Of a DNA stretch of 21,382 bases, positions 1 to 21,382 are shown piece by piece. The stretch is taken from the IMG/VR virus record IMGVR_UViG_3300023697_000634; one strand, 5' to 3'. Position numbers and translations under genes: made by a program. Numbering within the stretch: position 1 is the stretch's first letter; each line of letters starts with the position of its first letter. The DNA is from a virus. Lineage: Duplodnaviria > Heunggongvirae > Uroviricota > Caudoviricetes. The notes beneath the pieces were generated by a model. That model worked only from the letters and a program-made list of their open reading frames with translations. It had not been told where the DNA came from and made no database searches.

Positions 1-46
1 CCAAGCATATTTGTGCTTGGGTAGCCGAAGTGGTAGAGGCAAAGAG
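1..46 (+). ncRNA. Circularly permuted tRNA-like module A (truncated by window start)
   Basis: CCAAGCA(1-7) pairs with TGCTTGG(14-20) across a 6-nt loop. 15-46 reads as a tRNA 5' half: GCTTGGG-TA-GCC-GAAGTGGTAGA-GGC-A-AAGAG. The matching acceptor 3' strand lies upstream rather than downstream. The T-arm would lie before the window. Confidence 0.65.
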
Positions 47-51
47 ACGGG

Positions 52-380
52 TACAGAGATCGTTTATCGTGATAGTAGTTGTATTGACCTCACAGACTTA
101 TTGTAAGGGTTTAACTTATCAGCCGGAGAGCTTATCCTTATACTAAACATATAAAGATAAACAAGATTATGCTGGTTCGAGTCCAGCCTGCGTCGCCAAA
201 GTGATACGTAGATTGCTTTGGGACGCAGTGAGCAAATGGTAAAGCTGCTTGTTAATTAATAACACAACGTTATCGTAACGGCCCTAGTGTGCAAAAGTAA
301 GTTAGGCGTGAAGGAATTCACAAGATTCGCTTATACTCAACAGCTACGTTGTATAAGCGGTTCTTCTAAAGCGATCTGTA
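52..380 (+). ncRNA. Putative large structured RNA scaffold carrying module B at its apex
   Basis: Nested long-range helices 52-65/369-380 and 110-119/297-306 enclose 160-165/248-253. Local hairpins at 132-160, 268-280, 308-321 (GGAA tetraloop) and 328-359. No credible ORF. Confidence 0.55.
160..253 (+). ncRNA. Circularly permuted tRNA-like module B (YrlA/Y-RNA-like tRNA mimic)
   Basis: The 3' half comes first: ACAAG(161-165)-ATTAT-GCTGG TTCGAGT CCAGC-CTGCGTC-G-CCA(198). The 5' half follows: GACGCAG(222-228)-TG-AGC AAATGGTAAA GCT-G-CTTGT(248-252). Acceptor (7/7 bp) and anticodon-stem (5/5 bp) strands match perfectly, only in this permuted order. Confidence 0.85.
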
Positions 381-402
381 TTAGATTTCTTCAGAAGAAT
401 TT

Positions 403-477
403 GGACGGTTATTTCAGCGGTAGAATATCACATTGACATTGTGAAGGTCACTGGTTCGATCCCAGTACCGTCCACCA
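403..477 (+). tRNA. trnV: tRNA-Val(GAC)
   Basis: GGACGGT/ACCGTCC acceptor, TCACA-TT GAC AT-TGTGA anticodon arm, TTCGATC T-loop, encoded CCA. Confidence 0.95.
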
Positions 478-498
478 AATTTGAACATATATAATTGT

Positions 499-574
499 AG
501 CGGAGTGGAGAAGTGGTATCTCGTCAGTCTCATAAGCTGAAGATCGGTGGTTCGAATCCGCCCTCTCGCAACCA
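499..574 (+). tRNA. trnM: tRNA-Met(CAT), initiator-like body with irregular acceptor stem
   Basis: fMet-like D-arm (GGAGAAGTGGTATCTC), TCAGT-CT CAT AA-GCTGA, GGTGG/CCGCC T-arm, ends CGCAACCA. Acceptor needs a 1-nt bulge and has a 1:72 mismatch. Confidence 0.85.
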
Positions 575-579
575 AACAT

Positions 580-655
580 TGGCATATAGCTCAGTTGGTA
601 GAGCGTCTGACTGTTAATCAGAATGTCCCTGGTTCGAGCCCAGGTTTGCCAGCCA
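580..655 (+). tRNA. trnN: tRNA-Asn(GTT)
   Basis: TGGCATA/TTTGCCA acceptor, TCTGA-CT GTT AA-TCAGA, G73, CCA. Confidence 0.95.
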
Positions 656-672
656 TTTTAAAAGGAATTAAA

Positions 673-753
673 ATGAAATCAGAAGGTAGCGGTTACGCAG
701 TCGAGGGTTGGGATGATATTACCAACGACGACCTCAATCCAATTGCAATTTAA
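673..753 (+). CDS. 26-aa acidic peptide MKSEGSGYAVEGWDDITNDDLNPIAI
   Basis: AAGGA Shine-Dalgarno ahead of ATG 673. Fills the gap between tRNA-Asn and tRNA-Thr. It is the 3' part of track ORF 547..753. Confidence 0.5.
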   Translation: MKSEGSGYAVEGWDDITNDDLNPIAI

Positions 754-760
754 TTCTTAT

Positions 761-835
761 GCCGGATTAGCTCAGTGGTAGAGCACCCGCCTTGTAAGCG
801 GTAGGTCGTCAGTTCAATCCCGACATCCGGCACCA
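761..835 (+). tRNA. trnT: tRNA-Thr(TGT)
   Basis: GCCGGAT/ATCCGGC acceptor, CCCGC-CT TGT AA-GCGGT, CCA. Confidence 0.95.
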
Positions 836-843
836 AACATAGA

Positions 844-914
844 CGCGGAGAGTCAGGTGAGAGGGCAGTCTCATAAGCTCGTCCTAGAAGGTTCAAATCC
901 TTCCTCCGCAACCA
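844..914 (+). tRNA. Non-canonical tRNA(CAT), fMet-like acceptor, reduced D-arm
   Basis: CGCGGAG/CTCCGCA with C1:A72 mismatch, GAAGG TTCAAAT CCTTC T-arm, CT CAT AA loop, CCA. D region is only about 12 nt and the anticodon stem is extended with a bulge. Confidence 0.7.
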
Positions 915-924
915 AAACACAACT

Positions 925-999
925 GGTGATATAGCCTAGACGGATAGGCGGGGGTCTCATAAGCCTCATAGGTTGGCTCGGTACCAACTATCACCACCA
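925..999 (+). tRNA. tRNA(CAT) (Met or Ile2), unusual T-loop
   Basis: GGTGATA/TATCACC acceptor, GCCT/AGGC D-stem, GGGGT-CT CAT AA-GCCTC, T-loop CTCGGTA, A73-CCA. Confidence 0.85.
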
Positions 1000-1016
1000 A
1001 CACACAGGAGTTCGTT

Positions 1017-1202
1017 ATGTCAGATGGTGGTAAGGGGTCTGCACCAAGACCATTTAGCGTTAGCCAACAAGAATGGGATAATCGCTGGGATGCGATCTTC
1101 TCGCGTGATCTTGAAAAGAAACAAGATGCGCAGAAGAAGATTGAAATGCCAGGCACCACAGGTGGTGCAAAGATCGTTTTTCCCGAAGACGAATCCAAGT
1201 AA
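1017..1202 (+). CDS. Small phage hypothetical protein (MSDGGKGSAPRPFS...RWDAIF type)
   Basis: CAGGAG RBS, 61 aa. N-terminus resembles a motif I recall from aquatic phage small proteins. Confidence 0.8.
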   Translation: MSDGGKGSAPRPFSVSQQEWDNRWDAIFSRDLEKKQDAQKKIEMPGTTGGAKIVFPEDESK

Positions 1203-1208
1203 ATAAAT

Positions 1209-1284
1209 GCCTCGTTAACTCAGCGGTATGAGTAGCTCCCTTACAAGGAGAAGGTCGGCGGTTCGATCCCGTCACGAGGTACCA
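1209..1284 (+). tRNA. trnV: tRNA-Val(TAC)
   Basis: GCCTCGT/ACGAGGT acceptor, CT TAC AA loop, GGCGG TTCGATC CCGTC T-arm, CCA. Confidence 0.93.
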
Positions 1285-1288
1285 AATT

Positions 1289-1362
1289 GCTCTTGTCGTA
1301 TAGTGACATTACACATCCTTGGTACGGATGTTACACGAGTTTGATTCTCGTCGAGAGCACCA
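1289..1362 (+). tRNA. trnT: tRNA-Thr(GGT)
   Basis: GCTCTTG/CGAGAGC acceptor, CATCC-TT GGT AC-GGATG, T-loop TTTGATT, CCA. D-loop lacks the GG. Confidence 0.88.
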
Positions 1363-1363
1363 G

Positions 1364-1392
1364 TTGTCTGTCGATCTGTTATTTCATATAAT
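1364..1392 (+). promoter_or_regulatory. sigma70-type promoter
   Basis: TTGTCT(1364-1369)-N17-TATAAT(1387-1392). Predicted TSS near 1399. Confidence 0.7.
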
Positions 1393-1411
1393 AGACGAAG
1401 ACGAAAGAATT

Positions 1412-1650
1412 TAGAGTAGATACAGCAAACAAACTAATACATGGAGTAACGTCCATGATACTAAAACCCTACCGTGCCCTGAAAGGGGTGGCCGAAAGGT
1501 TGGAGGGAATGCGTTGGCCTAGTAATAGGTCGACTTTGTAGTCTTGCAAGATCAAGGATCGGGCGCCAACGATTGGCGATAGGGTCATGGAGATAGGGCA
1601 AGTGCCCGAAGTGGATGACCAGAAAATAATTTCTGCTCCCCCTACTCTGT
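1412..1650 (+). ncRNA. Structured RNA / 5' leader upstream of TROVE-like gene
   Basis: Closed by AGAGTAG(1413-1419)/CTACTCT(1642-1648). Contains at least 8 hairpins, three capped by GNRA loops (GAAA 1481, GAAA 1494, GTAA 1522). No ORF. Confidence 0.7.
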
Positions 1651-1658
1651 TGTTTAAA

Positions 1659-1714
1659 AGGTTAAGTTCCGCAACAACAATTTCTATTCATAAAAGAGAA
1701 AAAGTTTAACCTGT
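1659..1714 (+). promoter_or_regulatory. Leader hairpin just before the TROVE-like RBS
   Basis: AGGTTAA(1659-1665)/TTAACCT(1706-1712) stem, asymmetric A/C-rich loop CCGCAACAACAA, inner TTTCT/AGAAA stem. Confidence 0.5.
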
Positions 1715-1735
1715 TGATTGAAAAAGGAGTTCATT

Positions 1736-3169
1736 ATGTCAACATTCGCTGAAGCTGTAGTAAACCAAGAAGCCCGTACCACGAATGGTATGGTGGCACG
1801 CAAGTCCACTGCAAATGCGTGCGTCGATCTATTCTTCAAGATCGGTGCTTCACGTGGTAAGGACATCACGAAGGATTTCGTGGCCGCATACGCTGAGAAC
1901 AAAGATGTCGCGTTGCGCATCGCTCAATGGGTCCGTGACGCTCGTGGTGGCGCTGGTGAACGTGAATTGTTCCGCCAAGTTCTGAAGTATCTCGAAAAGC
2001 ACGATAAGGACGCTGCAGCAGCATTGCTGGCTAAAGTGCCTGAAATCGGTCGCTGGGATGACATCTTCGTCTTCGAAGATAAGGACTTGAAGGCCAAGGC
2101 ATTCACAATGTTGGGTGATGCACTCCGTGCAAAGAATGGTCTCGCTGCGAAGTGGACACCTCGCCAAGGTAAACTCGCTGCCGAAATTCGTACATTCTAT
2201 GGAATGTCGCCAAAGTTCTACCGTAAGTCGTTGGTTGAATTGACCAACGTCGTCGAAACACAAATGTGTGCGAAGGACTGGGATGCAATCAACTTCTCGC
2301 ACGTGCCATCCGTGGCCGCTGCTCGTTACAAGAAAGCATTCAACCGTAACACACAAGAATACGCAAAGTATGTTGCTGAATTGATGAAGGATCCAAAAGA
2401 TCGTACAGTCAAAGTCAAGATCAACGCTGGCGCAGTGTTTCCATACGATGTGTTGAAGGGCGTTATCGGTTCATACCGTAACAACTATTCCGCAGCTGAG
2501 CTCGGTGCGCTGCAAGCGCAATGGGATGCGATGGAAAACTTCATCGGTGATGCAAACGTCTTGCCATTGGTAGACGTTTCTGGTTCGATGTCCTGCCGTG
2601 CTGGTGGTTCTGCTTCGCAGAGCACCACAACGTGTATGGATGTTGCAGTGTCGCTTGGTTTGTACCTCGCTGACAAGAACAAGGGTAAGTTCAAGGACAC
2701 GTTCTTGACGTTCTCGGGTTCGCCAGAATTGCTGAACTTGAAGGGCAACATTGTTCAGAAAGTCCAACAAATGGTTTCTTCCAACTGGGGCATGAACACT
2801 AACTTGGTTGCTGCAATGGATAAGATCCTTGCTACGGCTACTAAGGGTGGCGTTCCACAAGAAGAAATGCCAGACATGCTGCTGATCTTGTCTGACATGC
2901 AATTCGACCAATGCGCTCGTTTCGACGATTCCGCAATGCAAATGATTGCACGTAAGTTTGAAGCAGCAGGATACGAACTTCCAAAGATCGTGTTCTGGAA
3001 TTTGAACTCGCACGATAACGTGCCTGTCAAGTATGACACTCGTGGTGTTGCTTTGGTATCTGGCTTCTCGCCAGCTATCATGACGGCAGTACTCGGTGGT
3101 GATGCTGACAAGTTCACACCAGAAGCAATGATGCTTAAGGCAGTGATGATCGACCGTTACGCGATCTAA
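1736..3169 (+). CDS. TROVE/Ro60-like (DUF2828-type) protein with C-terminal vWA domain
   Basis: AAGGAG RBS before ATG 1736 (477 aa). Helical N-terminus with RDARGGAGER and AAKWTPR, MIDAS motif VDVSGSM, ILSDMQFD, PKIVFWNL. Family called from recalled motifs. Confidence 0.8.
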   Translation: MSTFAEAVVNQEARTTNGMVARKSTANACVDLFFKIGASRGKDITKDFVAAYAENKDVALRIAQWVRDARGGAGERELFRQVLKYLEKHDKDAAAALLAKVPEIGRWDDIFVFEDKDLKAKAFTMLGDALRAKNGLAAKWTPRQGKLAAEIRTFYGMSPKFYRKSLVELTNVVETQMCAKDWDAINFSHVPSVAAARYKKAFNRNTQEYAKYVAELMKDPKDRTVKVKINAGAVFPYDVLKGVIGSYRNNYSAAELGALQAQWDAMENFIGDANVLPLVDVSGSMSCRAGGSASQSTTTCMDVAVSLGLYLADKNKGKFKDTFLTFSGSPELLNLKGNIVQKVQQMVSSNWGMNTNLVAAMDKILATATKGGVPQEEMPDMLLILSDMQFDQCARFDDSAMQMIARKFEAAGYELPKIVFWNLNSHDNVPVKYDTRGVALVSGFSPAIMTAVLGGDADKFTPEAMMLKAVMIDRYAI

Positions 3170-3183
3170 AATATGTAACACCC

Positions 3184-3213
3184 AGCCAAGGCCGTTTTGT
3201 GCCTTGGCTTTTT
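3184..3213 (+). terminator. Rho-independent terminator
   Basis: AGCCAAGGC/GCCTTGGCT stem followed by a T-run. Confidence 0.7.
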
Positions 3214-3227
3214 ACTAGAGGTGTACC

Positions 3228-3698
3228 ATGAAGAAATTAGACCTAGCTGAAGTGAAGAAATTCATCGAAGCGCAATCGCCATCCACAAAGATTTACATCG
3301 GCGCCGACTCAGAGCGCTTTAAAATGGAAGGCAGATGGTATGCTGATTACACACTCGCCGTCGTAATCCACATTGACGGAAACCATGGTTGCAAAATCTT
3401 CGGTGAAGTTCAACGTGAATTAGATTACGACCAAAAGAAGTCTAAGCCAGCAATGCGTTTGATGAATGAAGTCTACAAGGTTTCGGAATTGTTCCAAAAT
3501 CTTGCCGATGTGTTGGAAGATCGTTATGTTGAAGTCCATTTGGACATTAACCCTAACGAAATGTATGGCTCCTCGTGCGTCGTACAACAAGCTATCGGTT
3601 ACATCAAAGGCACGTGTAACGTAACACCGATGGTTAAGCCACGGGCGTTCGCTGCATCATATGCTGCTGACAGACTGAAAGAGGTCCTAGCGGCCTAA
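3228..3698 (+). CDS. RNase H-like protein (DUF458/YkuK type)
   Basis: GAGGT RBS. Motifs IYIGADS, VEVHLDIN and KPRAFAASYAAD carry acidic residues typical of this family. Confidence 0.8.
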   Translation: MKKLDLAEVKKFIEAQSPSTKIYIGADSERFKMEGRWYADYTLAVVIHIDGNHGCKIFGEVQRELDYDQKKSKPAMRLMNEVYKVSELFQNLADVLEDRYVEVHLDINPNEMYGSSCVVQQAIGYIKGTCNVTPMVKPRAFAASYAADRLKEVLAA

Positions 3699-3701
3699 AT
3701 C

Positions 3702-3724
3702 AAGGACCTTCGGGTCCTTTTTTT
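3702..3724 (+). terminator. Rho-independent terminator with cUUCGg loop
   Basis: AAGGACC-TTCG-GGTCCTT-TTTTT. Confidence 0.92.
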
Positions 3725-3737
3725 ATACATTCAATGG

Positions 3738-3775
3738 TTGACTTCCCCCATTGGACAGTATAAAATATATAAATA
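3738..3775 (+). promoter_or_regulatory. Tandem sigma70-type promoter and T4-type late promoter
   Basis: TTGACT(3738-3743)-N17-TAAAAT(3761-3766), and TATAAATA at 3768-3775. Confidence 0.8.
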
Positions 3776-3778
3776 CCT

Positions 3779-3877
3779 CATCTCATTCGGGATGGGAACT
3801 AGGCTGGTATCCTAGTGAATATCTACCAACTAATGCCTTCGGGGTTAGTTATTTTATCAACTCGCTTATTTAAGGAG
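3779..3877 (+). promoter_or_regulatory. ROSE-like RNA thermometer leader
   Basis: Four successive hairpins. The last is CTCGCTT-ATTT-AAGGAG, where a UCGCU strand with a bulged G pairs the Shine-Dalgarno. Confidence 0.65.
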
Positions 3878-3883
3878 AACCTT

Positions 3884-4102
3884 ATGACATTTTTCGCAGA
3901 CACAGCTATTGACGCAGTTCAAGACGCTAAGGCTACATTCGTTAAAACTTTCGTTAAAGACGAATCTGTAGCAAAACCACTCCAATCATTTGTTGAATCG
4001 CAACGTGCATTTGCCAAGCAAGTCGCTAAGACTTCTGCTGATGTGCTGACAGCTTCTTATGATGCTGCTCAGAAACTTGCATTCCCTGCCAAGACTAAGT
4101 GA
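3884..4102 (+). CDS. Small amphipathic helical protein, phasin-like
   Basis: AAGGAG RBS before ATG 3884 (72 aa), Ala/Lys/Phe-rich helical pattern. The phasin assignment is tentative. Confidence 0.7.
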   Translation: MTFFADTAIDAVQDAKATFVKTFVKDESVAKPLQSFVESQRAFAKQVAKTSADVLTASYDAAQKLAFPAKTK

Positions 4103-4114
4103 TAGGAGATCGAC

Positions 4115-4588
4115 ATGACATTGCTCACTACATTCAAGGACTTTGATAAGTTCTTCGTTGGTTTCGATGAACAGTTCAACCGCATTGCTAAAATGCATGA
4201 CGACTTGACAAAGAACATCCCTAACTACCCACCTTACAACATCAAGAAGACAGGCGACACTACGTATGTCATCGAACTCGCTGTTGCTGGTTTTGCCAAG
4301 CAAGACATCGAGATCGATCTTGAAGACAATAAGATGGTTATCAAGGGCAACGTCCAAAATGACGACAACGCCGACAGCTTCCTGTTCAAAGGAATCGCTG
4401 CTCGCAACTTCACTCGCACGTTCGCTCTGGACGATCAAGTAGAAGTTAAAAATGCCGAGATGATCAATGGTATGTTGCAAGTGTTCTTGGAACGAATCAT
4501 TCCTGAACACAAGAAGCCAAAGAAAATCGAAGTCAAGGAATCTACACGATCCAAAACTACTAAGCCTCTTCTAACAGACGAAGCTTAA
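4115..4588 (+). CDS. hsp20: Small heat shock protein Hsp20 (IbpA-like)
   Basis: NYPPYNIKK, IELAVAGF, LFKGIAARNFTRTFAL, AEMINGMLQV; AGGAG RBS. Confidence 0.97.
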   Translation: MTLLTTFKDFDKFFVGFDEQFNRIAKMHDDLTKNIPNYPPYNIKKTGDTTYVIELAVAGFAKQDIEIDLEDNKMVIKGNVQNDDNADSFLFKGIAARNFTRTFALDDQVEVKNAEMINGMLQVFLERIIPEHKKPKKIEVKESTRSKTTKPLLTDEA

Positions 4589-4596
4589 TCGACCTC

Positions 4597-4629
4597 AGCC
4601 GACTACCGAGAGGGGTCGGCTTTTATTTT
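4597..4629 (+). terminator. Rho-independent terminator
   Basis: GCCGAC/GTCGGC stem with inner CC-GAGA-GG, then TTTTATTTT. Confidence 0.75.
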
Positions 4630-4654
4630 GTCCAAAAGACAAATGGGTAGTAAC

Positions 4655-4822
4655 ATGCATACAATAAAGAAAACAATTTTCGGTTTCATACTCTTCATGT
4701 TGGAAGATGTATTGAAGCCTTTTTCACGTCGCGCAGCGATAGATCAATATCTAGCACAGAGCCATGATATTTTCGATCTCGAATATAGGATCGAAAAGCT
4801 CGCACGCAAGGGCGTATTATGA
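4655..4822 (+). CDS. Small protein, DUF3563-like
   Basis: C-terminal YLAQSHDIFDLEYRIEKL matches the recalled YLAxSxDxxDLExR pattern. Start uncertain (4643 or 4655). ATGA overlap with the GNAT gene. Confidence 0.6.
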   Translation: MHTIKKTIFGFILFMLEDVLKPFSRRAAIDQYLAQSHDIFDLEYRIEKLARKGVL

Positions 4823-5379
4823 TCCCCCGCAGACTCTTTCGGTCTTTCCACCGTCCACTTGTAATCCAACATTTACAACGTCTTCAAGATAGCGATCGCC
4901 GTATGCGCTTTGGTGCTATGATGCCAGATGATGCCATCAGCGATTACGTACAGAGATGTTGGGATGATGATAATATGTGGTTTGGTGTAGTTCATGGCGG
5001 CATCATCATTGCCGCTGTGCATGTTGCATACCAATATGATAAGTCCAAGGCCGAATTAGGACTGTCTGTTGATCCTGAGTGGAGGGGACATAAGCTGGGG
5101 CAAGGATTGTTTGATAGAGCAGTTGTCGCAATGAAGGCTCGCAATGTACGCGACGTCTATATGCACTGCTTAGCAGAAAATGCAGCAATCAAACACATAG
5201 CACGTAAAAATAATATGGTAATGGTCACGGAGTATGGAGAGACAGACGCCGACCTATTACTAACAGAAGGGACGCCCGCAGATGTGGGAGCTAACATTTT
5301 ACTTGAGCAACTTGCTGTATACGACTCAGTTGTCCGTAACACTAGTGATGTACTTCTGAGGTTATATGAAATCAATTAA
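4819..5379 (+). CDS. GNAT family N-acetyltransferase
   Basis: AELGLSVDPEWRGHKLGQGL acetyl-CoA motif A; HCLAENAAIKHIARK. Confidence 0.9.
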   Translation: MIPRRLFRSFHRPLVIQHLQRLQDSDRRMRFGAMMPDDAISDYVQRCWDDDNMWFGVVHGGIIIAAVHVAYQYDKSKAELGLSVDPEWRGHKLGQGLFDRAVVAMKARNVRDVYMHCLAENAAIKHIARKNNMVMVTEYGETDADLLLTEGTPADVGANILLEQLAVYDSVVRNTSDVLLRLYEIN

Positions 5380-5476
5380 ACATTTTATCGTTGCCTTTGC
5401 GACTGCGTTAGTGGATAGTAAACGGTCTACAGCAAGACGATATGTCTCTGGCTGGTATTAATTAAAGGATTTTGTT

Positions 5477-5773
5477 ATGAGCGTTATTTGTTTGAAGATG
5501 TCGAGTGGAGAAGAATTGATTGGTACATTGGTCAATGAGACTGATGAGTTTGTCCACATCAAAGAAGTATCTGCCGTCATGATGATGCAAGGCGAAGTTC
5601 CTGGTCAATTCCGCATGGGCCTGATGCCATTTCTTCCATACTCTGAATCAGAAGAATTCACAATCGCGAAGCGAGCTGTCGTTACGCAGTTTGCACCAAG
5701 CATTGAAATGATCAACAACTACAACCGCAAGCATGGCGCTGGCATTCAGGTTGTACAAACCCTCAACGGCTAA
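5477..5773 (+). CDS. Sm-like fold hypothetical protein of T4-like phages
   Basis: LKMSSGEELIG N-terminus, PFLPYS, beta-rich pattern; AAGGA RBS. Confidence 0.65.
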   Translation: MSVICLKMSSGEELIGTLVNETDEFVHIKEVSAVMMMQGEVPGQFRMGLMPFLPYSESEEFTIAKRAVVTQFAPSIEMINNYNRKHGAGIQVVQTLNG

Positions 5774-5775
5774 TT

Positions 5776-6696
5776 ATGAAAATCGCAGTTTGCTCTGACC
5801 TCCATTTGGAGTTTGGTCCAATTTCGTTGGACAACACCGAAGGTGCAGAGGTCTTGATTCTATCTGGCGACATTTGTCTCGCTAAGGAATTGCTGGATCA
5901 CGATCCACATGGACTAGTGCCACATACACGTAGTGCTATGTTCCATACATTCTTTCAGGAATGTAGCGCTCGATTCCCGCATGTGATTTACATTGCTGGC
6001 AACCACGAACACTATCATGGCGACTATGCCAAGTCGCTTCCGAACCTTAAAGAACGTCTCGCGTACCTGAAGAACGTCCATGTCTTGGATAAAGAGGTTC
6101 GTGCTATTGGTGATACTATTTTCATCGGCGGTACGTTGTGGACCGACATGAACAAAGAAGATCCAAACACTTTGTTTGCAATCAAAGGGTACATGAACGA
6201 CTACAAGATCATTGAAGACAGTAGTGAAGTAGTTCACTATAAGGTTTACCATGATAAGATGAAGAGTGTTGGTATGACTGATGAGGAGTGGGTTGCACTT
6301 CCACCAGAAGATCGTGTGTACGTTGAATTCAAGACACGCCCTGCCAAATTTTCACCCGAAAAGTCAGTGGAAGACCACAAGAAGATGTTGGAGTTCATTC
6401 GCACTACCATCGCGACGAACCCTTTCAGCAAGTTTGTGATAGTCGGACATCACGCTCCGTGCAAGATGTCAACGAAACCACAATATGAAAAGGACGTAGT
6501 TGTCAATGGTGCATACAGCTCTGACCTATCGGAATTCATCCTGGACCATCCACAAATCAAAGTATGGACACATGGACACACCCATGATGTATACGACTAC
6601 CTAGTTGGAACAACTCGAGTAGTATGCAATCCTCGTGGGTACATTGCATATGAAGATCGAGCGGATCGATTCGAACTCAAGTTCCTAGACGTTTGA
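5776..6696 (+). CDS. Calcineurin-like metallophosphoesterase
   Basis: SDLH, SGD, GNHE, GHH and HGHTH motifs. Confidence 0.93.
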   Translation: MKIAVCSDLHLEFGPISLDNTEGAEVLILSGDICLAKELLDHDPHGLVPHTRSAMFHTFFQECSARFPHVIYIAGNHEHYHGDYAKSLPNLKERLAYLKNVHVLDKEVRAIGDTIFIGGTLWTDMNKEDPNTLFAIKGYMNDYKIIEDSSEVVHYKVYHDKMKSVGMTDEEWVALPPEDRVYVEFKTRPAKFSPEKSVEDHKKMLEFIRTTIATNPFSKFVIVGHHAPCKMSTKPQYEKDVVVNGAYSSDLSEFILDHPQIKVWTHGHTHDVYDYLVGTTRVVCNPRGYIAYEDRADRFELKFLDV

Positions 6697-6699
6697 TTG

Positions 6700-6728
6700 T
6701 TGTCCTGACGTATATTACTCATTATAAT
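6700..6728 (+). promoter_or_regulatory. sigma70-type promoter overlapping the inverted repeat
   Basis: TTGTCC(6700-6705)-N17-TATAAT(6723-6728). Confidence 0.65.
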
Positions 6729-6744
6729 ACGTCAGGACTTTTTT
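6702..6744 (+). terminator. 12-bp inverted repeat plus T-tract
   Basis: GTCCTGACGTAT(6702-6713)/ATACGTCAGGAC(6727-6738), then TTTTTT. Confidence 0.75.
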
Positions 6745-6760
6745 ATTATTGGAGCTCGTT

Positions 6761-7051
6761 ATGGAAAAAGAGTGGGTATTAGTTGAGACCGTTAGCCAAT
6801 TCCGCATGCGTTATATGGTCCAAGTGCCAAAGGGCAGAGATACGTGGGCACTAGATACCGTTACCTTAAACGAAGCAAAAGAATTCTCACAGCAGCACTT
6901 GGGTGAGACTATTATTTCTCATCGTGTTATGACTGAGAAAGCAGCACTAATCCAGTGCGACATAGACAACGACTACGTCTATGGCAAATGGACAGACGAA
7001 CAAAAAATGAAAGCCTTTTTCACTGAAGAAGGCTACAAACCGGAAGACTAA
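6761..7051 (+). CDS. Phage hypothetical protein
   Basis: GGAG RBS before ATG 6761, 96 aa, abuts gp43. Confidence 0.8.
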   Translation: MEKEWVLVETVSQFRMRYMVQVPKGRDTWALDTVTLNEAKEFSQQHLGETIISHRVMTEKAALIQCDIDNDYVYGKWTDEQKMKAFFTEEGYKPED

Positions 7052-9565
7052 ATGAAATTTTACACGAACGTACACTTATACCGCAATGAAATTCTGTTGA
7101 GAGGGTATGAGAACGGTCAGCGTGTACAAAGATCTATAGCATATCAACCATATCTATTTGAACCAAATAAAGTATATCGAGAAAGGGGTGTAGAGACCCC
7201 ATATCGCACATTGCGTGGCGAGCCTCTCTACAAACGTGATTTTGATTCAATGCGAGATGCGCGTGACTATGTGAAAGAATATCGTGAGATATCAAATAAG
7301 CAGATCTATGGCCTGACTAACTTTCAATACGCATTCATCAACGACAACTACAACGGGACGATTGACTATGATCCAAAGGTGATCTCAGTCGTCACGCTCG
7401 ATATTGAGACCTCCACTCAAGGAGGTTTTCCAGACATCGAAACGGCAAACCAATCGATTACAGCTATCACTGTTCGTAAGAACGGGCAGTCGCTCGTACT
7501 CGGGCTAAGACCCTATACGCCCAAACTAGAAGGTGTTAGATACTTCCATTGTAAGAGTGAAGAAGATTTGCTCGAGAAGTTCTTGACGATCTGGCAATCG
7601 ACTGAATTCGCGCCAGACGTAGTCACTGGCTGGAACGTAGAATTCTTCGATATCCCATACCTCGTCAACCGCATCCGTCGTCAGCTCGGAGACAAGTCTG
7701 CAAAGAGGTTGTCACCATGGGGCATATTAGAAGAACGCCAACTTGATATTATGGGACGCACGTACACATGCTATATTCCTGTTGGCGTCAGCATCATCGA
7801 CTACTTGCAAGCATATAAGAAGTTCTCATTCTCACAACAAGAATCATTCAAACTCGACCACATTGCATTCATCGAACTGGGTGAGCGTAAACTGGATTAC
7901 TCTGAGTATGAATCGATGCATGAGTTCTATGAGAAGGACTTTGAGAAGTACATCGACTATAACATCCACGACGTTATCTTGGTTGATAAGCTAGAAGATA
8001 AGCTGAAATTCCTCGAGCAGATTTTTGCTATTGCCTATGACGGTCACGTCAACTTCGTCGATGCGTTTACATCTGTGCGTATGTGGGACATCATTATTCA
8101 CAACTACTTGCTGTCGCAAGGAATTGCAATTCCAATGACCAACCGCCAAGAGAAGGACGGTCAGATCGTTGGTGCATATGTGAAGGATCCACAAGTTGGT
8201 ATGCACGATTGGACTGTGTCGTTCGACTTGAACAGTTTGTATCCTCACTTGATCATGCAGTACAACATTTCACCAGAGACGTATGTTGGCCAGCTACAAG
8301 GGTTGTCGATCGATTCTATTCTCGATGGGGCGCTAGACGAGCACCACGAATATATGATTCAACAAAACGTAGCAGTTGCTGCGTCGGGTTGTATGTTTGA
8401 TCGTGATCGTCAAGGATTCTTACCAGCGCTGATGTTGAAGATGTACAACGACCGTGTGTTGTTCAAGAAGCAAATGTTGGCAGCTAAGCAACAGTATGAA
8501 AAGACACCAACATACGAGCTCGAGAAGGAAATTGCACGCTGCCACAATATGCAGCTTGCTAAGAAGATTCAGTTGAACTCAGCTTATGGTGCTCTTTCGA
8601 ACGTATACTTCCGTTGGTTTGACATTGACCTTGCTGAATCGATTACGAAGTCTGGCCAGCTGTCTATTCGCTGGATGGAACGTCACATCAACCAATACTT
8701 GAATAAGACGTTGAACACGACTGGTGTGGATTATGTAATTGCATGTGATACGGACTCAATGTACTTGAAGCTCGGTAAGTTGGTCGATCAAACATGCCAA
8801 GGAAAGACGACTGAAGAGATTGTTCAATTCCTAGATAATGCTTGCGAAAAGATTTTCGAACCATACATTGATAAGACGTACCAGAAGCTCGCTGACTATG
8901 TGAACGCTTATGATCAGAAGATGAAGATGAAGCGAGAAGCCATTGCAAACAAAGGAATTTGGACTGCGAAGAAGCGCTACATCTTGAACGTGTACAACAA
9001 CGAAGGCGTGCAGTATGCAGAACCTAAGTTGAAGTTGTCTGGCATTGAAGCTGTGCGTTCATCGACGCCATCTGCTTGTCGTGACAACATTAAAGATGCG
9101 TTGAAGATCATTATGAACGGTAAGGAAGATGAGCTAGTCAACTTCGTGCAGAATTTCAAAGAGCAGTATCAGACACTTCCATTCGAGGAGATTGCATTCC
9201 CGCGTTCCGTTCGTGGATTGTCAAAGTACATCGATAGCACAACAATCTACCGCAAATCTACACCTATCCATGTGAAGGGTGCTCTGATATACAACCACAT
9301 CCTAAGAGTGCGCGGGCTGACAAATAAATACCAGCCCATAGGTGAGGGAGAGAAAATTAAATTCTGCCACCTCCGTCAACCGAACCCAACGACTGCTACA
9401 GTTATTGGCGCACCAGGATCAATTCCTGCTGAACTCAATCTCGAACAATACATTGACCGAGAGGTACAATTCGACAAATCATTCGTTGAACCAATTAAGA
9501 CAATCACGGATGCTATCGGTTGGAGTATTGAGGGTAAACGAAATACAATTGAAGACTTTTTCTGA
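7052..9565 (+). CDS. gp43: T4-like family B DNA polymerase
   Basis: Exo motifs LDIETS, GWNVEFFDIPY, YNIHDV; Pol motifs SFDLNSLYP, KIQLNSAYG, DTDS. Confidence 0.98.
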   Translation: MKFYTNVHLYRNEILLRGYENGQRVQRSIAYQPYLFEPNKVYRERGVETPYRTLRGEPLYKRDFDSMRDARDYVKEYREISNKQIYGLTNFQYAFINDNYNGTIDYDPKVISVVTLDIETSTQGGFPDIETANQSITAITVRKNGQSLVLGLRPYTPKLEGVRYFHCKSEEDLLEKFLTIWQSTEFAPDVVTGWNVEFFDIPYLVNRIRRQLGDKSAKRLSPWGILEERQLDIMGRTYTCYIPVGVSIIDYLQAYKKFSFSQQESFKLDHIAFIELGERKLDYSEYESMHEFYEKDFEKYIDYNIHDVILVDKLEDKLKFLEQIFAIAYDGHVNFVDAFTSVRMWDIIIHNYLLSQGIAIPMTNRQEKDGQIVGAYVKDPQVGMHDWTVSFDLNSLYPHLIMQYNISPETYVGQLQGLSIDSILDGALDEHHEYMIQQNVAVAASGCMFDRDRQGFLPALMLKMYNDRVLFKKQMLAAKQQYEKTPTYELEKEIARCHNMQLAKKIQLNSAYGALSNVYFRWFDIDLAESITKSGQLSIRWMERHINQYLNKTLNTTGVDYVIACDTDSMYLKLGKLVDQTCQGKTTEEIVQFLDNACEKIFEPYIDKTYQKLADYVNAYDQKMKMKREAIANKGIWTAKKRYILNVYNNEGVQYAEPKLKLSGIEAVRSSTPSACRDNIKDALKIIMNGKEDELVNFVQNFKEQYQTLPFEEIAFPRSVRGLSKYIDSTTIYRKSTPIHVKGALIYNHILRVRGLTNKYQPIGEGEKIKFCHLRQPNPTTATVIGAPGSIPAELNLEQYIDREVQFDKSFVEPIKTITDAIGWSIEGKRNTIEDFF

Positions 9566-9573
9566 GGACACAA

Positions 9574-9861
9574 ATGGCTACTACAAACTTGGGTGATTTC
9601 GATTTCGGATTCACTGCAGTATCGGAAACAGAGCTGAAAGCAAAAGAGACTCAGCTTCAACAAGCCTTGCAGCAACAAGCTGCGCAGCATGAAGAAGTGT
9701 CTCGTACGTATGAAGAAAAACTCAATGCATTGTATAAGATGGTTATGCCTCTGCTGAAGAACCTTGCAAAGGACTCTGATAAGCCATACATTCTATGGCC
9801 AGATCGTCAAAAGAAGATGACGGAGTTCATTGCAAACGTAAATTCGTTAATGGAAAAGTGA
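9574..9861 (+). CDS. Coiled-coil hypothetical protein
   Basis: GAGGA RBS; DFDFGFTAV...YILWPDR pattern. Confidence 0.8.
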   Translation: MATTNLGDFDFGFTAVSETELKAKETQLQQALQQQAAQHEEVSRTYEEKLNALYKMVMPLLKNLAKDSDKPYILWPDRQKKMTEFIANVNSLMEK

Positions 9862-9862
9862 T

Positions 9863-10762
9863 ATGTTGAATTACATCATGCTGCTGGTAGCGCTTGCGCT
9901 ATCTGCTGTTGCAGCATACTACTCGATTGCGGGTCTAGTTGTATTGTTTGCTGCTGCTGCTATCCCCGTGATGGTGATGGCTTCGACGCTAGAACTAGCT
10001 AAGGTCGTTGCTACGTCTTGGGTATACCGCAACTGGAATACTGCACCTGCAATCATCAAGTACTACCTCGTTGCCGCTATCGTCGTTCTAATGGCAATCA
10101 CATCGATGGGTATATTTGGTTTCTTGAGTAAGGCGCACTTGGATCAGGCGATCCCGAGTGGCGATGTGTCTGCTAAAATTAGCATATATGATGAGAAGAT
10201 CAAGACAGCAAAGGATAACATAGATGCAAACCGCAAGGCTCTTAAACAGCTTGATGAAGCGGTCGATCAGATTATGGTCAGATCGACAGATGAAAAGGGT
10301 GCCGATAAAGCAGTGGCAGTACGTCGTGCGCAGGCCAAAGACCGAGCTAGGCTCCTATTGGAAATCCAAACCGAACAGACAACTATTAGTAAGGTCATGG
10401 AAGAGTCAGCACCACTTCGCGCTGAGGCTCGCAAGGTCGATATCGAAGTTGGCCCAATAAAATATGTTGCAGAGTTGTTCTACGGTAGTGCAGATCCAGC
10501 GATCGTCGACAAGGCTGTGCGATGGGTGATCGTTATGATTGTTGCTGTATTCGATCCACTAGCAATCATTCTATTAGTTGCTGCCAACCATTCACTTACT
10601 GCACCCACAGTAGTCCCACAACAAAAGTCGTCAAAGACTAAACTGCCGGACTGGCTAAGAACAGCGGCGCGTGCTCAGAGAATGAAAAAGGTCCACGAGA
10701 ACCGCCGTAAGCAAAGTCCCAATGTCGTTGAGATTGATAAGTCTTCTATCTTGAAAATGTAA
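9863..10762 (+). CDS. Membrane protein with central coiled coil
   Basis: Three N-terminal hydrophobic segments, a long coiled coil, a further TM segment (VIVMIVAVFDPLAIILLVAA) and a basic tail. Confidence 0.85.
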   Translation: MLNYIMLLVALALSAVAAYYSIAGLVVLFAAAAIPVMVMASTLELAKVVATSWVYRNWNTAPAIIKYYLVAAIVVLMAITSMGIFGFLSKAHLDQAIPSGDVSAKISIYDEKIKTAKDNIDANRKALKQLDEAVDQIMVRSTDEKGADKAVAVRRAQAKDRARLLLEIQTEQTTISKVMEESAPLRAEARKVDIEVGPIKYVAELFYGSADPAIVDKAVRWVIVMIVAVFDPLAIILLVAANHSLTAPTVVPQQKSSKTKLPDWLRTAARAQRMKKVHENRRKQSPNVVEIDKSSILKM

Positions 10763-11076
10763 TGTCGCCAGAGAAGTTAGCATCACTTAACCGTGAGGTG
10801 GTAGCAGCAGGGATATACATACAACCCAAGCTTCCCCCTTTGGCCAGTCATCCTAATGGACGCAACGGAATTGCTCATGTATATTCCGTCATCCAAATGA
10901 TAATGGGCGTGCCGATGAAGGAGTGTAGAGATTGTCGATACCTCGACATCTCAAGCATTATAACATCGCTGTATGCTGTTGCAGATGGGCACCTAACATT
11001 ACATGAAGTAGTGGAACGGTTGAAGCTCGAAAGAGAACCGCACTACGAGCCGTCGACGCTCGAAAAGTTTTTATGA
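10762..11076 (+). CDS. Phage hypothetical protein (HPNGRNGIAH motif)
   Basis: TAATG coupling to the previous gene; 104 aa. Confidence 0.75.
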   Translation: MSPEKLASLNREVVAAGIYIQPKLPPLASHPNGRNGIAHVYSVIQMIMGVPMKECRDCRYLDISSIITSLYAVADGHLTLHEVVERLKLEREPHYEPSTLEKFL

Positions 11077-11077
11077 G

Positions 11078-11106
11078 TTGACTTACCCCCAGCGAGCGGG
11101 TATAGT
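11078..11106 (+). promoter_or_regulatory. sigma70-type promoter
   Basis: TTGACT(11078-11083)-N17-TATAGT(11101-11106). Confidence 0.75.
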
Positions 11107-11119
11107 AGAAGGATATATT

Positions 11120-11335
11120 ATGAGATTAGTTTTTGGTTTGCCAATTGCATTGGTGCTTTATATTATTTTACAACTGACATCACTGCTCGCAAGAGGCATG
11201 GCTGTGGCATCTGTTACTGTAGCAGCTGCCACTGTGAATATTATATTATGGACTGGATCGTCTTGGCTTATAGACCGAGCGCTGACTAGAATTTTGGATA
11301 CAGATACAAACGTTAATACAAAGGAAATACAATGA
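11120..11335 (+). CDS. Small hydrophobic membrane protein
   Basis: AAGGA RBS before ATG 11120 (71 aa), two hydrophobic stretches, ATGA overlap with uvsX. Confidence 0.65.
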   Translation: MRLVFGLPIALVLYIILQLTSLLARGMAVASVTVAAATVNIILWTGSSWLIDRALTRILDTDTNVNTKEIQ

Positions 11336-12399
11336 GTTTAATCGATAAAATCCGTAAAAATACAACGATCAAAGACACCGACATACTTAATAAATCGAAG
11401 TTCTTCACTAAGAAGGACATGATCCCCACAGCGATCCCAGCAATCAACGTTGCTTTGAGTGGACGCCTGGATGGTGGATTGACTCCTGGCCTTACAATGT
11501 GGGCAGGTCCGTCCAAGCACTTTAAGACAGCTTTCAGTTTGTTGATGGCCAAGTCTTATCTCGACAAATACCCAGAATCTGTCATGCTGTTCTACGACTC
11601 TGAATTTGGAACACCACAAGCATACTTTGATTCTTTTGGCATCGACACCGAACGTGTTGTCCATACACCAATCACCGACATCGAACAGTTGAAGTTTGAT
11701 GTGATGCAACAGTTGAATGGTATTGAGCGCAACGAGCGCGTTATCATTGTAATCGACTCAATCGGCAACTTGGCTTCTAAGAAAGAAGTTGAGGATGCAT
11801 TGGATGGCAAGTCTGTTGCAGATATGTCTCGAGCAAAACAAGTGAAGTCGCTGTTCCGTATGGTAACACCTCACTTGACATTGAAGGATATCCCAATGGT
11901 TGTCGTCAACCACACATACAAAGAGATTGGTCTCTATCCAAAAGACATCGTTGGTGGCGGCACAGGTTCATACTACTCTGCTGATAACATTTTCATCTTG
12001 GGTCGTCAGCAAGAAAAAGAAGGTACCGAGATCATTGGATACAACTTCATCATTAACGTTGAGAAATCTCGTCACGTCCGTGAGAAGTCGAAGATCCCTG
12101 TTAGCGTTACGTTCGAAGGTGGTATCTCTACCTGGTCTGGTTTGCTAGACATGGCTCTTGAGTCTGGTCACGTTGTCAAACCATCCAATGGTTGGTATAG
12201 TCGCGTTGATGATGACGGAGTCGTCGAAGAGAAGAAATACCGCATCAAGGATACAGACACTAAGGACTTCTGGGTACCTGTACTGACGTCTAAGGGATTC
12301 CAAGACTGGGTCAAGAAGACATACCAAGTTGCTGCAGGGCCGATCATGTCGACCGAAGACAGCATTGAAGAAGAACTCAAAGAACTGATGGAAGACTAA
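11332..12399 (+). CDS. uvsX: RecA-like recombinase UvsX
   Basis: Walker A GPSKHFKT, YDSEFG, Walker B IVIDSIG, DMSRAK, GGGTG. Confidence 0.97.
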   Translation: MSLIDKIRKNTTIKDTDILNKSKFFTKKDMIPTAIPAINVALSGRLDGGLTPGLTMWAGPSKHFKTAFSLLMAKSYLDKYPESVMLFYDSEFGTPQAYFDSFGIDTERVVHTPITDIEQLKFDVMQQLNGIERNERVIIVIDSIGNLASKKEVEDALDGKSVADMSRAKQVKSLFRMVTPHLTLKDIPMVVVNHTYKEIGLYPKDIVGGGTGSYYSADNIFILGRQQEKEGTEIIGYNFIINVEKSRHVREKSKIPVSVTFEGGISTWSGLLDMALESGHVVKPSNGWYSRVDDDGVVEEKKYRIKDTDTKDFWVPVLTSKGFQDWVKKTYQVAAGPIMSTEDSIEEELKELMED

Positions 12400-12405
12400 A
12401 CCAAC

Positions 12406-12576
12406 ATGGCACACTCTAATACCGCCGTATTATTGGATAAAGAAACACAAGCTAAGATGAAGAAACGCAAAGCCAAGCAAGTGGCGGAGCAGAGTGTGTC
12501 AAACAACTTCAACTTGTCCCCTAGGCAGATGGATGAGTTGAAGTGCTTTCTACTGAACAAACCAAAAGTTACATAA
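12406..12576 (+). CDS. 56-aa basic ORF between uvsX and gp41 (absent from track)
   Basis: ATG 12406 to TAA 12576 fills the gap: MAHSNTAVLLDKETQAKMKKRKAKQVAEQ...KPKVT. The RBS is weak. Confidence 0.55.
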   Translation: MAHSNTAVLLDKETQAKMKKRKAKQVAEQSVSNNFNLSPRQMDELKCFLLNKPKVT

Positions 12577-12588
12577 CAATAGGATATT

Positions 12589-13974
12589 ATGATTGAACAG
12601 GTGATTTTCTCCAACCTAATTGGTAATGAACAATTCGCAAGAAAAGCCCTGCCCTTCATCAAGACCGATTACTTTAAGAACCGATTAGACAAGGTCTTAT
12701 ACTCGATCATCGAGCAGTTCGTCTCGAAATACAACCAGCTACCATCGAAGGCTGCACTCATCATTGAGGCTGATAACCAACCATCTTTGAATGATGATGA
12801 ATGTGCCAAGCTGAAAGACCAGATCGCAGCGATCGAAGACAGCAAAGTAGATTTGCAGTGGCTGATCGATGAGACAGAAAAGTTTTGCCAAGACAAGGCA
12901 ATCTATAACGCTATCTTCAAAAGTATCAGTATCATTGATGGAAAGAGCAATGAAGCCAAGGGATCTATTCCGCAGATCCTTTCAGAAGCTCTAGCTATAT
13001 CTTTCGACTCCCATATCGGCCATGACTTTTTGGAAGATGCCGAGTCACGCTATGACTTTTACCACAAGAAGGAAAAGCGCGTTGCGTTCGACATTGACTT
13101 TTTGAATCGTGTAACGAAAGGTGGTGTTCCAAATAAGACGCTGAACATCATCCTTGCTGGTACTGGTGTTGGTAAGTCATTGGCGATGTGTCATATGGCT
13201 GCTGCCAACCTAACTAAGGGTCTCAACGTTCTCTACATTACAATGGAAATGGCAGAGGAACGGATTGCTGAACGTATTGATGCTAACTTACTAAATACAG
13301 CGTTAGATGAGTTAGAGATTATGCCACGCGACATCTATGAAAAGAAGATGGAGCGTGTGAGACAGACGACCAAGGGTAAACTGATCGTAAAAGAGTACCC
13401 AACGTCTTCTGCCGGATCAGCAAACTTCCGCCACCTGTTGAACGAACTGAAACTGAAGCGCAACTTTAAGCCTGACATCATTTACATTGATTACTTAAAT
13501 ATCTGTGCTTCTTCTAGGATCAAACATGGCGCGAACGTCAACTCGTATACTTACATTAAAGCAATTGCGGAGGAGCTACGTGGTTTGGCGGTCGAGTTCG
13601 ATGTACCGATTTGGTCCGCGACTCAAACTACTCGTTCTGGATATTCAAGTTCAGATGTTGGCCTCGAAGATACAAGCGAATCGTTCGGACTCCCAGCAAC
13701 CGCCGACTTTATGATTGCTCTGATCTCTACTGAGGAATTGGCCGAGCTGAATCAGATTCTGATTAAGCAGCTGAAGAATCGTTATGCAGATCCTGGAAAC
13801 TATCGTAAATTCATCGTTGGTGTGGATCGCGCAAAAATGAAGCTATACGACGTTGAGCAGCATGCTCAATCAGATATTGTTGATAGTGGTCCTGCGTTCG
13901 ATAGCACTGATTCTGGCAAGAGAGTCGGACAAGAGCGTAAATTCGATAAAGACAAATTTAAAGGCTTCAATTGA
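12589..13974 (+). CDS. gp41: DnaB-like replicative helicase
   Basis: Walker A AGTGVGKS, TMEMAEE, IYIDYL, SATQTTR, ESFGLPATAD, KQLKNRY. Confidence 0.98.
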   Translation: MIEQVIFSNLIGNEQFARKALPFIKTDYFKNRLDKVLYSIIEQFVSKYNQLPSKAALIIEADNQPSLNDDECAKLKDQIAAIEDSKVDLQWLIDETEKFCQDKAIYNAIFKSISIIDGKSNEAKGSIPQILSEALAISFDSHIGHDFLEDAESRYDFYHKKEKRVAFDIDFLNRVTKGGVPNKTLNIILAGTGVGKSLAMCHMAAANLTKGLNVLYITMEMAEERIAERIDANLLNTALDELEIMPRDIYEKKMERVRQTTKGKLIVKEYPTSSAGSANFRHLLNELKLKRNFKPDIIYIDYLNICASSRIKHGANVNSYTYIKAIAEELRGLAVEFDVPIWSATQTTRSGYSSSDVGLEDTSESFGLPATADFMIALISTEELAELNQILIKQLKNRYADPGNYRKFIVGVDRAKMKLYDVEQHAQSDIVDSGPAFDSTDSGKRVGQERKFDKDKFKGFN

Positions 13975-14126
13975 GATTTCTCACTATTTTAGGCGCTTGG
14001 GTGGTGATTTTCCCCATAAAGGTGGCAGTTTTACTAATAGAATTCATTAGCTATGCAATAACGCTGCCTGCCCAAGTTTGGAGTGATTTGGAAGAGATCC
14101 TGGATGAGATACATAGAAGTGGGTAG
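13971..14126 (+). CDS. 51-aa membrane peptide with TTG start (absent from track)
   Basis: TTGA overlap with the gp41 stop and AAAGG RBS. MRFLTILGAWVVIFPIKVAVLLIEFISYAITLPAQVWSDLEEILDEIHRSG. Confidence 0.55.
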   Translation: MRFLTILGAWVVIFPIKVAVLLIEFISYAITLPAQVWSDLEEILDEIHRSG

Positions 14127-14151
14127 TTCAGCAACTCACTGATAGGTACGT

Positions 14152-14646
14152 ATGAGAAGATGTAGGAAGCCTAAAATGGATCTCGAAATAACAGGAATCA
14201 AATCCAAACGCGAGCGTGTTATCATAGAAGACGCAATGACGTTTTACCTTTGCAAACTCCTTCCTCATAGGATTACTAAATCTCTAGTTATAGACCTAGC
14301 TTTCAGCAAAAAGCTGGATGATGATGCAGACGGATACTGCATGGTTACTGGATATAACACCAAGAAACGCGCTCGTGAGTTTGAAATCGATGTCCAAAAC
14401 AATCCATCGATGAGATATAAGCTGATGACGCTTGCACATGAATGTGTACATCTCAAACAATATGCACTCGGCGAAATCGACGAAAAGATGAACACCTGGA
14501 AAGGTGCCAGAATATCCAATTCAGTGGATTACTGGGATTCTCCATGGGAAATCGAAGCACATGGTCGTGAGCGCGGCCTCTATATACGTTTTTGTGAAGC
14601 ATATGGCCTCAAATTCCCAATCACCCAAAAAGAACGCGACGCGTAA
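14152..14646 (+). CDS. Zincin/SprT-like metallopeptidase
   Basis: AHECVHLKQ (HExxH) and downstream PWEIEA. Start may be ATG 14176. Confidence 0.85.
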   Translation: MRRCRKPKMDLEITGIKSKRERVIIEDAMTFYLCKLLPHRITKSLVIDLAFSKKLDDDADGYCMVTGYNTKKRAREFEIDVQNNPSMRYKLMTLAHECVHLKQYALGEIDEKMNTWKGARISNSVDYWDSPWEIEAHGRERGLYIRFCEAYGLKFPITQKERDA

Positions 14647-14680
14647 GACGTTTAGGTTAGTATCACTTGAGCCAGTCCAT

Positions 14681-14857
14681 ATGAAGGATTGGATAGTGCA
14701 ATCAAATGTACTTAATAACGTGACTATATGCATAATTCTATACAATGTAGTTACATTTCAGTGTATTATTAGGTATTTTCGCGATGAAGTAGAAGCACAT
14801 ATGTTTTTTACGGACGTCATTCACGGTAGCGGCGATCCGCTTTCTGACGAATATTGA
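14681..14857 (+). CDS. Small hypothetical protein (start uncertain)
   Basis: 3' part of track ORF 14504..14857. First ATG after the upstream stop is 14681, and the frame is open back through ACG 14639. Confidence 0.6.
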   Translation: MKDWIVQSNVLNNVTICIILYNVVTFQCIIRYFRDEVEAHMFFTDVIHGSGDPLSDEY

Positions 14858-14861
14858 GTAT

Positions 14862-14869
14862 TATAAATA
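14862..14869 (+). promoter_or_regulatory. T4-type late promoter
   Basis: Perfect TATAAATA at the start of the virion-like gene block. Confidence 0.85.
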
Positions 14870-14914
14870 GATTACTATCAGTAACAGGCTACGGCAAACC
14901 TGAACAGGAATCAA

Positions 14915-15952
14915 ATGAAAAAAGAGAAAATCCCACCAGGGAAGCAAAAGGCTGCCCCTGCGTCTAAGACGACCAAGCAAAAGGCCGGCACCACGCTGCT
15001 CGGAACCCCTGCTGACACCGTTGTCGTCAACCCAGAAGATAAAAGAATAAACGAAAAAGTTGTCAACATGACAACTCGCATGCATCGTGCTGTTTCGGCA
15101 CGTAAGAATAAGTCGCGTCTTTCCCGCGCTCGCGAACTTGCACGTCGCCGTCTAGCGAAAGCTCCAGCACTTTCCCGTCGTTCTATGAAAAGAGCGAAAA
15201 ACATCCTCCGCGCACGTTTAGCTGGCCAGGCTGGCAAGAACTACAGCAATCTAACTGTATCACAAAAGATTGCCATCGATAAGATGGTCGATCGTAAAAA
15301 GGGCGCCATTAAGAAGATTGCGTTGAAGATCGCTCCAAGAATCAAGGGCGATGAGATGCGCAGATTGCAAGCTGCAACGGCTGGCAAGAGTTACAAAACA
15401 TCCACACTGGTAGTATCATCATTCCAACAACTCGCTCACGATATGTTGACTGAAAAGGAAACAAAAGCGATTATGGAAAAGGCACAAGCATCTGGCTTCA
15501 ATTACGAAACGCTGCTTGCAGTGTTCAGTCGCGGGAAGACAGCATTCAAAAATGCCGACACTGCACCAGGCAAGACGCCAAGCCAATATGCGTTCGATAG
15601 ATTGAATTCGTATATTAACGGCGGCAAGGCATTCAAAGAAGACCTAGATCTACACGAACAAAAGAAACCGACAATCAAAGATATCCTAGCAAGAGGGATG
15701 CATACTGCTCGCAATATTGAAAAAGTAGAGCCAAATAGTATTGCGCCCGTCCAGCCAGCATCACAACACGCCGCTCATATCAAGGACACAAATGACGATC
15801 CTGAGGTCGTGAAAAAGAGAAAGCGTGCTGATGTGATTCGTCGCAAAACAACAGAGTATGTCCGCAAGGTTGTCGAATCGAGAGGCACGAGAGACACAAC
15901 GAGCCCGCACCTAATCGAATCAATTACAGCATTAGTTAAGAAAGTAAAATAA
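14915..15952 (+). CDS. Basic late protein: Arg/Lys-rich helical region plus DUF5824-like domain
   Basis: CAGGA RBS; RARELARRRLAK...IDKMV region; KAQASG..L.AVFSRG...QYAFDRLNSYING segment. Family called from recall. Confidence 0.75.
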   Translation: MKKEKIPPGKQKAAPASKTTKQKAGTTLLGTPADTVVVNPEDKRINEKVVNMTTRMHRAVSARKNKSRLSRARELARRRLAKAPALSRRSMKRAKNILRARLAGQAGKNYSNLTVSQKIAIDKMVDRKKGAIKKIALKIAPRIKGDEMRRLQAATAGKSYKTSTLVVSSFQQLAHDMLTEKETKAIMEKAQASGFNYETLLAVFSRGKTAFKNADTAPGKTPSQYAFDRLNSYINGGKAFKEDLDLHEQKKPTIKDILARGMHTARNIEKVEPNSIAPVQPASQHAAHIKDTNDDPEVVKKRKRADVIRRKTTEYVRKVVESRGTRDTTSPHLIESITALVKKVK

Positions 15953-16500
15953 TGGAAGAACTTATCAAGAAAATGAATGAGCTGCACGCAACAACGTTTG
16001 CGTTGTATTTGAAATCGCATGGGTTCCACTGGAATGTACGTGGCCGCATGTTTGCAATGTACCACGACTTCTTTGGTGACTTCTATGACGAAGTGTATGG
16101 ATCGGTCGACCGTACTGCTGAGGAAATTCGCGCGTTGGGTGGCAATCCAGTAGCAGGACTGATGGCGATTAGAGACATTTCTCGTGTATCGGATGCTCCT
16201 TCTGCTATACTTTCAGCCGATCAAATGATTTCAACGTTGTACTATGACAATCAATTGGTTATCGATTGCTTGATGGAGGCACACTCTGTTGCCGAATCAC
16301 AAAAGGCATTCGGCTTGATCAATTACATCGAAGAACGTCTTGATGCACACAAGAAGCATGCCTGGCAGTTGAGCTCTAGTATGGATTCCGCTCCTGTTGC
16401 AGAGCAAGTAACACAAGAAGCTATCATCGAAGAATCGGTGCAACGACCAGCAACACTTACGGAAGAAGTGAAAACATACTTCCTTAATCCGAAACAATAA
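15952..16500 (+). CDS. dps: Dps/ferritin-like protein with acidic C-terminal extension
   Basis: HGFHWNVRG, YH, VDRTAEEIRALG, HKKHAWQL; TAATG coupling. Confidence 0.93.
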   Translation: MEELIKKMNELHATTFALYLKSHGFHWNVRGRMFAMYHDFFGDFYDEVYGSVDRTAEEIRALGGNPVAGLMAIRDISRVSDAPSAILSADQMISTLYYDNQLVIDCLMEAHSVAESQKAFGLINYIEERLDAHKKHAWQLSSSMDSAPVAEQVTQEAIIEESVQRPATLTEEVKTYFLNPKQ

Positions 16501-16503
16501 ATA
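16496..16503 (+). promoter_or_regulatory. Late promoter variant
   Basis: AATAAATA about 30 nt before ATG 16534. Confidence 0.5.
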
Positions 16504-16533
16504 ATACAACATTTCAATTAACAGGAAACAACA

Positions 16534-18069
16534 ATGAATCACTTCAATCTACCAAAAGGTCTTCTCGATTCCGTCAGCAAAGTTATGAAGGAAACAAAGG
16601 TTGATAATACGCCTTTGCAAGAGAAGCTTATCCAAGGCAACCAAGCTGCCGTCAAGTCGACTACCGACTTCGATAAAGCAGTTGCATCCGTCGTTGCTGA
16701 AGGTCGTAAGAAAGCTGCTCAAGATCAAGCTAAGTTCTTCGAAGCATCTGTTGCTGCTCATAAGGGCATGGGCAAATCGATCGCTGAAAGCACAACAGTA
16801 GAAGTTAAGGCTTCTGAGTGTATTATCGCTGAAAGCGCATTTGCTGAAATCGCAACTCGCATGAAGAACATCGGTACAGCTCGTCGTATGCAAAGCATGA
16901 CAGAGCAAAAAGAAACAATTGCTCAAATGACACGTACATTTGCTGCCTCGTTCGATCAAGTAATCGAAGCTAATTTGTCTGCAGAAGTTCTCGCAGACAA
17001 AGAAGTCAGTGAAGCTATCAACGAAGTTAAGGCTGAAATCCGCACACAAATGTTGAACGCGGTTAACGTAGCAAATGCAGCACGTGTTGTTGACGAGTCG
17101 GCAAAGATTGTCGCTATGTTGGAAGCTAAGGGCGCAATGAAGAAGAAATCTGATTCATGTACAGACCCATATGAAGTTGGCAATCTAAAGACTCGTCACA
17201 CCAAGACTGGTTCTGATGCTGTCGACGAAGCTAAGAAGCTCGATCCAATCGGCAAAGAAGATGATGACGTCAACAACGATGGCAAGGTTGATAGCTCCGA
17301 TTCTTATTTGAAGAATCGTCGTAAATCAATCGCTAAGAACATCAAGGAAGATCAAGTCGAAGAGGGTAAGGTTCTCGACACACTCAAGAAGGTTGGTAAG
17401 AAGGCGCTTGAAACTCTCGGCCATGGCTCTGACGAAGACCTCCGCAAGGATCTTCAAAAGAAAATGGGTGCTAAGCCAGAACAACAGCATGGCAAGAAAA
17501 GCATGGCTACATACAACGAAGAGGTTGAACAGCTGGATGAGCTTGGTCGCACAACGCTGACTAACTATGTCACGAAAGTCGCTAACCAACGCGGCGCTCA
17601 AGCTGGTTCACGCACAGCCGGCTTATTGGCTGCTGCTAAAAAGCTTCGTGCAATGAAGAAAAAGCCTGTTGTTGCTGAAGACATCGAGCAGATCGACGAG
17701 AAAGACATTGGCAAGCACAATAACGCTACTACTGGCTTCAAAGCTATGGTCAAAAAACTAACACCAAAGTATGGCGCAGAAGGTGCTGCTAAAATTGCCG
17801 GTGCTGAGAAGAAAAAAGTAATGGGCGAAGAAGTTGAACAGGTAGAAGAAGAGCGTTCTACAGGTACAGTGTTTGATGCCAAGGTTGCTGCTGAATTCAA
17901 AAAGAAGAAGCCAGGCGAAAGCGCAGGCTTCGATTCCAAGAAGACGTCCACTGGTACTGTGTATAACAGAAAGCCAAAGAAGGAAGATGAAGAAGTGAAA
18001 GAAGGCGTTGAGTTGTCTGCTGAAGAAGCAGAACGCATCGCTCAAATCGCTAAGGACTTGGGCCTGTAA
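16534..18069 (+). CDS. Putative internal head/core protein, Glu-punctuated, with EF-hand-like loop
   Basis: CAGGA RBS; repeated EEVEQLDE/EDIEQIDE/EEVEQVEE linkers; DVNNDGKVDSSD. Confidence 0.75.
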   Translation: MNHFNLPKGLLDSVSKVMKETKVDNTPLQEKLIQGNQAAVKSTTDFDKAVASVVAEGRKKAAQDQAKFFEASVAAHKGMGKSIAESTTVEVKASECIIAESAFAEIATRMKNIGTARRMQSMTEQKETIAQMTRTFAASFDQVIEANLSAEVLADKEVSEAINEVKAEIRTQMLNAVNVANAARVVDESAKIVAMLEAKGAMKKKSDSCTDPYEVGNLKTRHTKTGSDAVDEAKKLDPIGKEDDDVNNDGKVDSSDSYLKNRRKSIAKNIKEDQVEEGKVLDTLKKVGKKALETLGHGSDEDLRKDLQKKMGAKPEQQHGKKSMATYNEEVEQLDELGRTTLTNYVTKVANQRGAQAGSRTAGLLAAAKKLRAMKKKPVVAEDIEQIDEKDIGKHNNATTGFKAMVKKLTPKYGAEGAAKIAGAEKKKVMGEEVEQVEEERSTGTVFDAKVAAEFKKKKPGESAGFDSKKTSTGTVYNRKPKKEDEEVKEGVELSAEEAERIAQIAKDLGL

Positions 18070-18070
18070 T

Positions 18071-19108
18071 ATGAAAAAGTTCAATCAATTCTCGAATGAG
18101 CAGATTGATGAGATTACCATGAGTGATGGTGAATATGCACGCGGCGTGGAAAGTTACGGCAAGCGCGCAACGAATTTGCTGAAGCACTCATGGTCTCAGA
18201 GCGACGCTGCCAAAGAAAAAGAAAAGGCCGGTGATAAAGAAGGTGCTGCAAAGACGCAAGCAAACTCATCACGTGCTCATAAGTTATTCTTAAAGGCAAA
18301 AGAACGCCATCTCCGAGATCCAGAACGCGCAGAAGCGTATCGTAAAAAGATCATGTCTGGTGCATCACAAGACTACAAAGATCAAGAAAAGAAACGTGGT
18401 ATTGGCCACGTTCGTGATTCTGTTGAGCTCAGCGGCAACGCAATCAATGAAATCAGCAAACAACTGAGAGACCGCTATGTTCAACGTGCTGTAACTGCTC
18501 ATGGTGGCTACAATATGGCTCGCCGCAACACAACTGGTGATGAGAAGAAGCACTGGGAACGCAAAGAAAAGAATACCCAGACTGGTATCTCTCGTGCGTT
18601 GAGCGATAAGCGTCTTGCAAAAGAAGAAAGCAGCGATGCTTGCCGAGTGTGTGGACAGACTCCGTGCAATTGTACACATATCAACGAAGTGTCTAAGAAG
18701 GTGTTGGGTTCATATATCAGTAAAGCAATCGACGACAAAGAGATGCATGCAACCGCATCGTCTTTTGTGGCTGGCCGCCATGGCACCAACCCATACAACG
18801 ACGCTGAAACATCTAAGCGCGAATCAAATCGCGCTGCCGGTATCAAGAAGGCGCTAGCACGTCTTACGAAAGAAGATATCGAACAACAGTCCAAAGAAAA
18901 TGTCAACGAGTTGAAAGTTTCTACGTTGCTGCGTTATACTACTAAAGCCAATAAGTCTGCACTAAAACACGACACTATAGCAACACGCTCTAGAGACGAA
19001 GGTGATATGGACGCATGGGCTAAGCACGCCACGAAGGCAGATAAACGCGATAAAGGTATCCGCGTTGCTTCCTTCAAAATGCACAAACAATTAAACAAGG
19101 GCAAGTGA
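18071..19108 (+). CDS. Putative internal head polyprotein with CTS-like N-terminus
   Basis: ATG 18071 gives MKKFNQFSNE. Repeated [IV][DN]E[ILV]-x-L-x-Y modules; CRVCGQTPCNC. Confidence 0.75.
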   Translation: MKKFNQFSNEQIDEITMSDGEYARGVESYGKRATNLLKHSWSQSDAAKEKEKAGDKEGAAKTQANSSRAHKLFLKAKERHLRDPERAEAYRKKIMSGASQDYKDQEKKRGIGHVRDSVELSGNAINEISKQLRDRYVQRAVTAHGGYNMARRNTTGDEKKHWERKEKNTQTGISRALSDKRLAKEESSDACRVCGQTPCNCTHINEVSKKVLGSYISKAIDDKEMHATASSFVAGRHGTNPYNDAETSKRESNRAAGIKKALARLTKEDIEQQSKENVNELKVSTLLRYTTKANKSALKHDTIATRSRDEGDMDAWAKHATKADKRDKGIRVASFKMHKQLNKGK

Positions 19109-20034
19109 TGAAAAAATTAACAGATATCGTAGAAGTCAAAAGCACGCTTCATCCAAACGCATTGCATGTTAGTCCAGTAAAGGTTGACGGACAAACGAAA
19201 TACAAAGTCAAGGCAGTTGGTAAGAAATTTGCTGATGGTATTAAGGTTGGTGAGCATCTAACAGATACACATCTTGATGATTGTACTGAAATGGGTTGCA
19301 AAATCAAACACATCAAAGAAGAAGCTGAGCAGATCGATGAAATCTCTACAGGCAAGCTACTAGACTATGTGTCTGCTGCATCGCGTGATGTTGGGCGCAG
19401 AATCGAAAAGAACGAACCTGGCATCGAACCATTCAAAAAGACGCTGAAGCGTTCTGGTAAGATTGGCCGTGCAATGGGCGAGCTCAAGTATAGAGCCGCC
19501 AAGAAGACTACAAATGAAGAAGTTGAATTGCAAGAAGGCGAAGAAGCTGCTGCGCAATTCCAAAAGTATCACGAAGATACTGCCAAGTTATTGAAGAATA
19601 TCAACTCTGGTTTGAGCAAGCACTTCGATAAAGTGACGAACCCAAAGGGCGTCAATGGCGGCCAAGCGCACTGGGGCCATGTTGGTGATATTAAGAGTCT
19701 CCACCGTGACCTGCAAGATGTCCACGATCGCATTCTCCAAACAGGTGAGTATGCCAATCCAGAAGTTAAAGCAGTCAAAGAATCTGTTGAACCAGAAGCA
19801 GACATGAACATCTTGGTTCAGTTGAGAAAACCAGTTGACATCCTCGAGCACGGCACGCAAGGTGGCGCAGATGTTACGTTTGGTGATGGTGAGACCGTTT
19901 TCATCGAAGGTGAAGTTGCTAAGAAGCTCGTAGAGTCGATTGAAGCAATCAAACCAGAGGACAGAGTGAAAGTTGCGGAGTTTCTATATCAATCGCACGA
20001 TAATTTAATGGCTGTTTTCGCCCGTCTAAAGTAA
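19105..20034 (+). CDS. Putative internal head protein
   Basis: GTGA/TGATG overlap (alternative start 19108); EQIDEISTGKLLDYVSAA module; HWGHVGD; C-terminal NILVQLRK domain. Confidence 0.75.
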   Translation: MMKKLTDIVEVKSTLHPNALHVSPVKVDGQTKYKVKAVGKKFADGIKVGEHLTDTHLDDCTEMGCKIKHIKEEAEQIDEISTGKLLDYVSAASRDVGRRIEKNEPGIEPFKKTLKRSGKIGRAMGELKYRAAKKTTNEEVELQEGEEAAAQFQKYHEDTAKLLKNINSGLSKHFDKVTNPKGVNGGQAHWGHVGDIKSLHRDLQDVHDRILQTGEYANPEVKAVKESVEPEADMNILVQLRKPVDILEHGTQGGADVTFGDGETVFIEGEVAKKLVESIEAIKPEDRVKVAEFLYQSHDNLMAVFARLK

Positions 20035-20036
20035 AC

Positions 20037-20044
20037 CATAAATA
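20037..20044 (+). promoter_or_regulatory. Late promoter variant
   Basis: CATAAATA upstream of the 20078 gene. Confidence 0.55.
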
Positions 20045-20077
20045 ACAATAATAACAATAATTCTTAGGAGAAAACTC

Positions 20078-20917
20078 ATGGCACTATGGGGAAAAAACGA
20101 CAACGCTGCTAACAGCATGTTGTATGTACAAAGTCAAGTAAAGCAAACAGCAAACAGCTCTAACCAAACTGCACTGTTCGGTAACACTTCTGCTTGGTAT
20201 GGCAAATCTACTGGCAAGCAAGTTGCTGGCGTTTTCGGTGTAGATGGTGCTGAAGCACGTACTACATCTGGTGGTGTTGCTATCGCTAAAATCTCGAAAG
20301 GTGGCTCTGGATATACTGCCAATGCTACTGTTACCATTACACCAACTAATGGTGGTACGGGCGCTGTAGCAAACGGTAACGTTGCTGTTGGGCGTGTTGC
20401 AACATTCAATATTGAGAACGCTGGTTCTGGTTACAAGACAAACCCAACAATCACATTCTCTGCACCATCAGCTATCGTGTTTAACGGCAACACTGCAGTG
20501 ACAGGCGGCGCAATCACACTGGCTAGTGCCAATACTAAGTTCTTGGCTGGTGACAAATTGACCTATGCCGGCAACACTCTGTCCACACCAGTCGGTTTGA
20601 CGGATAATACTACATACTACGTTTCTTTTGCTAACACAACAGTTATCAAGTTGGCTGCTACTCTAGGTGGTGCTAACATTGCAATCACTGCAGCTGCTGG
20701 TGATACCACTACTGCTGGCGGCGCTACGCTAACTGGCGAAACTGCAACAGGTTATGTCGCAGTCGGCGGTGGTGAAAACAAAGGCGTAACTGCAGGTTGG
20801 AACCTACGTACTGCTGGTACGGGTGGTCGTGCAGGTCGTGTGCAAAACGAGTGCTTGGTTGCTATGCGCACAATGGCTGGTGATGCATCGGACGATTCTA
20901 TCCTCCCAGACGCATAA
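20078..20917 (+). CDS. Virion structural protein (MALWG...GRVQxExLVA type)
   Basis: AGGAG RBS; Gly/Thr/Ala-rich beta pattern with GSGY repeats; C-terminal GW...GGRAGRVQNECLVA. Confidence 0.75.
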   Translation: MALWGKNDNAANSMLYVQSQVKQTANSSNQTALFGNTSAWYGKSTGKQVAGVFGVDGAEARTTSGGVAIAKISKGGSGYTANATVTITPTNGGTGAVANGNVAVGRVATFNIENAGSGYKTNPTITFSAPSAIVFNGNTAVTGGAITLASANTKFLAGDKLTYAGNTLSTPVGLTDNTTYYVSFANTTVIKLAATLGGANIAITAAAGDTTTAGGATLTGETATGYVAVGGGENKGVTAGWNLRTAGTGGRAGRVQNECLVAMRTMAGDASDDSILPDA

Positions 20918-20920
20918 TAA

Positions 20921-21250
20921 ATGACTATTAATCGCGCGAAGAAGATTTCAGAGTTGGTGGCGACGACGTCACCTTCTTCTGATGATTTGTTGGTGATCGT
21001 AGATTCACCTTCAAGTAACGCAGTCACCAAAAAAGTGACTGTCGGTGACTTGTTGAGCAACAGTACTGCAAACGTTGTAGTAAGCAACAATGCAGTACTG
21101 TCTGCTAAGAATATGATCAACCGCCGTAAAGAGACTCCTGTTACATCTGCAACGCAAGATCCAGCAGGCACACTCTTTTTTGATGATAATTATCTCTACA
21201 TCGCTACATCTAATGGTACGTTGAAGAGGGTTCCACTAAGCTCATTCTGA
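20921..21250 (+). CDS. Small fiber/baseplate-like structural protein
   Basis: KKISELV...DDLLVIVD...TKKVTVGDL and C-terminal GTLFFDDNYLYIA...LKRVPL, motifs seen in tail-fiber-type proteins. Confidence 0.7.
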   Translation: MTINRAKKISELVATTSPSSDDLLVIVDSPSSNAVTKKVTVGDLLSNSTANVVVSNNAVLSAKNMINRRKETPVTSATQDPAGTLFFDDNYLYIATSNGTLKRVPLSSF

Positions 21251-21254
21251 TATT

Positions 21255-21382
21255 ATGACTGACAAGGTTGACGAGACCAATTTTTTATTGTACGCAGCGA
21301 AACACTACGACAACCCACATTGTTATGATACTGTTGAGTTTTATGAAGACCTGAACAGATTCAAGTACATCAAGCGATTGCT
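21255..21382 (+). CDS. Conserved T4-superfamily hypothetical protein (partial, runs off window)
   Basis: MTDKVDETNFLLYAAKHYDNPHCYDTVEFYEDLNRFKYIKRL; open to the window end. Confidence 0.8.
   Translation, partial: MTDKVDETNFLLYAAKHYDNPHCYDTVEFYEDLNRFKYIKRL

What the first reader, a model, noticed from the sequence alone, without database searches (positions are those of the whole stretch)
1..46. A second permuted tRNA-like module in tandem
Seen: CCAAGCA(1-7) pairs with TGCTTGG(14-20), and 15-46 is a D-arm half (GCC-GAAGTGGTAGA-GGC) followed by AAGAG-AC, again without U33. Its sequence differs from module B and its acceptor loop is only 6 nt with no CCA. Inference: two independent permuted modules make a one-off rearrangement unlikely and suggest an array or a multi-domain RNA with several tRNA-shaped heads.
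Basis: partly seen in the sequence, partly recalled or inferred. Interest (0 to 1): 0.8.

Follow-up and report, generated by a model that had tools for sequence, protein, structure and literature searches.

The report
Truncated head of double tRNA-mimic RNA
Bases 1-46 are the cut-off end of the first of two tRNA-shaped "heads" of a non-coding RNA that always follows one protein gene of unknown function (DUF7873) in phages and bacteria. It is built like a Y RNA, but it does not travel with the usual Y-RNA partner protein, Ro60.

Summary
Two assemblies that are 100% identical to window 8-787 extend upstream. In those assemblies the acceptor-like hairpin is a 17-bp predicted stem with a 7-nt loop. 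The window's "6-nt loop" (nt 1-7 joined to nt 8) was seen in no other assembly or run.

Window 1-101 is the 3' part of domain 1 of a two-domain RNA. It comprises the acceptor 5' strand, the D-arm, a closing helix (not an anticodon stem) and the descending strand of a long basal stem. Domain 2 is window about 108-308.

A covariance model built from the two heads finds them directly downstream of DUF7873:
- 12 of 13 informative metagenomic phage loci
- 8 of 8 cultured phages
- 32 of 40 bacterial loci

They are usually in pairs. Pairing holds in 96.9% of cells, against 58% when shuffled.

The topology is that of YrlA, but Rfam scores are sub-threshold, and five complete phage genomes with the cassette lack any Ro60 gene. 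Metatranscriptome contigs end at the CCA and begin at G1 of head 2. This is a weak hint of RNase P-type processing.

This scan has found the same RNA before on other DNA. I found no paper or Rfam family for it.

The parts
1..7 (+). Copy of the acceptor-like 3' strand (CCAAGCA), joined directly to nt 8. This junction lacks 19 nt that are present in identical contigs, so it is a deletion variant or a contig-end artefact.
8..13 (+). 3' side of the distal extension of the acceptor-like hairpin (UAUUUG). In the full RNA it pairs with CAAAUA.
14..21 (+). Acceptor-like 5' strand of head 1 (UGCUUGGG). G21 pairs with the U (window phage) or C (L001) that precedes CCAAGCA.
24..40 (+). D-arm of head 1: a 3-bp stem GCC/GGC with an 11-nt loop GAAGUGGUAGA carrying the conserved GG. 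It is class II (tRNA-Leu-like) in style.
42..46 (+). 3' strand of the closing helix (AAGAG). It pairs with CUCU(A) upstream of the window. This helix takes the place of the anticodon stem, and no loop follows it.
47..101 (+). Descending (3') strand of the long imperfect basal stem of domain 1. Its partner strand lies upstream of the window (L082 2164-2222). It contains AUCGUUUAUCGU motifs.
   Evidence: compensatory changes between L001 and L081 are read directly
108..308 (+). Domain 2. The basal stem is 110-119 with 297-306 (U-G in the window becomes U-A in L001). The head-2 core is 161-252: closing helix ACAAG/CUUGU, T-arm 171-187, acceptor 188-194 with 222-228, then G195 and CCA 196-198, and a D-arm at 231-246.
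196..222 (+). Candidate processing sites in head 2. An RNA contig ends at A198 (the CCA end). RNA contigs of two studies begin at G222 (G1 of the acceptor 5' strand). The 23-nt loop 199-221 is uncovered in one metatranscriptome.
   Evidence: L081 coordinates = window + 5448

Best explanation
Window 1-101 is the 3' two-thirds of domain 1 of a roughly 410-nt, two-domain non-coding RNA encoded directly after the phage gene DUF7873. That gene lies just upstream of the window.

Each domain is a long imperfect basal stem capped by a tRNA-shaped head. The head has a closing helix, a 5-nt linker, a T-arm, an acceptor-like stem closed into a hairpin, and a D-arm. It has no anticodon arm. This is the YrlA (bacterial Y RNA) topology.

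Shown here:
- the structure and its covariation
- its strict linkage to DUF7873
- its independence from any phage Ro60 gene in five complete phage genomes
- its presence in RNA libraries

Inferred:
- The RNA is transcribed together with DUF7873.
- DUF7873 binds the basal stems.
- The heads are read by tRNA-handling enzymes. At least head 2 is opened by an RNase P-type cut 5' of G1 and trimmed to its encoded CCA, giving a two-piece tRNA mimic.
- The particle acts on tRNA-centred processes, as a scaffold or as a decoy. This would fit its place inside phage tRNA clusters.
For: Upstream half:
- Contigs identical to the window carry the predicted upstream half.

Fold:
- The MFE fold equals the centroid and recovers the permuted cloverleaf on a long stem: z -4.62, with 0 of 200 shuffles folding as well.

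Covariation:
- 96.9% of cells pair, against 58.3% when shuffled and 41-48% in slid controls. 18 of 20 pairs show double changes. The covariation score is 0.96 against 0.22.

Linkage to DUF7873:
- Model R1 hits lie 35-600 nt downstream of DUF7873 on the same strand in 12 of 13 informative metagenomic phage loci, 8 of 8 cultured phages and 32 of 40 bacterial loci.
- Most of these carry two hits.
- Among the 80 loci fetched through the Ro60-like gene, only the one that also carries DUF7873 (L001) has the modules. The two contigs identical to the window, L081 and L082, have both as well.

YrlA likeness:
- The YrlA model hits head 2 at 29-38 bits, E down to 6e-5.

No Ro60 needed:
- No TROVE gene in five complete phage genomes with the cassette, and the positive controls for that search rang.
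- No DUF2828 gene was found either.

Head classes:
- Head 1 always has discriminator A and a tRNA-Leu-like D-arm.
- Head 2 mostly has G or U followed by CCA.

RNA:
- Three freshwater metatranscriptomes hold the stretch at 100% identity.
- Their contigs run from the DUF7873 ORF into the RNA.
- They end at A198 (the CCA end) and start at G222 (G1).
Against: - No binding, cleavage or functional datum exists.
- The RNA evidence comes from assembled contigs, which the tool itself rates as a weak hint. One run (X17) carries the unprocessed loop at its highest depth, and DNA carry-over in RNA libraries cannot be excluded.
- The window's own heads do not reach the YrlA model even at E 10. Relatives stay far below the gathering score of 69 bits.
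- The DUF7873 model has no recognisable RNA-binding fold.
- In this phage a Ro60-like gene lies 1.7 kb downstream on the same strand, so a link to it is not excluded here.
- 8 of 40 bacterial DUF7873 loci gave no hit at E 0.01.
Confidence: 0.85

Rival explanations
1. It is a Y RNA (YrlA type) that serves the phage's own Ro60-like protein (DUF2828/DUF7788, window 1736-3169), as in classical Ro60-Y RNA pairs.
For: - The topology is that of YrlA.
- The gene lies 1.7 kb downstream on the same strand. Its model matches Ro60 structures: twelve PDB hits at E <= 0.001, E down to 2e-10, TM mostly 0.5-0.65, with a conserved MIDAS motif.
- Y RNAs are normally found within 4 kb of Ro60 on the same strand (PMC4201824).
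- The Ro60-like gp130 of phage Bas63 sits next to tRNA genes, and its authors proposed that it has Y RNA partners (PMC11482910).
Against: - 79 of 80 loci fetched through this protein lack the modules. They carry a different family of 'handle' RNAs instead.
- The modules track DUF7873.
- Five complete phage genomes with the cassette have neither TROVE nor DUF2828.
- The GNCGAAN0-1G Ro-site motif occurs only inside the D-arm.
Confidence: 0.08
2. It is a true circularly permuted tRNA gene, as in Cyanidioschyzon merolae or Thermofilum. Its transcript would be circularised and re-opened at the acceptor end to give a working tRNA.
For: - The order is 3' half, then linker, then 5' half.
- Head 2 encodes N73-CCA after a 7-bp acceptor stem.
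- RNA contig ends fall at CCA and at G1.
Against: - There is no anticodon loop. The helix in the anticodon-stem position continues into a covarying basal stem.
- I looked for pairing that could form a splice junction around the supposed break and saw none, only by eye.
- Head 1 of this phage has lost the CCA and has a 17-bp closed hairpin.
Confidence: 0.03
3. It is a decayed tRNA duplicate, or a chance T-arm/D-arm juxtaposition of the kind the model also reports at junctions between adjacent tRNA genes.
For: - Most weak R1 hits in the tRNA clusters are tRNA-tRNA junctions.
- Chen et al. warn of the same artefact (PMC4201824).
Against: - ARAGORN finds no tRNA here.
- The acceptor strands pair with each other across the loop in 18 of 18 copies, with 3-5 pair types per position.
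- The element is conserved after one gene across phages of several bacterial phyla and bacteria of several phyla.
Confidence: 0.02

Closest known systems
YrlA (Y RNA-like A; Rfam RF02553), partner of bacterial and mycobacteriophage Ro60/Rsr (Chen et al. 2014, PMC4201824; structure preprint 10.1101/312249)
   Same: - The order of elements is the same: basal stem, closing helix, linker, T-arm, closed acceptor-like hairpin, D-arm.
- T-loop and D-loop nucleotides are conserved.
- Tandem RNAs arise from one locus.
- M. smegmatis YrlA, which has a 7-bp acceptor stem, is cut by RNase P and receives CCA. This parallels the hints for head 2.
- Head 2 of relatives gives full-length sub-threshold hits to RF02553.
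   Different: - Scores are 29-38 bits against a gathering score of 69. The window's own heads give no hit at E 10.
- There are two heads per RNA, with distinct conserved classes.
- The Ro-site motif is not in the stem.
- The conserved neighbour is DUF7873, not Ro60. Phage genomes with the cassette lack Ro60.
Circularly permuted tRNA genes of Cyanidioschyzon merolae and other algae/archaea (recalled from memory; mentioned in PMC4238349)
   Same: The gene order is 3' half, then linker, then 5' half. The acceptor strands are joined by a short linker that can carry CCA.
   Different: Those genes encode a complete tRNA with an anticodon loop, restored by circularisation at a bulge-helix-bulge junction. 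Here there is no anticodon arm, and the ends form a long stem.
Two-piece (permuted) tmRNA, Rfam RF04321 / RF01850
   Same: - The order is T-arm, acceptor 3' strand, CCA, excised loop, acceptor 5' strand.
- Weak model hits fall over exactly this segment.
- Head 1 of Gordonia phage GodonK even has G3-U70, A73 and CCA.
   Different: - There is no tag reading frame and there are no pseudoknots.
- ARAGORN finds no tmRNA.
- G3-U70 is not general among the heads.
- A full D-arm is present.
'Handle' RNAs beside the phage Ro60-like gene (window 1413-1651; seen here in 76 of 83 sources searched)
   Same: - They lie on the same strand, in the same tRNA clusters.
- Some cores are also permuted tRNA mimics.
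   Different: - They have a different frame: 5' UUUAGG-N5-UCAGCAA ... N5-CCUGUUG 3', with a possible pseudoknot.
- They are linked to DUF2828, not DUF7873.
- Heads 1 and 2 lack this frame.

Membership tests
YrlA / bacterial Y RNA (RF02553) | Topology: basal stem, closing helix, T-arm, closed acceptor-like stem-loop and D-arm, in that 5'-to-3' order | tested here: met
   MFE folds, covariation, and the consensus structure line of RF02553
YrlA / bacterial Y RNA (RF02553) | Score at or above Rfam's gathering threshold (69 bits) | tested here: not met
   The window gives no YrlA hit over 1-420 at E <= 10. Head 2 of relatives scores 29.3-38.2 bits.
YrlA / bacterial Y RNA (RF02553) | Encoded within about 4 kb of a Ro60/TROVE gene on the same strand (PMC4201824) | tested here: not met
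   In this window a Ro60-like gene is 1.7 kb away. Across relatives, however, the RNA follows DUF7873. Five complete phage genomes with the cassette have no TROVE gene, with controls positive, and no DUF2828 gene.
YrlA / bacterial Y RNA (RF02553) | GNCGAAN0-1G motif in the 5' strand of the Ro-binding stem | tested here: not met
   The only match in L082 2156-2667 is GCCGAAG, inside the D-arm of head 1
YrlA / bacterial Y RNA (RF02553) | Bound by Ro60/Rsr in vivo | not testable with these tools
   Needs immunoprecipitation
Circularly permuted tRNA gene | Both halves together give a complete tRNA with a 7-nt anticodon loop after joining | tested here: not met
   The closing helix continues into a basal stem. 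No loop residues are available.
Circularly permuted tRNA gene | Acceptor strands joined by a linker that is removed by RNase P and 3' processing | tested here: inconclusive
   For head 2, RNA contig ends fall at CCA and G1, but these are contigs only. Head 1 of this phage has no CCA.
Two-piece tmRNA | Tag reading frame, pseudoknots and the G3-U70 alanine identity pair | tested here: not met
   ARAGORN finds none. Only 19-25-bit partial model hits. G3-U70 is seen in only one relative.
DUF7873-linked double tRNA-mimic RNA (unnamed; defined by this scan) | Lies directly downstream of a DUF7873 (PF25283) gene on the same strand | tested here: met
   L082 gene 1385-2155 is followed by heads at 2219-2311 and 2426-2517. 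The same layout is seen.
DUF7873-linked double tRNA-mimic RNA (unnamed; defined by this scan) | Two heads of distinct classes: head 1 with A73 and a class II-like D-arm, head 2 with a class I D-arm and N73-CCA | tested here: met
   Table of 27 parsed heads

The most novel reading that the evidence does not exclude
The RNA is matured into a nicked, two-piece double tRNA mimic with genuine CCA 3' ends, by an RNase P cut at G1 and trimming to the encoded CCA. Together with DUF7873 it forms a Ro60-independent particle. That particle would engage enzymes or toxins that act on the tRNA acceptor end or elbow, for example as a decoy that shields tRNAs during phage-host conflict or as a chargeable mimic. 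Head 1 carries A73 and a tRNA-Leu-like D-arm.
Probability: 0.2. Interest if true: 0.85.

Novelty: new variant of a known kind. Interest (0 to 1): 0.68.

Why it matters
Y RNAs are the only well-studied RNAs that mimic tRNA in order to steer a protein partner, and they are defined by Ro60. Here the same architecture is doubled and tied to a different, uncharacterised protein in phages and in at least five bacterial phyla (by the record names). This implies a second, Ro-independent class of tRNA-mimic particle.

Its position inside phage tRNA clusters, and the hint that tRNA-processing enzymes open it, make it directly testable in cultured systems such as phiRSL1, the Gordonia phages and Klebsiella phage FBKp24.

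For annotation, about 400 nt of 'empty' DNA after every DUF7873 gene can now be labelled.

Tried and rejected
- Close matches in cultured phages. A megablast of window 1-1400 against phage records found only tRNA matches. The exact 40-mer of nt 1-40 is absent from viral contigs, as expected if nt 1-7 are not natural.
- No whole genome is held for the window.
- A hand-written descriptor scan was too noisy once relaxed.
- Model R1 reports many tRNA-tRNA junctions. I removed these by overlap with ARAGORN calls.
- BLASTN of window 1-420 against the 80 Ro60-like loci found only L001.
- Fold of DUF7873:
  - Foldseek against the PDB gave nothing at E <= 0.001.
  - VIA-align wide gave only generic helical matches, with Z no higher than 8.5.
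  - The ESM Atlas returned only its own family.
- Literature:
  - Searches for DUF2828 and for permuted tRNAs in phages gave nothing relevant.
- The RNA contig end at L081 5699 (window 251) coincides, in run X17, with a 30-base overlap shared by three contigs. There it looks like a branch point of the assembly rather than an RNA end. I do not count it as an RNA end.
- Parts of the stretch without RNA contig cover (L081 5443-5523 in X17, 5713-5793 in X16) prove nothing.

Full report
**Observation**

Window 1-46 reads CCAAGCA TATTTG TGCTTGG GT A GCC GAAGTGGTAGA GGC A AAGAG. ARAGORN and Rfam call only ordinary tRNAs from position 403 onward and nothing in 1-402.

No whole genome is held for the window, so I looked for the same DNA elsewhere. 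A 39-base word from nt 14-52 recovered a JGI contig, L081. A look-up of the identical downstream protein recovered a 237,764-nt ENA contig, L082. L081 is identical to window 8-787 at all 780 positions. Both contigs extend upstream and read...GTGCCTG ATAA CTCT A AATTT GGTGG TTCGAGT CCATC T CCAAGCA CAAATAGTAGTGATAGTAT TATTTG TGCTTGG....

It is met.

The window's first seven bases are a different matter. They stand where the identical contigs have ATAGTAT, so the window lacks 19 nt of the hairpin. L001 (94% identical) also has the long form. No deletion was reported in a DNA run or in the RNA runs that cover the place. The '6-nt loop without CCA' is therefore a deletion variant or a contig-end artefact.

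**Anatomy**

Folded alone, L082 2160-2372 gives an MFE structure identical to the centroid: -66 kcal/mol, z -4.62, with 0 of 200 shuffles folding as well. From the outside in, it contains:
- a long imperfect basal stem
- a closing helix, CUCU/AGAG
- a 5-6-nt linker
- the T-arm
- a 17-bp acceptor-like hairpin with a 7-nt loop
- a two-base spacer
- the D-arm

AAGAG is therefore not half of an anticodon stem. After one unpaired A it continues as CGGGUAC, which pairs with GUGCCUG upstream. In L001 this helix is GCACCUG/CGGGUGU, which is a compensatory change.

In window coordinates, 42-101 is the descending strand of this stem.

Domain 2 (window about 108-308) has its own basal stem, 110-119 with 297-306. 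It has U-G pairs in the window and U-A pairs in L001. Its head core is 161-252, with G195 and CCA at 196-198 after the 7-bp acceptor strand.

**What it travels with**

The ORF at window 1736-3169 is DUF2828 plus DUF7788. Its AlphaFold model (pLDDT 89) matches Ro60 structures: twelve hits at E <= 0.001, E down to 2e-10, TM mostly 0.5-0.65. It has a conserved MIDAS motif.

This suggested a Y RNA, and 80 related loci were fetched through this protein. BLASTN and a covariance model of the two heads (R1) then found the heads in only one of the 80, L001, plus the two contigs identical to the window. These are exactly the sources that also carry the upstream gene DUF7873 (PF25283).

Fetching loci through DUF7873 reversed the picture. 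R1 hits fall on the same strand, 35-600 nt after the gene:

| Source | Loci with R1 hits |
|---|---|
| Metagenomic phage loci (informative) | 12 of 13 |
| Cultured phages | 8 of 8 |
| Bacterial loci | 32 of 40 |

- The eight cultured phages are phiRSL1, Klebsiella FBKp24, Rhizobium TM16, Gordonia Fryberger and GodonK, Arthrobacter Mimi, Vibrio D517 and Pseudanabaena PA-SR01. The RNA region is not annotated as such in these records. In FBKp24 it is partly overlapped by a doubtful 'tRNA-OTHER' call, and in three other records by short hypothetical ORFs.
- The bacterial loci come from Actinomadura, Actinocorallia, Saprospiraceae, Abditibacterium, Raineyaceae, Pirellulaceae, Calothrix and Spirochaetales.
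- Twenty bacterial loci have two hits.
- Five complete phage genomes with the cassette contain no TROVE gene, and the positive controls for that search rang in Deinococcus and Bacteroides. They also gave no match to a DUF2828 profile.

**Is the structure selected?**

On the model-based alignment of 21 hits:
- 96.9% of cells form standard pairs, against 58.3% after shuffling and 41-48% when partners are slid.
- 18 of 20 pairs show changes on both sides.
- The covariation score is 0.96 against 0.22.
- Every one of the four helices has compensatory pairs.

After removing one handle-RNA hit and two tRNA-junction rows, all seven acceptor pairs are paired in 18 of 18 copies, with 3-5 pair types each.

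The two heads are distinct, conserved classes:
- Head 1 always has discriminator A and a 3-bp D-stem with a tRNA-Leu-like loop (GGCGGAAUUGGUAGACGC in several). It has ACCA plus 3-6 nt as the whole loop in actinophages, FBKp24 and one metagenomic locus (L099). In the window phage it has a long closed hairpin without CCA.
- Head 2 has a class I D-arm and mostly G or U followed by CCA.

**Relation to YrlA**

The consensus structure of RF02553 has the same order of elements. Head 2 of six cultured phages gives hits of 29-38 bits (E 6e-5 to 0.02), full-length in five. These stay well below the 69-bit gathering score. The window's own heads give nothing at E 10. The Ro-site motif GNCGAAN0-1G occurs only inside the D-arm.

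So the RNA works like a YrlA in shape but fails three of the four membership features that I could test.

**RNA evidence**

The stretch occurs at 100% identity in contigs of three freshwater metatranscriptomes from three studies. Contigs run from inside the DUF7873 ORF into the RNA, which fits co-transcription.

The detail by run is as follows (L081 coordinates = window + 5448):
- **X11:** one contig ends at L081 5646, which is window A198, the A of the encoded CCA. The next begins at 5670, which is window G222, G1 of the acceptor 5' strand. The 23-nt loop between them is uncovered.
- **X17:** a contig also begins at 5670, and a low-depth contig joins foreign sequence exactly there. The loop-containing form is present at high depth.
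- **X17, head 1:** another contig ends one base past CCAAGCA of head 1.

A DNA run reads through all these places.

The tool rates contig ends as a weak hint only. Still, they fall on the two positions that RNase P cleavage and CCA-end trimming would predict, as was shown biochemically for M. smegmatis YrlA (PMC4201824).

**Mechanism**

I commit to the following reading: a DUF7873-bound, two-domain tRNA-mimic RNA whose heads are handled by tRNA-processing enzymes.
- The structure and the gene linkage are shown.
- Transcription is supported.
- Processing is hinted.
- Protein binding and biological role are inferred.

DUF7873 itself has a confident model (pLDDT 86.6) with no recognisable fold and an invariant YEATDKHPAQ motif.

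**Prior knowledge**

After reaching this reading I consulted the scan's notes. The same RNA-gene pair has been reported many times on other DNA. Head 2 of this very window was filed the same way.

I found no Rfam family and no paper for it. A preprint on phage Bas63 proposes Y RNAs for a Ro60-like protein next to tRNA genes (PMC11482910). That concerns the other RNA family noted below.

What this report adds:
- proof of the upstream half of head 1
- the artefactual left edge of the window
- the head-class table
- the first transcript and processing hints

Noticed in passing
window 1413-1651 (and 219 units in 76 of 83 sources searched, e.g. L009 3074-3188, L024 5932-5995): A second RNA family lies beside the Ro60-like gene, always on the + strand. 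It is framed by 5' UUUAGG-N5-UCAGCAA ... N5'-CCUGUUG-UUU 3', with a covarying stem and a possible CAAC/GUUG pseudoknot. The cores range from 50-69-nt anticodon-stem-loop mimics (loops CUUUUAA, CUUGUAA, CUUCUAA, CUGUUAA, CUGCAAA) to whole permuted tRNA mimics and 240-nt RNAs.
   Followed up: partly
window 1736-3169: The DUF2828/DUF7788 protein is a Ro60-like ring plus a vWA domain with a MIDAS motif. The twelve PDB hits at E <= 0.001 are all Ro60/TROVE, including phage phiLo Ro60. Homologues occur in 707 phage records and are annotated 'Ro-like RNA binding protein' in mycobacteriophages.
   Followed up: yes
window 3228-3698: An RNase H-like protein (PF04308) is encoded directly after the Ro60-like gene. 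The pairing is kept in L082 and L083.
   Followed up: no
window 844-911: A weak tRNA-like match (RF00005, 18.6 bits, below threshold) with a CAU anticodon-loop look and a normal T-arm. ARAGORN does not call it. It may be a degenerate or unusual tRNA-Met-like gene between two ordinary tRNAs.
   Followed up: no
L109 3355-3426 (Gordonia phage GodonK, head 1): The acceptor GCGGGGG/CCCCUGC has a G3-U70 wobble, A73 and CCA, and the whole loop is ACCACAU. This is the alanine/tmRNA identity set, and the permuted-tmRNA model gives a weak hit. It is not general among the heads.
   Followed up: partly
flanks of the heads, e.g. window 61-75, 266-280; L102 and L088 flanks: Recurrent UUAUCG(U/C) words (UUAUCGUAAC in both the window phage and phiRSL1) occur in the basal stems. 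AGACUAA words follow head 2 in actinophage and some metagenomic loci. These are candidate protein-binding sites.
   Followed up: no
L001 5091-5510: An HNH endonuclease ORF sits inside the tRNA cluster of the 94%-identical relative and is absent from the window.
   Followed up: no
L104 3518-3597 (Klebsiella phage FBKp24): The record annotates a 'tRNA-OTHER / tRNA-Sup-TTA' that overlaps the start of head 2 of the DUF7873-linked RNA. This is probably a mis-call of the tRNA mimic.
   Followed up: no

What the first reader, a model, noticed from the sequence alone, without database searches (positions are those of the whole stretch)
160..253. Circularly permuted tRNA-like RNA in a phage tRNA cluster (3' half precedes 5' half)
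Seen: a T-arm/acceptor/CCA half (161-198) lies upstream of its D-arm half (222-252). CTGCGTC/GACGCAG (7 bp) and ACAAG/CTTGT (5 bp, 6 with A160-T253) match perfectly, with canonical spacing. The chain enters and leaves through the anticodon stem, and no 7-nt loop with U33 can be formed. Known: bacterial YrlA-type Y RNAs are tRNA mimics with this topology and bind Ro60. Two-piece tmRNA and algal/archaeal permuted tRNA genes are the other precedents. Inference: a Y-RNA-like tRNA mimic or a two-piece aminoacylatable RNA. Standard tRNA finders would probably miss it.
Basis: partly seen in the sequence, partly recalled or inferred. Interest (0 to 1): 0.92.

Follow-up and report, generated by a model that had tools for sequence, protein, structure and literature searches.

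The report
Permuted tRNA mimic, DUF7873-linked RNA
Window 160-253 is a real, conserved "inside-out" tRNA look-alike without an anticodon loop; it is the second of two such heads of a non-coding RNA that always follows one unknown protein gene (DUF7873) in many phages and bacteria, so its conserved partner is that gene and not the Ro60-like gene that happens to lie nearby.

Summary
Window 160-253 folds as a complete tRNA cloverleaf in permuted order: anticodon-stem 3' strand, variable loop, T arm, 7-bp acceptor closed by a G+CCA-containing hairpin, D arm, anticodon-stem 5' strand. All the usual tRNA tertiary nucleotides are present. tRNA finders miss it, but once de-permuted it is called a canonical 76-nt tRNA.

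It is a tRNA mimic with YrlA topology, but it fails YrlA membership: 12.6 bits against a cut-off of 69, and no GNCGAA Ro-binding stem.

A Ro60-fold gene does lie 1.5 kb downstream and has its own "handle" RNAs. The conserved partner is a different gene. A DUF7873 gene ends 111 nt before the window start. Covariance models built from this element find one or two such heads just downstream of DUF7873 in 10 of 10 cultured phage loci and 66 of 80 bacterial species loci. All hits are on the gene's strand and covariation is very strong. Three complete DUF7873 phage genomes have no Ro-type gene.

About half of the phage heads, and a quarter of the bacterial heads, carry NCCA right after the acceptor. 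In one metatranscriptome, RNA contigs end exactly at CCA198 and restart at G222, a hint of tRNA-type processing.

This scan has found the DUF7873 twin tRNA-mimic RNA before on other DNA. I found no paper or Rfam family for it.

The parts
8..46 (+). 3' part of head A, the first permuted tRNA-like module. It holds the acceptor-extension 3' strand, acceptor 5' strand GCTTGGG (15-21), TA, D arm GCC/GAAGTGGTAGA/GGC (24-40), A41 and AAGAG (42-46). The T arm and acceptor 3' strand lie upstream of the window.
   Evidence: Full head seen in L125 3835-3927 and L001 2786-2902. R2 scores it at 53.1 bits.
47..159 (+). Linker between the two heads, including an ACAGACTTA motif at about 93-101. Structure not resolved.
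   Evidence: AGACU-like motifs recur around heads in homologues (seen by eye, not tested).
160..165 (+). Head B: anticodon-stem 3' strand (entry strand), pairing with 248-253.
   Evidence: This helix is 86% paired, and all 6 of its pairs covary.
166..170 (+). Head B: variable loop ATTAT. T170 would be U48 of an A15:U48 Levitt pair.
   Evidence: Read from the sequence. The same loop occurs in phage tRNA-Leu(CAA) at L060 2665-2741.
171..187 (+). Head B: T arm GCTGG-TTCGAGT-CCAGC.
   Evidence: 100% paired in 31 phage and 85 bacterial heads.
188..194 (+). Head B: acceptor 3' strand CTGCGTC.
   Evidence: All 7 pairs covary.
195..198 (+). Discriminator G195 plus encoded CCA. The RNA contig of run X4 ends at 198.
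   Evidence: NCCA sits at this position in 15 of 31 phage heads and 23 of 85 bacterial heads.
196..221 (+). 10-bp extension hairpin (CCAAAGTGAT / ATTGCTTTGG, loop ACGTAG) that closes the acceptor. Positions 199-221 are the stretch not covered by RNA contigs.
   Evidence: A 10-bp extension also occurs in phiRSL1 (L099/L114) and Vibrio phage D491 (L119).
222..228 (+). Head B: acceptor 5' strand GACGCAG. The RNA contig of run X4 starts exactly at 222, the predicted RNase P site.
229..247 (+). Head B: U8, G9, the D arm (AGC / AAATGGTAAA / GCT, with A14, A15, G18, G19 and A21) and G26.
   Evidence: The D stem is 100% paired and covaries.
248..253 (+). Head B: anticodon-stem 5' strand (exit strand) CTTGTT.
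254..402 (+). 3' tail of the RNA region up to tRNA-Val. It has small hairpins at 267-279, 308-321, 328-360 and 361-397. Whether it belongs to the mature RNA is unknown.
   Evidence: The RNA contig 222-600 runs through it.

Best explanation
Window 160-253 is the second tRNA-like head (head B) of a two-headed structured non-coding RNA. The RNA is encoded directly downstream of, and on the same strand as, a DUF7873 protein gene that ends 111 nt before the window start. Each head is a tRNA body lacking its anticodon loop and circularly permuted, so that the chain enters and leaves through the anticodon stem and the acceptor stem is capped by a loop. Head B most likely arose from a phage tRNA-Leu-type gene pair (inference). 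The RNA is made together with the tRNA operon (inference). Because head B keeps a 7-bp acceptor, a T arm, a G1 and an encoded G73-CCA, I infer that RNase P cuts it before G222 and that it is trimmed back to CCA198. That would give a nicked, CCA-ended tRNA body held together by the acceptor and anticodon stems. This step is hinted, not shown. The heads would act as tRNA mimics presented by an RNA-protein particle with DUF7873, engaging tRNA-recognising factors. This resembles YrlA Y RNAs but has a different, Ro-independent partner. The biochemical role of DUF7873 is unknown.
For: Structure: MFE z = -4.4. Every tRNA tertiary nucleotide is in place. The de-permuted form is a canonical tRNA for ARAGORN.

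Synteny: in L001, and in the window's own strain L125, the order is DUF7873, head A, head B, tRNAs, Ro60-like gene.

Homologues found with R1, a model built from this element alone: B-type elements 100-650 nt downstream of DUF7873 in 9 distinct IMG/VR loci and 5 cultured phages.

Homologues found with the broader model R2: heads in 10 of 10 cultured phage loci and 66 of 80 bacterial species loci. All 104 hits are on the gene's strand and all lie just after the gene.

Covariation: 12 heads are 95.3% paired against 58.8% in shuffles, and 29 of 31 pairs change on both sides. For 31 phage heads the score is 0.892 against 0.207. For 85 bacterial heads it is 0.720 against 0.178. Slid controls give about 0.1.

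NCCA after the acceptor occurs in 15 of 31 phage heads and 23 of 85 bacterial heads, against about 1 in 64 by chance.

Independence from Ro: no Ro-type gene was found in the complete records G001 (Ralstonia phage phiRSL1), G005 and G007. DUF7873 occurs in only 1 of 80 Ro60-like loci.

Origin: the closest canonical tRNAs are phage tRNA-Leu genes with the same anticodon stem CTTGT and variable loop ATTAT. L083 shows how tandem look-alike tRNA genes give the same T arm, CCA, spacer and D arm layout.

Processing hint (one run only): RNA contigs of X4 end at 198 and start at 222 with no loose end listed there (31 loose ends were not shown), while DNA contigs run through.
Against: There is no direct evidence that DUF7873 binds the RNA. 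Linkage is genomic only. DUF7873 has no informative fold match.

The processing hint rests on contigs of a single metatranscriptome. Contigs cannot prove RNA ends, and a reverse-transcription or coverage drop at a 17-bp hairpin could also break them. Inter-tRNA spacers in the same contig are not broken.

The alignments used for covariation were fitted to the model's structure.

In this phage, and in G008 (TROVE gene about 7 kb away), a Ro-type gene is close by, so a functional tie to Ro in some lineages is not excluded. Host-encoded Ro was not examined.

14 of 80 bacterial DUF7873 loci gave no hit at E <= 1e-5.
Confidence: 0.8

Rival explanations
1. YrlA-type Y RNA. The tRNA-like module is part of a Y RNA that is bound by the Ro60-like protein encoded 1.5 kb downstream, and that tethers it to an exonuclease for structured-RNA decay.
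For: ORF 1736-3169 has the Ro60 fold: pLDDT 94.6, the top 13 PDB hits are all Ro60/TROVE, E down to 6.7e-10, TM 0.47-0.65. It carries a DVSGSM MIDAS motif. The topology is the same as YrlA, and the Rfam YrlA model aligns end to end. M. smegmatis YrlA is cut by RNase P and receives CCA (PMC4201824). A TROVE gene lies about 7 kb from the DUF7873 locus in G008.
Against: The YrlA score is 12.6 bits against a gathering score of 69. No GNCGAA motif flanks B, and no long terminal stem is present. The Ro60-like gene has its own candidate partners: the 'handle' RNAs, found 210 times on the + strand against 10 on the - strand, with two copies directly upstream of the ORF at 1413-1651 and 1659-1715. B lacks this handle. 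Homologous heads follow DUF7873 in genomes without any Ro-type gene. 79 of 80 Ro60-like loci lack DUF7873.
Confidence: 0.1
2. A functional split or permuted tRNA. After RNase P cleavage and 3' trimming, the two pieces form an aminoacylatable, CCA-ended molecule. It would be used as an amino-acid carrier outside decoding, since it has no anticodon.
For: It has a 7-bp acceptor, a G1, an encoded G73-CCA and all tertiary nucleotides. NCCA is enriched across the family. RNA contig ends fall at CCA198 and G222.
Against: There is no anticodon loop in any head. Half or more of the heads lack CCA. By my knowledge of E. coli identity rules, G73 with C3:G70 and a short variable loop fits none of the anticodon-independent synthetases (Ala, Ser, Leu, His). 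No synthetase-like or transferase domain was recognised in DUF7873.
Confidence: 0.07
3. An RNA-processing or stability signal. The tRNA-like heads serve only as RNase P / 3'-end punctuation that separates the DUF7873 mRNA from the tRNA operon and caps its 3' end.
For: The X4 RNA contig that ends at 198 runs 645 nt upstream through head A into the DUF7873 region. The element sits between a coding gene and a tRNA run.
Against: In bacteria the same heads follow DUF7873 outside tRNA operons. Two heads, conserved D arms and conserved tertiary nucleotides are more than a cleavage signal needs. Head A, which has no CCA, is not broken in the RNA contig.
Confidence: 0.03

Closest known systems
YrlA, the bacterial and mycobacteriophage Y RNA-like A family (Rfam RF02553; Chen et al. 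2014, PMC4201824)
   Same: It is a tRNA-like domain in the order T arm, loop-closed acceptor, D arm, with the chain entering through the anticodon-stem position. It has an A15:U48-type Levitt pair. The M. smegmatis member has a 7-bp acceptor, is cut by RNase P and carries CCA. YrlA and YrlB are encoded in tandem.
   Different: It scores 12.6 bits against a gathering score of 69. It has no GNCGAA(N)G Ro-binding stem. Its conserved neighbour is DUF7873, not a TROVE/Ro60 gene. It has two full tRNA-like heads in one locus, and the CCA is genome-encoded in many heads.
DUF7873-associated twin tRNA-mimic RNA, an unnamed family noted repeatedly by this scan (e.g. e1-2703945, e1-3598349). I found no paper and no Rfam family.
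   Same: It lies on the same strand directly downstream of DUF7873. It has two permuted, anticodon-less, acceptor-closed heads. It sits inside a phage tRNA cluster.
   Different: Nothing essential differs, so this is a member. Particular to this locus: a Ro60-like gene with handle RNAs in the same tRNA cluster, a 10-bp acceptor extension that contains the CCA, and RNA contig ends at the tRNA-type termini.
Circularly permuted tRNA genes of Cyanidioschyzon merolae and some archaea (my knowledge)
   Same: The 3' half is encoded upstream of the 5' half, and the two are joined by a linker across the acceptor ends that is removed by RNase P and 3' processing.
   Different: Those genes restore an intact anticodon loop through a circular intermediate made by the splicing endonuclease and ligase. 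Here no anticodon loop nucleotides exist, and the setting is bacterial or phage.
Phage 'handle' RNAs next to DUF2828-type Ro60-like genes (earlier scan notes e1-272486 and e1-4113103; seen here)
   Same: They are in the same tRNA cluster. Some members carry an acceptor-closed tRNA-like module (17 examples).
   Different: Those have a 5'-AG(G/A)NTNN-NNN-CAGCAA ... NNANNCT-GTT frame and usually an intact anticodon-like hairpin. B has neither.

Membership tests
YrlA (Rfam RF02553) | Reaches the family's gathering score (69 bits) | tested here: not met
   12.6 bits, E = 5.7, on 144-276 in a 181-nt search. There was no hit at the gathering threshold.
YrlA (Rfam RF02553) | tRNA-like domain in the order T arm, closed acceptor, D arm | tested here: met
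YrlA (Rfam RF02553) | 5'/3' terminal stem carrying the GNCGAA(N0-1)G Ro-binding motif (PMC4201824) | tested here: not met
   The only GNCGAA in 1-1187 is at 24-29, inside head A's D loop. No extended stem lies beyond 156-257.
YrlA (Rfam RF02553) | Encoded next to a Ro60 orthologue, as a conserved linkage | tested here: not met
   A Ro60-fold gene is 1.5 kb away here. Homologous heads nevertheless occur in complete phage genomes without any DUF2828 or TROVE gene.
DUF7873-associated twin tRNA-mimic RNA (unnamed) | Lies within a few hundred nt downstream of a DUF7873 gene, on the same strand | tested here: met
   In L125, DUF7873 is at 3001-3771 and head B at 4041-4134. L001 has the same order.
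DUF7873-associated twin tRNA-mimic RNA (unnamed) | Homology by covariance model to heads at other DUF7873 loci | tested here: met
   R1, built from this element alone, finds heads at 30-47 bits in phiRSL1, Talia1610, D491, GodonK and IMG/VR loci. R2 finds 104 heads in bacteria.
DUF7873-associated twin tRNA-mimic RNA (unnamed) | Stems supported by compensatory changes | tested here: met
Canonical tRNA | Contiguous 5'-to-3' cloverleaf with a 7-nt anticodon loop (U33) | tested here: not met
   The halves are in reverse order and no loop exists. ARAGORN and the Rfam tRNA model do not call it.
Canonical tRNA | Conserved tertiary nucleotides (U8, A14, R15:Y48, G18G19, G26, T54-Psi55-C56, A58, G53:C61) | tested here: met
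   Read from the sequence. The ARAGORN drawing of the de-permuted form agrees.
Permuted tRNA genes (C. merolae type) | The ends can be joined to restore a complete anticodon loop | tested here: not met
   The flanks ...GATAA|ACAAG and CTTGT|TAATT give no 7-nt loop with U33. No head in 116 aligned homologues has one.
tmRNA (one- or two-piece) | tRNA-like domain plus tag reading frame and pseudoknots, detectable by ARAGORN or Rfam | tested here: not met
   ARAGORN reported no tmRNA. There was no tmRNA hit in 1-1500 at E <= 10.
Ro60 / TROVE (for ORF 1736-3169, context only) | HEAT-repeat ring plus vWA domain with a MIDAS motif | tested here: met
   AF2 model with pLDDT 94.6. Foldseek top 13 hits are Ro60/TROVE over the full length. 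DxSGSM is invariant. Pfam TROVE itself is not hit; the domains found are DUF2828 and DUF7788.

The most novel reading that the evidence does not exclude
Head B is matured by RNase P and 3' trimming into a nicked, CCA-ended, anticodon-less tRNA body. DUF7873 then uses or presents it at that CCA end, for example as a charged or nucleotide-modified cofactor, or as a decoy for enzymes and toxins that act on tRNA 3' ends. That would make the DUF7873 RNA pair a new, widespread ribonucleoprotein class in phages and at least seven bacterial phyla that works through a real tRNA-like 3' terminus.
Probability: 0.12. Interest if true: 0.9.

Novelty: new variant of a known kind. Interest (0 to 1): 0.72.

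Why it matters
tRNA mimicry by non-coding RNAs is known from YrlA with Ro60, from tmRNA and from viral tRNA-like structures. This element belongs to a large RNA family that is tied to a different and completely uncharacterised protein. I could find neither in Rfam nor in the searchable literature. The family occurs in cultured phages of Ralstonia, Klebsiella, Vibrio, Rhizobium, Gordonia, Arthrobacter, Rhodococcus and Pseudanabaena, and in hundreds of bacterial species. That means it can be tested directly in laboratory strains.

This window adds two things. First, the DUF7873 system and a Ro60-like/handle-RNA system sit side by side in one phage tRNA cluster. That separates the two systems and warns against assigning every permuted tRNA mimic to Ro. 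Second, there is a family-wide enrichment of encoded NCCA, plus a first transcript-level hint that a head is cut at exactly the tRNA 5' and 3' ends.

Tried and rejected
1. Decayed remnant of two tandem tRNA genes. Rejected as the present state: all stems covary across more than 100 homologues. It is still plausible as the evolutionary origin.

2. Assembly artefact. Rejected, because independent DNA assemblies agree.

3. The handle frame around B. I looked for AG(G/A)NTNN-NNN-CAGCAA ... CT-GTT around A and B and found none. The scan returned only 1413-1651 and 1659-1715 in the window.

4. A long-range nested helix around 52-380, as in another first-reader note. MFE folds of 1-400 and of homologous regions give different long-range pairings. 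The only variants seen (T85C, C283T, and L001 differences) do not test it. It remains unresolved.

5. blastn of 140-280 against the 80 Ro60-like loci found only L001. An exact D-arm pattern in IMG/VR found only the same contig. A looser pattern found acceptor-closed modules in other phages, and also tandem-tRNA false positives such as L083.

6. DUF7873 function. There was no PHROG hit and no PDB sequence hit. Foldseek against PDB gave nothing at E <= 0.001. In VIA-align the best match was 3kdq, Z 9.9, a protein of unknown function, which lies within the range that helical models reach by chance. The AFDB clusters search returned only uncharacterised relatives.

7. The uncovered stretch 199-221 in RNA run X4. 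This is a single study, and contigs cannot prove ends. The second RNA run, X18, held only an unrelated phage's T arm at 170-187. I treat this as a hint and not as evidence of absence.

8. The promoter-like site TTGTAA-17-TATAGT in L001 at 2736-2764 is no better than chance: 1 found against 1.9 expected.

10. Phage-genome DNA search for the window. No close cultured relative was found; only tRNA genes matched.

Full report
**Observation**

The sequence at 160-253 reads ACAAG (161-165), ATTAT, GCTGG-TTCGAGT-CCAGC (171-187), CTGCGTC (188-194), G195, CCA (196-198), a 23-nt linker, GACGCAG (222-228), TG, AGC-AAATGGTAAA-GCT (231-246), G247 and CTTGT (248-252).

CCAAAGTGAT (196-205) pairs with ATTGCTTTGG (212-221). 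In the primary transcript the acceptor is therefore a 17-bp hairpin with G195 bulged (-37.4 kcal/mol, z = -4.4, 0 of 200 shuffles as stable).

Numbered as a tRNA, the element has U8, A14, A15 with U48 (T170), G18G19, A21, G26 with A44, G53:C61 and T54-T55-C56-R57-A58. This goes well beyond stem complementarity.

ARAGORN finds seven tRNAs in the window but not this element. The Rfam tRNA model also misses it. After joining 222-252 to 161-198 through any 7-nt placeholder loop, ARAGORN calls a canonical 76-nt tRNA. A strict permuted-cloverleaf scan of 81 sources (766 kb, both strands) found, at linker lengths of 27-37 nt, only this element, its copy in L001 and one hit inside a tRNA run (L050, gap 37). 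Every other hit had a linker of 99 nt or more.

**Not an artefact, and not alone**

The IMG/VR contig L001 (93% identical Ro60-like protein) carries the identical element. About 200 nt upstream of it lies a second permuted module, head A. Contigs that encode the same DUF7873 protein as the window's strain (L124-L129, up to 237,764 nt) match the window base for base from nt 8 onward. They show that the window starts inside head A. DNA contigs of two further metagenomes span 8-559 and 8-438 without a break.

Window nt 1-7 do not match any of these assemblies. They are the reverse complement of 14-20, which marks a contig-end artefact.

**The Ro60 lead**

ORF 1736-3169 matches Pfam DUF2828 and DUF7788, and PHROG 850 'RNA-binding protein'. 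Its AlphaFold model (pLDDT 94.6) matches Ro60/TROVE structures over the full length. These are the top 13 PDB hits and include the Ro60 of Thermus phage phiLo (E down to 6.7e-10, TM 0.47-0.65). The profile-to-PDB sequence search also puts Ro60 first, at E = 0.02. So a Ro60-like protein really is encoded 1.5 kb downstream.

That gene has its own RNA candidates. A strand-specific 'handle' frame, 5'-AG(G/A)NTNN-NNN-C(A/C)GCAA ... NNANNCT-GTT, occurs 210 times on the gene's strand and 10 times on the other strand in 81 sources. In the window it occurs at 1413-1651 and 1659-1715, directly upstream of the ORF. Many relatives have handle RNAs that enclose an acceptor-closed tRNA-like module. These score 31-43 bits against Rfam YrlA, and short handle RNAs score 30-33 bits against Dicty_Class_I_RNA. 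All are below the gathering scores.

Head B has no such handle and no GNCGAA motif in its flanks. It scores only 12.6 bits against YrlA.

**The conserved partner**

In L001 and L125 the gene immediately upstream of head A is a 256-aa DUF7873 protein (PF25283, E = 9e-70). It ends 111 nt before window nt 1. I used this protein to fetch loci from IMG/VR.

A covariance model built from head B alone (R1) then found full-length matches 100-650 nt downstream of the gene in 9 distinct loci. The 12 aligned elements are 95.3% paired, against 58.8% in shuffles. 29 of 31 pairs change on both sides. The covariation score is 0.736 against 0.178, with 0 of 500 shuffles reaching it, and slid controls give about 0.1.

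DUF7873 is present in 75 cultured phage records. In 10 of the 10 I fetched, it is followed by 350-700 nt without credible genes, usually inside a tRNA cluster. The ten are Ralstonia phiRSL1, Klebsiella KpLz-2_45, Rhizobium TM16 and TM39, Gordonia Fryberger and GodonK, Vibrio D491, Pseudanabaena PA-SR01, Arthrobacter Talia1610 and Rhodococcus NiceHouse. A broader model, R2 (built from the 12 heads), finds one or two heads in each at 44-70 bits.

In bacteria, more than 521 species hold a relative of the protein. R2 finds 104 heads in 66 of the 80 loci fetched. All are on the gene's strand and all lie 40-500 nt after its end. Covariation holds in 31 phage heads (93.9% paired; 0.892 against 0.207) and in 85 bacterial heads (95.7% paired; 0.720 against 0.178). 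These alignments are fitted to the model, which favours the structure. The slid controls and the number of pair types argue that the signal is nevertheless real.

**Ro is not required**

Three complete phage records with DUF7873 and heads have neither a DUF2828/DUF7788-type nor a TROVE-type gene: G001 (phiRSL1), G005 and G007. G006 has a DUF2828-type gene 93 kb away. G008 has a TROVE gene about 7 kb away. Conversely, only L001 among the 80 Ro60-like loci contains DUF7873.

The side-by-side position in this window therefore looks like two RNA-protein systems that both live in the tRNA cluster. It does not look like a single system.

**Origin**

The de-permuted halves are closest to phage tRNA-Leu genes. 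L060 tRNA-Leu(CAA) has the same anticodon stem 5' strand (CTTGT) and the same variable loop (ATTAT). L083 shows two adjacent near-identical tRNA genes whose junction already has the layout T arm, acceptor 3' strand, ACCA, spacer, acceptor 5' strand, D arm. Tandem duplication followed by loss of the outer halves is therefore a plausible birth route. This is inference.

**The CCA and processing**

Across the family, N-CCA directly follows the 7-bp acceptor 3' strand in 15 of 31 phage heads and 23 of 85 bacterial heads. Chance would give about 1 in 64. Vibrio phage D491 even repeats head B's G-CCAA plus 10-bp extension.

Bacterial RNase P recognises a 7-bp acceptor and T arm together with the 3' RCCA (my knowledge). 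M. smegmatis YrlA, the one YrlA with a 7-bp acceptor, is cut by RNase P and carries CCA in vivo (PMC4201824).

In metatranscriptome run X4, one contig (837 nt, depth 139) covers 8-198 and ends there. The next (566 nt, depth 57) starts exactly at 222. Positions 199-221 have no cover, and no loose end is listed at either place (31 loose ends were not shown). DNA runs X14 and X16 cross the stretch. The two ends coincide to the base with the CCA terminus and with acceptor position 1. Head A, which has no CCA, is not broken in the same contig.

This is one run, and contigs cannot prove RNA ends. A coverage drop at a stable hairpin is an alternative explanation. I report it as a hint that head B is processed like a tRNA into a nicked two-piece body.

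**What DUF7873 is**

The model is confident (pLDDT 91.7) and consists of long helices with two beta-hairpins. Nothing informative matches it in PDB or AFDB, and it has no PHROG or PDB sequence relative. No paper in the library contains 'DUF7873'.

**Verdict**

The element is a member of the DUF7873-linked twin tRNA-mimic RNA family. It works like a YrlA-type tRNA mimic but is not a YrlA and is not primarily a Ro60 partner.

Earlier notes of this scan describe the same DUF7873 RNA pairing on other DNA and the Ro60-like handle RNAs. I reached both independently here and re-tested them.

Noticed in passing
window 1-7: The first 7 bases (ccaagca) match no other assembly of this phage. L125, L001 and the X4/X14 contigs all read ...atagtat there. 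They are the reverse complement of 14-20, so this is a fold-back artefact at the contig end, inside head A's hairpin.
   Followed up: yes
window 1413-1651 and 1659-1715: Two 'handle' RNAs (AGAGTAG...CTACTCT-GTT, 239 nt; AGGTTAA...TTAACCT-GTT, 57 nt) lie directly upstream of the Ro60-like ORF. The frame occurs 210 times on the + strand and 10 times on the - strand in 81 sources, with covarying stems. Short members score 30-33 bits on Rfam Dicty_Class_I_RNA. The 239-nt one contains GCCGAAAG at 1491-1498.
   Followed up: partly
window 1736-3169: The ORF listed from TTG 1718 most likely starts at ATG 1736, because homologues align from residue 7 and AAGGAG lies upstream. It is a Ro60-fold protein that Pfam files only as DUF2828 and DUF7788.
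   Followed up: yes
window 842-915: A tRNA-like sequence with a CAT anticodon loop (tctcataag) scores only 18.6 bits on Rfam tRNA and is not called by ARAGORN. It may be a degenerate or unusual tRNA-Met/Ile2. Related copies occur in L001, L016 and L025.
   Followed up: no
L119 2931-3026 (Vibrio phage D491, OZ196387.1): An annotated 31-aa 'hypothetical protein' CDS overlaps the tRNA-mimic head at 2951-3058 (44.8 bits with R1). It is probably a mis-annotation of the RNA gene.
   Followed up: partly
L046 4562-4683, L054 967-1088, L091 1580-1665, L093 2762-2843: Acceptor-closed tRNA mimics occur with different permutation break points (T arm, acceptor, D arm, then an intact anticodon arm). So the break point varies between lineages. 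Several carry U33/A37-conforming anticodon loops.
   Followed up: no
window 3228-3698: An RNase H-like protein (PF04308, DUF458 type) is encoded right after the Ro60-like gene. Whether it belongs to that system was not examined.
   Followed up: no
L089-type flanks; L105, L109, L118, L121 RNA regions; window ~93-101: AGACU(N)A-like motifs recur several times around and between the heads in DUF7873 RNAs of distant phages. This was seen by eye and not tested statistically.
   Followed up: no

What the first reader, a model, noticed from the sequence alone, without database searches (positions are those of the whole stretch)
52..380. Roughly 330-nt nested RNA architecture holding the tRNA mimic at its tip
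Seen: properly nested long-range helices TACA-GA-GATCGTTT(52-65)/AAGCGATC-TGTA(369-380) and TTTAACTTAT(110-119)/GTAAGTTAGG(297-306). Local hairpins include TTATC-C-TTATA/TATAA-A-GATAA (132-160, directly adjacent to the anticodon stem), CGTTA/TAACG, GTGAA-GGAA-TTCAC and CGCTTATA/TATAAGCG. Known: large ncRNAs such as GOLLD and T4 RNA C/D occur in phage tRNA clusters. Inference: an unannotated large ncRNA, apparently longer than a typical YrlA.
Basis: partly seen in the sequence, partly recalled or inferred. Interest (0 to 1): 0.75.

Follow-up and report, generated by a model that had tools for sequence, protein, structure and literature searches.

The report
Two tandem tRNA-mimic RNA domains
The stretch is not one 330-base nested RNA: it holds the tail of one tRNA-shaped RNA domain and all of a second, and together they are a jumbo phage's copy of a widespread two-headed tRNA-mimic RNA, absent from Rfam, that follows an unknown protein gene (DUF7873).

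Summary
The inner helix (109-119/297-307) and all the local hairpins are real, and 52-380 folds better than shuffles (z -3.4). The outer helix 52-65/369-380 is no better than chance (p 0.27). It loses 3 pairs in the only close relative, and its 3' strand sits in a stronger local hairpin (358-398). Its 5' strand lies inside a first tRNA-mimic domain that the window start cuts off.

In the relative L001 the region folds as two adjacent, separately closed domains of about 200 nt each (406 nt together), followed by three hairpins and tRNA-Val. Each domain has YrlA topology: closing stem, anticodon-like stem, T arm, 7-bp acceptor hairpin and D arm.

The pair follows a DUF7873 gene. 66 of 80 phage loci and 35 of 40 bacterial loci with that gene carry such modules. 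The core helices covary (87.8% paired against 59% shuffled). Over 20 tandem loci, domain-2 closure is significant (Fisher 5e-6) and a reader-type outer helix is not (0.75).

Rfam's YrlA model scores 12.7 bits against a cut-off of 69. A Ro60-fold gene lies 1.4 kb downstream with a different Y-like RNA beside it.

This scan has already reported the same DUF7873-linked double tRNA mimic on other DNA.

The parts
1..21 (+). Domain 1: acceptor-stem hairpin, cut by the window start. Positions 1-7 are probably an assembly artefact, because they are the reverse complement of 14-20.
   Evidence: L001 has a 13-bp hairpin here (12953-12965/12981-12993, p 0.98). Contigs of other runs read like L001 before position 8 (loose ends).
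24..40 (+). Domain 1: D arm of class-II type (3-bp stem, 11-nt loop with GG).
   Evidence: Sequence reading. The same 3-bp/10-12-nt D arm is seen in module 1 of the 8 phage tandem loci listed and of 12 bacterial tandem loci.
43..61 (+). Domain 1: 3' strands of inner helices (AGAG 43-46, CGGGTAC 48-54, GATC 58-61). Their partners lie upstream of the window.
   Evidence: RNAfold of L001 12860-13372 gives 13015-18/12926-29 (p 0.85), 13020-26/12915-21 (p 0.87) and 13030-33/12906-09 (p 0.65).
88..101 (+). Domain 1: 3' strands of its closing stem (CCTCA 88-92, AGACTTAT 94-101).
   Evidence: L001 12880-84/13060-64 (p 0.95) and 12871-78/13066-73 (p 0.93). Bacterial relatives close domain 1 with GCUGAGG/UCUCAGC at the same place.
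109..119 (+).
   Evidence: It pairs with 297-307. In L001 p is 0.98. G305A and G306A turn G-U into A-U in L001. Equivalent helices of unrelated sequence occur in L181, L182, L186 and L187. Fisher p is 2e-4 over 12 loci and 5e-6 over 20 tandem loci.
127..131 (+). Domain 2: AGAGC, which pairs with 281-285. L001 has 5 bp; the window has one A-C mismatch at 129/283.
132..160 (+). Domain 2: hairpin just 5' of the anticodon-like stem (position of the YrlA 'V' arm).
   Evidence: RNAfold p 0.93-0.95. A hairpin of different sequence sits at the same place in L181, L182 and L186.
161..165 (+). Domain 2: 3' strand of the anticodon-like stem (ACAAG), pairing with CTTGT 248-252.
   Evidence: A 5-bp helix at the canonical tRNA position is found in 46 of 69 related modules (5 of 5 pairs) and 17 more (4 of 5), with different sequences.
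171..187 (+). Domain 2: T arm (GCTGG-TTCGAGT-CCAGC).
   Evidence: 100% of cells are paired and 4 of 5 pairs covary in 47 sequences.
188..228 (+). Domain 2: 7-bp acceptor stem (188-194/222-228), closed by an extension hairpin (196-221). The discriminator plus CCA is encoded at 195-198.
   Evidence: 98.8% of cells are paired and all 7 pairs covary. CCA follows the discriminator in 47 of 57 distinct phage modules of this type. There is a weak beta_tmRNA hit at 171-229, 19.8 bits.
231..246 (+). Domain 2: D arm with GG in the loop, preceded by TG (the position of U8).
   Evidence: 92.6% of cells are paired and 4 of 4 pairs covary.
248..252 (+). Domain 2: 5' strand of the anticodon-like stem (CTTGT).
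268..280 (+). CGTTATCGTAACG: a small hairpin that is also a copy of a recurrent ATCGT-N-ATCGT-like motif in the flanks of related modules.
   Evidence: A similar motif occurs at window 58-70.
297..307 (+). Domain 2: 3' strand of the closing stem P1.
   Evidence: As for 109-119.
308..321 (+). Local hairpin GTGAA-GGAA-TTCAC.
   Evidence: p 0.98. L001 keeps it as 6 bp with a different loop.
328..359 (+). Local hairpin CGCTTATAC/GTATAAGCG.
   Evidence: p 0.94 and identical in L001.
358..398 (+). Local hairpin directly before tRNA-Val (403-477).
   Evidence: -14.0 and -15.4 kcal/mol. The window/L001 differences at 381-382 are in its loop.

Best explanation
Window 52-380 straddles a tandem two-domain tRNA-mimic RNA. 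Domain 1 starts about 100 nt upstream of the window and ends at 101. Domain 2 is 109-307. Three hairpins (308-398) follow before tRNA-Val.

Each domain is a circularly permuted tRNA body. In order it has a closing stem, an anticodon-like stem, a variable region, a T arm, a 7-bp acceptor stem closed by a loop, a D arm, and the return strands. This is the topology of YrlA-type bacterial Y RNAs.

The pair is the phage's copy of a conserved RNA that follows a DUF7873 gene in many phages and bacteria.

The structure and the synteny are shown here. The mechanism is inferred:
- The two domains are made as one transcript, because only 2-7 nt separate their closing stems.
- The tRNA-like heads are recognised by tRNA enzymes. 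The 7-bp acceptor stem with encoded NCCA makes cleavage of the acceptor loop by RNase P likely, as shown for M. smegmatis YrlA.
- The RNA serves as a protein scaffold or decoy during infection. Its partner would be DUF7873, perhaps also the phage's Ro60-fold protein.
For: - Full-context folding of relative L001 gives two separately closed domains plus three hairpins.
- The same two-domain topology appears in most of 8 phage and 12 bacterial tandem loci.
- Pooled best-helix tests over 20 tandem loci give: domain-2 closure Fisher p 5e-6, domain-1 closure p 0.037, reader-type helix p 0.75.
- Core helices in 47 sequences: 87.8% of cells paired against 59.0% in shuffles (0 of 500 shuffles reach it) and 36-50% with slid partners. 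20 of 21 pairs covary.
- An anticodon-like stem is present in 63 of 69 modules at 4 or more of 5 pairs.
- Synteny: 66 of 80 phage loci and 35 of 40 bacterial DUF7873 loci carry a module downstream.
- CCA follows the discriminator in 47 of 57 phage modules.
- RNase P cleavage and a CCA end are published for a YrlA with a 7-bp acceptor stem (PMC4201824).
- The downstream protein 1718-3169 has the Ro60 fold: the top 13 Foldseek hits are all Ro60/TROVE, E 1e-7, TM 0.5-0.58.
- Contigs from three metatranscriptome libraries cover 8-787. Their depths differ between contigs (for example 648 against 134 in X6), while the DNA run is flat at about 24. This is only a weak hint.
Against: - Only one close relative (L001, 33 differences in about 400 nt) exists for direct comparison, so domain-level helices rest mainly on thermodynamic folds and pooled statistics, not on a curated structural alignment.
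- In a larger context window the L001 fold replaces the domain-2 closure by a pairing with coding sequence.
- Two AT-rich loci (L190, L194) fold badly.
- The window's own upstream sequence is missing, so the partners of 48-61 are inferred from L001.
- There is no transcript-end, processing or binding datum.
- DUF7873 has no informative fold match.
- Only 1 of 5 large DUF7873-bearing phage contigs carries this Ro60-like family, so the partner protein is open.
Confidence: 0.75

Rival explanations
1. One reading: one nested RNA of about 330 nt (52-380), closed by 52-65/369-380, with the tRNA mimic at its tip.
For: - The helix is present in the window (-10.8 kcal/mol) and appears in the MFE and centroid when only 52-380 or 1-402 is folded.
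- The A53G and C54U changes in L001 keep pairing through G-U.
Against: - It is not above chance (p 0.27).
- Three pairs are lost in L001 without compensation, and the energy falls to -6.1 kcal/mol.
- It crosses the closing stem of domain 1, which is seen once the upstream sequence is included.
- Its 3' strand is held in a stronger local hairpin.
- No equivalent helix is found in 20 related tandem loci (Fisher p 0.75).
Confidence: 0.06
2. Two independent small RNAs of about 200 nt each. They would be released from a precursor by processing and act separately, like YrlA and YrlB made from one precursor in M. smegmatis.
For: - Each domain has its own closing stem.
- More distant phages carry a single module, often followed directly by a normal tRNA.
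- The two modules differ in D-arm type and in CCA conservation (47 of 57 against 3 of 13).
- Processing of YrlA and YrlB from one precursor is published (PMC4201824).
Against: - Only 2-7 nt separate the closing stems, and the tandem order is conserved from phages to several bacterial phyla. That fits one functional unit.
- No end data exist.
Confidence: 0.25
3. Split (two-piece) tRNA-like molecules that are charged. After the acceptor loop is cut, domain 2 would carry a free NCCA end and could be aminoacylated and enter translation or another aminoacyl-transfer reaction, like the tRNA-like domain of two-piece tmRNA.
For: - Encoded CCA is kept in 47 of 57 phage modules.
- The acceptor stem has 7 bp and tRNA-like D and T arms with G18, G19, T54 and C56.
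- The only Rfam hit is to the permuted beta-tmRNA junction (171-229, E 2.5e-4).
Against: - ARAGORN finds no tmRNA.
- The beta_tmRNA hit scores 19.8 bits against a cut-off of 84.
- Position 3:70 is C:G, not G:U.
- There is no anticodon loop and I found no tag reading frame.
- Bacterial homologues mostly lack CCA (5 of the modules counted).
Confidence: 0.1
4. Non-functional debris: rearranged tRNA gene halves, or a dimeric-tRNA false positive in a tRNA array.
For: The region lies in a tRNA cluster. Chen et al. warn that tRNA dimers can mimic YrlA models.
Against: - The acceptor strands of the two halves are complementary at 7 of 7 positions, with covariation across 47 sequences.
- The synteny with DUF7873 is conserved across phyla.
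- The closing stems are conserved.
Confidence: 0.02

Closest known systems
YrlA-type bacterial and phage Y RNAs (Rfam RF02553; Chen et al. 2014, PMC4201824), especially M. smegmatis YrlA
   Same: - The order of elements matches: 5' stem, V, T arm, acceptor-like hairpin, D arm, 3' stem.
- It has tRNA-like T and D loops.
- It has a 7-bp acceptor stem of the kind that makes M. smegmatis YrlA an RNase P substrate with a CCA end.
- Here it lies on the same strand as a Ro60-fold gene and 1.4 kb from it.
- Tandem Y RNAs from one precursor are known.
   Different: - The Rfam YrlA model scores only 12.7 bits (cut-off 69).
- There is no GNCGAA motif in the 5' strand.
- Each domain is about 200 nt, against about 114 model positions.
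- Two tRNA-like heads in fixed tandem follow a DUF7873 gene, mostly in genomes without a detectable copy of this Ro60-like family.
- CCA is encoded rather than added.
tRNA-like domain of two-piece (permuted) tmRNA (Rfam beta_tmRNA RF01850)
   Same: The gene is permuted in the same way: T arm, acceptor 3' strand, CCA, intervening loop, acceptor 5' strand. A long helix replaces the anticodon arm.
   Different: - There is no G3:U70 pair, no tag reading frame and no pseudoknots.
- A full D arm is present.
- The hit scores 19.8 bits against a cut-off of 84.
- ARAGORN finds nothing.
Circularly permuted tRNA genes (Cyanidioschyzon merolae; from my own knowledge, not checked here)
   Same: The 3' half lies upstream of the 5' half, and the acceptor ends are joined by an intervening sequence.
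   Different: Those give normal tRNAs after circularisation at a bulge-helix-bulge motif and keep an anticodon loop. Here no anticodon loop is recognisable, and the ends form a long closing stem.
GOLLD, ROOL and T4 species 1/2 RNAs
   Same: They are large or stable ncRNAs found in or near phage tRNA clusters.
   Different: No Rfam match to GOLLD or ROOL at gathering score or at E up to 10. The T4 RNAs were not compared, because no sequence was at hand.

Membership tests
YrlA (Rfam RF02553) | Match to the Rfam covariance model at or above the gathering score (69 bits). | tested here: not met
   No YrlA hit at E up to 10 in window 1-420. In the relative's whole genome the model hits the domain-2 core at 12.7 bits, and the best hit (28.1 bits) is a tRNA dimer.
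YrlA (Rfam RF02553) | tRNA-like module in the order V, T arm, acceptor-like stem-loop, D arm, enclosed by the paired 5' and 3' ends. | tested here: met
   Window 109-307. Covariation of the T, acceptor and D helices in 47 homologues.
YrlA (Rfam RF02553) | Encoded within about 4 kb of a Ro60 orthologue on the same strand. | tested here: met
   ORF 1718-3169 (+) has the Ro60 fold. Family-wide the link is loose: 1 of 5 large DUF7873 phage contigs has this Ro60-like family, and none of the L163-L259 flanks do.
YrlA (Rfam RF02553) | GNCGAAN0-1G motif near the 5' end (proposed Ro60 contact). | tested here: not met
   By reading, the only match in window 1-400 is GCCGAAG at 24-30, inside the D loop of domain 1. 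There is none in the 5' strands of domain 2.
YrlA (Rfam RF02553) | Bound by Ro60/Rsr. | not testable with these tools
   Needs immunoprecipitation or EMSA.
tmRNA, two-piece | G3:U70 pair, tag reading frame with resume codon, pseudoknots, and detection by ARAGORN or Rfam. | tested here: not met
   ARAGORN finds no tmRNA. beta_tmRNA scores 19.8 bits against 84. Acceptor pair 3:70 is C:G.
GOLLD / ROOL | Match to the Rfam models. | tested here: not met
   No hit at gathering score or at E up to 10 in 1-420.
Canonical tRNA | Contiguous cloverleaf with an anticodon loop. | tested here: not met
   ARAGORN and Rfam tRNA call nothing in 1-402. The halves are permuted.
DUF7873-linked double tRNA-mimic RNA (a class named by this scan, not a published family) | Lies directly downstream of a DUF7873 gene. 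| tested here: met
   Seen in L001, where the gene at 12062-12859 matches Pfam DUF7873 at E 9e-70. The window itself starts after the gene.
DUF7873-linked double tRNA-mimic RNA (a class named by this scan, not a published family) | Two permuted modules in tandem, the first with a 3-bp/10-12-nt D arm and the second with a 4-bp D stem, each with its own closing stem. | tested here: met

The most novel reading that the evidence does not exclude
The two domains form one RNA of about 400 nt that works with DUF7873, not with Ro60. Host RNase P and 3' trimming would cut both acceptor loops, leaving a multi-piece particle with free CCA ends held together by the closing and anticodon-like stems. This would be a new ribonucleoprotein class built on tRNA mimicry, which phages keep inside their tRNA arrays to engage or decoy tRNA-recognising host factors.
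Probability: 0.25. Interest if true: 0.75.

Novelty: new variant of a known kind. Interest (0 to 1): 0.5.

Why it matters
This corrects the map of the locus. Anyone probing it should look for a two-domain RNA of about 400 nt, or two species of about 200 nt and their RNase P halves, starting upstream of the window. They should not look for a 330-nt species.

The underlying RNA is a widespread tRNA mimic with conserved structure. It is absent from Rfam, and I found no description of it in the papers I searched. It has a fixed protein neighbour of unknown function in phages and in several bacterial phyla.

This phage is a useful case because it carries three things side by side: the DUF7873-linked RNA, a Ro60-fold protein, and a second Y-like RNA family. 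That allows a direct test of which protein binds which RNA.

Tried and rejected
- blastn of 1-420 against 50,697 phage records found no match.
- nhmmer of the region against 81 loci found only L001 and L002, which are the same contig.
- A metagenome scan with the Ro60-like protein gave no relative closer than 83%, so no further close homologue of the RNA.
- L003 (88% protein identity) is not syntenic upstream.
- RNAduplex of 110-nt flanks against shuffles was insensitive (median z -1.0) and was replaced by a contiguous-helix test.
- My compact-family model R1 hits domain 2 only weakly (22-23 bits), so the two RNA families are distinct.
- Sigma-70-like promoter and terminator scans were not above chance.
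- PDB sequence searches with both proteins gave no hit.
- DUF7873 fold searches gave only generic helical-bundle matches: Foldseek E 0.01 or worse, VIA Z 8.3 or lower.
- A literature search for DUF2828 found nothing relevant.
- Read laying gave contigs only, so it shows no RNA ends. The loose end before position 8 is too short to reach the predicted partner of 53-54.
- The short acceptor hairpin of domain 1 in the window (1-20) is rejected as real, because positions 1-7 look like a contig-end artefact.

Full report
**Observation.** I read window 1-1500 and folded the claimed interval. RNAfold of 52-380 gives -96.2 kcal/mol, with z -3.39 against 100 dinucleotide shuffles. Folding 1-402 gives z -3.36. 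The inner helix is there too, best written as 109-119 with 297-307.

The outer helix is present as letters and appears in the fold of the isolated interval. A best-contiguous-helix test between the flanks (21-108 against 308-402) gives score 20 against a null of 18.0 +/- 2.6, p 0.27. The inner helix gives p 0.058 in the window and 0.028 in the relative.

**The window cuts a first domain.**
- Positions 161-252 are a circularly permuted tRNA body. In order: anticodon-like 3' strand 161-165, T arm 171-187, acceptor 3' strand 188-194, G-CCA 195-198, extension hairpin, acceptor 5' strand 222-228, D arm 231-246, anticodon-like 5' strand 248-252.
- Positions 1-40 are the acceptor hairpin and D arm of another such module.
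- An exact-pattern scan found one close relative, L001. It comes from a complete 234,864-bp phage genome with terminal repeats and extends 13 kb upstream.
- The window and L001 differ at 33 positions over about 400 nt.

**Fold of the full region in L001.** Folded in full (12860-13372), L001 gives two adjacent, separately closed domains.
- Domain 1 is closed by 12871-78/13066-73 and 12880-84/13060-64, which correspond to window 88-101.
- Its inner helices use L001 13015-13033 (window 43-61) paired with sequence upstream of the window.
- Domain 2 is closed by 13081-90/13267-76 (window 109-118/298-307) with p 0.98.
- Three local hairpins follow.

Its 3' strand lies in hairpin 358-398, which has -14.0 (window) and -15.4 (L001) kcal/mol.

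**Sequence differences between the window and L001.**
- 62-64 GTT to AAG removes three outer-helix pairs with no compensation. The duplex energy goes from -10.8 to -6.1 kcal/mol.
- 381-382 fall in the loop of the local hairpin.
- G305A and G306A turn G-U into A-U in the inner helix.
- Hairpin 308-321 is kept with a different loop.

**Family evidence.**
- The gene just upstream in L001 (12062-12859) is Pfam DUF7873, E 9e-70.
- A profile of it finds 185 phage loci. Of the 80 fetched, 66 carry at least one permuted tRNA-like module downstream and 12 carry two.
- The closest group (46-57% protein identity) has the same tandem pair as the window. Module 1 has a 3-bp D stem and an 11-nt loop. Module 2 has a 4-bp D stem.
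- 35 of 40 bacterial DUF7873 loci also carry modules, 13 of them two. These include Actinomadura, Abditibacterium, Saprospiraceae, Calothrix and Pirellulaceae.
- In a 47-sequence alignment (A4), the T, acceptor and D helices are 100, 98.8 and 92.6% paired. 20 of 21 pairs have changes on both sides. Overall pairing is 87.8% against 59.0% in shuffles (0 of 500 shuffles reach it) and 36-50% with slid partners.
- A 5-bp anticodon-like stem at the canonical position is complete in 46 of 69 modules and 4 of 5 in 17 more.
- CCA follows the discriminator in 47 of 57 distinct phage modules of the domain-2 type. It does so in only 3 of 13 of the domain-1 type and rarely in bacteria.

**Topology tests.**
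- Unconstrained folding of phage loci and bacterial loci repeatedly gives a closure around module 1 alone and another around module 2 alone. The two closures are 2-7 nt apart.
- The closing helix of domain 2 has unrelated sequences in L180 (the L001 contig), L181, L182, L186 and L187 at comparable offsets.
- Over 20 tandem loci I tested three kinds of helix against shuffles. Domain-2 closure gives Fisher p 5e-6, domain-1 closure gives 0.037, and a reader-type helix (3' side of domain 1 with sequence beyond domain 2) gives 0.75 with median p 0.58.
- These statistics are crude because they use only the longest contiguous helix. Two AT-rich loci fold badly, and in a larger context L001's domain-2 closure is displaced by a pairing with coding sequence. 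The domain model is therefore well supported but not proven.

**Surroundings.**
- ORF 1718-3169 matches only DUF2828 and DUF7788 in Pfam and an 'RNA-binding protein' PHROG.
- Its AlphaFold model (pLDDT 72) has Ro60/TROVE structures as its top 13 Foldseek hits, including Thermus phage phiLo Ro60. Values are E 1e-7 to 2e-4 and TM 0.37-0.58.
- Upstream of this gene in its relatives, and in the window at 1409-1654 and 1651-1721, lies a different Y-like family. Its closing stem is flanked by CAGCAA on the inner 5' side and CCUGUUG at the 3' end.
- The compact form of about 125 nt also has YrlA topology. 16 of 24 pairs covary in alignment A1. My model of it finds 307 matches in 81 sources (80 loci plus the window), many of them mini units of about 70 nt in tRNA arrays.
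- That model matches domain 2 only at 22-23 bits, so the two families are distinct.
- This Ro60-like family is found in only 1 of 5 large DUF7873 phage contigs and in none of the flanks of L163-L259.

**Expression hint.** Logan contigs from three metatranscriptome libraries cover 8-787. Their depths differ between contigs (X6: 648 for 92-251, 134 for 222-787, 980 for 828-1700), while a DNA run is flat at about 23-24. Contigs cannot show RNA ends, so this is a weak hint of transcription only. The same call shows that other samples read like L001 before position 8. Window 1-7, which is the reverse complement of 14-20, is therefore probably a contig-end artefact.

**Mechanism.**
- Shown here: the permuted tRNA-like structure, its closing stems, the tandem arrangement, and the synteny with DUF7873.
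- Inferred: one transcript with two domains, because there is no room for signals between the closures.
- Inferred: recognition by tRNA enzymes, and cleavage of the acceptor loop by RNase P to leave an NCCA end. This is by analogy with M. smegmatis YrlA, whose 7-bp acceptor stem makes it an RNase P substrate in vivo and in vitro (PMC4201824).
- Inferred: a scaffold or decoy role with DUF7873 and/or the Ro60-fold protein.
- Phage Ro60 with Y-like RNAs, and recruitment of host PNPase, are published (PMC12135203; PMC7824862).

**Comparison and novelty.**
- The closest known kind is YrlA. The topology and the Ro60 neighbourhood fit.
- The Rfam model does not fit (12.7 bits against 69), and the GNCGAA motif is absent from the 5' strand.
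- Two-piece tmRNA shares only the permuted junction (19.8 bits against 84).
- GOLLD and ROOL give no match.
- After I had found the DUF7873 link myself, the scan's notebook showed that earlier agents reported the same 'double tRNA-mimic RNA beside DUF7873' in at least 61 genomes. One later check left the protein-partner claim at low odds. I count these notes as leads, not as support.

**Verdict.** This finding is a mis-bounded view of a real and interesting RNA. The inner architecture is right, and the 330-nt envelope is wrong.

Noticed in passing
window 1409-1654 and 1651-1721: Two units of a second Y-like RNA family lie directly before the Ro60-fold gene. Their closing stems are AGAGTAG/CTACTCT and AGGTTAA/TTAACCT, flanked by (C)AGCAA inside and CTGTTG outside. 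In relatives the compact form of about 125 nt has YrlA topology with 16 of 24 covarying pairs. My model finds 307 matches in 81 sources (80 loci plus the window), many of them mini units of about 70 nt between tRNAs.
   Followed up: partly
window 1718-3169 (+): This protein has only DUF2828 and DUF7788 Pfam hits, but its predicted structure matches Ro60/TROVE structures over its full length, including Thermus phage phiLo Ro60.
   Followed up: yes
window 1-7: The first 7 bases are the reverse complement of 14-20 and differ from L001 and from contigs of other runs. Those carry a longer acceptor hairpin here, so this is probably a contig-end assembly artefact.
   Followed up: partly
window 195-198; alignment A4 columns 62-65: Discriminator plus CCA is encoded after the acceptor 3' strand in 47 of 57 phage modules of the domain-2 type. 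It is found in only 3 of 13 domain-1-type modules and rarely in bacterial homologues.
   Followed up: partly
window 58-70 and 268-280; 3' flanks of modules in L181-L196: There is a recurrent ATCGT-N(1-3)-ATCGT-like direct motif in the flanks of the tRNA-mimic cores. It is not explained by pairing and could be a protein-binding site.
   Followed up: no
L198-L259, between the anticodon-like 5' strand and the closing-stem 3' strand: Single-module relatives share a semi-conserved purine-rich stretch of 11-16 nt (roughly UYAGANUGAAA) on the 3' side of an asymmetric internal loop. The closing helix sits at a fixed register of 2-12 nt (5') and 11-16 nt (3').
   Followed up: no
L001 12062-12859 (upstream of the window): The DUF7873 protein (265 aa) is modelled with confidence (pLDDT 85) as long helices packed on a beta sheet. 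No informative structural match was found in the PDB.
   Followed up: partly
window 844-914: A tRNA-like sequence ending in CGCAACCA lies between the annotated tRNAs. Neither ARAGORN nor Rfam calls it at gathering score.
   Followed up: no
window 1-1700: Near-identical DNA is held by freshwater, aquatic and wastewater metagenome runs from 14 studies, including 4 metatranscriptome libraries that hold half or more of the sampled words.
   Followed up: partly

What the first reader, a model, noticed from the sequence alone, without database searches (positions are those of the whole stretch)
1364..1655. Promoter-driven, GNRA-rich ~240-nt structured RNA upstream of the Ro60-like gene
Seen: TTGTCT-N17-TATAAT, then an ORF-free region closed by AGAGTAG/CTACTCT. 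It contains CATGGA/TCCATG, a multi-way junction with two GAAA-capped hairpins (1467-1507), GGCCTA-GTAA-TAGGTC, CTTTG..GTCT/AGAT..CAAGG, CGCCA/TGGCG, GGTCAT/ATGACC with purine-rich internal loops around GGGC/GCCC (possible tandem G-A, k-turn-like), and CAGAAA/TTTCTG. I do not recognise it as RNase P, tmRNA, SRP, 6S or a known riboswitch. Inference: a new ncRNA, ribozyme-like fold or regulatory leader, and a candidate ligand of the downstream protein.
Basis: partly seen in the sequence, partly recalled or inferred. Interest (0 to 1): 0.8.

Follow-up and report, generated by a model that had tools for sequence, protein, structure and literature searches.

The report
Pseudoknotted partner RNA of phage Ro60-like protein
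The 240-base stretch is a real, conserved, pseudoknotted non-coding RNA, one of a family of "handle" RNAs that travel with a Ro60-like RNA-binding protein gene in many large phages; I found no Rfam family or paper for these RNAs, and they are most likely that protein's partner RNAs.

Summary
Window 1412-1649 is an ORF-poor, strongly folding RNA (z -3.5). It lies after a sigma70-like promoter (1364-1392) and before a gene whose model folds like Ro60.

It matches no Rfam family. It is not a one-off: its 3' domain occurs in 66 phage loci (49 distinct sequences). In all 64 loci that can be tested it sits on the same strand beside the Ro60-like gene: 61 upstream and 3 downstream, before a terminator.

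Covariation supports three elements:
- the closing stem, 1412-1419/1642-1649;
- an inner helix, 1583-1588/1615-1620;
All five pairs form in 30 of 35 distinct sequences, with 17 different 5-mers.

The closing stem plus an adjacent CAGCAA form a "handle". This handle is shared by 437 distinct units of 40-457 nt scattered through these phages' tRNA arrays. They include tRNA-like units and a 54-nt mini-unit (1659-1712) just before the gene's ribosome-binding site.

Best reading (0.6): a Y-RNA-like partner of the Ro60-like protein. Binding is inferred, not shown.

Earlier notes of this scan report the same protein-handle pairing on other genomes. I confirmed it myself in E. coli phage ekra.

The parts
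1364..1392 (+). sigma70-like promoter: TTGTCT (1364-1369), 17-nt spacer, TATAAT (1387-1392). The predicted start is near 1399.
   Evidence: 10 of 12 matches. Equivalent hexamer pairs lie at the same distance from the RNA in L001, L002 and L038. Transcription itself is not shown.
1412..1649 (+). Class I handle RNA: 238 nt from the first to the last base of the closing stem.
1412..1419 (+). P1 5' strand, UAGAGUAG. It pairs with 1642-1649.
   Evidence: 98.5% of cells paired, and 5 of 8 pairs change on both sides; 113 of 119 5' motifs have a perfect 8-bp partner, against 19.8 expected.
1423..1428 (+). CAGCAA, the conserved single-stranded handle motif, 3 nt after P1.
   Evidence: at least 90% conserved in 437 distinct units, but the scan pattern itself fixed five of the six positions, so only the final A (90%) was free to vary. 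CAGCA is invariant in the 17-member alignment. The YrlA model places its cggCgaAU stretch on this motif in L042.
1441..1457 (+). Hairpin CAUGGA / UCCAUG. Its GGA/UCC core is conserved within the window's subgroup.
   Evidence: two of the three core pairs change on both sides in one sequence each, L208 and L176.
1467..1534 (+). Variable periphery: a junction with two GAAA-capped hairpins and the GUAA-capped hairpin 1513-1534.
   Evidence: Found only in the window and L001.
1564..1578 (+). Hairpin Ph: CGCC(A) / (U)GGCG.
   Evidence: 4 of 5 pairs change on both sides.
1580..1582 (+). UAG junction, invariant in the 17 sequences and with three exceptions among the 50, just before helix Pa.
1583..1620 (+). 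Helix Pa (GGUCAU 1583-1588 with AUGACC 1615-1620). It encloses hairpin 1596-1607.
   Evidence: 100% paired, and 5 of 6 pairs change on both sides.
1589..1592 (+). Pseudoknot strand X (GGAG), inside the Pa loop. It pairs with 1636-1639.
1621..1629 (+). Conserved A-rich linker AGAAAAUAA.
1636..1639 (+). Pseudoknot strand X' (CUCC), 2 nt before the P1 3' strand.
   Evidence: all five pairs form in 30 of 35 distinct sequences, with 17 different 5-mers; cross-paired controls reach 9.6%.
1642..1649 (+). P1 3' strand, CUACUCUG, followed by the conserved UUG.
1659..1712 (+). Mini-unit with the same handle (AGGUUAA, GUU, CCGCAA ... UUAACCU). It ends 11 nt before the ribosome-binding site.
   Evidence: Such a mini-unit lies before the start codon in most of the loci.
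1736..3169 (+). Ro60-like protein gene (DUF2828 + DUF7788/vWA). AAGGAG at 1724-1729 is the ribosome-binding site.
   Evidence: The DxSxS metal-site motif (D280, S282, S284) is invariant in 30 homologues.
3184..3209 (+). Intrinsic-terminator-like hairpin after the gene.

Best explanation
This is a phage Y-RNA-like non-coding RNA. It is co-transcribed with a Ro60-like (DUF2828/vWA) protein gene and most likely binds that protein.

The proposed protein-recognition element is the shared handle. It consists of an 8-bp terminal stem with a U-G pair at its base (invariant in the class I alignment), a single-stranded CAGCAA three bases after the stem, and a UUG tail.

The rest of the RNA is a class-specific body. 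Its core is a helix whose loop pairs with the four to five bases lying two bases before the 3' strand of the terminal stem. This packs a pseudoknot against the handle. I infer that this body either docks a second factor or RNA substrate onto the protein ring, or gates the ring, as Y RNAs do for Ro60.

The mini-unit in front of the ribosome-binding site would let the protein also bind its own messenger.

Shown: the RNA family, its structure, the protein's Ro60-like predicted fold, and the linkage between RNA and gene.
Inferred: binding, processing out of the transcript, and the role of the body.
For: 1. Real structured RNA.
- z -3.54.
- P1, Pa and the pseudoknot all covary. Every slid control is below 50% paired, except +3 for P1 at 65%.
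- The pseudoknot is complete in 30 of 35 distinct sequences, against 9.6% of cross-paired controls.

2. Protein.
- AlphaFold model with pLDDT 74.
- Its 13 best PDB matches are all Ro60 structures aligned over the full length: Thermus phage phiLo Ro60 at TM 0.53-0.59, then D. radiodurans Rsr, human and Xenopus Ro60.

3. Linkage.
- The 3' domain was found in 66 loci. In 64 of 64 testable loci it is on the same strand beside the gene: 61 upstream (18-1051 nt) and 3 downstream, two of which I inspected and which end in a terminator.
- Of 38 virus records with an exact 5' motif, 27 hold the gene, and all 27 have a unit with a paired 3' strand.
- Seven of the 11 records without the gene are chance matches. 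The other four are fragments 9-62% complete.
- All 6 records at least 90% complete that have a genuine unit also have the gene. The linked proteins go down to 43% identity.

4. The same CAGCAA handle flanks the 39%-identical gene of E. coli phage ekra and the 47%-identical gene of Synechococcus phage BUCT-ZZ01.

5. Sibling units carry tRNA-like arms. One matches Rfam YrlA at 31 bits, E 8e-5.

6. Precedent.
- phiLo Ro60 binds two Y-like RNAs encoded just upstream of its gene (PMC12135203).
- In YrlA a short conserved motif near the 5' end is the proposed Rsr site, and Ro60 mainly contacts the 5' strand (PMC4201824).
Against: - No binding or expression data exist for this RNA.
- The handle lacks the GNCGAA(N)G motif of bacterial Y RNAs.
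- The window RNA has no tRNA-like arms and does not hit YrlA.
- Handle units are spread over up to 13 kb of tRNA array. The handle could therefore serve the tRNA operon rather than the protein.
- Co-occurrence across related phages is partly shared ancestry.
- KVP40, Cronobacter phage S13 and Aeh1 have the protein but no recognisable unit directly upstream of it.
Confidence: 0.6

Rival explanations
1. The handle is punctuation for the tRNA operon: a processing or stability signal read by a host or phage ribonuclease. The bodies are stable by-product RNAs or decoys whose function has nothing to do with the Ro60-like protein.
For: - Units start 4-11 nt after a tRNA and end 8-16 nt before the next one in L085.
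- All 8 motif hits of a 235-kb genome lie inside its 40-tRNA array.
- Phage T4 also keeps stable RNAs of unknown role (rnaC, rnaD) at the end of its tRNA cluster.
Against: - The class I RNA follows the gene, not the tRNAs. It sits beside the gene in 64 of 64 loci, even when it has moved downstream of it.
- A mini-unit sits in the gene's own leader.
- The motif co-occurs with the gene in all 6 near-complete (at least 90%) genomes that hold a genuine unit.
- A processing signal alone would not explain the conserved single-stranded CAGCAA across proteins as low as 39% identical.
Confidence: 0.2
2. It is a cis-acting leader, either a riboswitch or a protein-binding operator, that controls translation or transcription of the Ro60-like gene.
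For: - In the window there is no terminator between the promoter, the RNA and the gene.
- In 61 of 64 loci the RNA is upstream of the gene.
- The pseudoknot plus A-rich strand is a common riboswitch architecture (my own knowledge).
Against: - In L132 and L139 the RNA lies 326-335 nt downstream of the gene, just before a terminator; in L176 it lies 224 nt downstream (its 3' flank was not examined).
- A separate mini-unit, not this RNA, abuts the ribosome-binding site.
- No element of the RNA overlaps the ribosome-binding site or a terminator.
Confidence: 0.1
3. It is a self-cleaving or otherwise catalytic RNA.
For: Only the complex fold with a pseudoknot and the setting in a polycistronic RNA operon.
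Against: No match to any ribozyme family in Rfam, even at E up to 10. No conserved candidate cleavage site was identified.
Confidence: 0.03

Closest known systems
Bacterial and phage Y RNAs bound by Ro60/Rsr: YrlA (Rfam RF02553; Chen et al. 2014, PMC4201824) and Yrl1/Yrl2 of Thermus phage phiLo (PMC12135203)
   Same: - Encoded beside, and on the same strand as, a ring-shaped Ro60-type protein with a vWA domain.
- The 5' and 3' ends form a stem, with a short conserved motif next to its 5' strand.
- Several different RNAs per genome share that element.
- Sibling units carry tRNA-like T and D arms in YrlA order.
   Different: - The protein is the DUF2828/DUF7788 branch, not Pfam TROVE.
- The motif is CAGCAA, not GNCGAA(N)G.
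- The window RNA is 238 nt, against 80-130 nt for characterised Y RNAs.
- It has no tRNA-like domain; instead it has a covarying pseudoknot packed against the terminal stem.
- It gives no YrlA hit.
Class I RNAs of dictyostelid social amoebae (Rfam RF01414; Kjellin et al. 2021, PMC7919456)
   Same: - A short covarying stem joins the two ends.
- A conserved motif containing ACAGCAA lies next to the 5' strand.
- The interior is variable and the 3' end reads CUG.
- The Rfam model aligns end to end on mini-units and partially on window 1421-1472.
   Different: - Scores of 16-24 bits are far below the gathering score of 41.5.
- The window RNA is four times longer.
- Class I RNAs are eukaryotic, have their own promoters, and the published protein partner is an RRM protein.
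- Homology is not established.
Phage T4 stable RNAs rnaC and rnaD (species 1 and 2)
   Same: Stable, structured RNAs of unknown function encoded at the end of a T4-type phage tRNA cluster.
   Different: No handle, no CAGCAA motif and no visible sequence similarity. T4 has no adjacent Ro60-like gene in the stretch examined.
GOLLD and ROOL, large ornate RNAs often found near tRNA genes in phages (PMC12286853)
   Same: Complex phage-borne non-coding RNAs associated with tRNA genes.
   Different: They are much larger and have Rfam models; I take it that these are in the copy searched. Nothing beyond tRNA reached a gathering score in the window.

Membership tests
YrlA / bacterial Y RNA (RF02553) | Reaches the Rfam gathering score of 69 bits | tested here: not met
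   No YrlA hit on window 1300-1760 even at E up to 10. A sibling unit, L042 2705-2813, reaches 31.2 bits.
YrlA / bacterial Y RNA (RF02553) | Encoded next to a Ro60/Rsr orthologue | tested here: met
   The gene at 1736-3169 has a Ro60-like fold. RNA and gene are adjacent in 64 of 64 testable loci.
YrlA / bacterial Y RNA (RF02553) | GNCGAA(N0-1)G motif near the 5' end (PMC4201824) | tested here: not met
   The conserved motif is CAGCAA. GNCGAA-like strings at 1394-1407 and 1493-1500 are not conserved in L001 or L002.
YrlA / bacterial Y RNA (RF02553) | tRNA-like T and D arms | tested here: not met
   No tRNA or YrlA signal inside 1412-1649. Such arms are present in sibling units.
YrlA / bacterial Y RNA (RF02553) | Physical binding to the Ro60 protein | not testable with these tools
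   Needs EMSA, co-purification or a protein-RNA structure.
Dictyostelium Class I RNA (RF01414) | Reaches the Rfam gathering score of 41.5 bits | tested here: not met
   17.0 bits, with only model positions 9-48 aligned, on window 1421-1472. Mini-units score 16-24 bits.
Dictyostelium Class I RNA (RF01414) | Short terminal stem plus an adjacent conserved 11-nt motif, in an RNA of 42-65 nt (PMC7919456) | tested here: inconclusive
   The stem and an ACAGCAA core are present. The length is 238 nt here and 50-65 nt in mini-units. Only part of the 11-nt motif is shared.
Ro60 / TROVE protein family (the neighbouring gene) | Pfam TROVE domain hit | tested here: not met
   Only DUF2828 and DUF7788 are hit. 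No PDB match by sequence.
Ro60 / TROVE protein family (the neighbouring gene) | Helical-repeat domain plus vWA domain with a DxSxS metal site, folding like Ro60 | tested here: met
   The 13 best Foldseek matches are all Ro60 structures, probability 1.0, TM up to 0.59. D280, S282 and S284 are invariant. The model is of moderate confidence (pLDDT 74).
Known riboswitch or self-cleaving ribozyme classes | Match to any Rfam model of these classes | tested here: not met

The most novel reading that the evidence does not exclude
The DUF2828-type Ro60-like proteins and CAGCAA-handle RNAs form a large ribonucleoprotein class for which I found no published description, spread across phages of many bacterial phyla. 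In this reading the handle is the protein's docking site, and interchangeable bodies (tRNA mimics, or this pseudoknotted class I body) each present a different RNA or factor to the ring during infection. The handle would then be evolutionarily related to the orphan Class I RNAs of social amoebae, which would give those RNAs a first testable mechanism.
Probability: 0.15. Interest if true: 0.9.

Novelty: new variant of a known kind. Interest (0 to 1): 0.72.

Why it matters
Ro60 with Y RNAs is a classic RNA-surveillance particle, but its bacterial and phage forms are known from few cases. Here a distinct protein branch, listed as "domain of unknown function" in Pfam and found in 707 of 50,697 phage records, comes with its own RNA family. 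I found no Rfam entry and no paper for these RNAs.

The window RNA is the most elaborate member I saw, and its pseudoknot is backed by strong covariation. The same handle occurs in E. coli K-12 phages of the Felix O1 type. Binding, processing and phenotype can therefore be tested with standard phage genetics.

If the pairing is real, it bears on three questions:
- what large phages do with their tRNA arrays;
- how they manage RNA damage or host RNA-targeting defences;
- whether the amoebal Class I RNAs have a related mechanism.

Tried and rejected
- Rfam at gathering and at E up to 10 gave only tRNAs and noise for the RNA.
- blastn of the RNA against 50,697 phage records found nothing. Against E. 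coli genomes it also found nothing, so no detectable copy of an rRNA or tRNA segment.
- No whole genome is held for the window.
- T4 rnaC and rnaD have no handle.
- KVP40, Cronobacter phage S13 and Aeh1 have no recognisable unit directly upstream of their homologues.
- The hairpin CAGAAA/UUUCUG, and a CAG/CUG pairing between the handle motif and the 3' strand, are not kept in relatives (by eye).
- The YrlA model pairs CAGCAA with the UUGUUU tail. I regard this as forced by the model, because it competes with P1.
- The 40-aa frame 1587-1709 is rejected as a gene, because its start codon is absent from most family members.
- A relaxed scan of the window (7-bp stem plus NNGCAA) gives many chance hits on both strands. 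It is not specific.
- The loose 3' pattern scan of IMG/VR returned mostly chance matches. They had to be filtered with the profile.
- Complex prediction was not used, because it does not take RNA chains.

Full report
**Setting**

The window is part of a T4-like phage. It encodes a family B DNA polymerase, a UvsX-like recombinase and a DnaB-type helicase. It opens with the tail of a tRNA array: seven tRNAs between 403 and 1362.

The finding lies between the last tRNA and a 477-aa gene at 1736-3169. That gene matches Pfam DUF2828 plus DUF7788 and PHROG 850, "RNA-binding protein". It matches no NCBIfam model and no solved structure by sequence.

**The observation**

- The RNA strand folds at -83.6 kcal/mol, against -66.2 +/- 4.9 for dinucleotide shuffles (z -3.54).
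- Rfam gives nothing but tRNAs at gathering thresholds.
- In a sensitive scan of 1300-1760, the only non-tRNA match on the RNA's own strand (E up to 10) is 17 bits to the Dictyostelium Class I RNA model.
- blastn finds no related DNA in 50,697 phage records.

**Relatives**

The protein has close relatives in IMG/VR. Eighty loci were kept, at 67-94% identity. By sequence, the RNA is recognisable along most of its length only in L001, L002 and L007.

Profile searches showed that its two ends recur upstream of the gene in many loci. Two motifs emerged:
- a 5' motif, UUUAGG-nnnn-nUu-CAGCAA;
- a 3' motif ending nnnn-CCUG-UUG.

The nnnn parts are complementary to each other.

Across 68 non-redundant upstream regions, 113 of 119 5' motifs have a perfect 8-bp partner 30-420 nt downstream. 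Shuffled 5' strands give 19.8. Twenty-five different stem sequences occur. Over all loci fetched I counted 437 distinct units in 168 loci, with a median length of 94 nt and a range of 40-457 nt.

I call the shared stem plus CAGCAA the handle. The window has two units:
- the 238-nt RNA of the finding, 1412-1649;
- a 54-nt mini-unit, 1659-1712, which ends 11 nt before the AAGGAG ribosome-binding site.

**The class I family**

The window RNA belongs to one class of units, defined by a conserved 3' domain. Seventeen distinct members were aligned first (A3 and A4). A covariance model of the 3' domain then aligned 50 matches (A5). nhmmer finds the domain in 66 loci, giving 49 distinct sequences.

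| Helix | Window coordinates | Support |
|---|---|---|
| P1 | 1412-1419 / 1642-1649 | 98.5% paired; 5 of 8 pairs change on both sides |
| Pa | 1583-1588 / 1615-1620 | 100% paired; 5 of 6 pairs covary |
| Pseudoknot | 1589-1592 / 1636-1639 | all five pairs form in 30 of 35 distinct sequences; 17 different 5-mers |

- The pseudoknot pairs the bases just after the 5' strand of Pa with the bases two positions before the 3' strand of P1.
- On the raw alignment it is 84% paired, because one subgroup is offset by one column.
- When that offset is allowed, the 30-of-35 figure results. Cross-paired controls reach all five pairs in 9.6% of cases.
- Controls with the 3' partner slid by 1-3 columns are all below 50% paired for Pa and the pseudoknot.
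- A UAG before Pa is invariant in the 17 sequences (three exceptions among the 50 aligned), and an A-rich linker, AGAAAAUAA, is also conserved.
- The middle of the RNA is variable. The hairpin at 1441-1457 and the hairpin at 1564-1578 are kept, with compensatory changes, in the window's subgroup.

**Promoter**

The number of promoter-like sites in the region is what chance gives. However, where a class I unit follows a tRNA or a tRNA-like unit (window, L001, L002, L038), a TTGnnn-N17-TATAnT pair lies at the same distance from the unit although the spacers differ. Where the unit follows another unit directly, there is no such pair.

I take the promoter as likely. There is no terminator before the gene, and one follows it at 3184-3209.

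**Linkage to the gene**

Of the 66 loci with the class I domain:
- 61 have it upstream of the Ro60-like gene on the same strand, 18-1051 nt away and mostly about 80 nt;
- 3 have it 224-335 nt downstream;
- 2 are cut by the end of the locus.

In L132 and L139 the order is: mini-unit, gene, another unit, class I unit, intrinsic terminator. The RNA therefore stays in the gene's transcription unit but is not tied to its 5' end. This argues against a purely cis-regulatory leader.

**The handle beyond the gene**

In three phage genomes the strict 5' motif occurs 6-8 times on one strand. The reverse strand and the backwards control give 0-1 hits. In the closest relative all 8 hits, and in the other two all but one hit each, lie within a 5-15 kb stretch that ends at or just upstream of the gene; in the closest relative (L085) this stretch is a 13.6-kb array of 40 tRNAs.

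In L085 I found ten paired units wedged between tRNAs. Most start 4-11 nt after one tRNA, and several end 8-16 nt before the next. Several carry T-arm-like hairpins.

One unit in L042 matches Rfam YrlA over the full model at 31 bits, E 8e-5 in a 571-nt search. It has the T and D arms in YrlA order, and the model's 5' cggCgaAU lies on the handle's CAGCAAAU.

**Co-occurrence**

- An exact 14-base version of the 5' motif was scanned over IMG/VR.
- Of 38 longer records, 27 hold the gene, and all 27 have a unit with a proper paired 3' strand.
- Of the 11 records without the gene, 7 have no such partner and are chance matches. The other 4 are fragments 9-62% complete.
- All 6 records at least 90% complete that hold a genuine unit also hold the gene. 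The linked proteins go down to 43% identity and include 350-kb and 424-kb phages.
- Synechococcus phage BUCT-ZZ01 (47% identity) has three units upstream of its gene.
- E. coli phage ekra (Felixounavirus, 39% identity) has four units in the tRNA array just downstream of its gene. They share an AGACC...GGUCU stem plus CAGCAA, and one has a T-arm.
- KVP40, Cronobacter phage S13 and Aeh1 have the gene without a recognisable unit directly upstream.

**The protein**

An AlphaFold model built from 30 homologues has pLDDT 74 and pTM 0.67. Its 13 best PDB matches are all Ro60 structures aligned over the full length:
- Thermus phage phiLo Ro60 (9KOP, 9L5Y; TM 0.53-0.59);
- D. radiodurans Rsr;
- human and Xenopus Ro60.

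vWA/MIDAS domains follow lower in the list. D280, S282 and S284 are invariant.

**Literature**

- phiLo Ro60 binds two Y-like RNAs encoded just upstream of its gene (PMC12135203).
- In YrlA a short conserved motif near the 5' end is the proposed Rsr site, and Ro60 mainly contacts the 5' strand (PMC4201824).
- In a P100-like Listeria phage, a protein whose best HHpred match is Rsr lies within 2 kb of three very abundant RNAs that the authors suggest may be Y RNAs (PMC12282133). Listeria phages of that group are among the tblastn hits of the window protein.
- Class I RNAs of dictyostelids are defined by a short covarying terminal stem, an adjacent conserved 11-nt motif and a variable interior, and were reported as unique to that group (PMC7919456). 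The Rfam model of that family aligns end to end on mini-units at 16-24 bits, well below its threshold. I treat this as a resemblance only.
- I found no paper describing the handle RNAs.

**Conclusion**

The most economical reading is a Y-RNA-like partner of the Ro60-like protein: the handle is the common docking element and the pseudoknotted domain is a class-specific body.

The main rival is that the handle serves tRNA-operon processing. A cis-leader role fits the window itself but not the loci where the RNA lies downstream of the gene.

Earlier notes of this scan describe the same protein-handle pairing on other genomes. I verified the Felix O1-type case and partly tested the Class I resemblance myself.

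Noticed in passing
window 1659-1712: A 54-nt mini-unit with the same handle (AGGUUAA, GUU, CCGCAA ... UUAACCU) ends 11 nt before the ribosome-binding site of the Ro60-like gene. Similar mini-units precede the gene in most related loci, sometimes abutting or overlapping the ribosome-binding site (L037, L077). It may be an autoregulatory operator.
   Followed up: partly
window 3228-3698: A DUF458/PF04308 RNase H-like gene follows the Ro60-like gene. A homologue lies within about 4.5 kb of the gene in 36 of 80 related loci, on either side of it, and directly after the gene in KVP40. It is a candidate nuclease partner.
   Followed up: partly
window 5424-5440 and 14884-14903: Two tiny hairpins carry an ACAGCAA- or ACGGCAA-type loop in mRNA leaders. 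The second, CAGG...CCUG, lies just after a TATAAATA late-promoter-like box. They could be minimal handles or chance.
   Followed up: no
window 1394-1407: GACGAAG and ACGAAAG in tandem, right after the -10 box, match the GNCGAA(N)G motif of bacterial Y RNAs. They are not conserved in L001 or L002 and are probably chance.
   Followed up: yes
L005 2454-2744, L010 2466-2756, L035 2225-2482, L065 2549-2779: A second large unit class (stem UGGGAUGA / UCAUCCCG, 210-280 nt) shares the handle. It seems to have an analogous helix-plus-GGG/CCC arrangement at its 3' end.
   Followed up: no
L038 1356-1470; L085 units at 1193, 5838, 6056, 6385 and 8599: Handle units whose bodies contain T-arm-like hairpins (GGUUCGAnUCC type). 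Some also have further tRNA-like parts. These are tRNA mimics inside the tRNA array.
   Followed up: partly
L044 2780-2850 and relatives (L062, L038, L064): In one class I subgroup the variable middle is a row of short hairpins with UAGAAUA-type loops, each followed by AUAG. The loops could be T-loop-like modules.
   Followed up: no
L313 (E. coli phage ekra) 5219-5285, 5387-5483, 5865-5935, 5956-6079: Four units with an AGACC...GGUCU stem plus CAGCAA lie in the tRNA array next to the DUF2828 gene of a phage that grows on E. coli K-12 MG1655. This is a tractable model system.
   Followed up: partly
window 1017-1202: A 61-aa ORF with a good ribosome-binding site lies between tRNA genes inside the array.
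   Followed up: no
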